A stretch of 64,000 nt of DNA from an uncultured Holophagales bacterium (GTDB lineage: Bacteria > Acidobacteriota > Thermoanaerobaculia > Multivoradales > UBA5704). A program made the position numbers and the translations under genes. The notes under the pieces are model-generated. The model saw nothing but the letters and a program-made list of their open reading frames with translations. It was not told the DNA's origin and made no database searches. Positions 1 to 64,000 of this stretch are shown piece by piece; positions within the stretch are counted from its first letter, which is position 1; the number at the start of each line of letters is the position of its first letter. The stretch is taken from NCBI GenBank assembly GCA_963842525.1, contig CAWJGT010000025.1, positions 192,001 to 256,000 of the forward strand. Direction: 5' to 3'.

Positions 1-277
1 CGTGGAGCCTCCCGCCTGCCCGCAGGAACGCGCGCGGAAAGCGGGGGTCGAGAAGGCTCCGCCGCCAGCCGGCTGCCGAGAGGTGTGAAGCCTGGAGCAG
101 ACCCTCTTTCTGCGGGGTCGCGGAAGTCCAGGCACGAAGGGCGCTGGGGAGACGAGAAAACGGGCGTAGGCGGGCCTCTCCCAGCCGGAGCCCATGACGG
201 AAGCTGACGATCACCCCGGCACCCTCGCGAGCCAGGAGACCAGGGATTTCGGCCAGGTGCGAGCGGTGGCCGGTCAT
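1..277 (-). CDS. Hypothetical protein, truncated at window edge; third gene of the radical SAM/FGE operon
   Basis: ATG at 277-275 overlaps the FGE-gene stop (ATGA coupling); frame stays open to position 1. No recognisable motif. Confidence 0.4.
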   Translation of the reverse strand, partial: MTGHRSHLAEIPGLLAREGAGVIVSFRHGLRLGEARLRPFSRLPSALRAWTSATPQKEGLLQASHLSAAGWRRSLLDPRFPRAFLRAGGRLH

Positions 278-1192
278 GGATCGATCCGTGGACCGTAGAC
301 GATCCGAAAGCCATTGCGGTCACCGCATTCGCCGGCCGGCATGTGCCCTCGGAAGAAGCTGAGCATCCGTCCCGGCGCCGACCCGCTTCCCCAGGAGCCG
401 CCGCGCAGAACCCGATGTTCGGACAGGCCCGGCGCATAGACATCCTGGCACCATTCCCAGACGTTCCCCAGCATGTCGCTGAGCCCCCAGGGATTGCAGC
501 GGCCATGTCCGGGCCTGGAATGCTCCTCGACCGGCTCCGGCGCCGGCCTGCACGCGAAGCGGCCACACCGGTGCACGGCATGGTCATCGTCAAGCTCATC
601 CCCCCACCAATAAGCGCTCCGCGAACCCGCGCGGCACGCCAACTCCCATTCCGCCTCGCTCGGCAGTCGAAAGATCCGGTCTTCCCCAGGGCCGGACTGC
701 TCGCGTTCGCACTCTGTCAGCCAGACGGCAAAGGCAGTCGCGTCGAACCAGGAGAGGCAGGTTGCAGGCCAGCGGCCCCCCTCGTCCACGTGGACCCCGG
801 GCCTTCGAGGCCAACGCCAACAGGCGCCCGAGACGCGTCCCCATCCATTCCCCTGGAACACCCAGGCGCTCCCTTGCAACTCGGCGGTCGTCCGGTAGGG
901 AGTTTCCTGGGCTTCACGGGCCCGGACGAAAGCGGCAAACGAGAGCTCGGCTGACGGGCCGGGCCAGCATGTGGAACGGGGCGACGGCGACGGCGCGGAG
1001 GGGCGCATCCACATAGCCCGACTCTGTGGCGCCATAGCGGCGCACTGTCTCCGCAGGCGGGTCCGGGTTCCCCATCGGGAAGAGGATGGGGGCGTCTCCT
1101 TCGGGCGGGATGCGGCACATCCCGGCCAGGGCCCGCAGAGCGGGGTCGTGCTGGAAGGCCGCGGCCACGAGCTGCGTGCTCCCGGCGGCCAT
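274..1192 (-). CDS. Formylglycine-generating enzyme family (SUMF1/FGE-sulfatase domain) protein, one frameshift near 950
   Basis: Motifs RLPSEAEWELACRAG, NPWGLSDMLGNVWEWCQD, RVLRGGSW, NGFRIV. The N-terminus (MAAGSTQL...FPMG...PFHMLARPVS) is in ORF 914..1498. ATG 1192 overlaps the radical SAM TGA. Confidence 0.8.
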
Positions 1193-2483
1193 CAGAGGAA
1201 CTCCAGATCTCCCGGATGGCCGTACTTCCGCAGCTCGGAGAGAAAGCGGTCGACGACAGCTGTCTCGCTCGCTTCCAGGGGGCCGAGGTCGAGAAGAGGC
1301 TCTATCCGCGTGGTCAGGCGGCGGGCCTTGCAGACTGGAGGCCGCTGGCAGGCGCTGCAGAGGGCGCGGGCGCGCAGAACCGAGGACCAGATCTCGTCGA
1401 GCGTCTGTTCCAGGAGGTTGCCGATCCGATTGGCCGGTTGCCCCTTCCCCTCCGAGCACAGGTAGACGTCCCCGGTGTAGGCAACGCTCGCCATCCATGG
1501 ATGGCCTACACAGTGCGTGGGAGTGGGGGGCACCATCGCCCGCTCTCCCGCGGCCACCACTTCGGCGAAATAGTCCAGAGCGAAGAAGAGGCGGAGGCCG
1601 CTTCCCTCGACCAGGCGCAGGCCGGCTTCCTGGCTCCGCCGTACTTCGCCGAGGATCTCCGCCGGGATCTGGCTGGGGCCTGTGTAGTCCACCACGGGAC
1701 GGAACGCAATGTAGTCGATCCGCCCACCGGCGGCGATGATCTCAAGGGCTCGCCGCACGACCGGGATCAGGTCGCGGTAATTCACCTCGTTGACGACGAT
1801 TCCCAGCCCGAAGCTCGTGGGCGCATCGCCCAGCCGCTCGGCGACGATGCCGATGTTCCGCCAGACGCGGGCCGCGTGACGGGTGTCCTGGAGACCGTGG
1901 AAGCGTGCGTAGATCTCCGGAGTTGCGGCGTTGGCGCTGATGCGCAGGAACTCGGGCGCCGCTGCAAGCAGCCGGTCGACGAGAGGCTCGGTCAAGGGGC
2001 TGCCATTGGTGAAGAGCCCTGCGCGGAGTCCGAGCCGGCGTGCTATCTGGAGCCCATCAGGGGTGTGAGGATTGAGCAAGGGCTCGCCGCCGCCTGTGAA
2101 GATCACTCCCTTGACGCCCCCTTCGGCCATCCGCTGGAGGATGAGTTCCATGTCCTCCCTTGCCATGAACCGGTGCCCGGCGTTCTCCGCGGTGCTCTTC
2201 TCCCAATCCCCGTAGGTGCAGAACGGGCAGGCGTAGTTGCAGTCGAGGGTCGCGTCGAGTTCCATGGTGACAGGCCGCGCGTCGAAAGGTCGGCCCTGGA
2301 GAACGTGGGCGAGGTTCTCCGCATGCCAGAGCAGCTTGATTTCGTGCTGGACATCGAGGGGACGTCCGGGATCCCCATGGCCGCCAGGAGATCGATGGCG
2401 CTCCGTGCTCGCGGCAGGTCCGCGGTATCGGCCAACGCCTGCCGCAAGGCGTGTTCGAGGGCACTTCCGGGGGAGTCGTTCAT
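1192..2483 (-). CDS. Radical SAM protein with C-terminal SPASM/twitch-like domain (frameshift near 2360)
   Basis: CNYACPFC (CxxxCxxC), FTGGGEP, FTNGS; C-terminal HCVG...YTGDVYLC...IGNLLEQTLDEIW...C..C. The N-terminus MNDSPG... is in the adjacent frame. Confidence 0.85.
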
Positions 2484-2503
2484 ATGATCGGCATGTCTTC
2501 TCA

Positions 2504-4082
2504 GAGGCTGTGAAGGAATCGCGGGTCCGAGATTTGAAGGCGGAGGGCGGTAACAAGGCACATAATAGATGTGAGGATCCTAAAGCGTGCGCGGTCAGGG
2601 GCCACATCGTATCCGACGCGAGCTAAGGCAGCGACAAGCGGTCGAAAACAGACTTGGACAGGGGAATTACCCTCCTTTTCGCCGCGAGGCCCTGACCTTT
2701 ATGCCGATGCGACGCAGCCCGCGCCCAGCGAGAGGGTGCGCATCAGGTTGTGGGCAATGGCGAACCAAAGCAGCACCGCTCGGGCCTTGTGCAGGCCTCG
2801 CACTAACAGACGTTGCAGCCCGCGGTTGCGAGCCAGAGCGTTGACACATTCCACGCTCGACGCCCGCTGCTTGTAGATCTCTTTGGCCTCCGGTGTGCCC
2901 ATGCGTTGGCGCCACTGCGCGATTGCCGGTGAATGGGTCGACAGAGGCACATACGGATCGCGCGTCTTGTCCTTCGGCTTGGCGACCGGCGCATAGACCG
3001 TGGTGCCCAACTCGCTGGCCTTCTCGATATCTTTCAAACCGGCAAAACCACCATCGACCAAGCTCTCTGGCGGAATCACTTCATAGCGCTCTTCCAGTTG
3101 CTCCAGCATCGGCACCAACTGACCCTGATCGCTGCCGCTGTTGCTGACATCCACTCCCACCACGATCTGCGTCTCGGCGTCGACCGAAAACTGACCGTTG
3201 TACGCTGGACGAAATCCTCCATCCCCCATCTTCATCACCCGTGCCTCGGCATCCGTCGTCGACACCCGCGCCTGGTCTCTCTTCTCCGCTGGCTTCTCGG
3301 CCGCAACCTCTGCCATCTGCGCCAACGCCGCCTTGACCCGATGCTGGCGGTCCTCCGCCGCGCGCTGCCGGGCTGCCGTCTGACGACGATTCGTCGCCTC
3401 CGGGTCTTTCTTCAAGCTCCTCGCGCAGGCGTTCAACCTGCTCCTGTGCCTCTTGTAGACAGCGCTCCAGACTCGATTGACGCCGAAACGAGGCCGCACG
3501 GCACTGGCACGCACACGGATGCCGTCCTGCGACACACGGTTCAGTGTCACCAGCTTCTGCTCCATCAACACCGCCACGCTCTGCGTCAGCACCTGATCGA
3601 GAAATTCCTCGTGCTGCACCCGAAAGTCCGACAAAGAGTGGTGGTTCACCCGATACACCCCCCAAGATCCACCGATACGCATCGTGTTGAAGCGTCAGAC
3701 GCTCCAGGGCTCGCGCGCTGCCCACGCCCTCAATCGTGGCGTACAACCATAAGGCCATGTAGATCCGCGGGTCGATGGCTGGACGGCCCGCACCCCCCTC
3801 CACCGATTGCACCTCCGCGTACAGAGGGCTCAGATCCAGGGACTCCACGAACTCCCAGACGGCACGCGCAACGTGATCCGGCGGCAGAAGACTTTCCAGG
3901 TCCACGGGGCGCAGTTCCATCTGCGACCGGTTAGGAACCACCAAACGAGGAACCCCTTTCGCTTTGGCGGGCTCAGCACTCACTTCCGGCGCAGGGATAG
4001 GGAACAGAGTGTCGCTCATGCAGTAAGTATCTCATGGATACGCTCCGCTACGAACCGCTTACCGGGATTTTTTCACAGGCTC
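2504..4082 (-). mobile_element. IS1182-family insertion sequence
   Basis: Imperfect terminal inverted repeats GAGGCTGTGAAGGAATC (2504-2520) and GATTTTTTCACAGGCTC (4066-4082). TCA flanks both ends (TCTCAG shared at both junctions). Encloses a DDE transposase. Confidence 0.85.
2699..4019 (-). CDS. IS1182-family DDE transposase (frameshift near 3650)
   Basis: N-terminal LLPPDHVARAVWEFV...GRPAIDPR...LWLYA; C-terminal STTDAEARVMK...AYNGQ...LVDGGF...YKQRASSVE. Two ORFs (3081..4019, 2699..3682) join at GGVS-VNHH. Confidence 0.85.
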
Positions 4083-4219
4083 TCAGGCCTGCTGGACCCA
4101 TCACCCACTGCCTGTGGTTTCCTGCCAGGGTAGTACAGTCCAAAAGGATGGTCCAATACAGAAATGCACCTCTGGAGGTGTGGCGATCTGTTGAAGGCGG
4201 TTCCTCGCCCGAAAATCGC

Positions 4220-5015
4220 GGGACGAATACGGACGAAACACGGACGAACAGGGACGGGACACGGACGCAGAGCCGAGTGACCAAAAACGTGATTCTGGGC
4301 ACCAGACTGCCCAGTAGGACAGCTCGGCGGAAATGACTGTCCTGCAAGGATTTGCAGGCGAGAAAGCGTCGTGGAGCCCCCCTCGCGCTGCCAAAACAGC
4401 CGAAAACGAAACCAGTTTCGTTTTTTGCGACGCGGAAAAGCCTGCTGGGATTGGTTTTTTTTCGATTTTGACGGATCAAAAAGATGGTTCAAACTGGTGT
4501 AGAAAGGCAACCGCAGGAAGGTAGTTAAAACCAGTGGTCTGGAGGGGGTTGGGAGGGACGCCGCGGCTGGCGCGGGACGGGCCACCTGAGCGGAGGGAGA
4601 GACACGGACGAACACGGACGGACACTCCCCCGCCCGGACCCTCACCCCGACCCTCTCCCACCCGCACTCCCTTCCTTCCGGGAGAGGGCGCCCCCAACCA
4701 AAAAGCCGGACTGACCAAAACTTACGTTCTGATCAGTAGTTTTCCACACCGGACGGCGTCGCGGAAATGCCCGTCCGGCTTGAGTTTGCTCGCGCTGAAC
4801 CGTCATCCAGACCCCCCCGCGGCCGTCTCTACCACGGAAAACGAAACTGAGTTTCGTTTTTTGCGGCGCGGAAAAGCCCGCCGGGATTGGATTTTCGCGA
4901 TTTTGAGGGGGCGAAAAAGGCGGTTCAAACCCCTGTAGAAAGGCAACCGTAGGAAGGTAGTTAAAACCAGTGGTCGGAGGGGGGCGGGAGGGGGGCGCCG
5001 CGGCTGGCGCGGACG
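4220..5015. repeat. Imperfect tandem duplication of a ~360-420 bp non-coding unit
   Basis: Block GAAAACGAAAC..GTTTCGTTTTTTGCG.CGCGGAAAAGCC...TGTAGAAAGGCAACCG.AGGAAGGTAGTTAAAACCAGTGGTC occurs at ~4402-4539 and ~4837-4975. Each unit starts with ACGGACG(A) microrepeats; the second carries a REP at ~4640-4688. Confidence 0.8.
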
Positions 5016-5413
5016 AGCACGAGACGCCGCCAGGCGGCTCGCGCGCAGCGCGCCAAGACGCGGCGCGGGGGTGGGGGGCCGGGTGGGCGGGCCGAGGCCC
5101 TTGCAGGGGCCGGAGGGGGACGGGCGGGGCGGGGTGGTCGAATAAACCCGGCAGGTTGGCGGAGCGCTTCGAAGGCATGGCTCCATGGACCTGTGGAGCC
5201 AAGCTGGCGGACCTTGTTGCGGGGGGAGGCCCGGGTAGGTGCCCGCCCCTGGTTAACATAGTGCAGTCCATTATGTAAAGGCGAAGCCCGTAGGCGGGGA
5301 GTGGGCGCAGGGCGAGGGTCGGATAAAGTCGTTCATTTATCGGACCCTCGCCCGGCGGGAGGGGGAGCCGCCCCCGCCGGAGCCAGGGGCGGGCAGCTCC
5401 CGGGCCGGAGGGC

Positions 5414-7152
5414 GGGGGAAATCAAAATGGGGTGGGCGGCCGTGGATTGGGTGGGCGCACCGGCGGATCGACGGCTGGCTTTCCACGACCACAGTCTCCG
5501 GGGCGGCCACCCGGCCTTGTTGAAACACGGCTGCCATCACCACGAAAAATACGCCGGAGAGAGGGCGGTGGGACGCTGCTATCACGGCGGCGGTGCCCGG
5601 CGCGCGGGGTGGCGGGCTTTTGCGCGAGCGCCTTGTGGGGGCGCGCCCTCGCGGCAGCACCGGGGACGCGGATGGGCGGCGGGAGGTTGCCAACGTCACG
5701 GCTGGATGGACCTCGCGCGGGTGGCGGGACGCTGCCATCGCCGCGGCGGCTGCCCGGCGCGCGGGGTGGTGGGTTTTGCGCCAGCGCCTTTGTGGGGGCG
5801 CGCCTTCGCGGCAGCTCCGCATGGAGACGTTTGCCCTTCTCCACCTTCGGATGGAGCTCGAGGGGTGGGAGCAGGTTGCGGAGCGTCAGCGGAGTCAGCT
5901 GCGTGGGCGGGGGAAAATCGAATGGGCGGGTGGCCGGTAGATTGGGTGGGCGCGCCGGAGGACCGGAGGACGGCTTTTCACGGCCGCAGGCTCTGGGGCG
6001 GCCACCCGGCCTTGTGGGCTGAGGCCCCTTGAGGGACCGGAGGTGGATGGGCGGGGCGGGGTGATCGAATAAACCCGGCAGGTTGGCGTAGCGGTCTTCG
6101 AAGGCATGGCCTTCAGCGGCCAGCGGAGCCAATCTGCCGGACCTTGCTTGATGGGTGGAGCGGGTCGCGCACTGTGCTCGTGAGTGGGTGGCCTGGGTGG
6201 TGGTCACGTGCACTGTGCCGATCCCGCGCGCGGGGGAAATCAAGATGGGTGGGCGGCCGGGAGATCGGGTGGGCGCGCCGGAGGACAGGAGGACGGCTGT
6301 TCACGGCCGCGGGCTCTGGCGCGGCCACTCGGCCTTATTTCATACACGGCTGCCATCACCACGGCAGGATGGACCTCGAGCGGGTGGGAGCAGGTTGCGG
6401 AGCGCCAGCGGAGTCAAGCTGCGAGGCGGGAGATCGAGATGGACTCGGCAGGTTGGCGTAGCTTGCGAAGCCAATCTGCCGGACCTTGCTTGATGGGTGG
6501 AGCGGGTCGCGCACTGTGCTCGTGAGTGGGCGGCTTGGGTGGTGGTCACGTGCACTGTGCCGATCCCGCGCGCGGGGGAGATCAAAATGGGTGGGCGGCC
6601 GGGGAATTGGGTGGGCGCGCCGGAGGACCGGAGGCCGGTTGTTCACGGCCGCAGGCTCAGGGGCGGCCACCCGGCCTCGGGCGGGGGTGGTTCGCCGACC
6701 CGGAGCTGCTCTGTCGGGGCAAGACGGCTCGCAGGCCCTCCTCATCAAATGGGCGGGCGGCCGGGGAATTGGGTGGGCGCGCCGGAGGACCGGAGGACGG
6801 CTTTTCACGGCCGTAGGCTTCGGGGCGGCCACCCGGCCTTGCATGATGGAGGCTCCGACTGCGAAGAGGCTGAGCGCAGAGAGGCTGGGAGCAGTTCGGC
6901 GGAGCGCTCCGCGCGGAGCCGATCTGCGGGCGGAAGCTGCGGGGACCACGGTCGCTGAGCCGACAGAGGAGCGGAGGGTCGGCGAACCGGATGGGCGGGC
7001 GGGGTTCGCCGACCCGGAGCTGCTCTGTCGGGGCAAGACAGCTCGCAGGCCCTCCTCATCAAATGGGTTGACGGCCGGGGAATTGGGTGGGGGCGCCGGA
7101 GGACCGGAGGCCGGCTGTTCACGGCCGCAGGCTTCGGGGCGGCCACCCGGCC
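5414..7152. repeat. Array of six 68-bp palindromic units in a mosaic of other repeats
   Basis: GGGTGGGCGCGCCGGAGGACCGGAGG.CGGCT.TTCACGGCCGCAGGCT..GGGGCGGCCACCCGGCC at 5449-5516, 5944-6011, 6267-6334, 6609-6676, 6771-6838, 7085-7152. Each is preceded by an ATCAAAATGGGTGGGCGGCCGGGGAATT-like motif. Confidence 0.85.
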
Positions 7153-7404
7153 TTTTCAAAAGACGGCCGCCGTCACCGCCCGCGGATGGATCTCGCGCGG
7201 GTGGTTGGGCGCTGCCGTCCCCGCCTGGCTGCTTGGCGCGCGGGGCGGCGGCGTTTGTGTCAACGATCAGGTGGGGGCGCGCCTTTCACGGGAGTTCCGG
7301 GGACGCGGGTGGGTGGCGGGGACGTTGCCGTCGCCGCGGCGGGATGGACCTCGCTCGGGTGGTCGGATGGCGCCGCCGTCCCGGCCTGGGCTGCGGGAGC
7401 CGGA

Positions 7405-7899
7405 TAACGTTTCCGGAAACGAAACCGGGCGGCTGCCGTCGCCGCGGGAGTTGGCCGGCGAGAGGTGGGCGGGCGGCGTGGTCATCGCCGCGGCGGCTGC
7501 CTGGCGCGCGGGGCGGTGGCGTGTGCGTCAGCGGGCTGGTGGTGGTGGGGCGCCTTCGCGATCGGCTCAGGGACGCCGTTGGGTGGGGGTGTAGGCCCCA
7601 CGGTGCCCGGGAGCTCGCGAGGGGGCGTTGCATCCAGCACAGACCGGGCGGTGGGAGCCTCATGGAATTTGCATAGATGTTTGGCTATATTAAAGAAATT
7701 GCAGAACCGCCCAGGCCGCGCCCAGGCCTGCGTGCGGGCCTGCGTAGCCGCGTGCGGACTTGTGTGCAGACCCGCGTGCGGCTTGCGCGGCAAATTCTGC
7801 GGCCCCCCCTCCGCCCCCTTCGGTTCAGCTCTCTGGCGGATGGAAATTTCAGAAGAGCGGAACGAAGCTCCAGAGAGTCTCGGAGTGACGAGCTAAAAT
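7405..7899. repeat. Long imperfect direct repeat, left copy
   Basis: Matches 8880-9330, e.g. TTGGCTATATTAAA, GCGGCAAATTCTGCGGCCCCC, TTCGGTTCAGCTCTCT..CGGATGG.AATTTCAGAAGAGCGGAACGAA. Confidence 0.8.
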
Positions 7900-7970
7900 T
7901 CTCTGGACGAGGGGGTCACGATCGAATGTCGTTCTCGTGGCGCTATTCCTGGATGGGGGGTGAAATCCAC

Positions 7971-8873
7971 ATGCGGACAAAAACCCGACGAGATGTTGAG
8001 GCGCTCTGGACTGTCGAGGACGTAGCCGAGTACCTTGCAGTGCCGATCGAGGCCGTACACGAGATGATCGCCAAGAGGAGCATCCCGCACCTCACGATCT
8101 GCGAGCATCTGCGTTTCCGGAAGTCGGACATCGACCGCTGGCTCGATCTCCTGGCTGTGCCGTGCCTGGACCAAGCTCCACGGCCAGTCGTTCCTCCGTT
8201 GGAGCTCCCCGCAGCGCGCGTGCGTCATCGGGAACGGGATTGTCCCCCGGAAGCTCCCCTGCTCATTCCGCAGCCAACATCCCAGATCTCGGTTCCCTCG
8301 GCTCGGCTATTGCCGCCGACGAATCTCCCTGCCGTACCCGCTTCGCTTGGCCGTAAGGGACCCGAGTATCTCTACCTCCAGGAACTTGTGAAGCGGATGG
8401 GTGAGGCTCATGGCTTCCGGGTCACAATCGAGCAGCAGATCTTGGATGGCCATGGAAGCGTGGACGTTGTCATGGAACGGGAAGGTTGGCGGCTTGGGTG
8501 CGAGATCCTGGTGACTTCAACCGCCGGCCAGGAAGTCGGAAACGTACAAAAGTGTCTCGCCGCCGGCTTCGATGCAGTTGCAGTCGTCTCGCCTGACAAG
8601 CGGCAGATCAAGAAGCTCAGAAGTGCGTTTGCCAAAGGGCTCACACAGGGAGAGCTTGCTCGCGTAAGGCTCCTTGCTCCAGAGGAGCTGTCTGCCTACT
8701 TCGAGGAACTGTCGGCTCCTACCGAGAAGGTAGTAGAAAAAACCATCCACGGATATAAGGTGAAGGTCCGCTACACACGCACTGATCCCGAAGATGAAGC
8801 ACGACGCGTGCGAGCGATAGCCGAGGTCATTGGTCGGAGCCTATTGAGGATGAGGAAGGAGAGCGGTTCGTGA
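7971..8873 (+). CDS. Excisionase-like HTH (HTH_17) protein fused to a PD-(D/E)XK-like domain
   Basis: N-terminal LWTVEDVAEYLAV...IPHLTICEHLRFRKSDIDRWL; Pro-rich linker; C-terminal IEQQILDGHGSVDVVMEREGWRLGCEI...NVQKCLAAGFD. G-rich SD-like sequence before ATG 7971. Confidence 0.7.
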   Translation: MRTKTRRDVEALWTVEDVAEYLAVPIEAVHEMIAKRSIPHLTICEHLRFRKSDIDRWLDLLAVPCLDQAPRPVVPPLELPAARVRHRERDCPPEAPLLIPQPTSQISVPSARLLPPTNLPAVPASLGRKGPEYLYLQELVKRMGEAHGFRVTIEQQILDGHGSVDVVMEREGWRLGCEILVTSTAGQEVGNVQKCLAAGFDAVAVVSPDKRQIKKLRSAFAKGLTQGELARVRLLAPEELSAYFEELSAPTEKVVEKTIHGYKVKVRYTRTDPEDEARRVRAIAEVIGRSLLRMRKESGS

Positions 8874-8879
8874 CCCCTG

Positions 8880-9330
8880 TAACCCTTCCGGAAGCGAAAC
8901 CGGGGGCTGCATCGCCGGCCTGGAGCTGGGCGGCGAGAGGTGGTCGGGTGGCGTGGTCATCGCTTCGGGAGCTGCCCGGCGCGGGGTGGTGCATCGGCGA
9001 GCTGGTGGGGCGCGCGGGATCGCGTCCAGCGTAAACGGGGGCGCCGGAGGGTCTCATGTGTTGTATGTATTATTGGCTATATTAAAAAGAATTAGCAGGC
9101 CCACCTAGGCCGCGCTCCGGCTGCGTGCGGGCCTGCGTGGCCGCGTACGGACTTGCGTGCAGACCTGCGTGTGGCTCCCCAGAGCCGCCTGCGGACTTAC
9201 GTGCGGCTTGCGCGGCAAATTCTGCGGCCCCCCACCCCCCTCCGCTCCCTTCGGTTCAGCTCTCTCGCGGATGGGAATTTCAGAAGAGCGGAACGAAACT
9301 CCAGGAAGTCTCGGAGCGACGATCTAAAAT
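8880..9330. repeat. Long imperfect direct repeat, right copy
   Basis: Homologous to 7405-7899; begins a few bp after the stop of the HTH-nuclease gene. Confidence 0.8.
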
Positions 9331-10077
9331 GTTCTTACTAGATCTCAAATGGGCTTTGTTGGAGCTGCCTTTGGCGATCCAGGATGAAACAGCCTGCCGC
9401 TAGCCGCCGCCGCCCACTTTCACCTAGAACCGGAGCCCGCGGCGAGCTGGAGCATGGATGGTAGGCTGCCGATGTAGGCTACTGGCGGCCAGACGCGGGG
9501 CCCGACTGGCGAGCCCAGCGGCTTGGGCCACTCGCTGGCCGCGGTGGGCTGCTGGCGATCCAGGCGGCTCCAGTGCCGCTGCTAGGCCCTCTACGGCGTT
9601 TTCCCGGCCCGCGGCAGGGTCAGGATAGCCCAGGGGCCGAGGCTCAGAGGAGCTGTCAGACGGCTTGGCTTTGATCGGGCTGCTCGAGCACGATCGCGAA
9701 GCACGGGTGAGAGGCGAGGGAAGGCCCTCCGGCCGGCGATGAGGTAGACGCCTTGCTCACAGGATGCAAGGTCGAGGCAAGCCCACCCAAGCCAGCCAGG
9801 GGCATGCTCGGGAGGATCTCGGGGGTGCCTCCTTCAAGAGGCCTGGCTCCCCCGAGCGGCGCAACAGCCGGCGGGGTGCTCTTGGCCAGCCGTTCTGTTG
9901 ACACTTTGGTACCCCCAAGTGACCCGGGAACACTCGTGAAAAGTGAAGCCACTGAAAACAAACAACTTACACGCAGTGATCGGGTCTGGGGGGACGTGGT
10001 TGGAGCCGTTTTCGCGAGTCCATTGCGGCGCATAGCGGGGCAGAGAGTCGCGACCTTGCCGCTGAGACCTCAGCTAC

Positions 10078-10134
10078 GTCCCCCCTCTCCCGGAGGCAGG
10101 GGGGGCGATGGGAGAGGGGGGACAGGGGGTGAGG
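10078..10134. repeat. REP-like element (CCTCACCCCC/GGGAGAGGG family), half copy
   Basis: CCCCCTCTCCC...GGGAGAGGGGGGACAGGGGGTGAGG, downstream of the FKBP gene. Confidence 0.7.
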
Positions 10135-10136
10135 TC

Positions 10137-10964
10137 CTACTCCTTCGTGATTTCCAGCAGCTCGACGTCGAAGACGAGCAGGCCCTCGGGCATGTCGGGG
10201 GCGCCGCGGTAGGCGAGCTTCTTGGGAATCCAGAAGCGCCGCGTCTCGCCCTCGACCATGAGCGGGATCCCCTCGGTCCAGCCGGGGATCACCTTGCGCA
10301 GGCTGAAGACGGCCGGCGCTCCCTTGGCGAGCGAGGAGTCGAACATCTTCCCGTCGGTGGTCCAGCCGGTGTAGTGGACCCTGACCATGCTGTCCGCCCG
10401 CGGATTGCGGGTGCCGGTGCCGGGGGTGAGGACCTTGGAGGCCAGGCCGGACTTCGTGACCTGGGCGTCGGCCGGCGGCGCGGCCACGTCCGGCGGCGCC
10501 GGCGGGACGCGAAGGAGGTCCTGCAGCTCGACGTCGAAGACCAGCATCCCCTGGGGCCGGTCGGGCCGGCCTTCGTAGGCGAGCTTCGCCGGAATCCACA
10601 GGCGCCGCTTTTCGCCCTCCACCATGAGCTGCAGCCCCTCGCTCCAGCCGGCGATGACCTTGTCGAGAGGCAGGACCATGGGCTTGCCGCGCGCCACGGA
10701 CGAATCGAACATCTTGCCGTCGGTGGTCCAGCCGGTGTAGTGGACCTTGACGGAGTCACCCGCCTGCGGGTGATCGGTGCCGGTGCCGGGGGCGAGGACC
10801 TTGGAGGCCAGGCCGCTCGCCGTGGTCTGGGCGTCAGCCGGCGGCGCGGCCACGTCCGGCGGCGCCGGGATGGGCTCTCCGGCAGGGGTCTGGGCCGTGG
10901 CCAGGAAAGGAGCAGTCAGGGCGAGCAGAACGGCGAGGAGCGGGAGGCGGACGGCGTTCTTCAT
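10137..10964 (-). CDS. FKBP-type peptidyl-prolyl cis-trans isomerase with two tandem domains and a signal peptide
   Basis: Two copies of VHYTGWTTDGKMFDSS...VIxGWxEG...LVFDVEL; N-terminal signal peptide. Confidence 0.92.
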   Translation of the reverse strand: MKNAVRLPLLAVLLALTAPFLATAQTPAGEPIPAPPDVAAPPADAQTTASGLASKVLAPGTGTDHPQAGDSVKVHYTGWTTDGKMFDSSVARGKPMVLPLDKVIAGWSEGLQLMVEGEKRRLWIPAKLAYEGRPDRPQGMLVFDVELQDLLRVPPAPPDVAAPPADAQVTKSGLASKVLTPGTGTRNPRADSMVRVHYTGWTTDGKMFDSSLAKGAPAVFSLRKVIPGWTEGIPLMVEGETRRFWIPKKLAYRGAPDMPEGLLVFDVELLEITKE

Positions 10965-10985
10965 GGCGGCGGTACGCTACCATGT

Positions 10986-11151
10986 CCTCACCCCCTGGCC
11001 CCCTCTCCCGTCTCCCTTCCACCCCCCGCCGGGAGAGGGGGAACGCAACCGAATCCATCGTGCCCAGGATCGCCACCTCCGCATCATCTACGTTCCCCCT
11101 CTCCCGGGGATCGGGTGGGTGGGAGATGGGAGAGGGGGACAGGGGGTGAGG
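10986..11151. repeat. REP-like palindromic element (CCTCACCCCC family)
   Basis: CCTCACCCCCTGGCCCCCTCTCCC...GGGAGAGGGGGACAGGGGGTGAGG inverted arms; the right arm overlaps the 3' end of the neighbouring gene. Confidence 0.8.
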
Positions 11152-11818
11152 TCGCCACATAGACCACATGCCGCGGGCCTCCCCGGCCGGGCCGGCGGCG
11201 CTCGACCCGGAAGCCGGCCTGGCGGAGACGCTTTTCGAAGGCCGCGTCGTGGTCCTCGGACCAGACGGTGAAGACGCCGCCGGGGCTCAGCGCCTCGCGG
11301 GTGCGGCGCAAGGCGTCCGGGCTGTAGAAGGGGTCATCCCGGGCCTGCGTGGCCTCGCGAGGCCCCTCGTACAGGTCCAGGATGATCGCATCGAAGTGTC
11401 CGCTTTCCCCCGTGCCGGCGGCCTCGGCGATCCGCTCCGCGGCATCCCCCAGCTCGATCGTGACCCGCGGATCGGCCACGGCCCCGCCGGTGAGCCCGGC
11501 CAGGGGGCCGCGGCACCAGCGGACGATCGCGGGATTGATCTCGGCGACCAGCACCCGGGCTCCGCGCGGAAGCCGGTCGAGGGCGGCGCGCAGTGTGTAG
11601 CCCATCCCCAGGCCGCCGATCAGCACCCGCGGCCTTGGCCGTCCGGCGATCCGCTGGCAGGCGATCTCCGCCACCGCGGCCTCGGAGAGGTGGGCCGCGC
11701 TGTTCATCAGCACCCGCCCGCCGACCGTGATGACGAAGTCCGACTCCCCGCGCTGCCGCAGCTCCAGCCGCCCCTCGTCCGTGTCCACGGCGTCGACGGT
11801 CTGCCAGGGACGGGTCAT
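11084..11818 (-). CDS. Spermidine synthase-like SAM-dependent methyltransferase fold protein
   Basis: MTRPWQTVD...VLMNS...VLIGGLGMGYTL...FDAIILDLYEGP...VWS. ATG overlaps the TPR gene stop. Confidence 0.8.
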   Translation of the reverse strand: MTRPWQTVDAVDTDEGRLELRQRGESDFVITVGGRVLMNSAAHLSEAAVAEIACQRIAGRPRPRVLIGGLGMGYTLRAALDRLPRGARVLVAEINPAIVRWCRGPLAGLTGGAVADPRVTIELGDAAERIAEAAGTGESGHFDAIILDLYEGPREATQARDDPFYSPDALRRTREALSPGGVFTVWSEDHDAAFEKRLRQAGFRVERRRPGRGGPRHVVYVATSPPVPLSHLPPTRSPGEGERR

Positions 11819-13695
11819 CGGCCCAGCAGCTCCAGTCTCTGCCGGGCCGCCGCCATCCCGGGATCGAGCTCCAGGCAGTGGATGTAGGTCTGGCGGGCCT
11901 CCGGGAGACGGCCCATCCGCTCGAAGGTGACGGCCAGGTTGTAGCAGGTGACCGCGGACTGGGGCTGGCGGCGCAGGGCTTCGGCCAGAAGGCGGGCGGC
12001 CCCGGCAAGGTCGCCACGCCGGGCGAGGAGGGTGGCGGCCCGGGTGTAGACCGCCACACGCGCCGGGTCCTCCTCCAGGGTCGCGAGGTAGTGCTGGAGG
12101 GCCTCGTCGGTCCGGCCCCGTTCCTCGAGGAGCACGGCCAGACCCTGGTGGGCGTCGACGAGCCGCGGAGCGAGGTCGAGCGCCGTCCGGAGCTGGGAGA
12201 CAGCCTCGTCCTTCCGTCCGAGATCCACCAGCGCGGAGGCCAGCGACACGCGGTAGCGGGCCTCCTTCGGCCGGATCGCCACGGCCTGCCGGAGGTGACG
12301 GACGGCCTCCTGGGGCCTCCTCCATTTGCGCAGGTTGGTCCCCAGTCCGGCGTGCGCCTCGGTCAGCTTTGGACGGAGCCGCAGCGCCTCGCGGAAATGC
12401 CTCTCCGCCGCCTCGCGGTCGTCTCGCCGCGCCAGCTCGGATGCGAGGTTCAGGTGCGCGAGGTAGTTGTCCTCGGTCACCGCGATCGCATGGCCGAACA
12501 GGGTCACGCCGTCCTTCCAGGTTGCGGCCTGGGCGCGCGTGAGGATCCCCAGGATCGCCACGACGACGACCGCCAGCGTCGAGGCCGCCGCGCGAACCGG
12601 TCGCGCCTTCTGGCTGCGGACCAACTCGGCGATTCCCCAGACCACGGCCAGGCAGAGGCCGATCGAGGGGAGGTAGGTGTAGCGGTCGGCCATGGCTTGG
12701 CGGCCCACCTGCACCAGACCGATCACCGGCACGAGCATGCCCGCGAACCAGAGCCAGCCGACCGCCAGCCAGGGCGCCCGCTGAAGGCGCGCCAGGGCCA
12801 GCGCGGTCAGGGCGGCGAGCAGGACCGCCGCCGCCACCGGCTGCCAGAGCGGGACGGAGACCCGGAAGGGATAGAAGACCGCCAGGTGGCTCGGCCAGAA
12901 AGTCTGCCCGAGATAGGCCGCGTACGAGACCAGCGCGTTCGCCACCCGCTGCCGCATGGATACGGCCTCGAGCGAGGCAATCGGCCCCTGCTGGACATAG
13001 ACCGTAATCGCGCTCGCGGCCGCCGCGAGGACGAAGAAGGGAATCTTTTCGCGGAGGAGAGGCCACAGCCCGCGGGGGGAGAGATCGTTCAACGGGAGCC
13101 GCCTCAGGGGCCAGACGTCGAGCAGGACGAGGACGCAAGGCAGGGTGACCAGCATCGGCTTCGAAAGCAGCCCGAGGGCGAGAGTCAGGGCGGCGAGCAG
13201 ATACCTGCCGAGGGTCCGTTTCCGGGCGTAGCCGTGCCAGGCCCAGAGCGTGAGCAGGAAGAAGAGGCCGCTCAGGACGTCCTTGCGCTCGGAGACCCAG
13301 GCCACGGACTCGACATGGGTGGGGTGGACCGCGAAGAGGGCCGCCACCAGGGCGCTGCGCCAGACCGCGCCGGTCATCCGCCGCAGCACCGCGAAGAGGA
13401 GCCAGACATTGACGAGGTGGAGCAGCAGGTTCGTCAGGTGGTGGCCCTTGGGATTGAGGCCGTAGAGCTCGACGTCCAGCATGTGGCTGAGCACGGTGAG
13501 CGGGTGCCAGTTGGCCGCCACGCTGGCCTGCCAGGCCCAGAGGAATTCCTCCGCGTCGAGCCCCTGCTGCACGTGGCGGTTGGACGTCACATAGAGGTTG
13601 TCGTCGTAGTTGACGAAGCCGCTGTCGAGCACCGGCAGGTAGACGGCCAGGGTGAGGAGGCAGAGGGCCAGGCCGATCAGGAACGGCCGGGGCAT
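11815..13695 (-). CDS. TMTC-like GT-C membrane glycosyltransferase with C-terminal TPR repeats
   Basis: FVNYDD, WHPLT, HPTHVESVAWVSERKD, ADRYTYLP, multiple TM helices, TPR repeats. Confidence 0.85.
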   Translation of the reverse strand: MPRPFLIGLALCLLTLAVYLPVLDSGFVNYDDNLYVTSNRHVQQGLDAEEFLWAWQASVAANWHPLTVLSHMLDVELYGLNPKGHHLTNLLLHLVNVWLLFAVLRRMTGAVWRSALVAALFAVHPTHVESVAWVSERKDVLSGLFFLLTLWAWHGYARKRTLGRYLLAALTLALGLLSKPMLVTLPCVLVLLDVWPLRRLPLNDLSPRGLWPLLREKIPFFVLAAAASAITVYVQQGPIASLEAVSMRQRVANALVSYAAYLGQTFWPSHLAVFYPFRVSVPLWQPVAAAVLLAALTALALARLQRAPWLAVGWLWFAGMLVPVIGLVQVGRQAMADRYTYLPSIGLCLAVVWGIAELVRSQKARPVRAAASTLAVVVVAILGILTRAQAATWKDGVTLFGHAIAVTEDNYLAHLNLASELARRDDREAAERHFREALRLRPKLTEAHAGLGTNLRKWRRPQEAVRHLRQAVAIRPKEARYRVSLASALVDLGRKDEAVSQLRTALDLAPRLVDAHQGLAVLLEERGRTDEALQHYLATLEEDPARVAVYTRAATLLARRGDLAGAARLLAEALRRQPQSAVTCYNLAVTFERMGRLPEARQTYIHCLELDPGMAAARQRLELLGR

Positions 13696-13758
13696 GGGCG
13701 AGGAAGAAGGCGGGAGCCTCCATCGGATTCGGGGGACAGGCGGCGGCAGGACTGGGGA

Positions 13759-14091
13759 CTAGGTGGTGGGGAGGTCCTCTCCCTCCGTCTCGATCTCCGG
13801 GTGCTCGTCGAGATACTGCTCCGCCTGGGCGCGGTGCTCCGGGTTGAGCGAGGCCAGGTAGAGGACGGCCTGGAAGGGATCGGTCACCTCGTCCTCCCCG
13901 AGCCGCTCGAGCACCGCGGTCACGAACCCCCGGGCCACGGTGCTGGCCTTCTCGGGCGGCAGGCCCTCGCCGAGCGGCAGGGATGCGTCGGCGAGCAGGT
14001 CGCTCCGCCGGCGCCAGTCGAGCACCGCCAGCCGGCCGACCCAGGCGTCGACGGTCTTCTTCATATCGTCGTTGAGCTTCTCGTAGAGCAT
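13759..14091 (-). CDS. Hypothetical protein
   Basis: 110-aa ORF with high GC3 codon usage, co-oriented with the flanking genes. Confidence 0.7.
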   Translation of the reverse strand: MLYEKLNDDMKKTVDAWVGRLAVLDWRRRSDLLADASLPLGEGLPPEKASTVARGFVTAVLERLGEDEVTDPFQAVLYLASLNPEHRAQAEQYLDEHPEIETEGEDLPTT

Positions 14092-14098
14092 CGTGGCC

Positions 14099-15241
14099 TC
14101 AGCCGAAGAGACTGTCCAGCTCCTCGTTGTCGGGCTCGGAGCCGGCCTGCGGGGAACGGCCCCTCTCCTCCGCGCTCCGCTTGAGGAGGAGGGCGCGGCG
14201 CTTCTCGACCGCCTCCAGCCAGAGGGGGACGAAGGCGACGAGGTCCTGGAGGAGCTTGTCCACGTCGGCCAGAAGTGCGGCGGCCCGGCGGCTCAACACG
14301 CCATGGACGGCGAGCAGGTCGCGCACGTTCTGCTCCCGGTCCGGGCGCGACCCGGACGGCGCGGACTTCATGCTGTCGATCGTGTCGCTGCCGGTCTCGT
14401 GCAGCTCGAGGACCAGCCGGCAGCGGGTGGGGATCTCGGTGGCGTAGCGGTCGAGCAGCTCCATCTCGTAGAAGCGGACGCCGCGCAGGGGGAGGACCTC
14501 CTTGAGCTTCGGAGCCAGCCCGTTGAGGAGGATCTCCAGGAAGTACTTGCTGCCGCGCCAGGCCTGGCGGGAGGGGAGGGTCTCCTCGTGCCGCATCTGC
14601 TCGGCCGGCTGGGTCAGGTGCTGGGGCCGCACGAGGTCCAGCTTGTCCAGGTAGTCGCGCAGGCGGACCAGGGTGGCGTGCAGCCACTCGGCCTCCTCGA
14701 TGTCCTTGGGGAAGCGCCGCGACAGGAAATAGTCCTTGTCATGCGAGCTGCGCGGGTCCCGGGCCATCAGCTCGCCGAAGGTCTCCTGGAGGAAGGCGTG
14801 AAGCTGGCCGATGGTCACGCAGAGCAGCTTGCGGACCTCCAGGAGCTGCTCCGGGGGGACCTTCTCGGGGAAGCGGTCGATCTCGCGCAGCACGTGGCGC
14901 TCGAGCATCTCGGCGGCCGATTGGGCATGCTGGCGGGCCTCTTCCAGCCCGGGGATGCGCGATGGGACCGCGACCAGAGGCGCAATGCGGTCGCGGATCA
15001 GCTCCGCGATCTGCCGCACCTTCCCCCAGATATCAAGCACCCGCTCGGGCGAGCAGTGGAGGATGGCGTAGTTGCTCTCCAGGATGCCGTCGAGCAGCCG
15101 GATACAGCCCAGGAACGCGCGGACGCGTGGGTTCTGGTAGTTGATCCGCTCCAGCGCCCATTCGACCGCCGTCACTCCCTCGGGCAGAACGACCTGATGG
15201 CCGCTGACCTGGATCACCTGCTTGGGCTTCGGCGCGCTCAT
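14099..15241 (-). CDS. Hypothetical alpha-helical protein
   Basis: Long ORF with typical codon usage from MSAPKPKQ; the upstream extension overlaps the PIN gene and was discarded. Confidence 0.7.
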   Translation of the reverse strand: MSAPKPKQVIQVSGHQVVLPEGVTAVEWALERINYQNPRVRAFLGCIRLLDGILESNYAILHCSPERVLDIWGKVRQIAELIRDRIAPLVAVPSRIPGLEEARQHAQSAAEMLERHVLREIDRFPEKVPPEQLLEVRKLLCVTIGQLHAFLQETFGELMARDPRSSHDKDYFLSRRFPKDIEEAEWLHATLVRLRDYLDKLDLVRPQHLTQPAEQMRHEETLPSRQAWRGSKYFLEILLNGLAPKLKEVLPLRGVRFYEMELLDRYATEIPTRCRLVLELHETGSDTIDSMKSAPSGSRPDREQNVRDLLAVHGVLSRRAAALLADVDKLLQDLVAFVPLWLEAVEKRRALLLKRSAEERGRSPQAGSEPDNEELDSLFG

Positions 15242-15288
15242 GGGACTGGCGTCTAGGTTAACCCATTCGGGCCTGAGGTGAGCCAAAA

Positions 15289-15704
15289 CTAGCGCCAGCG
15301 TCTGGACGGCCGATCCAAAAACTCCGAGAGGGTAACCAGGGTATGGCCTCCGGTCGCCATGGAGAGTCTCGCCATGAACGGCTCTGTATGCTCCACGATG
15401 GTTCGGCGAATCCACCGCAACTTTCGGACGAAGAGCTCGGCGCGCTCCCGATTGGTGCCCTTGCCCACCAGGATGAAGACCTTCACCCCATGGACCATCA
15501 AGGCGATCTGCTCCTCAGGAGCATCCCTGAGGTGATCCTTTGTGATCGCGATCCAACCCTTTTCTCCTACAAAGGGAAGCCATTCCACATCAGGTGTTGC
15601 AGGTGGAAAATGATCGTGAAGCTCTTCGACCCGGAGGCCGGCCAATCTCAGATGTGCAGCGAAGAGGCCTCGGAGATTCTCATCGACAAAAAACGTCGGT
15701 TCAT
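15289..15704 (-). CDS. VapC45-like PIN-domain toxin (start apparently 1 nt out of frame)
   Basis: FFVDENL...D.EWLPFVGEKGWIAITKD. ATGA overlap with the antitoxin stop at 15701-15704. Confidence 0.75.
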
Positions 15705-16423
15705 GCTGCCGCGCGTTCGTAGAAGATGGCGGCTTCAATTTCGTAGGGTTCCAGTCCGTAGTCCTGCGCCACGTCTTCTGGCAGCTCGCCGGCATCGATC
15801 CTGCCGACAACTGCCGAAGTACGAATACCTCTCGAGACGAGGATCGGCCGGCCGAACGAGATGGCGGGATCGATCATGATCAGCTTCGGTGCAAGTTTCA
15901 GTGCATCAATGTCGTAGGAGCCCGTGGGGAACATCCTCGTAGGAAGCCCGAAAGGATTCCTGTTCACCCGTTCGAGCACAGCTCTGAGCAGCTCTTTCGT
16001 AGCAAGTTGACCGGAAAGATTGAGATTGATGAGCTGGCCGAACCTTTCCAGGAACACATTCCCGGGCATCGCCTGCAGCTCCCTGCTCAGAAGCAGACGC
16101 GAGATGCCGAACTCTTTCTCGGCATAATCGAGCGCCTGCCGAACTGCAGCCATCTTGACACCATGGTCGACCCGCAGAGCCCGCAGTACCCACGCCTCGA
16201 TCAGATTATTGAACGACAGAAGCTGTCCGGTCTTGATGAGAGGCGGCCAACGCTCTATCCCTCCTCCCTTTGGGTAGCTCCGTCCCCGGACCCAAGAGCG
16301 CAGCGTCGAAGGCGAGATGTGCAGATAGTGAGATGCCCGCGCGACCGAATAGCGCGGCTTTTCCTCTGGAGTCAGGTCCCCATAGAGGAGTCGAAACGAT
16401 TCCGAGCGGTTGATCACAGGCAC
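15701..16423 (-). CDS. DUF433-domain antitoxin (VapB45-like) with N-terminal HTH
   Basis: YSVARASHYLHISPSTLRSW (HTH); IDPAISFGRPIL...AGELPEDVAQDYGL...IEAAI (DUF433). Confidence 0.85.
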   Translation of the reverse strand: MPVINRSESFRLLYGDLTPEEKPRYSVARASHYLHISPSTLRSWVRGRSYPKGGGIERWPPLIKTGQLLSFNNLIEAWVLRALRVDHGVKMAAVRQALDYAEKEFGISRLLLSRELQAMPGNVFLERFGQLINLNLSGQLATKELLRAVLERVNRNPFGLPTRMFPTGSYDIDALKLAPKLIMIDPAISFGRPILVSRGIRTSAVVGRIDAGELPEDVAQDYGLEPYEIEAAIFYERAAA

Positions 16424-16550
16424 CCCAAGCGATAATTTACGCCCGTATTACGTCCCTGTCAATACGCCGACGCATTTCCGCATGTCCACTTCGGCTCGCA
16501 GCGGTGCTATCATCACCTCATCGTCACGCCCTTCCCTTCCCGCCAGCCGC

Positions 16551-18478
16551 ATGGGCTCGAGTGGGTCTTCTGCCAGGACCGTTCGGAGAGTGATCGCACG
16601 CGCCCGGCCGAGGAGCTGGCCGCCGCCCTACGCGAAGACCGGCCGATCCGGCTCGACGGCGCCGTCGTCGATGGCGAGATCCGGCTCGACGGCATCGCCT
16701 ATTCGCACCGGCTGGTCGTCCACAACACCGTCTTCACCGGCCCGGTCCATCTGACCGAGGGGCGGTTCGCCCATACGGTCGACCTCTCGGGGTGCGAATT
16801 CCGCGAGGGGATCAACCTGTTCGACACACGGATCGACGGCCAGCTCAAGCTGCCGCGGGCGGTTATCCGCAAGGGAGAGCGCCGGCCGGTCGTCCACAAC
16901 TTCGACCAGATCGAGGTCCGAGGGCGGCTCGACGGCACGCAGCTCACCTCCGAGATTCGCCTCTCCTTCCGCCAGGCCCGGCTCGGCGAGGTCGGGTTCG
17001 ATGGCGTCCGGGTGGACGGCGACCTCGAATTCCAACTCGCCGCGATCGACGGCGACTTCTTCTGCCATCCGACCCAGGGGCCGCGACGGCAGCGGCCGGA
17101 GATCCGCGGCGACCTCTTTCTGACCGGCGCCCGGGTCGGCGGCCAGATCAGCCTGCGGGGCGCCCGCATCGGCAGCGGGGATGGCGGAGGCGGCCTCCAG
17201 CTCGTCAACGCCCAAGTCCGCGAGGACCTGCGCTGCGCGCGGGATGGCGACTTCCGGCTGGAGAACTTCGGGCCGGTGTCGCTCGCCGGCGCCAAGGTGG
17301 GCGGCCTGGTGCACTTCGGCGGCGCCCGGCTCGGCACGGAGGCGTCCGGGGACCGGGAGACCTGCCGCAACGCGGTCTGGCTCCAGGGGGCCGAGATCGG
17401 GCGCGGCCTCCATTTCTGCCCCGAAGGTGACCTCCCGACCGAGGTCTTCGGCCACATCTTCGGGGTGTCCGCCCACATCTCCCACCAGCTCCTCTTCGAC
17501 CGTGCCCGCATCCACGGCGACCTGAACCTGCAACGGGCGGTGGTCAACGGCCGCCTCCTCTGCGCCTTCGACGAGGACTACTACCGCATGAACCCGGGCG
17601 CCCCGGGCCGCGACTTCGCTGGGCGGCTGCTCGTGGACGGGAACGTGATCCTGACCGGCGCCCAGGTGCAGGAGCTGGTGGTGGACGGCCGGCTGTTCGA
17701 CGTGGCCGACGCGGCGCCGCCCTGCCCCTCCACCCACCGGGCCGAGCGCCGGACCTTCTTCCGGCGGATGATCACCGGCGGGCTCGAGTCGGCCGAGGAC
17801 GACAGCCGTCTCAAGCTCGACCGGGCGCGCCTCTCGAAGCTCCAGTTCGTCGAGCGGCTCCCTGATCGGATCGGCGCCGACGGCATGACGTTCGACGACC
17901 TGCAGCTCCCGGGCGGGAGCTGCAAATACAGCGAGCTGCTGCGCCGCACGCGGCCGTTCAAGCGCAGCACCTACCTGGCGGTCGAGGCCTGGCTACGCAA
18001 CAAGGGCTTCGAGAAAGAGGCGGCGCGGGTCTACATCGACATGAGCGACCGCGACCTGAACGCCGGCGAATCGGCCCGGCTCGGCCGCTGGCTCCGGTGG
18101 CTGGCCCTGGGGGTGACGATCGGCTACGGCGTCCGGCCGCGCCGGCTGCTCTGGCTGTTCCTTCTCTCGCTCGCCCTGTCGCTCTGGATCTTTTCGCAGC
18201 CGGACGCGCTGGTCAGCTATTCCGAACGGACGGCCCTGGCACCCGACTCCCTGCCAGCCCAGGCGCAGAGCGCCTGGGTGACTCTGGGGGCGGCCCTGCG
18301 CTGCCACTTCCCCATGCTCTTCTTCGTGGGAGACCCGAACTTCGTCCCCTCGCCGCACCCGATCGCCGGCCTCTCGCTCACCTACGCCGGCTACGCCCTG
18401 CTTGTCTCCACCCTGAGCTGGGTCCTGGTGCCGCTCTTCCTCGCCGGCATCACCGGGATCGTGCGCCAGCGGCAGTAG
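16551..18478 (+). CDS. Beta-helix/pentapeptide-like repeat protein with C-terminal membrane region (start uncertain, probable indel near 16600)
   Basis: Frame is open from ~16607 (AEELAAALREDRPIRLDGAVVDG...) into ORF 17012..18478. Repeated L.GA.I.G.L motifs; C-terminal GYGVRP.R and TM helices. Confidence 0.7.
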
Positions 18479-20438
18479 GAGTCTTCCGCCGCCGAGGCCC
18501 CTCGGAGACGGGAGATGGGATCTGCTCCGGCACCCGCAGGTCCTCCAGATAGACGCGCAGGATCTCCCCTACGCTCATGGCGAAGGCGGAGCAACCCCGG
18601 GGCAGGTGGGGCGCGTCGCCGTCGTACATCTCGGCGAGCGAGCCGACGCAGCCGAGCGCGAGCTCGGGGAAGAGCACGCGGGCCATCTCCAGTGCCTTGC
18701 GGCGGCCCGCGTCGCCGCGGAAGCGCACCAGGCCGGTGAGGAACGGGCCCAGAAACCAGGGCCAGGCTGTGCCCCGGTGCGTTGCGGCTTCGCGGGTCTC
18801 GGGGTCCCCTGTGTACCTGGGGATGTAGTCGGGGTGGGACGGGTCCAGGGTGCGCAGGCCGCCCGGAGTGTACAGGGTGTCCTCGACGTGGCGCAGGAGG
18901 CTCATGGCTCGCGGCTTGGTCAGCAGCGGGAACGGCAGCCCCACGGCCAGGACCTGGTTGGGGCGCACCGTCGCATCGCGCCGGCCGCCTTCGATCGCAT
19001 CCGCGAGATGCCCTCCCTCCTCGTCCCAGAACAGCTCGACGAAGCGCTTCTTGGCCGCGGTCGCCCGCCGGGCGAGGACCCTTCCGGCCTCGGGATCGCC
19101 GAGGCGAGTCTCGAAGTCCGAGAGGATCGCCAGGGCATTGCACCAGAGCGCGTTGACGTCCACCGCCTTGCCTATCCATGTGAAGGAGCGCTCCGGATCG
19201 GGCGTCTCGACGAGGCCGTCCTCGGTGACCCGCGCGGACCCGGTACCCTCGTCATAGGCCGCAAGGACCTTCCGCAGGACCGGCAACAGGGTGGAGCGGA
19301 CGAATTTCTCGTCGCCCGTGGCCTGGACGTAGCGGAAGCCGGTCACGAACAGCCAGAGCGGGGTGTCCGCTGGGGCCGCTGGGGTGGCCGCAGGCTCGGG
19401 GGCGGTGTCCGCCAAGACCCCGGCGCGCCAGGTGCGGGCGATGCCGCGCAGGACCTTCTGAGCGTCGTCGCTGCGCCCGGTCCGGAGGCAGAGGCCGGGC
19501 AAGGCGATCAGCGCGTCGCGGGTCCGGATCCCGTACCAGGGATAGCCGGCGAGGATGGCGCGCTGCGTCCCCCCTGGGCTCACCACGAATTGGTCCGCCG
19601 CGAGCGCGAGGACGCGGGAGAGCCGGTCTTCCACAGGCAGCCGGGCGACCAGCTTTTCGCGCCGCCGCTGCTCGCGTGCGAAGAGGTCCAGTGCGTCGCG
19701 GCTCCCAGGATCTCCGGTCGAGGCGATCACGCCGATGCGGTCCCCCGGTCCGACCTCCAGCCGGAGAGGGCCCGGAGTCCACAGGTCCTCCTGGAAGTCG
19801 AACCCACGCTCGCGGTCCTCCATGTACACGAACCGGTACCACCAGTCCGGCCGCGGCAGCAGCTCCGCCCCGTCCACCTTCAGATAGAGGTCGGGGCCGT
19901 CGTTGCGGGACGCGAAGCGCACGAGGCCGGGGCCTGCTTCGATCTCAGGGGTGAGATCGGGATCGGCCGTGATCAGGGCATGGTAGGGCCGGTCGGCCAC
20001 GAAGGGGTGCAGCTCCAGCAGGAACGGCCCGGGCGCCTCCAGGACCTCGTAGACCACCACCGTCGTGTTCTCGCCGTGGACGGCGGCCACGGTCTTGCGC
20101 AGGCGCACGCCAAGGGCTTCGTATTCGAAGACCGGGAACAGGTCGCGCGTGAACGAGGTCAGAAGCTCGTAGCCGCGGGGGCCGATCATGCTGGGGAACT
20201 CGTTGCAGCCCAGGTCGGCCGCACCGTCCGGCAGCACGATCCGCTCCTCCAGCTTGGCAAGCGCGACCCAGCGCTGCGGCAGCTCGCGGGAGGCCACCAG
20301 GAGCCCGTGATAGCGGCGGGTGTTCGCTCCGGAGACCGTCGAAGCCGCCCAGCCGCCGAGCCCGTTCGTCTCCAGCCATTCGAGCCGGGAAGCCCGCTCG
20401 AAATGGCGAATCGTCTCCTCATCCAGATGGATCGCCAT
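18450..20438 (-). CDS. Amylo-alpha-1,6-glucosidase / glycogen debranching enzyme family protein
   Basis: EWLETNGLGG, TRRYHGLL, AADQF, ILAGYPW, GKAVDVNALW, VRPNQ, GLRTL. Confidence 0.9.
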   Translation of the reverse strand: MAIHLDEETIRHFERASRLEWLETNGLGGWAASTVSGANTRRYHGLLVASRELPQRWVALAKLEERIVLPDGAADLGCNEFPSMIGPRGYELLTSFTRDLFPVFEYEALGVRLRKTVAAVHGENTTVVVYEVLEAPGPFLLELHPFVADRPYHALITADPDLTPEIEAGPGLVRFASRNDGPDLYLKVDGAELLPRPDWWYRFVYMEDRERGFDFQEDLWTPGPLRLEVGPGDRIGVIASTGDPGSRDALDLFAREQRRREKLVARLPVEDRLSRVLALAADQFVVSPGGTQRAILAGYPWYGIRTRDALIALPGLCLRTGRSDDAQKVLRGIARTWRAGVLADTAPEPAATPAAPADTPLWLFVTGFRYVQATGDEKFVRSTLLPVLRKVLAAYDEGTGSARVTEDGLVETPDPERSFTWIGKAVDVNALWCNALAILSDFETRLGDPEAGRVLARRATAAKKRFVELFWDEEGGHLADAIEGGRRDATVRPNQVLAVGLPFPLLTKPRAMSLLRHVEDTLYTPGGLRTLDPSHPDYIPRYTGDPETREAATHRGTAWPWFLGPFLTGLVRFRGDAGRRKALEMARVLFPELALGCVGSLAEMYDGDAPHLPRGCSAFAMSVGEILRVYLEDLRVPEQIPSPVSEGPRRRKTPTAAGARSR

Positions 20439-20536
20439 GAAACCCCTCCTCCGTCCGGCCCGTCCTGCCGGTTGCGTCCAAGGTGCAGGGCCGCCGGGGA
20501 ACCCCCGGCCGCGTCGGCGGAGTGTAGCAAAGGGAG

Positions 20537-20582
20537 GACATTACCCTCTTTGTTACCCTCTTTTGGGGAATTACCCTCTTTT
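20537..20582. repeat. TTACCCTCTTT iterated direct repeat, copy at the 3' end of the Fic gene
   Basis: GACATTACCCTCTTTGTTACCCTCTTTTGGGGAATTACCCTCTTT, matching 21642-21688. Confidence 0.8.
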
Positions 20583-21614
20583 TCTCCAGGCGGCTCCCGG
20601 TCCCTTGCCGAGGCACTCGACCTTCCCCTCTCTCTGGAGGCGCTTCAGGACGTGGCGGACCATGTCCCGGCTGACGCCTGGCGAGGCGCGCTCCACGTCG
20701 GCGAGAGAGAAGCCTCCTGGGAATGCGGACACTGCGGCTTCGACCAAGGCCGTCTTGGCGCCGCGGGCCCCTTGGACCTGCCCGGTTCGCTCTTCGAGCT
20801 CCCGGTAGGCTCGCTTCAAGATGGCCAGGAAGTAGTTGAGCCAGGGAAGGAGGTCGTGCCGGGCCTCGTGCCATCCCTCGGAGCTGCGGTGAAGGGCTTC
20901 GTAATAGTCCTCCCGCGACTCCTCCACCAGACGCTCGAGGCCGATGTACCTCCCCACCTCATAGCCGTGCTGGTACAGGGCCAGGAGAGTCAGGAGACGG
21001 GAGACACGTCCGTTGCCGTCCCGGAACGGATGGATGCAGAGAAAATCGAAGACCAGGGCGGCGACGGCGACGAGAGGGGGCATCTGACCCTGTCCCAGCC
21101 CGTGGCGATAGGCCAGGCAGAGCTCCTCGACCGCGGCGGATGTATCCGCTGCCAGGACAGGCCGGAATCGCACGAGAGGAGCCCCTCCCTCCCGAAGCTC
21201 GACGATCTCGTTCTCGACCCGCTTCCATTGTCCGGCGTCGCCGCTCCCCTCCTGGATCATTCGGTGAAGCCGCAGCAGCAACTCCGGAGTCACCGCCAGA
21301 TCGTCGGCACTCGTGTGAATGAGATCGAGCGCCCGCCGATAGCCCCGGATCTCCTCCTCGGATCGATCGCGCGGTCTGGCGTTCTCCAGTACCAGGGGGA
21401 CCAGGCGGTCCGGCGCAACCGTGATCCCTTCGATGCGGTTCGAGGACTCGACGCTCTGGACGAGCGCCGTGTCTCGGAGAGCCTGGAGGATCTGAGGCGC
21501 CTGATGTACGTAGAGATCCTGCCGCCCCTTCGCCTCGGCATTATCAGTCAGCAGCCACACGGAGCTGACGGGCAGCGAGAGTTGCGCCAGACGCGCTCCA
21601 CGGAAGGACATCAT
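20571..21614 (-). CDS. Fic family protein with C-terminal winged HTH
   Basis: Canonical HPFRDGNGRVSR; inhibitory-type SNRIEG motif; C-terminal SPGVSRDMVRHVLKRL. Confidence 0.9.
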   Translation of the reverse strand: MMSFRGARLAQLSLPVSSVWLLTDNAEAKGRQDLYVHQAPQILQALRDTALVQSVESSNRIEGITVAPDRLVPLVLENARPRDRSEEEIRGYRRALDLIHTSADDLAVTPELLLRLHRMIQEGSGDAGQWKRVENEIVELREGGAPLVRFRPVLAADTSAAVEELCLAYRHGLGQGQMPPLVAVAALVFDFLCIHPFRDGNGRVSRLLTLLALYQHGYEVGRYIGLERLVEESREDYYEALHRSSEGWHEARHDLLPWLNYFLAILKRAYRELEERTGQVQGARGAKTALVEAAVSAFPGGFSLADVERASPGVSRDMVRHVLKRLQREGKVECLGKGPGAAWRKRG

Positions 21615-21641
21615 AGGTAGGCTCTCCGGTCGGGCATGCCA

Positions 21642-21688
21642 GACATTACCTTCATTATTACCCTCTTTTGGGGGAAATTACCCTCTTT
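21642..21688. repeat. TTACCCTCTTT iterated direct repeat, copy upstream of the Fic gene
   Basis: GACATTACCTTCATTATTACCCTCTTTTGGGGGAAATTACCCTCTTT. Confidence 0.8.
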
Positions 21689-21718
21689 CCTCGGCCTGTA
21701 GGCCGGGACCGCCTGGCT

Positions 21719-22470
21719 TCAGTGAGATGGAGCCAAGCGCACGAGCGGCCAGACCACTACGTCGATCTTCCGCGCGAAGTGCAACAGGGCCGGCGGTCCG
21801 TCGAGCCTCAGCCCGTGGGGTGCCGCCACCTCGTTTCGCTCGATCTCGGCCTCTGCCTTCTGGAGCGGCCAGGGCCTGTGGTGGACCTCCGCCCGGTACA
21901 GCGACCCGTCAGGCGCCTGGGCATACAGACAGTAGCGCTCGGTCAGGAAGTGCTCGAGAGTCCCGGGCATCGCCTCATAGAGTGGAGACGTAGGCCGATA
22001 GGTCCCGGAGAACCGGGCGGCATCGCCTTCACTTCGGCGCTCGGACCTGTACCGGAACGTGTCTCCGTCGCCGTCGATCGCCATCTCCGCATAGAAATAA
22101 GGAAGATGGAAGAACCGGCGTGCCGCCCAGACCGCGACCGGATTGGCGGCGTCCAGGCTGAGGAACCACACCCCCGGCTTGCCGTCCAGCTCGACATACA
22201 GCCGCAGGTTGAGCTCCGGAAATGCGGAGAGCCAGGGTAAATTCGGCACCAGCCGCGGCGAGACGCCCGTCATACGGAACGGCACGACACCGATCCAGGA
22301 CGTCCCCTCACATTCCTGGATCGTGAGTGGCTCGGCACCAGGGGTCGGAGGGCGTCCGCTGCGATCGGCCAGTGGGCGAACAGCAGGTCCCGCCACGTCT
22401 GCCGCCAGGCCCATCGGCGAGACGGCGCCGGCCAGGGCCGGTGGTCCGTTCGGGAGAAGGCAGGATGCAT
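21719..22470 (-). CDS. YqjF/DUF2071 family protein (frameshift near 22325)
   Basis: HRPWP...QTWRDLLFAHWP, then WIGVVPFRM...FPELNLRLYV...FLSLDA...FLTERYCLY. Confidence 0.85.
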
Positions 22471-22677
22471 GGTCGGGCTCGGGTTCGGTCGAAGAGATTA
22501 TGCCTCGTTCGCCCGACTGTTGGTCGTCGGGCCGCGCCCCCGCGCCAGAGGTTTTAGCCACAGCCTCACTGCCAGGTGTATCCGGGACCGGATCGCGCCT
22601 GACAGGGCCTAGCGACGAGTCCCCGGTATACTCTTCGGAGACAAAAGGACCGGAGAGCGCTCAGGTGAAGAATGCCT

Positions 22678-22760
22678 ACGCCCCTTCGGGGCTGGGAGGG
22701 TTGGGGGGCGGCCGACCCGGCGCTGAAGCGCCAGGCTTTATGCCTGTGCCCCTTCGGGGC
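22678..22760. repeat. REP-like element (GCCCCTTCGGGGC / GGCGCTGAAGCGCC family)
   Basis: Related, in inverted orientation, to 43725-43952. Confidence 0.65.
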
Positions 22761-22937
22761 GTTTCTGCGGCGCCTCTGAGACGGCCTCCGCGACAGCTCG
22801 GAGCTTCTCGATCATTCCGCCATCTCGCAGTTCCGGGCAATCCGCTCGGCTGGAGTCAGCTCCTGAAGCTCACGGAGGAGGGTGAGATCGTGGCCGCGGG
22901 GGGGGGCGTTCGGCGGGCCCAGGCGTCGATTCTGCGC

Positions 22938-25212
22938 TCACCCCACCTCCATCCCCGAGACATTCTGGAACCCCCGCGGCAGCTTGTTGCCCCGCTGTGC
23001 TCTCTTGCCGACGAACGGCTCGTATTCGGAGGCCCTCATGTTGAGGTAGCGTTTGCCCGAGTGGACGATGAGGTGCGCTCCGGGGGGGAGCGGGGTCAAG
23101 GCGATCAGAGATTCTCCCTTGCCGGCGGGGAAGTGGAGGATTTTCACTCCCTTGCCTCTGGGCAACAGGGGTAGCTCGTTCGAGCTGGAAGACCAGCAGG
23201 CGGCCGGCGTCGGTGGCGGCGGCGAGGAGGTCTTTGTCCAGGTTGTTCACCTTGAGCGGGGGGAGGACCTTGGCGCCGGCGGGCACGGTGACGATGGCTT
23301 TGCCGGCCCGGTTGCGGGCCTGGAGGTCTCCGAGCTTTACGACGAAGCCGTAGCCGGCGCTTGTGGCCAGGATCCAGAGGTCTTCGTCGCTCCCCATCAT
23401 CACGCCCAGGAAGCTCGCTCCCGGCGGCGGCGTGAGATGGCTCGACAACGGTTCGCCCTGGCCCCTGGCGGAGGGGAGGGCGTGCGCCGGCAGCGAGTAG
23501 GTGCGGCCGGTCGAATCCAGGAACACCGCTTGCTGGTTGCTCCGGCCCTTGGCGGACATGAAGAAGGCGTCGCCCGCCTTGTAGGAAAGCTCTTTTGGAT
23601 CGAGCTCGTGCCCCTTGCCGGCCCGCACCCAGCCCTTTTCGGAGAGGACGACGGTGACCGGCTCGGTCGGGATCAGGACCGACTCGTCCATGGCCTTGGC
23701 CGCGCCGCGCTCGACGATCGGGGAGCGCCGCGGGTCGCCGTACTCCGCGGCATCCGCGATCAGCTCGTCCTTCACCTTGCGGCGCAGCCGGGTCTCGGAG
23801 CTGAGGGTCTTCTCCAGCAGGTCCCGCTCTTTGAGGAGCTCGGCCTGCTCGCCGCGGATCTTGATCTCTTCCAGGCGGGCGATGTGGCGCAGCTTGAGCT
23901 CCAGGATCGCTTCGGCCTGCGTGTCCGAGAGATGGAAGCGGGCCATCAGGACCGGCTTGGGCTCGTCTTCGGTGCGGATGATCCGGATCACCTCGTCGAT
24001 GTTCAGGTAGGCGATCAGGTAGCCGTCGAGGATGTGGAGCCGCGCCAGGACCTTGTCGTAGCGGAAGCGGAGGCGCCGGCGGACGGTCTCGATGCGGAAG
24101 AGGAGCCATTCGGCGAGGAGGTCGCGGAGCCGGTACTGCTTCGGCCGGCCTTCGAGGCCGATCATGGTCAGGTTGACGCGGTAGGTCCGCTCGAGGTCCG
24201 TGGTGGCGAAGAGGTGAGCCATCAGGGATTCGACGTCCACCCGGTTCGAGCGCGGGGTGATGACCAGCCGGGTCGGGTTTTCGTGGTCCGACTCGTCGCG
24301 CACGGTCTCCACCATCGGCAGCTTCTTGGCCTCCATCTGGGCGGCGATCTGGGTCATGATCTTGCTGCCGGAGACCTGGAACGGCAGGGCCGTGATGATG
24401 ACGTCGCCGTCCTCCATCTCGTAGCGCGCTCGCATGCGGACCGAGCCCGAGCCGGTGTCGTAGAGCTTCCGGATCTCCGGGCGCGGCGTGATGATCTCGG
24501 CTTCGGTTGGAAAGTCCGGGCCGAGGATCGGCTCGTAGAGCTCGTCGTCGGAGACCTTGGGGTTGTCGAGCAGCCGGACGCAGGCCTCGACCACCTCGGA
24601 TGCGTTGTGCGGCGGGATGTCGGTCGCCATGCCCACGGCGATGCCGGAGGCGCCGTTCAGGAGCACGTGCGGCAGCCGCGAGGGCAGGAGCTTCGGCTCC
24701 TCCAGGGTGCCGTCGAAGTTCGGGCCCCAGTCCACCGTGCCCTGGCCGAGCTCCGACAGGAGGCTCTGGGCGAACGGCGCCATCTTCGCCTCGGTATAGC
24801 GCATGGCCGCGAACGACTTGGGATCGTCCTGCGAGCCCCAGTTCCCCTGCCCCTCGATCAATGGATAACGGAACGAGAACGGCTGCGCCAGGAGCACCAT
24901 GGCCTCGTAGCAGGCGACGTCGCCGTGCGGGTGGTACTTGCCGAGGACGTCGCCCACGGTGCGGGCCGACTTCTTGGGTTTCGCATTGGGGCCGAGCCCC
25001 AGCTCGGACATGGCGTAGACGATCCGCCGCTGCACCGGCTTCAGGCCGTCCGCGATGTGCGGCAGCGCGCGGTCGAGGATGACGTACATCGAGTAGTCGC
25101 GGTACGCCTTCTCGGCGAAGTCCGCGAGCGCGCGCTTCTCGACGTCGATGAACGGGAGCTGGGGCGTCGAGCCGTTGCCGCCGCCGGAGCGTCTGCGGGA
25201 TGAGCGTGCCAT
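22938..25212 (-). CDS. parC: DNA topoisomerase IV subunit A (frameshift near 23170)
   Basis: [40 protein letters not shown]; C-terminal beta-pinwheel continues in 22938..23165. Confidence 0.93.
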
Positions 25213-25218
25213 CGGGTG

Positions 25219-27138
25219 CTAGACCTCCACGTCGGCCTTGTCGCCCGTCTCCATGAGCCACTCCTTGCGGTCGGCGGCACGGGCCTTGGCGAGGAGCTTG
25301 TCGAGGACGGTATCTGCATCGAAAGCGGGGTTCTCGCCGTCGAGGTAGAGCTGGACAAGGCGGCGGGTCTCCGGGGCCATGGTGGTCTCGCGGAGCTGCA
25401 GGGGGTTCATCTCGCCCAGGCCCTTGAAGCGCTGGACGTTGACCTTGCCGCGGATCTTCTCCGCCTCGATCCGGTCGAGGATGCCTTTCTTCTCCCGCTC
25501 GTCCAGGGCGTAGAAGACCTCCTTGCCCACGTCGATCCGGTAGAGCGGCGGCATGGCCACGTGGACGTGCCCCTGCTCGATCAGCGGACGGAAGTGCCGG
25601 AGGAACAGGGCGCAGAGGAGCGTGGCGATGTGGGCGCCGTCGGAGTCCGCATCGGCCAGGATGCAGATCTTGCCGTAGCGCAGCCCCTCCAGGTTGTTCG
25701 AGCCGGGGTCGACCCCCAGGGCCACGGCGATGTCGTGCACCTCCTGCGAGGCGAGCACCTCTGCGGAGTCCACCTCCCAGGTATTCAGGATCTTGCCGCG
25801 CAGGGGGAGAATCGCCTGGAACTCGCGGCTGCGGGCCTGTTTGGCCGAGCCGCCCGCCGAGTCGCCTTCGACCAGGAACAGCTCGGTCTGGCCCAGATCC
25901 TGGCTGGAGCAGTCGGCGAGCTTGCCGGGCAGGGCCGGGCCGCTCGTCACCGTCTTCCGCTTGACCTTCTTGCCGGAGCGTTGCCGCGCCTGGGCGCTGT
26001 CGATCGCGAGACGGGCGATCCTCTCCGCGTCGGCCGTGTGCTGGTTGAGCCAGAGGGCGCAGGCGTCCTTGGTCACGCCGCCCACGAAGGCGGCGGCCTC
26101 GCGCGAGGAGAGCCGCTCCTTGGTCTGGCCGGTGAACTGCGGGTCCTTCATGCGCACGGAGAGGACATAGGTGCAGCGCGCCCAGACGTCCTCGGGCGCG
26201 AGCTTGACCCCGCGCGGCAGCAGATCGCGGAATTCGCAGAATTCGCGGATCGCCTCGGTCAGCCCGGAGCGGAAGCCGTTGACGTGCGTCCCCCCCTGGG
26301 TCGTGGGGATCAGGTTGACGTAGCTCTCGGCCAGCAGCTCACCGGGCGCCGGGTCGTCCTCCTCGGACACCCAGGCCACGGCCCAGTCGACCTCCTCGTC
26401 CTTGCCGCGGAAATGGCCGATGAACGGCTTCTCCGGCACCATCTCCGACTCGGCCATCTCGTCGAGGAGGTATTCGGGCAGGCCGTCCTCGTAGAACCAG
26501 TCCTCGTTGTCGTCGGCCGCGGCCTCGTGGACGAAGCGGATGTGGAGGCCCGGGCTGAGCACCGCCTTGGCGCGCAGGACGTGCTTGATCTTCGGGACGC
26601 CGAACTTGGGCGAGTCGAAGAACTTGGGGTCCGGCCAGAAGCGGACGGTGGTGCCCGTGTTGCGCTGCCCCACCGTGCCCACGACCTTGAGCTTCGAGGT
26701 CTTCTGACCGTCCGCGAAGGCCATGTGGTGCTCCTTGCCGTCGCGGCGCACCCAGACCTCCAACCGGGCCGACAGGGCGTTCACCACCGAGACGCCGACA
26801 CCGTGCAGGCCGCCGGAGAAGCGGTAGCTCTTGTCCGAAAATTTGGCGCCGGAGTGGAGCCGGGTGAGGATGACCTCGACCCCGGGCAGCTTCTCCTCCT
26901 TATGGAGGTCGACCGGCATACCGCGGCCGTTGTCGGCCACGGAGAACGAGCTGTCGTCGTGGAGGGTGACCGCGATCTGGTTGCAATGGCCGGCGATGGC
27001 CTCGTCGACGGCGTTGTCGATGACCTCCTGGGCCAGGTGGTCGGGCCGGTCGGTGAACGTGTACATGCCGGGGCGCTTGCGCACCGGCTCGAGCCCGGTC
27101 AGGACTTCGATGGCAGAGGCGTCGTAGGTGGTCGCCAT
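25219..27138 (-). CDS. parE: DNA topoisomerase IV subunit B
   Basis: LEPVRKRPGMY, EVIDNAVDE, GGLHGVGVSVVNALS, EGDSAGGSAKQ, DADSDG, RFKGLGEM. Confidence 0.95.
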   Translation of the reverse strand: MATTYDASAIEVLTGLEPVRKRPGMYTFTDRPDHLAQEVIDNAVDEAIAGHCNQIAVTLHDDSSFSVADNGRGMPVDLHKEEKLPGVEVILTRLHSGAKFSDKSYRFSGGLHGVGVSVVNALSARLEVWVRRDGKEHHMAFADGQKTSKLKVVGTVGQRNTGTTVRFWPDPKFFDSPKFGVPKIKHVLRAKAVLSPGLHIRFVHEAAADDNEDWFYEDGLPEYLLDEMAESEMVPEKPFIGHFRGKDEEVDWAVAWVSEEDDPAPGELLAESYVNLIPTTQGGTHVNGFRSGLTEAIREFCEFRDLLPRGVKLAPEDVWARCTYVLSVRMKDPQFTGQTKERLSSREAAAFVGGVTKDACALWLNQHTADAERIARLAIDSAQARQRSGKKVKRKTVTSGPALPGKLADCSSQDLGQTELFLVEGDSAGGSAKQARSREFQAILPLRGKILNTWEVDSAEVLASQEVHDIAVALGVDPGSNNLEGLRYGKICILADADSDGAHIATLLCALFLRHFRPLIEQGHVHVAMPPLYRIDVGKEVFYALDEREKKGILDRIEAEKIRGKVNVQRFKGLGEMNPLQLRETTMAPETRRLVQLYLDGENPAFDADTVLDKLLAKARAADRKEWLMETGDKADVEV

Positions 27139-27253
27139 GGGGTTTCAGTTCAGGTCGAGCGCTTCTCTCTCATGATCGGACGGCCATGATACAGGAGCCG
27201 CCGAGGCCGATCGACTCCCGCCGAGACCGGAAAACCGGTATCGCGATTGCGCC

Positions 27254-27282
27254 TTGACGACATCCAACCCCGGTGATACTAT
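27254..27282 (+). promoter_or_regulatory. Putative sigma70 promoter of the DUF1579 pair
   Basis: TTGACG-N17-TACTAT with extended -10 TG. Confidence 0.55.
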
Positions 27283-27360
27283 GCGGTAACGAGGCGTAAT
27301 TCAAGCCCTTTGACAGCCTTGTCCCTAGCGTCAACGTTCAACCCGAGAGGAGGAGCTGGT

Positions 27361-27969
27361 ATGAAGATTCGAGCGAGAGTTCTGCTGTCGCTGTTCGTCG
27401 TTTCGATGGTCCTGGCCGGCGTGGCCGTCGCCCAGGAGCCGAAGCCCGGTGACATGGGGATGACCCCCGAGCAGATGCAGGCCATGACGCAGGCCATGAG
27501 CCCCGGAGAGCCGCACAAGCGGATGGCCCGCATGGTGGGCGACTGGGATTTCACGAACAAGTTTTCTATGGCCCCGGGCGCCCCGCCCACCGAGTCGAAG
27601 GGGACCATGCACGCCGAGGCGCTGATGGGCGGCCGCTACGTCGAGCACCACTGGAAGGGCGACATGATGGGGATGCCGTTCGAGGGTCGCGGCACCGAGG
27701 CCTACGACAACATGACGAAGCAGTACATCAGCTCCTGGATCGACAACATGGGGACCGGGATCATGGTCCAGACCGGCTCTTGCGACAACACCGGGAAGAC
27801 CTGCACCCTGGTCGGCGACAGCATGGACCCGATGAGCGGCAAGAAGGTGACGATGAAGTCCGTGATCACCTGGATTGACAACGACACCTTCACGAACGAG
27901 ATGTACGGGCCGGACCCCTCTGGCAAAGAAACGAAATGGATGGAGATCACGGCGAAGCGGAAGAAGTAG
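27361..27969 (+). CDS. DUF1579 family secreted protein, copy 1
   Basis: Signal peptide; PGEPHK...GDW...GGRYV...GMPFEG.G...YDN...SSWIDNMGTG; SD AGGAGG. Confidence 0.85.
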   Translation: MKIRARVLLSLFVVSMVLAGVAVAQEPKPGDMGMTPEQMQAMTQAMSPGEPHKRMARMVGDWDFTNKFSMAPGAPPTESKGTMHAEALMGGRYVEHHWKGDMMGMPFEGRGTEAYDNMTKQYISSWIDNMGTGIMVQTGSCDNTGKTCTLVGDSMDPMSGKKVTMKSVITWIDNDTFTNEMYGPDPSGKETKWMEITAKRKK

Positions 27970-27999
27970 TCAACGTTCAACCGGAGAGGAGGAGTCGGT

Positions 28000-28587
28000 A
28001 TGAAGAATCGAATGAGATTCGTGCTGCCATTGTTCACCGTTGCGATGCTGCTCGCCGGCGTGGCCGCCGCCCAGCAACCGAGCCAGGCGGAGATGGAGGC
28101 CATGATGAAGGCCATGACCCCCGGTGAGGAGCATAAGCAACTGGCCAGGATGGCGGGGGATTGGGAGTACACCAGCAAGATGTGGATGGCGCCGGGCGCG
28201 CCGCCGTCGGAGTCGGGCGGCACGGTGCACGCGGAGACCATCCTGGGCGGCCGGTATGTCCAGTCGCACTGGAAGGGCAGCATGATGGGCATGCCCTTCG
28301 AGGGGCACGGCACGGACGCCTACGACAACCTCGGCAAGAAGTACGTCAGCTCCTGGGTGGACAACATGAGCACGGGCATCCTCTACTCGACCGGCACCTG
28401 CGAGCAGGGCGGCAAGGTCTGCCGGCAGGCCGGCAACATGATCGACCCGATGACCGGGAAGGACACGGTCTGGAAGTCCGTCACCACCTGGTCGGACGAC
28501 AACAATTTCAAGCTGGAGATGTTCGGGAACGACCCGTCCGGCAAGGAAATGAAGATGTTCGAGATGACGGCGAAGCGGAAGAAGTAG
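28000..28587 (+). CDS. DUF1579 family secreted protein, copy 2
   Basis: Paralogue of 27361..27969 with the same upstream motif TCAACGTTCAACC.GAGAGGAGGAG. Confidence 0.85.
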   Translation: MKNRMRFVLPLFTVAMLLAGVAAAQQPSQAEMEAMMKAMTPGEEHKQLARMAGDWEYTSKMWMAPGAPPSESGGTVHAETILGGRYVQSHWKGSMMGMPFEGHGTDAYDNLGKKYVSSWVDNMSTGILYSTGTCEQGGKVCRQAGNMIDPMTGKDTVWKSVTTWSDDNNFKLEMFGNDPSGKEMKMFEMTAKRKK

Positions 28588-28599
28588 CCGTTCGTCTCC

Positions 28600-28628
28600 G
28601 GCCGGAGGGGCGGAGCGGCCCCTCCGGC
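28600..28628. terminator. GC-rich hairpin between convergent genes
   Basis: GCCGGAGGGGC...GCCCCTCCGGC inverted repeat. Confidence 0.5.
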
Positions 28629-28631
28629 ATC

Positions 28632-29882
28632 TCAACTGCCTGTGACCTCGAAATCCCGCGCCAGGGAGTCCGCGACCGCAAGCCCCTCCAGAGTAGGGAC
28701 GAGCCGGCCGGCTTCCGGCCTCAGGAGCCTCTCGCCGGTCAGGCGCTCGATCAGACGCGCATTTATCGCCGCCAGGTCCACACCATAGCGCTCCTGGAAA
28801 AGTTCCAGATCGATCCCCTCAGCCGTTCTGAACCCGAGCATCAGGGCCTCGACAGCCAGATCATCCCGAGTCAGTTCCTCGCCATCCGCCACCGGCCGCT
28901 CGCCGCTGTCGATCCGGGCCTCCCAGGGCTTGAGCTCCCGCTCGTTCCACCAGCGCCGTGTGCCGGAGAAGGAATGGGCCGAGGGGCCAAGGCCGAGATA
29001 GGGGGTGTGATCCCAGTATTTCTGGTTGTGACGGGACCGGTGCTCCGGCGAGCGAGCGAAGTTCGAGACCTCGTAGCCCGGATATCCATGGTCCGCGAGG
29101 AACCGGTGCGTGAGCAGGAAAAGCTCCGCCTGCTCGGGCTCGGGAATCTCGGCCATCTTGCCGCGGGCGAGCCGGAACCCGAACGGCGTCCCCTCGTGGA
29201 TCGTGAGCTGATAGCAGGAGAGATGGTCAGGCTTCAGGGCGACAGCTTCCTCCAGCATACGCCGCCAATCCGCGGCGGTCTGGCCGGGCAATCCATAGAT
29301 CAGATCGATCGAGACCGTATCGAAGCCGGCCTCGCGGGCGAGCTCGACGCTGCGCTGCGCCTCTTCGGGGGTATGTCGGCGGCCCAGGAAGCGAAGGGCC
29401 GCGGGATGCAAGGACTGGATGCCGAGGGAGAGGAACCGCACCCCCAGATCCCGCCAAGCTTTGACGCTCGCGGGCGTCACATCCTCCGGATTGGCCTCGA
29501 AGAAGATCCAGGCGTCTTCACGGATCGAAAGGTTTTCCCGGATCGCGGCGAGGATGCGCGAGTAGTCCCCGGGCAGGAGCGCCGAGGGCGTACCACCGCC
29601 AAAGTAGATCGTGTCGATCGACTCGAACCGGGCGCGGTCGTCGTGCCACATCCGGATCTCGGTCAACAGATGCTCGACGAAGCGCGCCCGGTGCTCGCGT
29701 CCGCCGGTCAGGACCGCAAAGTCACAGTACGGGCAGATGGCGGAGCAGAAGGGGATGTGGAGGTAGAGTCCGGGGCTCAGAGTCTCTTCCTCCACCAGCC
29801 GGGCCTGCGATGCTGGTGGCCGATCGCCGGTCGTAATGCCGTGCGGCCTCGAACAGATCGCCTCGCGCACGGGTGTGGTCAT
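28632..29882 (-). CDS. hemW: Radical SAM heme chaperone HemW (HemN-like)
   Basis: LYLHIPFCSAICPYCDF, YFGGGTPS, EANP, YEVSNF, HNQKYW. Confidence 0.88.
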   Translation of the reverse strand: MTTPVREAICSRPHGITTGDRPPASQARLVEEETLSPGLYLHIPFCSAICPYCDFAVLTGGREHRARFVEHLLTEIRMWHDDRARFESIDTIYFGGGTPSALLPGDYSRILAAIRENLSIREDAWIFFEANPEDVTPASVKAWRDLGVRFLSLGIQSLHPAALRFLGRRHTPEEAQRSVELAREAGFDTVSIDLIYGLPGQTAADWRRMLEEAVALKPDHLSCYQLTIHEGTPFGFRLARGKMAEIPEPEQAELFLLTHRFLADHGYPGYEVSNFARSPEHRSRHNQKYWDHTPYLGLGPSAHSFSGTRRWWNERELKPWEARIDSGERPVADGEELTRDDLAVEALMLGFRTAEGIDLELFQERYGVDLAAINARLIERLTGERLLRPEAGRLVPTLEGLAVADSLARDFEVTGS

Positions 29883-30049
29883 GATCCTGACCTCTACGAG
29901 ATTCTACCGCGTGTCCATGCCTCCGGCACATCCCCGGAGTCTCGCGCGAGCAGGGAGCGGCTCTCCGGGGCCCCAGACCGGGCCGCTCCCCGTCTACACA
30001 TACGTCGATTTTCAAAGAGCCCTGCTCCGACAGCGACCATGGAAGCGGT

Positions 30050-30513
30050 CGACATCGATTCGATGATGCTGTCACGGATGCGATGAGTATGTCAATGCAT
30101 CCAGAGGAAGGGGAGAGATACAGTCGATCCAGAGTCATCCGGTAAGCATGCGGAGTCATCTGCATCGATCCAGAGTCACCCGACAAGCATCTCGAGACCC
30201 TGACAGGTATGCAGCGTCGCCTCGATCTATATCGGGTCCTCTCCGATCGATCCAGGTTATCGGACAAGCATCCCGAGTCACCTGACAGGCCTACTGACTG
30301 GCCTGGATCGATCCAGCTCGCTTCGGATGCATCCAGGGTCGCCTAGACCGATCTCGGGTCACGCTGCACGCATCGGGTGTCACTGGACAGGTCTACAGGG
30401 CGGCGTGGATCGATCCAGCTCGCCCCGGATGCATCCAGGGTCGCCTCGATCGATCGCAGGTCACGCGGCAGGCATCGGAGTTACCCGATAGGCGTACAGA
30501 TCGCTCCGGATCG
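30050..30513. repeat. Degenerate ~21-bp-period tandem repeat, GATC-rich
   Basis: Recurring GATCGATCCAG / GCATCC / GTCACC units; GGATCGATCCAGCTCGC...GGATGCATCCAGGGTCGCCT repeated at ~30305 and ~30408. Confidence 0.65.
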
Positions 30514-32205
30514 CTATACGGAGCCCGCCGCCTCCCCCGCCCGGGCATAGGTCTTCATCAGCGGCTCCCTGCGGCCCAGGCGCTCTTCGGCGGCTTTGAC
30601 GAGGTCGGCGAGGCCTTGGCGCTTGGCGGCGCTGACGGCGACTCCGTCGTAGCGGACGGCCAGGGTGCGGGCGTCCTCGGGGGTGATGAGGTCGGCCTTG
30701 TTGAGGACGACGAGGCGCGGGATGTCGCCCAGGTGGAGGTCCTGGAGGATCTTCTCGACGGCCTTGAGCTTCTGCTCCAGGCGCGGATCGGCGATGTCCA
30801 CGACGTGCAGCAGGAGGTCGGCGTCGGACAGCTCTTCCAGGGTGGCCCGGAAGGCGGCGATCAGGTCCTTCGGCAGGTCGGCGATGAAGCCGACGGTGTC
30901 GGTGATCACCACCTCGCCTTCGCGCGGGAAGCGCAGGCGGCGGCTGGTCGGGTCGAGGGTCATGAAGAGCTTGTCGGCGGCCTCGATCGTGCTGCCGGTC
31001 ATGGCGTTCAGGAGCGTGCTCTTGCCGGCGTTCGTGTAGCCGATGATCGAGAGCACGGGGACGCCCTCTTCGCGGCGGCGCCGGCGGCGGACGTCGCGCT
31101 GCCGCGAGAGGTTCTCGACTTCCTTCTCCAGGGAGCGGATGCGGTCGCGGATCCGCCGCCGGCCGATCTCCATCACGGTCTCGCCGGGACCCCGGCCGCC
31201 GATGCCGCCGGCCAGGCGCGACAGGCCCGCATCCCTTTCGGTCAGGCGCGGCAGCGAGTACTTGAGCTGCGCCAGCTCGACCTGCAGCTTGCCGTCGCGG
31301 CTGCGGGCGCGCTGGGCGAAGACGTCCAGGATGAGCTGGGTGCGGTCGATTGCCTTGAGGCCGGTGGCGTCCTCGAAGGCGCGTGCCTGGCCGGGTTTCA
31401 GGTCGATGTCGAAGATGGCCACGGAGGCGCGGCGGCGCATGCCCTCGAGCACGATGTCCTGGAGCTTGCCGGCGCCGACGACGGTCCGCGGGTGCACCTT
31501 GGAGCGGCGCTGGCGCATGGTGCCGGCGACGGTCACGTCCGCCGAGCGGACCAGCTCGAGCATCTCCTCGAAGTGCTCGTCGTCCGGGACGATGCCGATC
31601 ACCAGGGCGCGCTCCTGCTCGGTGGCGCCGGAATCGCCGACGACGCGGGCGAGCTCTTCCTCCAGGGCGCGCATGGTGGCGTCGAAGTCGAACGAGGCGG
31701 CGAGCTGGTGGACGTCGGGCTCCTGGATGCGCTCGAACAGATCGACGCCGTGGCCGTTCTCCTCCGCGGCCGTGGCTGGAGCGTTCGGCGCGAGATGCGC
31801 CACTTCGACCCGGCCGGGCAGGCCGCTGTCGAGCACCTCGATCATGGCGACCAGGTCCAGCCGCAGGAGCGCCAGGTCGTTCAGGTCGTCCTTGGTGAGC
31901 GGCTCGCCCTTGAGGTGCGTATGGACGAGGCGGAGGCCGCGGAAGCGGGAAGCTCCGCCGCGCAGGCGGCCCACGTCCGGCAGGTCCATCTTGTGGGCGT
32001 CGCCGACGATGACGTTGCGCACGGTGCCGTCGCGGCCCAGCAGCACGCCGACCTGGCGGCCGAGGCGGCGGGAGGTCTCGGTGAGATGGCGGGCCAGCTC
32101 GGGGGAGACGACCTGCCGCGGGTCGACGCGGCGGCGGTAGGTGCGCTCCAGGGCGCTGACTTCGGATGCCTTGATGCCTCGGGTGTCGCCGTGGATCTGG
32201 GAAAT
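30514..32205 (-). CDS. hflX: GTPase HflX (long form), probable ATT start codon
   Basis: [35 protein letters not shown]. Frame is open upstream to ATT at 32205, preceded by SD GAGGAG. Confidence 0.9.
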
Positions 32206-32218
32206 GGCGCTCTCCTCT

Positions 32219-32896
32219 TCAGTGAACGGTCGGGGGGGCGAAGTATTCCGCGGCCGTGATCGGCTCGAACCCCATACCCATCAACGCCAGAAGGAGCTGT
32301 TCTCTTTCCACCGGGCCGCGCACCTCCAGCAGGGCCTGCTTGTCCTCGGGGCGGAACGGCAGGGCGACCGACAGCCCGTTGAGCAGGGAGATGCCCGGCA
32401 GGGCGGCGAGGAGGTCGAAGTCGAGCTCCATCCCATGCTTCGGGCCGAAGGTGCGGAGCGCGGCGAGCAGGCGCGAGGGGTCGAGGGTGGTCCCGGGCTC
32501 CGCCAGGTCGGCCGCGAACTCGCCGAAGTCGGCCACGACGCGCCGGTAGCCGCGGTGGAGCGGCAGCTCTTCCTGGATGCGAAAGCGGCTGCTGCCGCGC
32601 AGGACGATCTCGTAGCGGCCGTCCGGCTGCCGCTCCCAGCGGTCGATGCGGCCGGCGCAGCCGACCCGGTAGATCTCCGGGTTTTCCGACAGATGCTCCG
32701 GCGGACCCCAGTTGTCCGGCTGCGGCACGACCGGCTGGACCATGCCGATGTGGAGCCCCTCCTCCAGGGCGTCGGCCACCATGTGGCGGTAGCGCGGCTC
32801 GAAGACGTTGAGCGGCAGGAGGTTGCCGGGCAGCAGCAGGGTCCCGGTCAGCGGGAAGACCGGGAACACGCTCGGAATGGGGGTCTGCTCGGACAT
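32219..32896 (-). CDS. Lon peptidase N-terminal substrate-binding domain protein
   Basis: PVFPL...LLPG..LPLNVFEPRYRHMV, VGCAGRI, DGRYEIVLRG..RFRI, DKQALLE. Confidence 0.85.
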   Translation of the reverse strand: MSEQTPIPSVFPVFPLTGTLLLPGNLLPLNVFEPRYRHMVADALEEGLHIGMVQPVVPQPDNWGPPEHLSENPEIYRVGCAGRIDRWERQPDGRYEIVLRGSSRFRIQEELPLHRGYRRVVADFGEFAADLAEPGTTLDPSRLLAALRTFGPKHGMELDFDLLAALPGISLLNGLSVALPFRPEDKQALLEVRGPVEREQLLLALMGMGFEPITAAEYFAPPTVH

Positions 32897-33849
32897 CACA
32901 GCTCGGAATGGTGCAAGCCCTGTTCCCCGATGCACCAGTTGAGCACCGCCATCGCGCTGGTCATCTTATGGTACGCCTGCCGGAAGGCGATGCTCTGGGG
33001 GCCGTCCAGGACCTCGTCGAGCACATCGGTCCCGCGTATGGCCGGCAGGTCGTGCATGAAGATCGTCCGCTCCTTGGAGACCCGGGCCATGATCTCGGGG
33101 GTGACGCCGTACGGACGGAACTTCTCTTGCCAGCCGGGCTCGTCCCGCTGCACGCCCGTGGTCAGCCAGCGCGTGGTGTAGACGGCGTCCACACCCCGGG
33201 GGAGCCGGTCGATGTCGTGGTGCTCCTCGATGACGGAGCCGTTGCGCTCGCCGGCCAGCCGGGCTTCCTCGATCATCTCTTCCGGTGCTCCGTAACCCGC
33301 GGGCGTGACCAGGGTCAGGTGCATGTGCGGCAGCAGCGCGAAGGCGTAGGCCAGGGCCGTCGCGGTGTTGTTGCGCTCGCCCAGGTACAGCACGTGCCGT
33401 CCCTCCAGCGTGCCGAACACCTCCTTGAGAGCGGCCAGATCGGCGATGGCCTGGGTCGGGTGCTCGTTCTCGCTCATGGCGTTGACGACGGACATCCGGT
33501 CCTGCTGGGCGAGATCGTGCATCTCCTCGATCGTCCCGCTGGTCCGCAGCACCAGGGCGTCCAGGTAGTTGGCCAGCACACGGGCCGTGTCCTTGACGGT
33601 CTCGCCGGTAGCGATCTGGAGGTCGTTGGGACCGTAGGAGATGACCGAGGCCCCCAGCTTCATCGCGCCGACGGTGAAGGACGTCCGGGTGCGGGTCGAG
33701 GTCTTGCGGAAGTAGATGCCGACGACCTTGCCGTCGAGCGGTTTCCGGCCCTCCCACCTGCCGCGCGCGATGGCGAGCGCCTCGTCGACGAGGCGCGTCA
33801 GAGTCTCGGTGTCGAGGTCCGTGATCGACAACACATGCCGTGCGGCCAT
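32896..33849 (-). CDS. Ornithine carbamoyltransferase-like transcarbamylase with atypical substrate motifs
   Basis: STRT and HPTQ carbamoyl-phosphate motifs present; YTTRWLTTG and MHDLPA replace DxxxSMG and HCLP. Confidence 0.85.
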   Translation of the reverse strand: MAARHVLSITDLDTETLTRLVDEALAIARGRWEGRKPLDGKVVGIYFRKTSTRTRTSFTVGAMKLGASVISYGPNDLQIATGETVKDTARVLANYLDALVLRTSGTIEEMHDLAQQDRMSVVNAMSENEHPTQAIADLAALKEVFGTLEGRHVLYLGERNNTATALAYAFALLPHMHLTLVTPAGYGAPEEMIEEARLAGERNGSVIEEHHDIDRLPRGVDAVYTTRWLTTGVQRDEPGWQEKFRPYGVTPEIMARVSKERTIFMHDLPAIRGTDVLDEVLDGPQSIAFRQAYHKMTSAMAVLNWCIGEQGLHHSEL

Positions 33850-33906
33850 CTATCCCCCTTCCCCTGCGTTGGTCGAGAAGCGTCTGCTAGTAAGGTGTCG
33901 CCAACG

Positions 33907-35705
<1,799 letters not shown>

Positions 35706-35834
35706 GCGTGTCCTCGTCGTCGCGCGCTTCTTTTCGGAGACCGCGGCCGTTCATCCTACAACGGGCGGACCGGGGGGCGCCTATTCCGGGGGGCGTCCGT
35801 GAGGGGCGCGAGCGGCAAGGGGCGGACCGCCATC

Positions 35835-35944
35835 CGTAGGGGCAACCCTTGTGGTTGCCCTGTACCGCCTGCCCCTGCGGTGGGAAAATGCGCAGCGGCC
35901 GCCACGTGGCAAGACCGTGGGCAACCACAAGGGTTGCCCCTACA
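35835..35944. repeat. REP-like element (GTAGGGGCAACCCTTGTGGTTGCCC family)
   Basis: GTAGGGGCAACCCTTGTGGTTGCCC ... GGGCAACCACAAGGGTTGCCCCTAC inverted pair. Confidence 0.75.
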
Positions 35945-35983
35945 GGATTCACCCCACCCCGTGCCGGGTGAGGCCCCGCCTGA

Positions 35984-36263
35984 TCACTCCTCCGTCATGC
36001 GGTGTCCGCCTTCCGGCGTATAGAGGTAGTTGTATCCCTCCTGCGTCAGGACGTAGCCGTCCCGCTCGGCGTCGTGCTGCAGGAGGTTGCGGGCCAGCAG
36101 GGTGTCCAGGACGCCGTTCGAACTCGACGCCGGCCGTATCGGTCTCGGTCTTACGGAAGTAGGAGGTGGGAAGGAAGTCGCCCGGCCGGGCTCCGACCCG
36201 GTCTCCCTTCTGTTCGTGGAACTGCACGAGAAGCACCTCTTCGGGCTTGGTCAGCAGGATCAT
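35984..36263 (-). CDS. Small hypothetical protein, possibly winged-helix (frameshift near 36115)
   Basis: MILLTKPEEVLL... continues in another frame as VLDTLLARNLLQHDAERDGYVLTQEGYNYLY; SD AAGGAG upstream. Confidence 0.55.
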
Positions 36264-36339
36264 GCGTGTCTCCTTGCAGTCGGCGGGGAAGGCCCCGCCC
36301 CAGGGAGAGGCAGCAACCGGCATGCCACGTGCGCCGGCC

Positions 36340-36876
36340 CTATAGCTTCAGCACCATCTTGATCATGTCGTGCTGGTTGCCGTCGGGGTCGGTCCCATAG
36401 CCCGGGATGGTGTAGCCGTCGAAGCCCAGACTCTGCAGCGTCTGGACCGCATCGGCCTCGGAGTCGGAGACCAGCATGCACGTCAGGTGGCGCAGACCAT
36501 TGTTGCGGGCGATGGTGATGAACTTGTTGACCAGGATGGTCCCGAGGCCCGCTCCCCGGTAGGCGGGGTCGATCAGCCATTTCACGCGGCCGACCAGGCG
36601 GAGGGGGCCTCCTTCCCGGCGGTGGAGCGTGGCGTCGGCCACGACCTTGTTGCCATCCAGCGCGAGCAGCGGCAGGACCTTCGCGTAGTCGAGCTCCCGG
36701 CCCCAGCTCTCGACCAGGGCGCGGTTGTCGATCCGGTCCCAGGCGAAGCGGCGGACTTCGACGGGAAGCCGCTGGAAGAACTCGTAGAGAGGTTCCGCGT
36801 CGTTCTCGGTGAACAGCCGGATGAGGAGCCGGCGCCCGTCGCGGAGCACCGCCTCCTGGGGAAAGCGGTCAGGCAT
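36340..36876 (-). CDS. GNAT family N-acetyltransferase
   Basis: LRDGRRLLIR, IDPAYRGAGLGT (motif A), LQSLGF. Confidence 0.85.
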   Translation of the reverse strand: MPDRFPQEAVLRDGRRLLIRLFTENDAEPLYEFFQRLPVEVRRFAWDRIDNRALVESWGRELDYAKVLPLLALDGNKVVADATLHRREGGPLRLVGRVKWLIDPAYRGAGLGTILVNKFITIARNNGLRHLTCMLVSDSEADAVQTLQSLGFDGYTIPGYGTDPDGNQHDMIKMVLKL

Positions 36877-37005
36877 TTTTTCCCTCCTCAGGAGCAGATT
36901 CGGGCGAAGCCGGGCCGGGGGAGCACGCGGATCGCCCTGGGGAAACTACCACAGGCGGAGAGGGCGGGTCAGTCGGTGCATAAGCGCCAACTTTGGCGCC
37001 CTGCT

Positions 37006-37106
37006 GACCGGGCATGAATGCCCGGGCTAGGAACAGCGCCGGGTAAACCCGGCTTCAAAGCCCCATTCATGGGGCGCCGTTCCTAGCCCGGCGATTCATC
37101 GCCGGG
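37006..37106. repeat. REP-like palindrome
   Basis: CCGGGCATGAATGCCCGGGCTAGGAAC...GTTCCTAGCCCGGCGATTCATCGCCGG. Confidence 0.6.
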
Positions 37107-37177
37107 CGGGGCTCCGGAGCAAAGTCAAGGCTGGCGCGTCCTTTGCTTCCTCTTTCCTGCGAAGGAGGAATTCGTCG

Positions 37178-37417
37178 ATGCTCAGGATCAGGGACGAACG
37201 GACGGAATCGGCTCTCGGCGTGGGAGTGATCATGGCTCTTCTGTGGGCGGTCGCCACCATGGTGCGCGGGTTCTCGCTCGGGCCGCTGGCGGTCTCCTGG
37301 CAGGAGTGGTTCCTTCAGCTCATGGGTGGCGTGGTGTGCGCCCTGATCCTGCCCTGGCTGCTGGTGCGCGGAAGCGACTGGATCGCGTCCCGCGTCGAGT
37401 CGGTCCGGCAGAGGTAG
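37178..37417 (+). CDS. Small two-TM membrane protein
   Basis: SD AGGAGG; two hydrophobic helices. Confidence 0.6.
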   Translation: MLRIRDERTESALGVGVIMALLWAVATMVRGFSLGPLAVSWQEWFLQLMGGVVCALILPWLLVRGSDWIASRVESVRQR

Positions 37418-37420
37418 GCG

Positions 37421-37577
37421 CCTCACCCCCTGTCCCCCTCTCCCATCTCCCTCTCCCCGACCGGGAGAGGGGGAACGCATCCGGAGCCGTTCTGCGAGCT
37501 CGCCACACAGGCAACAACGACGTCCCCCCTCTCCCGGGGGCAGGGAGGGAGATGGGAGAGGGGGACAGGGGGTGAGG
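37421..37577. repeat. REP-like palindromic element (CCTCACCCCC family), full intergenic copy
   Basis: CCTCACCCCCTGTCCCCCTCTCCCATCTCCCT...AGGGAGATGGGAGAGGGGGACAGGGGGTGAGG perfect arms. Confidence 0.85.
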
Positions 37578-37599
37578 TTTCTGACGATAGACTCTCACC

Positions 37600-40500
37600 A
37601 TGACTGAACGCGTGTGGGAGGAGCTCTCCCGGACGGTGCGTACGGGTGCGCCCTACCGGTCCCTGCTCCAGGGGCTTGGAGATGTCGTGCGTCTGCCCGT
37701 GCCGGCGGCGGCCTGGGTCGGCGAGCTGCTGGCGCGGGATCTCGGCCGGCCGTTGCTCGTCCTCGTGCCGCGCGAGGCGGACGCCCTGGCCTGGCTGGAG
37801 GCGGCTCGCCTGTTCGGCCGCGAGGAGGGCGTGGTCTACTTCCCGGCCCCTTCGCTGACCCCCTATCAGGAGGCCGAAACCTCGCTGCTGGTGCGCGCCC
37901 AGGAATCCGTCGCGCTGGACCGGGTCCGGTCGGGAGCGGCCACCACGGTCGTGGCGACGCCGCGCGCGCTGTTCCGCCGCCTGCCGTCCGCCGCGGACTT
38001 CGCGTCCTGCGTGCTCGAGGTCCGGCCTGGCCAGGACCACCCGCTGGAAGGCCTCGTCGCCCACCTGGCCCGGTTCGGCTTCCGCCGCACCGACCTGGTC
38101 TACGAGGTCGGGGACTTCGCGGTCCGCGGCGGCATCCTCGACCTCTTCCCGCCCGGCGAGGACTCGCCGGTGCGGCTCGACTTCTTCGGCGACACGGTGG
38201 AGTCGATCCGCTGGTTCGATCCCCAGTCGCAGCGCTCCGAGGACACCCTGGACGCGGTGCGCATCCTGCCGCTCTACCTCTTTCCGGGAGGACGGGAAGA
38301 GGCGCTGGAGCTGGCCGGCCTGTTGACCAGCCTGCTGGGTACGGGGCGGGGGCCGGAGATGGGCCCGGAGGCGGCCGAGCTCGTCGAGGCGCTGCGGGTA
38401 CGGGGCGAGTTTCCCGGCTGGGAGAACTATCTGCCGCTCCTCGCCGGCAGCACCGTCGACCTGACCGGGGTGCTCGCGGAGCCTCTGGTCTGGGCGGTCG
38501 ACCCGCCGGCCCTGGAGGCCGAGGTGACCCACCACGCCGAGCGCCTGGAGCTCGACTTCGAGGCCCGGCGGGAGCACGGCAAGCTCGCCGTGCCGCCCGA
38601 GGAGCTGGAGCTGCCGGCCGAGCGGGTGCGCGAGGTCCTGGACACGGCGCCGCTGCGCCTGCGCGACCTGGTGCTCGGCGGCGAGCGGGAGGGCGCCGCG
38701 GTCGACTTCCACGCCACTCTCACCGATCTCTTCCACGGCCAGCTCCCGCGTTTTCCCCAGGAGGTGGCCACCTCCCGGGCGCGCGGCGAGCGCTGCCTGG
38801 TGGTCGTCTCCCCCACGCACCGCCGCAAGATCGAGGAGCTGCTCGAAGGGCGGGAGATCCCGCTCGGCCGCGGCGGCGTGGAGCTGGTCTCGGGCGAGCT
38901 CGGGCGCGGCTTCCGGCTGCCCGCCGCCGGGGTCGCCGTCTATGGCGAGGAGCAGCTCCTGCCGCAGGCCCGGCTCCAGCGCCGGCCGTCCCGCTCGCGC
39001 TTCGGGCCGTTCCTCTCCGGCCTGCGCGACCTCAAGGTGGGCGACTATGTGGTGCACTCCGACCACGGCATCGGCCAGTTCGTGGCGCTACGCTCGGTGG
39101 GGCGCGACGGCGACGGCACCGGCGGCCTGCCTCCCGTGCTGCGCGACCTGTCCTCCGGCGCGGCCGGCGCGACGGCGAGCGCCGAGACCGAGGTCATGGA
39201 GATCGCCTACGCCAGCGGCAAGCGGCTGCTTCTGCCGCTCAGCCGCATGGACCTGGTCCAGAAGTACAGCGGCATCGAGGGGGTGGCGCCGCGGCTCGAC
39301 CAACTCGGCGGCACTTCCTGGAACCGCACCAAGAGCCGGGTCAAGAGCGGCATGCGCGACATGGCCGGCGAGCTGCTCAAGCTCTACGCCGAGCGCCAGA
39401 TCGCCTCCGCGCCGGCCATGCCGTTCGACACCGACCTGCTGCACCAGTTCGAGGCCGCCTTCCCCTACGAGGAGACGCCCGACCAGCTCGAGACGATCGC
39501 AGTCATCAAGGAGGACCTGCAGCGGGAGCGCCCCATGGACCGGCTGCTCTGCGGCGACGTCGGCTATGGCAAGACCGAAGTGGCCATGCGCGCCGCGTTC
39601 AAGGCGGTCGACTCCGGCTACCAGGTGGCTGTCCTGGCGCCGACGACCATCCTGGCCGACCAGCACCTGGAGACCTTCCAGAAGCGGTTCGCCGACTTCC
39701 CGGTCACCATCGAGATGATCTCGCGCTTCCGCTCGCCGCAGGAAGTGAAGGAAGTGCGCAAGCGCCTCAAAGAAGGGAAGATCGACGTCCTGATCGGCAC
39801 GCACCGCCTTCTGTCGCGGGACATCGAGCTCCCGCGGCTCGCCCTGATGATCGTCGACGAGGAGCAGCGCTTCGGCGTGGCCCAGAAGGAGCGCTTGAAG
39901 CAGCTCAAGAAGAACGTCCACGTGCTCGCCATGTCGGCGACCCCGGTGCCGCGCACTCTCCAGCTCTCGCTGGCCGGGGTGCGCGACCTGTCGGTGATCG
40001 AGACCCCTCCGAAGGACCGGATGGCGGTCGAGACCGCGATCCTGCCGTTCACCAAGGAGCTGGTCCGCGAGGCGATCGAGTTCGAGATCGAGCGCGGCGG
40101 GCAGGTCTACTACGTATATAACCGCGTGGAGTCGATCGAGAAGATGCTGACCTTCCTGCGCGAGACCGTGCCCGGCGTGCGGGTGACGGTCGGGCACGGC
40201 CAGCTCGAAGAGTCGGAGCTCTCCCGCCGCATGCACGCCTTCACGCGCGGCGACTTCGACGTGCTGCTCGCCACCACGATCATCGAAAACGGGATCGACA
40301 TCCCCAGCGTCAACACCATGATCGTGCACCGCGCCGATCGCTTCGGGCTGGCCCAGCTCTACCAGCTCCGCGGCCGGGTCGGGCGGAGCAACCAGCTCGC
40401 CTACTGCTACCTGCTGGTGCCGGGAGACCGCATCCTCTCCGAGGCGGCCCGCAAGCGCCTGGCCGCCATCCGCGAGTTCACCGATCTGGGAGCGGGCTTC

Positions 40501-41076
40501 CGCATCGCCGCCCGCGACCTGGAGATCCGCGGCGCCGGCAACCTCCTGGGGGGCGAGCAGAGCGGGCACATCAACGCCGTGGGGATCGAGACCTATCTGA
40601 AGCTGCTCGAAGAGACCGTGCGGGAGCTGCGCGGCGAGGCGGTCGAGGAGGCCCCGTCGGTCAACATCGACCTGCCGGTGCCGATGTCGATCCCGCCGGA
40701 ATACGTGGACGACGCGAACCTGCGTATGGAGGTCTACCGCAAGATCGCCGCCGCCGAGCAGTCCGAGCGGGAGATCCTGGCCGAGCTGGCCGACCGCTTC
40801 GGTCCGCCGCCGCAGGCCGTCGTCACCCTCATCGAGGTCGCCGCCCTGAAGCGCACGGCCGAGGCGCTGCGCGTGCAGTCGATCTCGGCCAAGGGGAGCG
40901 AGCTCATCATCCGCCTCCGCCGCGATGCGCGGGTCGACGTCGACCGGCTGATCGAGATGGTCTCGAACCTGCCGGGGGCGAGCTTCAGTCCCACCGGGGT
41001 CCTGAGCCTGGCCGTGGGCAGCGGGCGGCTGATGCTCGGCGTGGCGCGGCAGACGCTGGAGGCGCTGGCAAATTGA
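37600..41076 (+). CDS. mfd: Transcription-repair coupling factor Mfd
   Basis: GDYVVHSDHGIG, CGDVGYGKTEVA, DEEQRFG, SATPVPRT, QLRGRVGRS, DLEIRGAGNLLG. Confidence 0.96.
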   Translation: MTERVWEELSRTVRTGAPYRSLLQGLGDVVRLPVPAAAWVGELLARDLGRPLLVLVPREADALAWLEAARLFGREEGVVYFPAPSLTPYQEAETSLLVRAQESVALDRVRSGAATTVVATPRALFRRLPSAADFASCVLEVRPGQDHPLEGLVAHLARFGFRRTDLVYEVGDFAVRGGILDLFPPGEDSPVRLDFFGDTVESIRWFDPQSQRSEDTLDAVRILPLYLFPGGREEALELAGLLTSLLGTGRGPEMGPEAAELVEALRVRGEFPGWENYLPLLAGSTVDLTGVLAEPLVWAVDPPALEAEVTHHAERLELDFEARREHGKLAVPPEELELPAERVREVLDTAPLRLRDLVLGGEREGAAVDFHATLTDLFHGQLPRFPQEVATSRARGERCLVVVSPTHRRKIEELLEGREIPLGRGGVELVSGELGRGFRLPAAGVAVYGEEQLLPQARLQRRPSRSRFGPFLSGLRDLKVGDYVVHSDHGIGQFVALRSVGRDGDGTGGLPPVLRDLSSGAAGATASAETEVMEIAYASGKRLLLPLSRMDLVQKYSGIEGVAPRLDQLGGTSWNRTKSRVKSGMRDMAGELLKLYAERQIASAPAMPFDTDLLHQFEAAFPYEETPDQLETIAVIKEDLQRERPMDRLLCGDVGYGKTEVAMRAAFKAVDSGYQVAVLAPTTILADQHLETFQKRFADFPVTIEMISRFRSPQEVKEVRKRLKEGKIDVLIGTHRLLSRDIELPRLALMIVDEEQRFGVAQKERLKQLKKNVHVLAMSATPVPRTLQLSLAGVRDLSVIETPPKDRMAVETAILPFTKELVREAIEFEIERGGQVYYVYNRVESIEKMLTFLRETVPGVRVTVGHGQLEESELSRRMHAFTRGDFDVLLATTIIENGIDIPSVNTMIVHRADRFGLAQLYQLRGRVGRSNQLAYCYLLVPGDRILSEAARKRLAAIREFTDLGAGFRIAARDLEIRGAGNLLGGEQSGHINAVGIETYLKLLEETVRELRGEAVEEAPSVNIDLPVPMSIPPEYVDDANLRMEVYRKIAAAEQSEREILAELADRFGPPPQAVVTLIEVAALKRTAEALRVQSISAKGSELIIRLRRDARVDVDRLIEMVSNLPGASFSPTGVLSLAVGSGRLMLGVARQTLEALAN

Positions 41077-42032
41077 GAGCCCCTCACCCCCGGCCCCTCT
41101 CCCAACCGCCCTCCCAGACCCCCGGGAGAGGGGAGGAAGGACACCAAGGTCTCCAAGGTCTCCAAGGACGCCAAGGACTCAAAGGGAGAGCGTCCTTGCT
41201 GTCCTTGTTGTCCTTGTTGTCCCTTGCCTGCCAGCACCCCGACCCCCCAGCCCCCGACGTCGTGGCAAAAATCGGAGACTCGGAGGTCCGCTATGCGCAG
41301 CTCGAAGGCTATGTCTCGCGCATCGCCGGAGAGGGCGAGACCGTCCTGGCGAGCGACGTCCTGTCGCAGCTCTTCGACCAGTTCCTGGACGAGGAGCTGC
41401 TGATGCGGCTGGCCGTGGACCGGGGCCTGGCGAAGGGCACGGCCGCCGCCGGCAGCGCGGCGCGGCGGCGAGCGATCGACGCTCTGCTCGAAGCGGACCT
41501 CCCGGCCGAGCCGGGCGAGCGGGAGATCGCGGCCTACTACCGGGCGCACCGCCAGGACTTCGCCCGTCCCGAGCGCGTACGGCTCCGCCAGATCCTGACC
41601 GAGGGCCGCGCCGAGGCCGAGCAGGCGTTGCGCGAGCTCGCCGCCGGGACCGATTTCGACCAGCTCGCCCGCCGGATGTCGCGCGATCCGAGCGCCGCAT
41701 CCGGCGGCTACCAGGGAGAGCTGGCGCGCGCCGACCTGCCTCCCGCTTTCGCCGAGATCATCTTCTCCCTGCAGCCGGGCGAGACCAGCCAGGTCGTGCC
41801 GGCCGACTATGGGTTCCACATCTTCCAGGTCATGTCGCGCGCTTCCGCCGAGGTGGTGCCTCTCGCGGCGGCGCGCGGCGAGATCGTCGAGCGGCTGCGC
41901 CAGGAGCGGGCCGACCGTCTCCTGGCCAAGCTGGTCCAGGATGCCCGCAGCCGCTACCATCTCGAGGTCTACGCGAGGAATCTTCCCTTCCAGTACCGAG
42001 GTTCTCATGCACATGCGCCGAACAGTCCCTAG
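41073..42032 (+). CDS. Parvulin (PpiC-type) PPIase lipoprotein
   Basis: Lipobox LSLAC; ERVRLRQI, FDQLARRMS.DPSAASGG..G, GFHIFQV. Confidence 0.8.
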   Translation: MRAPHPRPLSQPPSQTPGRGEEGHQGLQGLQGRQGLKGRASLLSLLSLLSLACQHPDPPAPDVVAKIGDSEVRYAQLEGYVSRIAGEGETVLASDVLSQLFDQFLDEELLMRLAVDRGLAKGTAAAGSAARRRAIDALLEADLPAEPGEREIAAYYRAHRQDFARPERVRLRQILTEGRAEAEQALRELAAGTDFDQLARRMSRDPSAASGGYQGELARADLPPAFAEIIFSLQPGETSQVVPADYGFHIFQVMSRASAEVVPLAAARGEIVERLRQERADRLLAKLVQDARSRYHLEVYARNLPFQYRGSHAHAPNSP

Positions 42033-43231
42033 CCTTCTCCTCATCCTTCCCGTCCTGGCGGCCCTCGCCGCCCCCGCGTCTCTCCACGCTGAAGTCCTCA
42101 ACCGCGTCGTACTGCGGGTCAACGACCAGATCGCCACGCTGTACGACTACCAGCAGCGCCGGCAGGAGCTGCACCCGCGAGGTGATGCGCCGCGAGATGG
42201 ACGCACAGGAGCGGCAGCAGACGCTCGCCGACCTGCCCGACCTGGTCTTCCGCGACATGCTCCAGGAGCTCCTGCTCCAATCGCGCGCCCAGCAGCTCGC
42301 GGTCACGGTGTCCGACGCCCAGATCGACGGCGGGATCGCTCAGATGAAGCAGAGCTTCGGGATCACGACCGAGGAAGAGTACCAGGCGGCGCTGGCGCAG
42401 TCCGGGTTGACCGAGCCGCAGCTCCGCGAGCAGCTCCGGGACAACTTCCGGGTGCGCGAGGTGATGGACCGCGAGGTCCGCAGCCGCATCAAGCTCAACG
42501 AGGAGGACCTGCGGCGCTACTACCGCAAGAACGCCGAAGAATTCCGGGCGCCGGAGCAGCTCCACCTGCGCGAGGTCGTGGTGCTCGAGGAGAGCGGCCT
42601 CTCGACGGCCGAGGAGCGGGCCAAGACCGCCGCCGAGATCCGGCAGGCCGCGGCCGGCAAGTCCCTGGCGGACGTCATCACCACCTACCGGGACATGGGC
42701 GTCACCAGCAACGTGATCGATCTGGGCTGGGTCTCTCAGGGCGACCTCGATCCGAGCCTGGAGTCCGCGGCCTGGAAGCTCAAGCCTGGCGAGGTGACCG
42801 AGCCGATCGCCGGCCGCGGCGGGCTCCACCTGATGCAGGTCGTCGAGCGCCGCGAGTCGCGGATCCCGCCCTTCTCCGAGGTCTCCGCGGCGATCGAGGC
42901 CCGCGAGCAGAACCGCGCCTACAATGAAGAGGTCGTCAAGTACATGGCGGAGCTGGAGAAGAAGTCGCTGGTGGTAGCCGACCCCCCGCAGGAGGCGGCC
43001 GGCTTCCGCCGGCTTCTCCAGCAGCCGGAGCCGACCGACGAGGACACCATGCTCGGCGATCTGGTCCGGCCGAACCGTGCCGCCGCTCCAGCACCCGCCA
43101 CACCGACCCAGGCCGCGCCCGGCGCCCTGCCCCAGCCCAAGCCGATGGACACCACCCCGCCGCCGGTGATGGAGCCTCCCACCGCCGAGCCGCCGCCGGC
43201 CGAGCCGTCCTCCCCACCGCCGGGGGTCTGA
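42007..43231 (+). CDS. SurA N-terminal/PpiC domain chaperone (frameshift near 42172)
   Basis: Signal peptide plus AEVLNRVVLRVNDQI, continuing in 42182..43231 with DLGWV...GEVTEPI...GLHL. Confidence 0.8.
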
Positions 43232-43238
43232 GCAGCCC

Positions 43239-43634
43239 TTACTCCGGCTCTTCGAACGGCTCCGGACCCTCCTCCGCCTCGGGTCCGAGGCCCATGGCCT
43301 CGAGATCGGCGAGGAGCTCGCGGGCCGCCTCCGCGTGCTCCTCGGGAACCTGGATGAGGACGGGTCCGATCACCGGGTTGAACCCCGAGGGAAGGCGTCC
43401 CAAGGCGAAGAGGTCCTGGATCTGTTCGCCCTTCTTCAGATAGGGGATCTCTTCCGCCATCAGCAGCGACTCCGCCATGGCCAGCAGGCTCGGATTGCTT
43501 CCCTCGAACACCGTGACGAGCTGCAGATCGGGGTGCGGAGGTTGCTCCGGCAGGCTCCCGACGAGAGGGACCTCACAATCCACGCACTCGAAAAACCCCT
43601 CCCGGTACTCGCTGCGGCACTCGGGACAGTACAT
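43239..43634 (-). CDS. DUF2007-type protein with N-terminal zinc ribbon
   Basis: MYCPECRSEYREGFFECVDCEVPLV; AESLL..EEIPY; IQVPEEHAEAARELL; SD AGGAGG. Confidence 0.8.
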   Translation of the reverse strand: MYCPECRSEYREGFFECVDCEVPLVGSLPEQPPHPDLQLVTVFEGSNPSLLAMAESLLMAEEIPYLKKGEQIQDLFALGRLPSGFNPVIGPVLIQVPEEHAEAARELLADLEAMGLGPEAEEGPEPFEEPE

Positions 43635-43724
43635 GAATGTCTCCTCCTGTCTTGGGGCCATTGTACGCTGCTTGAGCACGGCGCCAGCGTGAACTTGTCA
43701 GATTCGCGCGGCTTCGGTTGGAGA

Positions 43725-43952
43725 GGCCCCGAAGGGGGCTGGGCATAAAGCCTGGCGCTTCAGCGCCAGGTTTGGCATCCCCCCAATTTCCTGGAGCCCT
43801 GAAGGGGCGCAGGCAGCCTCGTGCGCGCATCCACCACCGCATCGGGGCTTGCGCCCCTCGCCCGTGCCGTCGCCCCTGCGGGGCTTGGGTCAATATTGGG
43901 TCGCGGTCCTGGGGTTGAAACCCCAGGCTTTACGCCTTTGCCCCTTCGGGGC
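43725..43952. repeat. Composite REP-like element (BIME-like)
   Basis: GCCCCGAAGGGG..., AAAGCCTGGCGCTTCAGCGCCAGG, CCTGGGGTTGAAACCCCAGGCTTT, GCCCCTTCGGGGC. Confidence 0.7.
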
Positions 43953-43984
43953 AGTCGCAAGCCGGAAGCCTGCTGCGCACCCTG

Positions 43985-44125
43985 GACGGCGGTGCGACCT
44001 GGCAGCGGCTCACGCTCGGGCTCTACGGCCTCTCGGTGCTCGACCTCGCCTTCGATCCCGCGGACCCGACGCGGCTCTGGGCGGCGACCTCGGGTGCCGG
44101 GGTGTTCGTGATCGATCTGGATTGA
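43985..44125 (+). pseudogene. C-terminal remnant of a BNR/Asp-box beta-propeller gene
   Basis: Translates DGGATWQRLTLGLYGLSVLDLAFDPADPTRLWAATSGAGVFVIDLD*; no start, truncated near the REP. Confidence 0.6.
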
Positions 44126-44274
44126 CGAAAGCCCCGTTGTCTCCGAAGCCGGCGAGTGCCCAGCGAGATTGTGAAGCATAGGCCCTTTTTCTCAAAACGC
44201 CTCGGGTGTCTTATCCGGCCATCCTCGACGGCCTAGCAGCCCACGGGGCGTCTTATTTTCCTCCGCTGGTCGCA

Positions 44275-44303
44275 TTGACTCTCCCAAGGTAGAGGCGTAT
44301 GCT
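44275..44303 (+). promoter_or_regulatory. Near-consensus sigma70 promoter (Pc-like) upstream of the cassette array
   Basis: TTGACT-N17-TATGCT. Confidence 0.65.
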
Positions 44304-44320
44304 TTTCTAAGTTGAGGATC

Positions 44321-44412
44321 GACAACATGTTAGAGCCGAAAGAGCAAAGAGGGCTGAGGTGCTTAGCCGGCGCGTAGAAGCCCTGAGCTGCCGCTCAGCT
44401 AGGCGGTTATAC
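44321..44412 (+). other. attI-like site followed by the 3' half of an attC
   Basis: GACAACATGTTAGAG (core GTT at 44329); CCGCTCAGCTAGGCG-GTTATAC at 44391-44412. GTTATAC is the exact complement of the downstream R'' box GTATAAC. Confidence 0.5.
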
Positions 44413-44433
44413 CAAGCTTCCATCAGGTAGCCA

Positions 44434-45477
44434 ATGAACAGATTTGAATTCAAGATTGGGCCTGCTGTCGTAAAAGAGGTAGGCTTACCTATACTTGAGA
44501 ATCATCTACAGCAACTGGTATCTCTATTCAGAGAGCATTCGCAGAGGGTTGTTCCTCGTGAAATCCTCCATCCACCGCAGGCATACAATCTGATTCAGCT
44601 CAGCAAGAAGCTAGAGGCCGTGGAGAACTGCCAAGGCTTTGAGCAGCATTTAGGTCTCTATCGGCATCGTCCTGAATCTGCCCTCTTCGCCGCTTCTCTT
44701 GCCGGCTTATTTGTCTCCAGGGGAGCCATTGTGGCTTTCGAACCCCCTACCACCAATCGCCACAGGGCTGATCTGGCAGTGACCCTAGATGACGAGGAGG
44801 TTGTCATAGAATGTAAGGCACCAACTGAGAACGCACTGAACAAGATTCGCTCTGAACACGAAAGGATGTTCGAGGTTCTCGCAAAGTATGTCGAATATCA
44901 CTACCACATAAGGATCAAGTATCGCCGCACCCTAACCTCCGACGAACTGGAGGAATTGGGACGCATCCTAAAGGACAGATTGCCTCATGTTCGGGAGGAT
45001 GGCGTAATATTCGCTTCTCCGGAAATCGAGGCTTCGGTCTATCGGTCGGTTGGTCGCATGCCCAAGGGCTTTCATTTAGTTGTAGTAATGAGCGGTCCTG
45101 AGCCGCCGGATAATGTTGTCTTGCCGGGACATGCCATCTTGCGTGATGGAAAGAACTTGGCCTTCAATGGCCCAGTCATCGATTTAGATCGTCTTTTGCA
45201 GGATCGAATTCGCAAGGCCCGAAAGCAGGCGCCCCTAGATAAACCTTATGTCGTTGCGATTTCAAGGGCTCATCTGCTTGGAAGCCCGCGCTCGCATTTG
45301 ATAGCTGTCCAAAGTGAGTTTACCCCCAAGAAATACCGACACATCACCGGCGTTCTTTTTGTAGAATTCAGATGGTATATTGGTGGCAACGAGGAGGCAA
45401 GGATGGAGTACGTACCGAACAGCTTTGCCTACTTCCCGTTGGCTAAGAAGTTTCAGGATGTTTTAAGGTCAGCCTAA
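44434..45477 (+). CDS. Integron cassette protein with a PD-(D/E)XK nuclease-like motif
   Basis: Visibly lower GC than the host; FEPP...HRADLAV...VVIECKAP; bounded by GTTATAC and an attC. Confidence 0.7.
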   Translation: MNRFEFKIGPAVVKEVGLPILENHLQQLVSLFREHSQRVVPREILHPPQAYNLIQLSKKLEAVENCQGFEQHLGLYRHRPESALFAASLAGLFVSRGAIVAFEPPTTNRHRADLAVTLDDEEVVIECKAPTENALNKIRSEHERMFEVLAKYVEYHYHIRIKYRRTLTSDELEELGRILKDRLPHVREDGVIFASPEIEASVYRSVGRMPKGFHLVVVMSGPEPPDNVVLPGHAILRDGKNLAFNGPVIDLDRLLQDRIRKARKQAPLDKPYVVAISRAHLLGSPRSHLIAVQSEFTPKKYRHITGVLFVEFRWYIGGNEEARMEYVPNSFAYFPLAKKFQDVLRSA

Positions 45478-45488
45478 GAGGTCTGAGG

Positions 45489-45559
45489 GTATAACCCAAG
45501 GCCTCAACCGGACGGCACCGCTACGCGGCGCCGCGCGGTTAGGCCCGGTCGCGTTAGGC
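45489..45559 (+). other. Integron attC recombination site (71 bp)
   Basis: R'' GTATAAC, 5-nt spacer, L'' GCCT(C)AACCG, central stem CGGCACCGC/GCGGCGCCG, L' CGGTTAGGC, R' GTTAGGC; extrahelical base present. Confidence 0.85.
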
Positions 45560-45576
45560 GGATCAGGAGGGGTACG

Positions 45577-45951
45577 ATGACCGAGAACACTTCGAGAAGC
45601 CAGATTGTTCACCGGTGGTACACACGCCCAGTCTTCTTCGTCACCGACGTGAATCGCGCGGCTCGCTTCTACGTCGAGATGCTCGGCTTCGAAAAGGGTT
45701 GGCACGAAGCGGACGGTGCGGGAAAGGTCTGCCAGGTCAATCATGGAGAGTGCGAGATCATCCTCTGTGAAGACGCAACGCGTCGAGACAGAGGACGCCT
45801 GTTTATCGAGCTGACTTCGGAGGGACTCGCAGATCTTCGCCGTGAGTTCGTCGAGCGATCCGTTCCCACCAGGGAAACATCGTGGGGCTACGAGACGCTC
45901 CAAGTCGATGATCCTGACGGCAATGAGCTGTTCTTCCCTCGTCCCGACTGA
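45577..45951 (+). CDS. VOC/glyoxalase family protein (second cassette)
   Basis: RPVFFVTDVNRAARFYVEMLGF...WGYETLQVDDPDGNELFF; starts 18 bp after the attC with SD AGGAGG. Confidence 0.85.
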   Translation: MTENTSRSQIVHRWYTRPVFFVTDVNRAARFYVEMLGFEKGWHEADGAGKVCQVNHGECEIILCEDATRRDRGRLFIELTSEGLADLRREFVERSVPTRETSWGYETLQVDDPDGNELFFPRPD

Positions 45952-46046
45952 GTTAGCCTCGAAAGCCAGTCTGGCTCGCGCTCTCCCTGCAACCACTTGT
46001 CTCCAAAACGCGAATTGAGGCAGTCTGAGCCTGCCGGCACACTGAA

Positions 46047-46066
46047 TAGCACAGGTGTGCTACAGT
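46047..46066 (+). promoter_or_regulatory. TA operator palindrome overlapping an extended -10 box
   Basis: TAGCACA-GG-TGTGCTA; TG-C-TACAGT. Confidence 0.55.
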
Positions 46067-46097
46067 GGTGTACGCTGGTCGGAGAGGGGGTGTCCTC

Positions 46098-46325
46098 ATG
46101 ATCAAGGAAATCACACTACGGCAGGCGGGAGGGTCGGTGACCGCTACTCTGCCCAAGGAGATGGCGGAGCGCCTGCAGGTGGGGCCGGGAGACCGCATGT
46201 TCGCGATCGAGACAGAGAACGGCGTCCTCTTGACGCCGTACGATCCCGACTTCCACGATGCCATGAAGGCCTTCGCCGAGGTCCGCCGGCAATACCGCAA
46301 CACGCTCAAGCGGCTGGCGGACTGA
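46098..46325 (+). CDS. AbrB/MazE-type antitoxin
   Basis: LRQAGGSVTATLPKEM...GDRM...GVLLTPYDPDF...YRNTLKRLAD. Confidence 0.85.
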   Translation: MIKEITLRQAGGSVTATLPKEMAERLQVGPGDRMFAIETENGVLLTPYDPDFHDAMKAFAEVRRQYRNTLKRLAD

Positions 46326-46328
46326 GAC

Positions 46329-46734
46329 GTGCGGGAACCCCGTTGGCTGACCCGGCCGATGGTGGACACGATGCATTCAGAAGCTCCTGACGGAGCACGG
46401 CGGCTCCCCTGGAATCCGGGGAGGCGGCGACGATCTGATCGAGTCGGCGTTGGCGCGTCCCAAGAACCGCTTCGCCTACGAGCCGGAGTCCGACCTCGCA
46501 AGTCTGGCAGCCGGCTATCTCTTCGGGCTGGTCCAGAACCACGGGTACGTGGACGGCAACAAGCGTGTGGACTTTGCGGCGGCGGCGGCGTTCCTGCTGC
46601 TGAACGATTCCCGCCTCACCGCCCCGGAGGCGGATGCCTACGACACCGTGATGGCGCTCGCCGAGGGACGTCTCTCGGAATCGGACTTGGCCACCTGGCT
46701 CCGGAAGCACGCCGAGCCGGTCCGCCGCGGCTGA
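46329..46734 (+). CDS. Doc (death-on-curing) family toxin (frameshift near 46380)
   Basis: MREPRWL..., EHGGSPGIR, ESALARP, NHGYVDGNKR. Confidence 0.85.
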
Positions 46735-46812
46735 GGCTCATCGCGTTAGCGACGCCTTCCAGCCGCTTTGAGCGGCTGACCACCTGAAGCTCCGGCTCTA
46801 CCGGGGAAGTTT

Positions 46813-47046
46813 TTACTGCATGCAGTGCTCCTCGCAGGTATCGGAGTTGCAGGGAAATTGGCTACGCGGGTCACCGCTACCAGCAGTAGTACACCCGTAC
46901 GAAGGGCACTCCGGCCCTACACAGAGACTCACGCACGCGCTGCCGGTTCCCGGGGTTAACCCGGCAACTCTCGTAAGCACCGGGGAAGTGAGAAGTCTTA
47001 GGGTTTCGCGGTGGAGAGTGAGCTTCGTCTTCATTCTCTTCTTCAT
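46813..47046 (-). CDS. Putative RiPP (lanthipeptide-like) precursor peptide
   Basis: SD AGGAGG; leader MKKRMKTKLTLHRETLRLL...VAG; core with 7 Cys and 11 Ser/Thr. Confidence 0.75.
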   Translation of the reverse strand: MKKRMKTKLTLHRETLRLLTSPVLTRVAGLTPGTGSACVSLCVGPECPSYGCTTAGSGDPRSQFPCNSDTCEEHCMQ

Positions 47047-47669
47047 GTTCTAGATCCTCCTAACGACAATAGGTGCAGCAGATGTGCGCAGACGCGCCAC
47101 GGGGCGGCCGCCCGGGGGACCTACAGAGCTTCCCGGCGGTGCCGATCGAGGATCGGCGGATCTCAGCCCACCTTGTCCACTTCGTCCGTGCGCCGGATCC
47201 GCGGGTCCTTGGGAGAGATCAGACGACGACGAGTAAGATTCAGAGCCGGAGGATGATACACGACCGCTCCCGGGTTGCGGCTGTCACTCTTTTTCCGTCT
47301 GGGAGCGCGGGCTTCTGGCCGTGCCGCGGTTTCGGGGCCGTCACTGCACCTCGGCAGGCCTGCCCGGGCCGCGGTGCAGGTCGGCTGCACCTCGGTGGGA
47401 TCGGCCTCCACCTCGGCGCAGATGGTCGCTTTTTCAGCAGAGTCAGGCCAGGGCTCGGCGAGCTGCACCCCGTGACGTTCCTGGATGAGCCCTGGGCCGG
47501 CGTGGGCCGGCTGGGCCTCGGCGCGCTAGCACGGGCCGTACAGCGTCAGACGAGGCCTTTCCAGCAGCTCCATGCGACCGTCCCCGTGTGGGCTCGGCCA
47601 CGGCTCCGAGCATTAGGCAGGGTCTTCCGCCAGAATTTGCGCCCCATTTATGCCTTTTCCGGGACCAGA

Positions 47670-47735
47670 GTGGACCAGGGCGGGGTTCTTTGTGGGTTCC
47701 AGTGGAAAAAAATGGACAAAAGTGGAGAGAGCGGG
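47670..47735 (+). promoter_or_regulatory. MraZ-binding repeats / dcw promoter region
   Basis: (G/A)TGG motifs at 47692, 47702, 47712, 47722 with 10-bp period upstream of mraZ. Confidence 0.65.
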
Positions 47736-47781
47736 TTAAGATCTCGCCTCAGACGTTGGATGTTGGGGGCGGGGGGTCCCT

Positions 47782-48222
47782 ATGTTGCGCGGCAGCTCTC
47801 CTACGAGGATTGACGACAAGGGTCGTCTGAAGATCCCGACTGACTTTCGTCGTCTGGTCGAGGAGAGGTATGGGCCGGACCTGTTCGTCACTTCGATCCA
47901 CGGCGATTCGGCCCTGATCTACCCGCTGCCGGTCTGGGAAGGGATCGAGGCGAAGCTGCAGGCGGTGCCTTCCGCGGACCGCGCCAAGGAGCGTTTCCTG
48001 GCGCGGGTCAACTACTACGGGCAGCAGGTGCATCTGGACGTGCAGGGCCGGATCCTGATCCCTCAGCTCCTCCGCGAGAGCGCGGGCATGAACGGGGAGG
48101 TCGTGGTCAGCGGTCAGCTCGATCACCTGGTGGTGTGGAACCACGAGCGGTTCCTCAAGCGTCTGGACGAGGAACGCCTGACCGATGAGGACTTCCGTGC
48201 TCTCACCCAGTACGGGATCTAG
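47782..48222 (+). CDS. mraZ: Transcriptional repressor MraZ
   Basis: IDDKGRLKIP and LDVQGRILIP repeats; first gene of dcw. Confidence 0.93.
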   Translation: MLRGSSPTRIDDKGRLKIPTDFRRLVEERYGPDLFVTSIHGDSALIYPLPVWEGIEAKLQAVPSADRAKERFLARVNYYGQQVHLDVQGRILIPQLLRESAGMNGEVVVSGQLDHLVVWNHERFLKRLDEERLTDEDFRALTQYGI

Positions 48223-48261
48223 GCGGTCTCCGGGCCGCGGAAAGGAAGGCTTTTCGCGCCG

Positions 48262-49200
48262 TTGGAACCCCAACACGTGCCCGTCCTGGTCGCGGAGACC
48301 CTCGATCTGCTCGCGCCGGAGCGCAGGCCCGGAGGGTTGTTCGTCGACGCGACGGTCGGGCTGGGCGGGCATGCCGAGGCTCTCCTCCTCCGGGCTCCGG
48401 AGGCGCGCCTCGTCGGCCTCGACCGCGATCCACAGGCTCTCGAGCGGGCGGCCCGGCGCCTCGCTCCCTTCGGCGACCGGGTCCGGCTGGTGCCGGCAAA
48501 CTTCTTTCACATCGAGGAGGTGCTGTCCGGCTTGGGGCTCCGCGGCGTCGCGGGGGTCCTGGCCGATCTGGGTGTCTCCTCCCTCCAGCTCGAGACGCCG
48601 GAGCGGGGCTTCAGCTTCCGGCTGGAGGGGCCGCTCGACATGCGCATGGGCCTCGCGGACGTAACCGCGGCGGACCTCGTCAACCAGAGCTCGGAGGGGG
48701 AGTTGGAAACGATCTTCAGGGACTACGGAGAGGAGCGGCAGGCACGGCGGATCGCCCGCGCCATCGTCCGGGCCCGGGCGGAGGCGCCGATCGAGACGAC
48801 CGGTCAGCTCAAGCGGCTGATCGACCGGAACCGGGGTCCGCGGGACAAGAGAAGCCGCGAGGAGCGGATCGATCCCGCGACACGGGTCTTCCAGGCCCTG
48901 CGCATCGCGGTCAACCGCGAGCTCGCGGGCCTGGAGGAGTTCGTCGAGCAGACGGTGCGGATGCTGGAGAACGACGGCCGGCTGGTCGTCATCTCCTATC
49001 ACAGCCTGGAGGACCGCATCATCAAGAACACCCTGCGCGGGCTCGCGCAGGGTGAGGTCGATCCGGTCACGGGGCGCTCGCGCTCGGAGACGCAGCTCAT
49101 CGAGGTGCTGACCCGCAAGCCGATGCGCCCGACCGAAGAGGAGATCGCATTCAACCCGCGCTCGCGCTCCGCGAAGCTGCGGGCGGCGAGAAGGATCTGA
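48262..49200 (+). CDS. rsmH: 16S rRNA m4C1402 methyltransferase RsmH
   Basis: HVPVL, DATVGLGGH, DLGVSSLQL, FQALRIAVN, ISYHSLEDR, NPRSRSAKLR. Confidence 0.95.
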   Translation: MEPQHVPVLVAETLDLLAPERRPGGLFVDATVGLGGHAEALLLRAPEARLVGLDRDPQALERAARRLAPFGDRVRLVPANFFHIEEVLSGLGLRGVAGVLADLGVSSLQLETPERGFSFRLEGPLDMRMGLADVTAADLVNQSSEGELETIFRDYGEERQARRIARAIVRARAEAPIETTGQLKRLIDRNRGPRDKRSREERIDPATRVFQALRIAVNRELAGLEEFVEQTVRMLENDGRLVVISYHSLEDRIIKNTLRGLAQGEVDPVTGRSRSETQLIEVLTRKPMRPTEEEIAFNPRSRSAKLRAARRI

Positions 49201-49207
49201 GGACGAC

Positions 49208-49552
49208 GTGAGGAACGTGTACGCCTTCCGGCGGCCGGTGGTCAACATCTACCTGGTCCGCGAACGCGACCGGCGGCGCCAGCGCGAGCTGGTGTTGGTC
49301 CTGCTGGTCGTGCTCTGCCTGAGCGGAGGGCTCCTGGCGTACACCTGGATCCACCTGGAGGTGCTGCGCACCGGCTACCGGATCGACGCGCTGGAGCGGC
49401 AGCTCGGCGACCTCACGAAGACGGAGCGGCAGCTCAGCCTGGAGGCGTCCTATCTTGCCAGCCCCTCGCAGGTCGAGCGGCGCGCCGTCTCGGAGCTGGG
49501 CATGCAGCTCCCCACCCTGGAGCAGGTGGTCTTCTGGGAGGAGCTGCCGTGA
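49208..49552 (+). CDS. ftsL: Cell division protein FtsL
   Basis: Single TM plus coiled coil, ERRAVSELGM; position between rsmH and ftsI. Confidence 0.8.
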   Translation: MRNVYAFRRPVVNIYLVRERDRRRQRELVLVLLVVLCLSGGLLAYTWIHLEVLRTGYRIDALERQLGDLTKTERQLSLEASYLASPSQVERRAVSELGMQLPTLEQVVFWEELP

Positions 49553-51553
49553 GGTCGCGGCTGTGGATCCTGATCGCCTGCTGCGCCCTCTGGATGGGGG
49601 CGATCTCTTTCCGTCTGTATCAGCTCCAGGTGCTCCGCTACGAGCACTACACGGTCAAGGCGGCGCGGCAGCAGCAGCGGGTCGTGGAGCTCGATCCGCC
49701 GCGCGGCACGATCTACGACTCCCAGGGGCGGAAGCTCGCGGTGTCGGTCGAGGTCGATTCCGCCTATGCCGTGCCGCCGCAGATCGAGGACCCCGTCGCG
49801 GCGGCGAAGGCGATCGCCCGCATCGTCCCCGAGGTCGACGCCCGCAAGCTGGCGCGCCAGCTCGCCCAGGACCGCGAGTTCGTCTGGGTGGCGCGCAAGC
49901 TCGATGCGCCGGTTGCCGCGGCGCTGCGCGGCCTCGACATGCCCGGCCTCTACTTCCTGCCGGAGAGCAAGCGCTACTACCCGATGCGGGAGCTCGCCGC
50001 CCAGGTGCTCGGCTATGTCGGCACCGACAACCACGGCCTCGCCGGGCTCGAGCTGATGTACGACGAGGTGGTGGCCGGCAAGCCGGGCAAGCGGACGGTG
50101 CTGCGCGATGCGCGACGCGGCACGGTCGCCTCGCCGGAGCTGTCGTTCGCCGATCCGGAGCCCGGGCAGGACCTCCATCTCACCCTCGACGCGGCGGTCC
50201 AGTACATCGTCGAGCGCGAGCTGGCGAAGGCGGTCGAGGAGCGCGGCGCGACCCGCGGCAGCGCGGTCTTCCTCGATCCGGCGACCGGCGCCGTGCTGGC
50301 GATGGCCAACTATCCGTCGTTCGATCCCAACCGGTTCGGCGAGTCTTCACCGGCCCGCTGGCGCAACCGGGCGATGGTGGACGTTTATGAGCCTGGTTCG
50401 ACCTTCAAGGTGATCACCGCCGCGGCGGCTCTCGCCTCCGGCAAGATCCGGCCCGAGGACGTCTTCGACTGCGAGATGGGAGGGATCGTCCTCCTCGACC
50501 ACCTGATCCGTGATCACAAGCCCTTCGGCCGTCTGACCTTCGCCGAGGTGCTGGCGAAGTCGAGCAACGTCGGGGTGATCAAGGCGGCCCTGCTGGTGGG
50601 CGACGAGGGAATGTACCGCACCATCCGCGGCTTCGGCTTCGGACGGCCGACCGGGATCGACCTGCCCGGGGAGAAGCTCCGGGATCGTTCACCCGCTGGA
50701 GCGCTGGCGCTCCCTCGACAAGGCCTACATCTCCTTCGGCCAGGGGATCTCGGTGACGCCGCTCCAGCTCGCCGCGGCCGTGACCGCGATCGCCAACGAG
50801 GGGACGCTGCTGCGCCCCCGGATCGTGGCCACTGTGGGCCGGGGTGACGTGCTCCGCGCGCGCCGCACCGCGCCCGAGGTCGCCGGCCATCCGATCGAGC
50901 CGGCCGTCGCCCGCACGCTCAAGTCGATGCTCGAGGGGGTGGTGATCGCCGGCACCGGCCGCAGCGCCGGCGTCGCAGGCTACCGGGTGGCGGGCAAGAC
51001 CGGCACGGCGCAGATCCCGGTGGCCGGCGGCTATTCGCGGAACAGCTACATCCCCAGCTTCGTCGGTTTCGCGCCCGCGGACCGGCCGCGGCTGGTCGGC
51101 GTGGTGGCGGTGGCCGAGCCGCAGGGCTTCCTCTATCACGGCGGCCAGGTGGCGGCGCCGGTCTTCGGCGCGGTGGCACGGCAGGTCCTGCTCTACCTCG
51201 GCGTCCGCCCGGAGCGCCAGCCGCTCGACGCCTGGCCCGGCCAGATCGGGCAACCCGGTCAGCCAATATTAGCGGGCCTGGCCACCCCCGCTCCGTTGAC
51301 TCCGGTGCTGGCGGCCGAGATCCACGAAGCGCCCGAGGATGTGTTTCTGGACGGCGTGGGTGGGCCCTCACCCCCCCGGCCCCCCTCTCCCAGCCGCACT
51401 CCCGCCCTCCGGGAGAGGGGGGAGGGAGAGTCCATTCTCCCCTCTCCCGGGGGACAGGGAGTGAGGATGGGAGAGGGGTCGGGGGTGAGGGACACGGCCG
51501 CCGCACCCACAGGCCCTGCTACAACCGGAGGCCCCCCGCATGCGCCTCTCTGA
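49549..51553 (+). CDS. ftsI: Penicillin-binding protein FtsI (frameshift near 50675); REP-derived segment near the C-terminus
   Basis: RGTIYD, RYYP, EPGSTFK (SxxK), KSSN, AGKTGTAQ. Confidence 0.9.
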
Positions 51554-53048
51554 GCTGGTCCGCGCCTTCGGCGGCGAGCTCCACCCCGCGGGCGTCCTCC
51601 GGGGCGATCCCGAGGTGACCGGCGTGGCGCACGACTCGCGCGTGGTCGAGCCGGGCGACCTCTTCTTCGCCCTGGTCGGCCAGCGGTTCGACGGCCGGGC
51701 CTTTGCCGGCGCGGCGGTCGAAAAGGGCGCGGTCGCGGTGGCCGGGCCCCTGCCGGCGGAGGGGCCGGCGGCCGGTCCCGGCGTGTCGTGGTGGAACGTC
51801 CCTGAGCCGCGGGACCTCCTCGGTCCGGTCGCGGCCGAAGTCTACGGCCATCCGGACCGCGAGCTGGTGCTGGTCGGCGTGACCGGGACGAACGGCAAGT
51901 CCACCGTGGCGACGCTGATCGCCGCGATGCTGGATGCGGCCGGGTTGCCGGCCGGCTTCCTGGGGACCCTCGGCTACCGCTTCGGCGAGCGCCGCTTCCC
52001 GGGCGGCCATACGACGCCCGAGGCGTCCGACCTGTTCCGCACCCTGCGGCGGATGCGCGAGGCCGGTGCGCGGGCCGTGGCCATGGAGGTCTCGTCCCAC
52101 GCCCTGGACATGGGCCGGGTCGGCGGAGCGGCGTTCGATGCCGCGGTGTTCACGAACCTGAGCCGGGACCACCTGGACTACCACCCGGACATGGAGAGCT
52201 ACTTCGCGGCCAAGCGCCGCCTCTTCGACCAGAGGAAGCCCGGCGGGCGCGCCGTGGTCAACGTCGAGGACCCGTACGGCCGGCGGCTCGCCGCGGAGCT
52301 CCCGGACGCGCTCACCTTCGGCGCCGGCGGCGCCGTGGAGGCCGTCGAGGTGACGCTCGATGCCCAAGGCATCCGCGGCGTGCTGCGGACCCCGCGCGGC
52401 GTGACTCCGTTTACGACGCCGCTCCTCGGCCGCTACAACCTGTCGAACCTGCTGGCGGCAGTCGCCGTAGCCGAAGCGCTGGAGCTGCCGCACGACGCGA
52501 TCGTATCGGCGCTCGCTACCCAGCAGCCGGTCCCCGGGCGGCTGGAGCCGGTCGACCACGGCCAGCCGTTCCCGGTCTTCGTCGACTATGCCCACACCGA
52601 CGCGGCCCTCGAAGCCGCCCTGCGCTCGGTGCGCGAGATGGCCGGCATCGAAAAAGTGGCGGTGGTCTTCGGCTGCGGCGGCGACCGCGACGCAGGCAAG
52701 CGCCCGCTCATGGGACGGGTGGCCGGCGAGCTGGCGGATTTTCCAGTCATTACGTCGGACAACCCGCGGAGCGAGGACCCGCTGACGATCCTCGCCGCGG
52801 TCGAGGAGGGGGTCCGGGCGAGCGGCAACCGGTCGTACCGGGTGGTGCCCGACCGCCGCGAGGCGATCCGCGCAGCGCTTTCTGCGGTCACTGCAGCGGC
52901 TGCAGGCGGATCGGGCTGGGCTGTCCTGGTGGCCGGCAAGGGGCACGAGCGCGAGCAGATCGTCGGCGACCGCCGGCTTCCCTTCTCCGACTTCGACGAG
53001 ATCGAAAAAGCCCTGGAGGAGAGCTTTGGCTCGCCTGTCCGTCGCTGA
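51540..53048 (+). CDS. murE: UDP-MurNAc-tripeptide synthetase MurE (meso-DAP type)
   Basis: GVTGTNGKST, MEVSSH, TNLSRDHLDYH, VDYAHT, DNPR, AGKGHE. Confidence 0.95.
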   Translation: MRLSELVRAFGGELHPAGVLRGDPEVTGVAHDSRVVEPGDLFFALVGQRFDGRAFAGAAVEKGAVAVAGPLPAEGPAAGPGVSWWNVPEPRDLLGPVAAEVYGHPDRELVLVGVTGTNGKSTVATLIAAMLDAAGLPAGFLGTLGYRFGERRFPGGHTTPEASDLFRTLRRMREAGARAVAMEVSSHALDMGRVGGAAFDAAVFTNLSRDHLDYHPDMESYFAAKRRLFDQRKPGGRAVVNVEDPYGRRLAAELPDALTFGAGGAVEAVEVTLDAQGIRGVLRTPRGVTPFTTPLLGRYNLSNLLAAVAVAEALELPHDAIVSALATQQPVPGRLEPVDHGQPFPVFVDYAHTDAALEAALRSVREMAGIEKVAVVFGCGGDRDAGKRPLMGRVAGELADFPVITSDNPRSEDPLTILAAVEEGVRASGNRSYRVVPDRREAIRAALSAVTAAAAGGSGWAVLVAGKGHEREQIVGDRRLPFSDFDEIEKALEESFGSPVRR

Positions 53049-54462
53049 GGCCGCCCGCGCGGTGAACGGCCGGATCGTCTCGGGCGATCCCGGGACGGGC
53101 TGCGCCGGCGCCGCCTTCGACTCGCGGGCCGTCCGAGGCGGAGAAATCTTCTTCGCCTTTGCCGGCGAGCGCACGGACGGTCACCGCTTCGTAGGTGACG
53201 CCCTGGCCCGCGGCGCGGGAGCCGCCGTGGTGAACCGCGGGCACGAGCTGTCGGGGGCTCCGGAAAGCGGTGCGGTGATCGAGGTCGAGGACACCTTCCG
53301 CGCCCTGCACGACCTGGCGCGCGCGGTGCGGCAGCGGGTGCCCCGGAAGCTCGTGGGCATCACCGGCTCGGCCGGCAAGACGACGACCAAGGAGCTGCTC
53401 GCCGCCATGCTCGCGGCCCGCTTCCGCGTCCACTGGAGCCCGGGCAATCTGAACAACCTCTACGGGTTCCCGCTGTCGCTCCTCAATGCACCGGACGACA
53501 CCGAATGGATGGTCGCCGAGATGGGGATGTCGACCCCGGGCGAGCTGCGCCAGCTCAGCCTGTTGGGCCGGCCGGATGCCGCCGTCTTCACCGTGGTGCG
53601 GCCGGTCCACCTGGAGTTCTTCGACAGCGTGCAGGCCATCGCCGAGGCCAAGGCCGAGCTGCTCGCCGGCCTCGCGCCGGACGGCATCCTGGTGGCCAAT
53701 GCCGACGACCCCGAGGTGGTGCGGATCGCCCGCCGGCACGCGGAGAGCGCGGACTGGCGCGGCCGGGTGGCCTGGTACGGCGTCCAGTCGGAAGAGGCCG
53801 AGGTGCGGGCACGTGAGATCGCCCCGGAGCCGGAGGGAGGGATCGGCACCCGTTTCACCCTGATCGCAAACGGCGAGAGCGCGGAAGTGCGGCTCCCCCT
53901 GCACGGCCTCTACAACGTCGAGAACTGCCTCGCCGCCGCGGCCTGCGCTCTCGCCATCGGTCTCTCCTTGGATGAAATCGCCGAGGCTGTGCGCGGGGTC
54001 CAGCCGTCCGCGATGCGCGGCGTGGTCCGCAACGTCGAAGACCGCCACGGGCGCTGGACGCTGGTGGACGACTCCTACAACTCCAATCCCGACGCCGTGG
54101 AGCGGGCGTTGGAGTCGGCCCGGCTCCTGCCCGCTTCCCGCTACGTCGCGGTGCTCGGCGACATGCTGGAGCTGGGGCCGGCGGGGCCACGCTTCCACCG
54201 CGAGAGCGGCGAGCGGGCGGCGCGCCTCGGCTTTTCTCCGGTCGCCGGGGTCGGCGAGCTGGCCCGCGAGCTGGTGGCCGGCGCCGAGGAAGCTGGAGCC
54301 GCGGCCGTTTGGCTGCCCGATGCCGCGGCGGCGGCCGACTGGGCGTCCTCGGAGGTGCGCGCGGGCGACCTCGTCCTGGTCAAGGGCTCGCGCGGCGTCA
54401 AGCTGGACACGGTCGTCCGGCATCTCCTGACCCGAGAGGCCACTGAGGAGGTCCACGCCTGA
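53026..54462 (+). CDS. murF: UDP-MurNAc-pentapeptide synthetase MurF
   Basis: GITGSAGKTTTKE, DDSYNSNP, LGDMLELG, VKGSRG. Confidence 0.95.
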   Translation: MARLSVAEAARAVNGRIVSGDPGTGCAGAAFDSRAVRGGEIFFAFAGERTDGHRFVGDALARGAGAAVVNRGHELSGAPESGAVIEVEDTFRALHDLARAVRQRVPRKLVGITGSAGKTTTKELLAAMLAARFRVHWSPGNLNNLYGFPLSLLNAPDDTEWMVAEMGMSTPGELRQLSLLGRPDAAVFTVVRPVHLEFFDSVQAIAEAKAELLAGLAPDGILVANADDPEVVRIARRHAESADWRGRVAWYGVQSEEAEVRAREIAPEPEGGIGTRFTLIANGESAEVRLPLHGLYNVENCLAAAACALAIGLSLDEIAEAVRGVQPSAMRGVVRNVEDRHGRWTLVDDSYNSNPDAVERALESARLLPASRYVAVLGDMLELGPAGPRFHRESGERAARLGFSPVAGVGELARELVAGAEEAGAAAVWLPDAAAAADWASSEVRAGDLVLVKGSRGVKLDTVVRHLLTREATEEVHA

Positions 54463-55550
54463 TGCTCTTCCACCTCCTCTATCCGCTGCGGGACGTCATC
54501 CCGGCCTTCAACGTCTTCCGCTACATCACCTTCCGGGTGGCGGCGGCGATCGTTACGGCCCTCCTGCTCTCCTGGCTGCTCGGCCCGTGGTTCATCCGCA
54601 CCCTGCGCCGGCTGTCGGTGGGGCAGAACATCCGCGAGCTCGGCCCGCAGACGCACCAGGTCAAGTCCGGGACCCCGACCATGGGTGGGCTGCTGATCCT
54701 GTTCGCGACCCTGGTGCCGACCCTGCTCTGGGGGGACCTGCGGAGCGTCTACGTCTGGATCGTCGTTCTGGTGACCGCGGCCTACGGCGTCATCGGGTTC
54801 CTCGACGACTATCTGAAGATCCGGCGCGGGCGCAACCTGGGCCTCACGGCCCGGGACAAGGCGGCGCTCCAGGTCATCGCCGGGGTCGGCATGGCCGTGG
54901 CGCTCCTCTACCTGCCGGTCGGTTACGGGTTCAACCCGACGCTGACGTTCCCGTTCTTCAAGCAGCTCGTGCTGAACCTCGGCTATCTCTACATCCCGTT
55001 CGTGGTCCTCGTGCTGGTCGGGGTGTCGAACGCGCGTCAACCTGACCGATGGCCTCGACGGCCTGGCGATCGGCGCCACGACGGTGGCGGCGGCGACCTA
55101 CGCGGTCTTTACGTACGTGGCGGGCAACCGGGTGATCTCGGGCTATCTGCAGCTCTCCTATGTGCCGGGGGTCGGCGAGGTCGCGGTCTTCTGCGGCGCG
55201 CTGGTCGGCGCCGGCCTGGGCTTCCTCTGGTACAACGCCCATCCCGCCGAGGTGTTCATGGGCGACGTCGGGTCGCTGGCGCTGGGCGCCGCGATCGGCA
55301 GCGTGGCGGTGATCGCCAAGCAGGAGATCCTGCTCGTCCTCGTGGGCGGGCTGTTCGTGCATGGAGGCGCTGTCGGTCATGATCCAGGTCGCCTCCTTCA
55401 AGCTCACCGGCCGGCGGGTGTTCCGCATGGCCCCGCTCCACCACCACTTCGAGCTGTCCGGGCTGGGCGGAACCCAAGGTCATCGTGCGCTTCTGGATCC
55501 TGTCGATCCTGTTCGCGCTCCTTTCCCTCTCGACCTTGAAGCTGCGATGA
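54462..55550 (+). CDS. mraY: Phospho-MurNAc-pentapeptide transferase MraY (frameshifts near 55035, 55360, 55460)
   Basis: [45 protein letters not shown] across frames. Confidence 0.9.
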
Positions 55551-56956
55551 AAACGTCCTGGGGCAGCGGCCGCCTGGAGCGGGTCCTGGTGTACGGGCTG
55601 GGGTTGTCCGGCCGCGCGGCGGCGCGCCTGCTGCTCGCGCGCGACACTTCTGTCGTCGCCGTCGACGCCCGGCCGGAGGAGAAGCTCGATCTGTCCGGCC
55701 TGTCATCGACCGGCCGCGCGCAATTCGAGGTCCTCGCCGGCGCCGAGCCGCTGGAGCTGCCGGCCGGCGGCTTCGACGCCGTGGTCGTCTCTCCCGGCGT
55801 GCCCATGGACCGCCCGCTCCTCGCCGAGGCCCGGAGCCGCGGCATCCCGGTGATCGCCGAGGTGGAGCTGGCGGCGCCGCTCCTCAACGGTCCGATCGTG
55901 GCGATCACCGGCAGCAACGGCAAGAGCACCACGACGGCGCTGACCGGCGCCATGCTGCGCGCCGCCGGCTTCCCGACGGTGGTCTGCGGCAACATCGGCG
56001 AGCCGCTGGCCGGCCTGGTGGACGGTCCGCCCGGACGGGTCTTCGTCGTCGAGCTGTCGAGCTTCCAGATCGAAGGGATCGTCACCCTCAAGCCGCGGGT
56101 CGCGGCGCTGCTCAATCTCTGCGGAGGACCATCTGGACCGCTACGGCAGCATGGAGGAGTACGGCGCGGCCAAGAAGCGGCTCTTCCACACCATGGACTC
56201 CGAGGGGGTCGCGGTGATCAACGCCGACGACCCCGAGGTCGCGCAGGTCGAGACCCTCGCCCGGCGTGCGCTGCTTCTCGCGCCGCGGCCCGGTCCAGGA
56301 CGGCTGCTTCGCCGCCGCCGGCGGGCGGGTGATCGAGGTCGACCCCGGGCGAGACCGACGTCGAGCTGTTCCGCGCCGAAGACGTGCCGCTCGCCGGCGT
56401 GCAGAACCTGGAGAACGCCATGGCCGCGGCCCTGCTGGCGCGGGCCATCGGCGCCGAGCCGGCGGAGATCCGCGCCGGGCTGACCGGCTTCCGCGGGCTG
56501 CCGCACCGCATGGAGCGGGTGGGCGAGAGCGGCGGCGTCACCTGGTACGACGACTCCAAGGGGACCAACCCCGCGGCCACCGCCAAGTCGCTCGAAGGGT
56601 TCGCCGACGGCACCGTCCACCTGATCCTCGGCGGGCGCAACAAGGGGGCCGACCTCACGACGCTCAAGCCGATCGTGGGGCAGAAGGCGCGCCGCGTCTA
56701 CCTGATCGGCGAATCGGCGGCGGACTTCGAACAGGCGCTCGGAGGTGCCGTGGCCTTCGAGCACGCGGGAACGCTGGACCGCGCCGTGCGCTCGGCCGCC
56801 GCGCAGGCGCAGAGCGGCGAGGCGGTGGTGCTGTCGCCGGCCTGCGCGAGCTTCGACCAGTTCCGCAACTTCGTCCACCGCGGCGAAGTCTTTCAGGCCC
56901 TGGTCCGCGACGTCGTCCTGAAGGGAGGGCCGCATGGCGAAGAAGCTCGCGGTTGA
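55547..56956 (+). CDS. murD: UDP-MurNAc-L-Ala:D-Glu ligase MurD (frameshifts near 56120, 56265, 56350)
   Basis: [52 protein letters not shown]. Confidence 0.9.
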
Positions 56957-58035
56957 CAAGGTGCTCTTCACCACCGTGGTCCTGCTCCTGAGCTTCGGGC
57001 TGGTGATGGTCTATTCGGCCAGCGCCGCCCTGGCGCGCGACAGCACGCAGCAGGGAGTGATGGGGATGATCAATCCCTTCCTCTTGAAGCAGGCGATGGC
57101 GGCCGGCCTGGGGCTCATCCTGATGGTCCTGCTGATGCAGATCGACTACCGGCGGCTGCGCGAGCCGGCGGTGGTCTACACGCTGCTCTTCGGCGCCGTG
57201 GCCCTGCTCGTCGGCGTGCTCTTCGCGCCGGAGCTCAACTCCACGCGCCGCTGGTTCTTCGTGGCCGGCGTCTCGGTGCAGCCGTCCGAGCTGGCAAAGC
57301 TGGCGCTGATCCCGTTCCTGGCCTATCTGATCGAGAAGCGGGAGCAGGAGGTCAACCGCGCCTCGTTCCTCTTCCCGGCCGCGCTGTTCACCGGCCTGCT
57401 GGCCGGCCTGATCCTGCTCGAGCCGGACATGGGGACCGCCGTGCTGCTCGGCGCTCACGGCGTTTCTGATGCTCTTCCTGGCCGGACTGTCCTGGCGCTT
57501 CATCGCGGGCTCGCTCGCCCTGGTGCCGCCGCTCATCGCGGCGCTCGTCTGGATGGAGCCCTACCGGCGGGAGCGGCTCTTCGCCTTCCTCGACCCGGAA
57601 AAGGACCCGCTGGGGAGCGGTTTCCAGGCGCTCCAGTCGCTGATCGCGGTGGGCTCGGGCGGGGTGTTCGGCCTGGGGACGGGCGAGAGCGTGCAGCGGC
57701 TCTATTTCCTGCCGCACCCGGAATCGGACTTCATCTTTTCCATCGTGGCCGAGGAGCTGGGCATGCTGGGCGCGCTGGCGGTGGTCGCCGCCTTCGCGGT
57801 CCTCGCCTGGCGTGGCATCCGGGCGGGCCTGCGGGCTCCGGACGTGTTCGGGCGCTATCTCGGCTGGGGGCTGACCGGCATCCTGGTGATCCAGGCGCTG
57901 CTCAACATCAGCGTGACCCTGGCGCTCCTCCCCACCAAGGGGATCCCGTTGCCGTTCATCTCCTATGGCGGCTCGTCGCTGGTGGTGACCCTGTGTGCCT
58001 GCGGCGTGCTGCTCAACGTCTCGCAACACGGATGA
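56934..58035 (+). CDS. ftsW: SEDS protein FtsW (frameshift near 57455)
   Basis: GLVMVYSAS, QPSELAK, EPDMGT, GSGGVFGLG, SDFIFSIVAEELG, PTKGIPLPFISYGGSS. Confidence 0.92.
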
Positions 58036-58054
58036 GGGACGACGGATCGGTGCG

Positions 58055-59170
58055 ATGGCTCAAACCACTCAGACCACTCAGACGACGGATTCCCTGCACG
58101 TGCTCCTCGCCGGCGGCGGCTCCGGCGGGCACGTCTTTCCGGCGCTCGCGGTCGCCGAGGAGCTGCTCGGCCCGGGGGTGGCGCGTGAGCTTCGCCGGCT
58201 CCGAGGCCGGGATGGAGGCGCGCCTCGTGCCGGCGCGGGGGATCCCGTTCCACGTCCTGCCGGCCCGGCCGCTCGTCGGCCGCGGCCTGCTGGCCAGGAC
58301 GCAGGCCCTGCGCGTGCTGGCCGGCTCGGCGCGGCAGGCCGCCCGGCTGATCCGCGGGATCGGCGCGCACGTCGTCCTGGGCACCGGCGGCTACGTCTCG
58401 GCGCCGGCCGTCGCCGGGGCGCGGCTGGCCCGGAGGCCTGTCCTGCTCCTCGAGCCGAACGCCCGTGCCGGCGTCGCCAACCGCTGGCTCTCGCCCTGGG
58501 CCGCCGCCGCGGCCGTGGGCTACCACGAGACGGCGCACGACCTGAAGTGCCCCTGCTATGTGACCGGCATCCCGGTGCGGTCGGCCTTCTTTGCCGTGCC
58601 CGAAGCGCTGCCCCCAGCGGAGAATCCCAGCCTGCTGGTCCTCGGCGGCAGCCAGGGAGCGCAGCAGATCAACCAGGCGATGCCGGCGGCGGCGGCGCGG
58701 CTCCTGGAGAAGCTGCCCGCGCTGCGCATCCTCCACCAGGCCGGCGCGAAGAACGTCGACGAGGCCCGGGAGGCTTACGCCAAAGCGGGGCTGGGCGAGC
58801 CGCAGGTGACGGTCGTCCCCTTCCTCGACGACGTGGCCGGCGCCATGGCCGGGAGCCACCTCCTGGTGTCGCGCGCCGGGGCCATCACCCTGGCCGAGAT
58901 CTGCGCCGCCGGCCGGGCGTCTCTTCTCATTCCGCTGGCGATCGCGCAAGGCCACCAGGTGGACAACGCCCGCCTGCTCGCCGGCGCCGGAGCCGCGGAG
59001 ATGATCCCGTCGTCCGAGCTCACGCCCGAGCGGCTGGCCGACGTGCTGGCTGGCCTGCTCTCCGACGTGCCGCGCCTCGCGCGGATGGGCCGCCAGGCGC
59101 GGAGCCTGGCCCGCCCTCGCGCCGTGGCAACCATCGCGGACCACCTCGAAGAGCTGGGAGGGGTCCGCTG

Positions 59171-59171
<1 letters not shown>
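58055..59171 (+). CDS. murG: Undecaprenyl-PP-MurNAc-pentapeptide GlcNAc transferase MurG (frameshift near 58170)
   Basis: GGGSGGHVFPA, GGYVS, GGSQGA, SRAGAITLAE, HQVDNA. Confidence 0.92.
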
Positions 59172-60579
<1,408 letters not shown>

Positions 60580-60583
<4 letters not shown>

Positions 60584-61521
60584 GCACCGAGGTGTTCCTC
60601 CGCCGCCCGGGCCCGAGCCCCCACCCCAGGGTCGTCATGGACGTGCCTCTTCCCCCCTCTCCCGGGGGCCAGGGAGTGAGGATGGGAGAGGGGGGCCAGG
60701 GGGGTGAGGGGTTCCTGCGGCCTGGCGCGCAGCCCAAGCGCAAGCGCCGGCATCCGCTGCTCGGGCTGGTCCGGCCGCTCGCCACGGCCCTGGCCCTGGT
60801 GGCGCTGCCGCTGAGCGTGGCCGCCTTCGTGCTGACGGCCCCGCCGTTCCAGCTCCGGGAGATCGAGCTGGAGGGTGCCGATGCGCGGGTGCCGGAGGCC
60901 TGGGCCCGCGAGGCCCTGGCGCCTCTCCACGGCGAGAACCTGGTGCGGCTGCCGCTGTCGAGCGTGGCGGCCCGGCTCCGGAAGAACCCCTGGATCGACA
61001 CGGTCGAGGTCCAGAAGGAGCTGCCCGGCCGGCTGCGCGTCGCGATGACGGAGCGCAAGCCGGTGGCCCTGCTGCGCACCGGCGGCGGGCTGGTCTATGC
61101 CGATTCCGCGGGCCGGCCCATCGTGCCGGTGTCGCTGGAGGAGGCCCGCCGGTCGGGCCTCCGTCTGGAGGTCCGCTTCGCCAACCCGATCGCCGGCGGA
61201 CCGGCGGCCGGCATGGACGCGGCCCTCGAAGTTGCGGGCGAGCTCGGCCGTGTCCAGCCCGACTGGGCAGCCGGCCTGACCCGCATCGAAGTGCTCGGGG
61301 AAGAGGACTTCGTCCTCCACACCGAGGCGTTGCGTTTTCCGCTGTTCGTCACCCGGGGGCAAGTTGGTCCTAAAGCCCGCCGTCTGGAGGAGATCCTCCC
61401 GGAGCTCGAGCGCCGGTATCCGGCCATCGAGCGGGTCGACCTGCGGTTTTCGCGTCGGATTGTCGTGCAACCCGCGGTCCCGGGCCGGAGAGAGACCGGG
61501 CCGCAAAATTCGATTTCGTGA
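60580..61521 (+). CDS. ftsQ: Cell division protein FtsQ/DivIB; REP-derived segment in the cytoplasmic N-terminus
   Basis: TM helix, POTRA (NPWIDTVEVQKELPGRLRVAMTERKPVA), C-terminal VDLRF; ATGA overlap with murC. Confidence 0.85.
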
Positions 61522-61532
61522 GGTGTCCAGGC

Positions 61533-62771
61533 ATGGCCAAACCAGAACCTTACTTCGTGGGTATCGACATCGGGTCTTCCAAGGTAGGGGTGCTCATCGG
61601 CCAACGCGACGACAAGGGAAACATGGAGGTCGTCGGCAAGGGCCTGGCACCCAACCGGGGGACCCGCAAGGGGAACATCGTCAACGTCGAGGCCACCGTG
61701 GAGGCCTTGAAGGCGGCGAGCGAGGAGGCCGAGGTGATGGCCGGCGTCGAGATCTCCCGCGCCTATGTCGGCGTCGCGGGGGCCGACATCCGGAGCGTCA
61801 ACTCGCGCGGCATGGTCTCCGTCTCACGCAAAGACCGCGAGATCTCCCGCCAGGACATCCAGCGGGTGCTCGACGCGGCCAAGTCGGCGGCCCTGCCGTC
61901 CGACCGCGAAATCCTCCACGCCGTGCCCCAGGAGTTCCTCGTCGACGAGCAGGGGGGGATCGACGAGCCCCTCGGCATGCTCGGCACGCGCCTGGAGGTC
62001 ATGGTCCACCTCGTGACCGGCAACGTCACCCGGTCGCGGACCCTCCTGACCTGCGTCAACCGGGCCGGCATCGAAGTCGTCGAAATGGTCTTCGAGCCGC
62101 TCGCCACGGCCGAGGCCGTGCTCACCGCGGACGAGCGCGAGCTCGGCGCCCTGCTGGTCGACATCGGCGCCGGCACCACCGAATACGCCCTCTTCTCGGA
62201 GGGGGAGATCCAGTACAGCGGCGTGGCGCCGATCGGCGCCGGCCACTTCACCAACGACCTGGCCATGGTGCTGCGCACGCCGTTCGCCGAGGCCGAGCGC
62301 ATCAAGACCAAGCAGGGGTGCTGCCTGCCGAGCATGGTCACCGACGACGAAGGGATCGCGGTGCCCACCGTGGCCGGCGGCACGTCGCGCATCGTCCCCA
62401 AGAAGGAGCTGTGCGAGATCCTGCAGCCGCGCGCCGAGGAGCTGTTCAACCTCCTGCGCGAGGACTTCCTCAAGCACGCGCCCGACGAGGACCTGCGCGG
62501 CGGCGTCATCCTCACCGGCGGCGGCGCGCAGCTCGACGGCCTGCTCGAGCTCGCCGAGCAGATCTTCGACGCCGGCGTGCGCTACGGCCTGCCGCGCGGC
62601 CTGGGCGGGCTGGTCGACGTGATCAGCAGCCCCTCGTGGTCGACGGCGTCGGGCCTCCTCCTCTACGCGCTCGGCGCCGAGGAGAGCCAGGCCAAGGTAC
62701 AAAAGAAAACCGGCTTCAGCATGCGGGGTGTCATGGGCAGCCTGCGGGGGATGTTCTCCGACCTGCTGTGA
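61533..62771 (+). CDS. ftsA: Cell division protein FtsA
   Basis: GIDIGSSKV, LVDIGAGTT, EAERIK, ILTGGGAQL. Confidence 0.95.
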   Translation: MAKPEPYFVGIDIGSSKVGVLIGQRDDKGNMEVVGKGLAPNRGTRKGNIVNVEATVEALKAASEEAEVMAGVEISRAYVGVAGADIRSVNSRGMVSVSRKDREISRQDIQRVLDAAKSAALPSDREILHAVPQEFLVDEQGGIDEPLGMLGTRLEVMVHLVTGNVTRSRTLLTCVNRAGIEVVEMVFEPLATAEAVLTADERELGALLVDIGAGTTEYALFSEGEIQYSGVAPIGAGHFTNDLAMVLRTPFAEAERIKTKQGCCLPSMVTDDEGIAVPTVAGGTSRIVPKKELCEILQPRAEELFNLLREDFLKHAPDEDLRGGVILTGGGAQLDGLLELAEQIFDAGVRYGLPRGLGGLVDVISSPSWSTASGLLLYALGAEESQAKVQKKTGFSMRGVMGSLRGMFSDLL

Positions 62772-62819
62772 GACGGGAGATCCACTTCAACCCGATTTGA
62801 CCCGAAAGGGGGGTGCAAC

Positions 62820-64000
62820 ATGATTCTGTTCGACGACCAGGACGCTCCGGACACCGCGAAGGCGGCGGCCCTGCGCGTCCACGAGGCGGTGGATTCAGCC
62901 GCCCGCATCAAGGTCATCGGCGTCGGGGGAGGTGGCGGCAACGCGGTGAACCGCATGATTGATGCCCAATTAAGGGGAATCGAGTTCATCGCCGCCAACA
63001 CCGACCTGCAGGCGCTCAACAAGTGCCGCGCGCCATTGAAGCTCCAGCTCGGTTCCATCCTCACCAAGGGCCTCGGCGCGGGAGCGGACCCGGAGGTCGG
63101 CCGCAAGGCGGCGCTCGAAGACACCGAGCGGATCCTCGAAGTCCTCGAGGGTGCCGACATGGTCTTCCTCACCGCGGGCCTCGGTGGCGGCACCGGCGGC
63201 GGAGCCGTCCCGATCATCGCCTCCCTGGCTGCTGAAGTAGGCGCCTTGACGGTCGCCGTCGTGACCAAGCCGTTCGGTTTCGAAGGCCGCCGCCGCATGC
63301 AGCAGGCCGAGCGCGGCGTCGAAGAGCTGCGCAATTCGGTCGACACCCTGATCACCATCCCCAACGAGCGCCTGCTCAACTTCGTCGAAAGGGGCACGCC
63401 GCTCTCCGAGGCCTTCCGCATCGCCGACGACGTGCTGCGCCAGGCCGTGCAGGGCATCAGCGACCTGATCACCATCCCGGGTGAGGTCAACGTCGACTTC
63501 GCCGACGTGCGGACCATCATGACCGGCATGGGCATGGCGCTGATGGGCACCGGCCTCGCAAAAGGCGAGCACCGGGCCATCGAGGCGGCGCAGCGGGCCA
63601 TCTCCTCGCCGCTCCTGGAGGAGACCTCGATCCAGGGCGCCCGCGGCGTGCTGATCAACATCTCGGGCGGTCACGACCTGACGCTCCACGAGGTCGCCGA
63701 GGCGGCCCGCATCATCGCCGACGCGGTCGATCCGGACGCCAACATCATCTCGGGCATGGTCATCGAGCCGCAGCTCGAAGATGCGATGAAGGTGACCGTC
63801 ATCGCGACCGGCTTCGACCGCTCCTCGGACGGCGTGCGGCCGTTGGCGCCGATGGTGAGCGTCCCGCGTCCGGTCGCCGTGCCGCAGACCTACAACTCCC
63901 CGTCATCGGTACCCTCGCCGGCTCCGGAACGGGAAGAGCCCGAGCGCTCTGCCGCCGACGTGCCGTTCTACCGCAAGGCCATCGCGCACCTGCGGGGTGA
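62820..64000 (+). CDS. ftsZ: Cell division protein FtsZ (3' end beyond window)
   Basis: [40 protein letters not shown] read from the sequence; ATG at 62820. Confidence 0.95.

Follow-up and report, generated by a model that had tools for sequence, protein, structure and literature searches.

The six hairpins between positions 5449 and 7152 of the window (the whole 64,000-nt stretch of DNA that we analyzed) form, as judged from the sequence, no more than the 3′ tail of a conserved non-coding module, which is larger and includes a core domain at 5210–5427. Our best reading is that this module is a long structured RNA, or a single-stranded DNA element, that is carried by mobile elements and has an expandable hairpin tail. 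We give about an even chance to the more specific claim that a module of an integrative element has these hairpins as its repeat-expanded 3′ tail and is a long structured RNA. The module folds on its G-rich strand and is therefore read as such an RNA, which would be transcribed in the direction of the integrase. The features of the module and its flanks are as follows.

2500–4100, − strand: insertion sequence (IS) with a DDE transposase split over two frames (2699–3682 and 3081–4019; Pfam DDE_Tnp_1_6, DDE_Tnp_1, DUF772)
4221–4575, + strand: leader "L" module, copy 1, homologous to other array loci only
4630–4700, no strand assigned: ordinary REP inserted between the two leader copies, with scores of short genome-wide matches
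4705–5018, + strand: leader "L" module, copy 2, with a hairpin at 4710–4737 and an AT-rich hairpin plus T6 at about 4836–4865
4994–5066, + strand: near-invariant 73-nt block, closed by GGCGCCGCG/CGCGGCGCC; an optional module
5148–5215, + strand: hairpin CGGCAGGTTGGC...GCCAAGCTGGCG with G-tracts ahead, conserved in alignments A5 and A9
5210–5427, + strand: core domain, a multi-stem structure of 215 positions in which a long stem (5229–5252/5383–5404) closes around three arms
5400–5529, + strand: hairpin unit 1 with its leader (68-nt hairpin at 5449–5516)
5895–6024, + strand: hairpin unit 2 (hairpin at 5944–6011)
6218–6347, + strand: hairpin unit 3 (hairpin at 6267–6334)
6560–6689, + strand: hairpin unit 4 (hairpin at 6609–6676)
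6723–6851, + strand: hairpin unit 5 (hairpin at 6771–6838)
6960–7031, + strand: second hairpin, an inverted repeat with 29-bp arms within the 226-nt spacer type, kept after the unit in other genera
7037–7165, + strand: hairpin unit 6 (hairpin at 7085–7152), then TTTTCAAAAG
7160–7640, + strand: G-rich tail with repeated GYTGCCRTC-type motifs (repeat families), like the tail after the unit in other genera
7640–7904, + strand: "R" module, copy 1, with an AT-rich patch, about five 12-nt tandem repeats, and a conserved leader ending just before the cargo gene
7971–8873, + strand: cargo gene for an excisionase-type HTH protein of 300 amino acids (HTH_17, TIGR01764)
9040–9340, + strand: "R" module, copy 2
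9341–9997, + strand: non-coding "T" region that six loci have in common; the loci diverge past its right end (...GGGTCTGGGGGGACGT), which is sharply conserved

Hairpin units, core domain, and flanking modules

The initial annotation described six units in the same orientation, with a conserved motif ahead of each. Both observations hold up: a repeat search, with the 68-nt windows checked, found a single repeat family with six co-oriented copies that start at 5449, 5944, 6267, 6609, 6771, and 7085 (start-to-start distances of 495, 323, 342, 162, and 314 nt), and each copy is preceded by a leader of the form ATC-AAAT-GGG-GGGCGG. All six 68-nt windows have GGGTGG at the start and GGCC at the end. 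Each unit folds in prediction into a long imperfect hairpin, with energies of -37.7 to -50.9 kcal/mol on the + strand (z of -0.9 to -4.5) and less stable folds (-29.9 to -36.7 kcal/mol) on the − strand. When units and core were compared, the + strand folds were 4–16 kcal/mol more stable than the − strand folds. As had been noted, there is no credible open reading frame here: those in 4034–7896 lack the pattern of high GC3 and low GC2 that genuine genes show in this DNA, and 0 of 11 had a Pfam match. Two GGAGG motifs are present in five of the six units. GGA motifs suggested a sponge for CsrA, which we rejected: the search for a CsrA gene came up empty in this genome, which is 96% complete, and succeeded in the control genomes.

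The core domain in the window matches the core profile with 209 bits and has a minimum free energy of -126.3 kcal/mol (z = -8.35). At 10 of 11 loci, one copy of the core lies just upstream of the units, which begin about 18 nt after it. The same order of core and then unit is seen in metagenome contigs (for example, L143, L145, L153, L107, L130, L142, and L146).

Other parts of the module also recur. At loci that retain an integrase, the L module directly follows the integrase stop codon. Its first copy in the window has GGACGAA-type short tandem repeats, a terminator-like inverted repeat at about 4276–4310, and an AT-rich hairpin followed by a T-run at about 4400–4430 (the terminator scan found four terminator-like sites, versus 5.1 expected). 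In the window, the integrase position is occupied by the IS, which has four other copies in the genome, and no integrase remnant was found between it and the leader module. The IS is outside the module but marks its truncated left side. The 73-nt block is present in 11 of 16 aligned loci and is nearly identical across genera; pieces of the hairpin at 5148–5215 are reused within array spacers; and copies of the R module were found solely downstream of arrays. We found no tRNA or tmRNA in the region. ARAGORN made two "tRNA-???" calls inside other arrays. No RNA runs are listed as containing 4200–10100 of the window, and the four runs with contigs that match the window are of DNA, with short contigs, none of which spans the array. 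Also counting against the reading as an RNA, the scan for promoters and terminators yielded no convincing candidate and nothing beyond the shuffled expectation; its one promoter-like site falls within the HTH gene on the opposite strand.

Covariation and strand asymmetry

Variants that keep the pairing had been described among the window's copies, along with a compensatory change from C-G to T-A in copy 1. The change in copy 1 is not borne out, because none of the 26 predicted pairs changes on both sides among the six window copies. Pairing-preserving variation does emerge across the 66 full-length copies in the genome, where 7 of 23 pairs have changes on both sides (MAFFT-based alignment). 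In relatives, double changes affect 8 of 23 unit pairs, and 91.2% of the cells are paired, which was matched by 0 of 500 shuffles. For the core, among 40 distinct sequences, 30 of the 60 pairs changed on both sides, with 96.8% of cells paired versus 38–51% when the partners were slid (0 of 500 shuffles equaled this); A4 and A8 are model-fitted alignments, so that pair counts from them lean toward structure, and MAFFT-based alignments gave double changes in 7 of 23 unit pairs and 10 of 60 core pairs. Some of the conservation reflects recent spread rather than selection, because most copies are closely related (the core copies within the genome are 89–98% identical).

G-U cells outnumber A-C cells by 82 to 1 in the core and by 195 to 10 in the units; G-rich composition alone favors G-U over A-C. 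The covariation and the G-U (or G-T) asymmetry fit RNA and folded single-stranded DNA alike. Both the units and the core have covariation-supported secondary structure, as is asked of structured RNAs in general, and the original suggestion, an array that is structured as single-stranded RNA or ssDNA, is supported. The element has no match in Rfam 15, either at the gathering score across the whole window or at E values of up to 1 in 4000–10200; this comparison included GOLLD, ROOL, HEARO, Acido-1, group I and group II introns, and ribozymes.

Copies across genomes and their spacers

The 9.95-Mb source genome contains 70 copies of the unit, and instead of being scattered genome-wide like an ordinary REP or MITE, all 70 lie within 11 loci. 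On this basis, we rejected a REP or BIME. Like those elements, the units are GC-rich imperfect palindromes clustered in intergenic DNA; unlike them, the units are always accompanied by the same flanking modules, whereas REPs are scattered in hundreds of copies. The units are also distinct, as was claimed, from the window's two REP families (10001–10200 and 10950–11200), each of which has over 100 copies.

The module was found in three genera, in 7 MAGs and 26 soil metagenome contigs. There were no matches in IMG/VR to three patterns drawn from the invariant blocks, nor in phage and plasmid collections to 4980–5530 (blastn). The element is undescribed in the literature that we found; for PMC5737381 this refers to the part of the paper outside its supplementary motif lists, where a related motif absent from Rfam may be listed.

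The spacers are 48–1792 nt long and have no genes or coding signal. They are not the variable sequences that they had seemed to be: 49 of the 55 spacers of more than 20 nt fall into nine reused families and are therefore not unique sequences worth searching against phages. A few spacer types recur, and their order and number differ between arrays. A CRISPR array was rejected given these mostly reused spacers of widely differing length and a 68-nt unit (130 nt with the leader), and there are no Cas families among the Pfam matches of 13 ORFs in the window and 67 ORFs around nine other arrays.

Linkage to an integrase and to mobile elements

The module follows every copy of one subfamily of Xer-like tyrosine integrases, on the same strand (five of five in the source genome and six of six in G010, from another genus). 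Upstream sequence of 4 kb or more is available for 22 loci; 13 of them have the integrase, in every case upstream and on the same strand. Loci with both the integrase and the module are islands or the ends of prophages, and these prophages are tailed, with terminase and portal genes. Cargo near the modules includes toxins, toxin-antitoxin pairs, and restriction-like genes. A remote homologue, from another family of the same order, also lies beside a XerC-like integrase but is convergent with the integrase gene, which speaks for a cis site rather than for simple co-transcription. At the C1 prophage, we compared the left boundary region to the right end in search of attachment repeats, and the longest exact repeats were of 15–16 nt, which is chance-like. 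No empty site could be defined in the genus relatives G003 and G004, whose synteny with the window ends at the FKBP gene.

Alternative explanations

The module might be an RNA-primed, R-loop-type replication origin of the mobile element, which we consider possible but unlikely. The G-rich transcript would form an RNA-DNA hybrid and prime DNA synthesis; hairpins on the displaced G-rich strand would be initiation signals like those of primosome assembly; and the R module, being AT-rich, would serve as the unwinding region. The G skew (+0.22 over 2.6 kb, with G-tracts), the strand specificity of the hairpins, and the AT-rich patch and 12-nt tandem repeats downstream are all consistent with such an origin. 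An R-loop origin would have its G-rich non-template strand behind a promoter, and no promoter was identified here. Primase genes directly adjoin the module at three loci, two with an AEP primase-helicase (G000 C4 and G020 L090) and one with a DnaG-type primase (G192), but the Pfam label of the AEP proteins is that of a conflict system (TOTE) rather than replication, and most loci have no adjacent primase. Mycobacteriophages provide a precedent: in the available part of PMC7157519, non-coding RNA regions are required for prophage replication. Like those origins and ColE1 RNA II, the module is a non-coding region in the integration or maintenance part of its element, with a G-rich strand that would favor an RNA-DNA hybrid; the mycobacteriophages concerned have no integrase, whereas the elements here carry one (PMC7157519, same part). 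Also against an origin, there is no cluster of DnaA boxes (one 8-of-9 match in 3500–10500). Episomal replication of these elements is a conjecture, and a conserved 215-nt multi-stem core is not a known need of such origins. To our knowledge, there is no reason to expect the module to be related in sequence to ColE1 RNA II or to the mycobacteriophage origins.

A second alternative, which we judge to be distinctly unlikely, is that the adjacent Xer-like recombinase uses the units as recombination sites of folded single-stranded DNA, in the style of attC or of the CTX attP, and that the number of units and the order of spacers change by site-specific recombination. The strict adjacency to one integrase subfamily would be explained, and this adjacency survives the flip in orientation in the remote homologue. 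The stems are imperfect, bulged, and strand-specific, and on contig C9 an inverted partial array flanks toxin-antitoxin cargo. The arrays share spacer types in different orders and numbers, but unequal crossing-over accounts for this equally well. Furthermore, five of the 11 loci in the source genome have no integrase (not counting a sixth, C12, where the contig extends just 230 nt upstream), the carriers are tailed double-stranded DNA prophages with no obvious single-stranded stage, and the complex core domain would be left unexplained.

The two models for this idea also differ from what we see. The attC sites of integrons have boxes at the base of the hairpin (R″ = RYYYAAC and R′ = GTTRRRY). 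Arrays of them, including clusters without an integrase, resemble ours in being co-oriented, imperfect, strand-specifically folding hairpins by a tyrosine recombinase gene, with toxin-antitoxin or accessory genes nearby. However, our arrays have short, non-coding, reused spacers instead of gene-bearing cassettes, a 215-nt core before the array, and an integrase that is co-oriented with the array. With the consensus boxes, there were no R″/R′ pairs on either strand in 5300–7300. The recombinase is not IntI, as it scores 56.8 and 66.4 bits against TIGR02249, which has a cut-off of 265; the best models are XerC and XerD, and these scores too are below cut-off. We therefore rejected an integron attC array. 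In the CTX phage, XerCD uses a folded single-strand hairpin, attP(+), whose stem mimics a recombination site. The pairing of a Xer-type recombinase with such a hairpin is similar, but CTX is a single-stranded filamentous phage, and we identified no dif-like site in our stems. Integron attC sites have been picked up by hunts for structured motifs (PMC5737381, available part).

We also think it improbable that the array is a non-functional expansion: a satellite, selfish or neutral, that slippage has enlarged within the attachment arm (terminal non-coding region) of a prophage family, with a hairpin that owes its conservation only to the youth of the copies. Copy number does vary between genomes, from 1–2 units in most relatives to 3–11 per locus in the source genome. 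The spacers are themselves repeats, the unit copies within the genome are 80–94% identical, and contigs of fragmented MAGs break at the arrays, as is typical of repeats. But both sides of the stems show compensatory changes when genera are compared, and in metagenome copies too; the order and spacing of unit and core are kept across three genera; and the tops of the stems covary, with no variation in the loops and junctions.

Finally, the proposal that the hairpin array works with the downstream HTH (nuclease) protein, CRISPR- or toxin-antitoxin-style, is hardly credible: its support is proximity, while the protein matches only itself in the genome, 10 other loci have arrays with other downstream genes, the spacers are reused, and one contig from a soil metagenome links the two R modules (7766 joined to 9165) with the HTH gene missing. 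Part of its name stands, in that residues 12–58 form an excisionase-type HTH, but no nuclease domain was detected. Genes downstream of the arrays differ at every locus, and the protein is cargo, not a partner of the array. A type III toxin-antitoxin system with ToxI-like repeats was rejected on the same variation in downstream genes and because the window's gene is unique.

Discussion

We return to the reading of the module as a long structured RNA, or single-stranded DNA element, with a hairpin tail. The carriers would be tailed prophages and small islands of soil Acidobacteriota. The proposed order is the integrase, then, after its stop codon, the core, about 18 nt, the hairpin units, the G-rich tail, the AT-rich R module, and variable cargo genes. 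In this reading, the fold of the core would be fixed, and the tail of hairpins would be multivalent and variable in copy number. Such a molecule may act in trans as a scaffold or decoy, or it may have a role in cis in the replication or recombination of the element.

The closest comparison is to GOLLD and ROOL, which are large ornate RNAs whose function is unknown and which were discovered only by covariation (PMC5737381; structures in PMC12286853; both as available in part). Like the module, they are large, elaborately folded non-coding elements that are often found in prophages and also outside recognizable ones. Unlike them, as far as those parts of the sources go, the module is in another host phylum, lies beside an integrase rather than tRNA genes, has a tandem tail of hairpins that varies in copy number, and is known here from DNA alone.

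A bolder idea, and a long shot, is that the core and hairpins are the obligate nucleic acid partner (a folded RNA or a single DNA strand) of the adjacent Xer-like recombinase, for site choice or assembly. If so, the integrase and its structured module would be a self-contained mobile unit of a kind that is undescribed for tyrosine recombinases.

If the module is transcribed, then it would represent a previously undescribed class of large structured RNAs, with a conserved fold of at least ~350 nt and, with its tail, a length of up to several kilobases. We know of no large RNA that combines strict linkage to one integrase subfamily with a hairpin tail that varies more than tenfold between loci. 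Its carriers are prophages and islands of a soil phylum that is among the most abundant and the least tractable. Whether it is an RNA scaffold, a replication primer, or a recombination site, the module marks the junction between the integrase and variable cargo. This makes it a useful marker for locating mobile elements, together with the cargo that they carry, in acidobacterial MAGs, and many of the contig breaks in assemblies of those MAGs are explained by it.

The hairpin units and their arrays

In the window (G000:C25:192001-256000, where G000 is the source genome, of 9.95 Mb in 34 contigs with 67.5% G+C, and C25 one of its contigs), a repeat search recovered a single direct-repeat family with six members, spaced 495, 323, 342, 162, and 314 nt apart. 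This agrees with the initial annotation, as do the 68-nt extent of the units (all six start with GGGTGG and end with GGCC) and the conserved motif ahead of them (a leader of ~30 nt is kept before each of the six). Every unit folds into a long imperfect hairpin, and in each unit the + strand gives the more stable fold (-37.7 to -50.9 kcal/mol, versus -29.9 to -36.7 kcal/mol for the - strand). The region had also been described as having no credible ORF, and the ORFs over 4034-7896 indeed lack the codon-position G+C pattern of this genome's real genes; 0 of 11 matched Pfam. A compensatory change had been proposed for copy 1, but among the six window copies alone, double-sided changes occur in 0 of 26 pairs. 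Among 66 copies from G000, 7 of 23 pairs changed on both sides, and among relatives' copies 8 of 23 did, with 91.2% paired, which 0 of 500 shuffles reached.

In line with the initial annotation, the unit is not an ordinary scattered REP: all 70 copies in G000 (by blastn) are confined to 11 loci on nine contigs. Each locus has an array of 3-11 units in one orientation; at the end of the array on contig C23 is a single inverted unit fragment (59 nt). The spacers had been considered unique, but 49 of the 55 that are longer than 20 nt belong to nine families (with 12, 9, 8, 5, 5, 4, 2, 2, and 2 members) that reappear among the arrays in varying number and order.

At one locus on contig C9 (L044, C9:35029-41559), a five-unit array and a three-unit array that lacks the core (see below) are mutually inverted and enclose 4.4 kb, in which an unknown gene accompanies a PIN/Phd toxin-antitoxin pair. 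This is the layout expected from an invertible or recombined segment. At two other loci, ARAGORN made "tRNA-???" calls with two-letter anticodons just past the last unit (L041:11112-11197 and L045:9012-9095, the latter also overlapping a spurious ORF). Both are probably misidentifications of hairpins derived from the repeats.

The array as the tail of a larger non-coding module

The array loci have in common the whole of 4230-7904, plus 9120-10000. In an alignment of loci from three genera, ~1 kb of conserved non-coding sequence precedes the first unit, and its constant part is a domain of 215 positions, which we call the core. The parts of the module in the window are:

4994-5066: optional, near-invariant 73-nt block, in 11 of 16 aligned loci
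5210-5427: core
5449-7152: tail of six hairpin units
7640-7904 and 9040-9340: two copies of the "R" module, downstream of the tail and bracketing the HTH gene, each combining an AT-rich patch with roughly five tandem 12-nt repeats (CTGCGTGCGGGC-like) and a conserved leader
9341-9997: "T" region, non-coding, 660 nt, downstream of the tail, common to six loci

The core is present once per locus at 10 of the 11 G000 loci and at nearly all of the relatives' loci. Its predicted fold has three arms within a long closing stem (MFE -126.3 kcal/mol, z -8.35). On metagenome contigs, a unit follows ~18 nt after the core, often with more units ~290 nt apart. Core and unit alternate (core-unit-core-unit) in the metagenome loci L128, L138, and L109 (the same as L053 of G005, a relative's genome), so the whole pair, and not the hairpin alone, can duplicate in tandem. 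At the other end, the last ~100 nt of the T region are very conserved (TTGACACTTTGGTACCCCCAAGTGACCCGGG...GGGTCTGGGGGGACGT), and because all loci that share this region part company directly beyond it, the sharply conserved right end of the region may be where the composite element truly ends on the right. The array had rightly been seen as structured, as it folds and covaries, but it does not stand alone: it is the repetitive, expandable tail of a larger conserved element.

In a MAFFT alignment of 26 core copies, 10 of 60 pairs have double-sided changes. A larger set, drawn from genomes and soil metagenomes and aligned to the model (45 copies, 40 distinct), has double-sided changes in 30 of 60 pairs and 96.8% of cells paired, versus 38-51% with partners slid, and 0 of 500 shuffles reached any measure; these counts lean toward structure because the alignment was fitted to the model. 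In predicted pairs, G-U cells outnumber A-C cells by 195 to 10 (units) and 82 to 1 (core), an asymmetry to which G-rich composition itself contributes in part. The G skew of the module region is +0.22. Given this skew and the G-U excess, the structure belongs to the G-rich + strand, that is, to a rightward transcript or to the top DNA strand. The conserved element folds as a single strand and is specific to that strand.

The module is linked to one integrase subfamily

At five G000 loci, the module begins just past a co-oriented tyrosine integrase gene. Four of the five have a large terminase gene (PHROG 2) upstream on the opposite strand; in two of these, where the contig extends far enough, a Mu-type portal gene lies beyond it. 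All five copies of this integrase subfamily in G000 have the module after them. In G010, a nearly complete genome from another genus with nine cores, a core lies downstream in 6 of 6 loci with a subfamily integrase (44-100% identity, some broken), and a paralogue at 36% identity has no core downstream. Where 4 kb or more of sequence is available upstream (22 loci), the integrase is present in 13, in each case upstream of the module and on its strand. This ties the element physically to one subfamily of mobile-element integrases. The C23 locus and G010 are homologous from 46 nt ahead of the integrase start codon onward, so integrase and module move together into different surroundings. Among these are prophage ends, as well as islands in which a large serine recombinase lies at tRNA-Glu or tRNA-Pro/Arg. 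The integrase's best profile matches are XerC/XerD models, with scores under their cut-offs, and it scores far under the integron-integrase cut-off.

At some loci, AEP primase-helicase or BrxC/TerB genes are upstream in the integrase's stead. Two primase genes replace it directly upstream of the module:

L042:6565-8967 (G000 contig C4), same strand as module: AEP primase fused to ResIII/DEAD helicase (Pfam AEP-TOTE; PADLOC PrimPol)
L090:10886-13621 (G020, a relative), same strand as module: the same fusion and matches

In the window, an IS element sits at the integrase position, and we found no integrase remnant. Short GGACGAA/ACGGACG tandem repeats, which come after the integrase stop codon at intact loci (L049:9334-9360), persist in the window (4221-4262 and 4606-4626) although the integrase is gone. 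The IS and other neighbors are:

274-1035, - strand: FGE-sulfatase-family gene
1192-2607, - strand: adjoining radical SAM/SPASM gene
2500-4100, - strand: IS element, with a DDE transposase split into two overlapping frames (2699-3682 and 3081-4019) and four other genome copies
15289-15810, - strand: PIN_10-domain gene, overlapping the end of the next
15701-16423, - strand: DUF433/HTH_66 gene

The radical SAM gene starts right against the IS; compared with core genes, it and the sulfatase-family gene have a weaker GC3 bias. The last two genes of the list are probably a toxin-antitoxin pair. Two abundant REP-like families (about 113-124 and 175-198 blastn matches genome-wide) flank an FKBP gene at 10001-10200 and 10950-11200, and a third REP, a short one at 4630-4700, has inserted between the two leader modules (4221-4575 and 4705-5018).

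The HTH gene is not the partner of the array

The gene downstream of the array (7971-8873, + strand) had been described as an HTH-nuclease and proposed as the array's partner. It does encode an excisionase-type HTH (Pfam HTH_17; TIGR01764 above cut-off), but sequence searches of Pfam, NCBIfam, PHROGs, PADLOC, and PDB found no nuclease domain. Against G000, the protein matched only itself, and other arrays are followed by different genes (among them one like a WHH-nuclease toxin gene and a PIN/Phd pair), so in G000 array and protein do not co-occur beyond this one locus, and the proposed pairing fails the check that the initial annotation had set for it. The array is independent of the HTH protein, and we reject its reading as a hairpin array that serves an HTH-nuclease. 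One soil metagenome contig (depth 3.6) links 7766 to 9165 without the HTH gene, as if recombination between R copies could add or remove this gene together with one R copy as a cassette.

Distribution

Within the family, a search with the unit model found the element in 12 of 61 genomes, including G000. Leaving G000 out, the matches by genus are 4 of 5, 1 of 2, and 6 of 10 genomes, with none among 43 genomes of eight other genera. Carriers among the relatives are MAGs labelled Holophagales, Thermoanaerobaculia, or Acidobacteriota. An exact two-arm pattern found 18 stretches in 7 MAGs among species representatives, and a looser pattern found 26 soil-type metagenome contigs. A class-wide sample of 151 genomes gave only two matches beyond the family (E = 2e-8 and 1e-4). 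The better one keeps the invariant junction sequence, with compensatory changes in the closing stem, and adjoins genes for a DnaG-type primase and a XerC-like integrase, the latter convergent with it. The module had no match in Rfam, IMG/VR, or phage and plasmid collections, and a literature search found no description of it.

How the module might act

The multi-stem core, with invariant junctions and covarying stem tops that are typical of RNAs, and the many G-U pairs suggest a transcript, and we give about an even chance that the element acts as one. Covariation cannot tell RNA from folded DNA, as PMC5737381 notes for attC sites. A main rival is an origin that is RNA-primed or of the R-loop type, in which the hairpins would serve as signals for single-strand initiation; the G skew, a mycobacteriophage precedent (PMC7157519), and the primase genes found next to the module at three loci all speak for it. 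Another is that the hairpins are folded-DNA recombination sites for the Xer-like integrase, whose adjacency persists even with flipped orientation, but attC boxes are absent, no genes lie in the spacers, and the integrase is not an IntI. The third is a young satellite, without function, within a prophage arm. We dropped the idea of a CsrA sponge because G000 has no CsrA gene.

Overall, the finding is real and of more interest than a REP cluster, once the hairpins are re-framed as the repetitive tail of a structured non-coding module, apparently undescribed, that acidobacterial prophages and islands carry.
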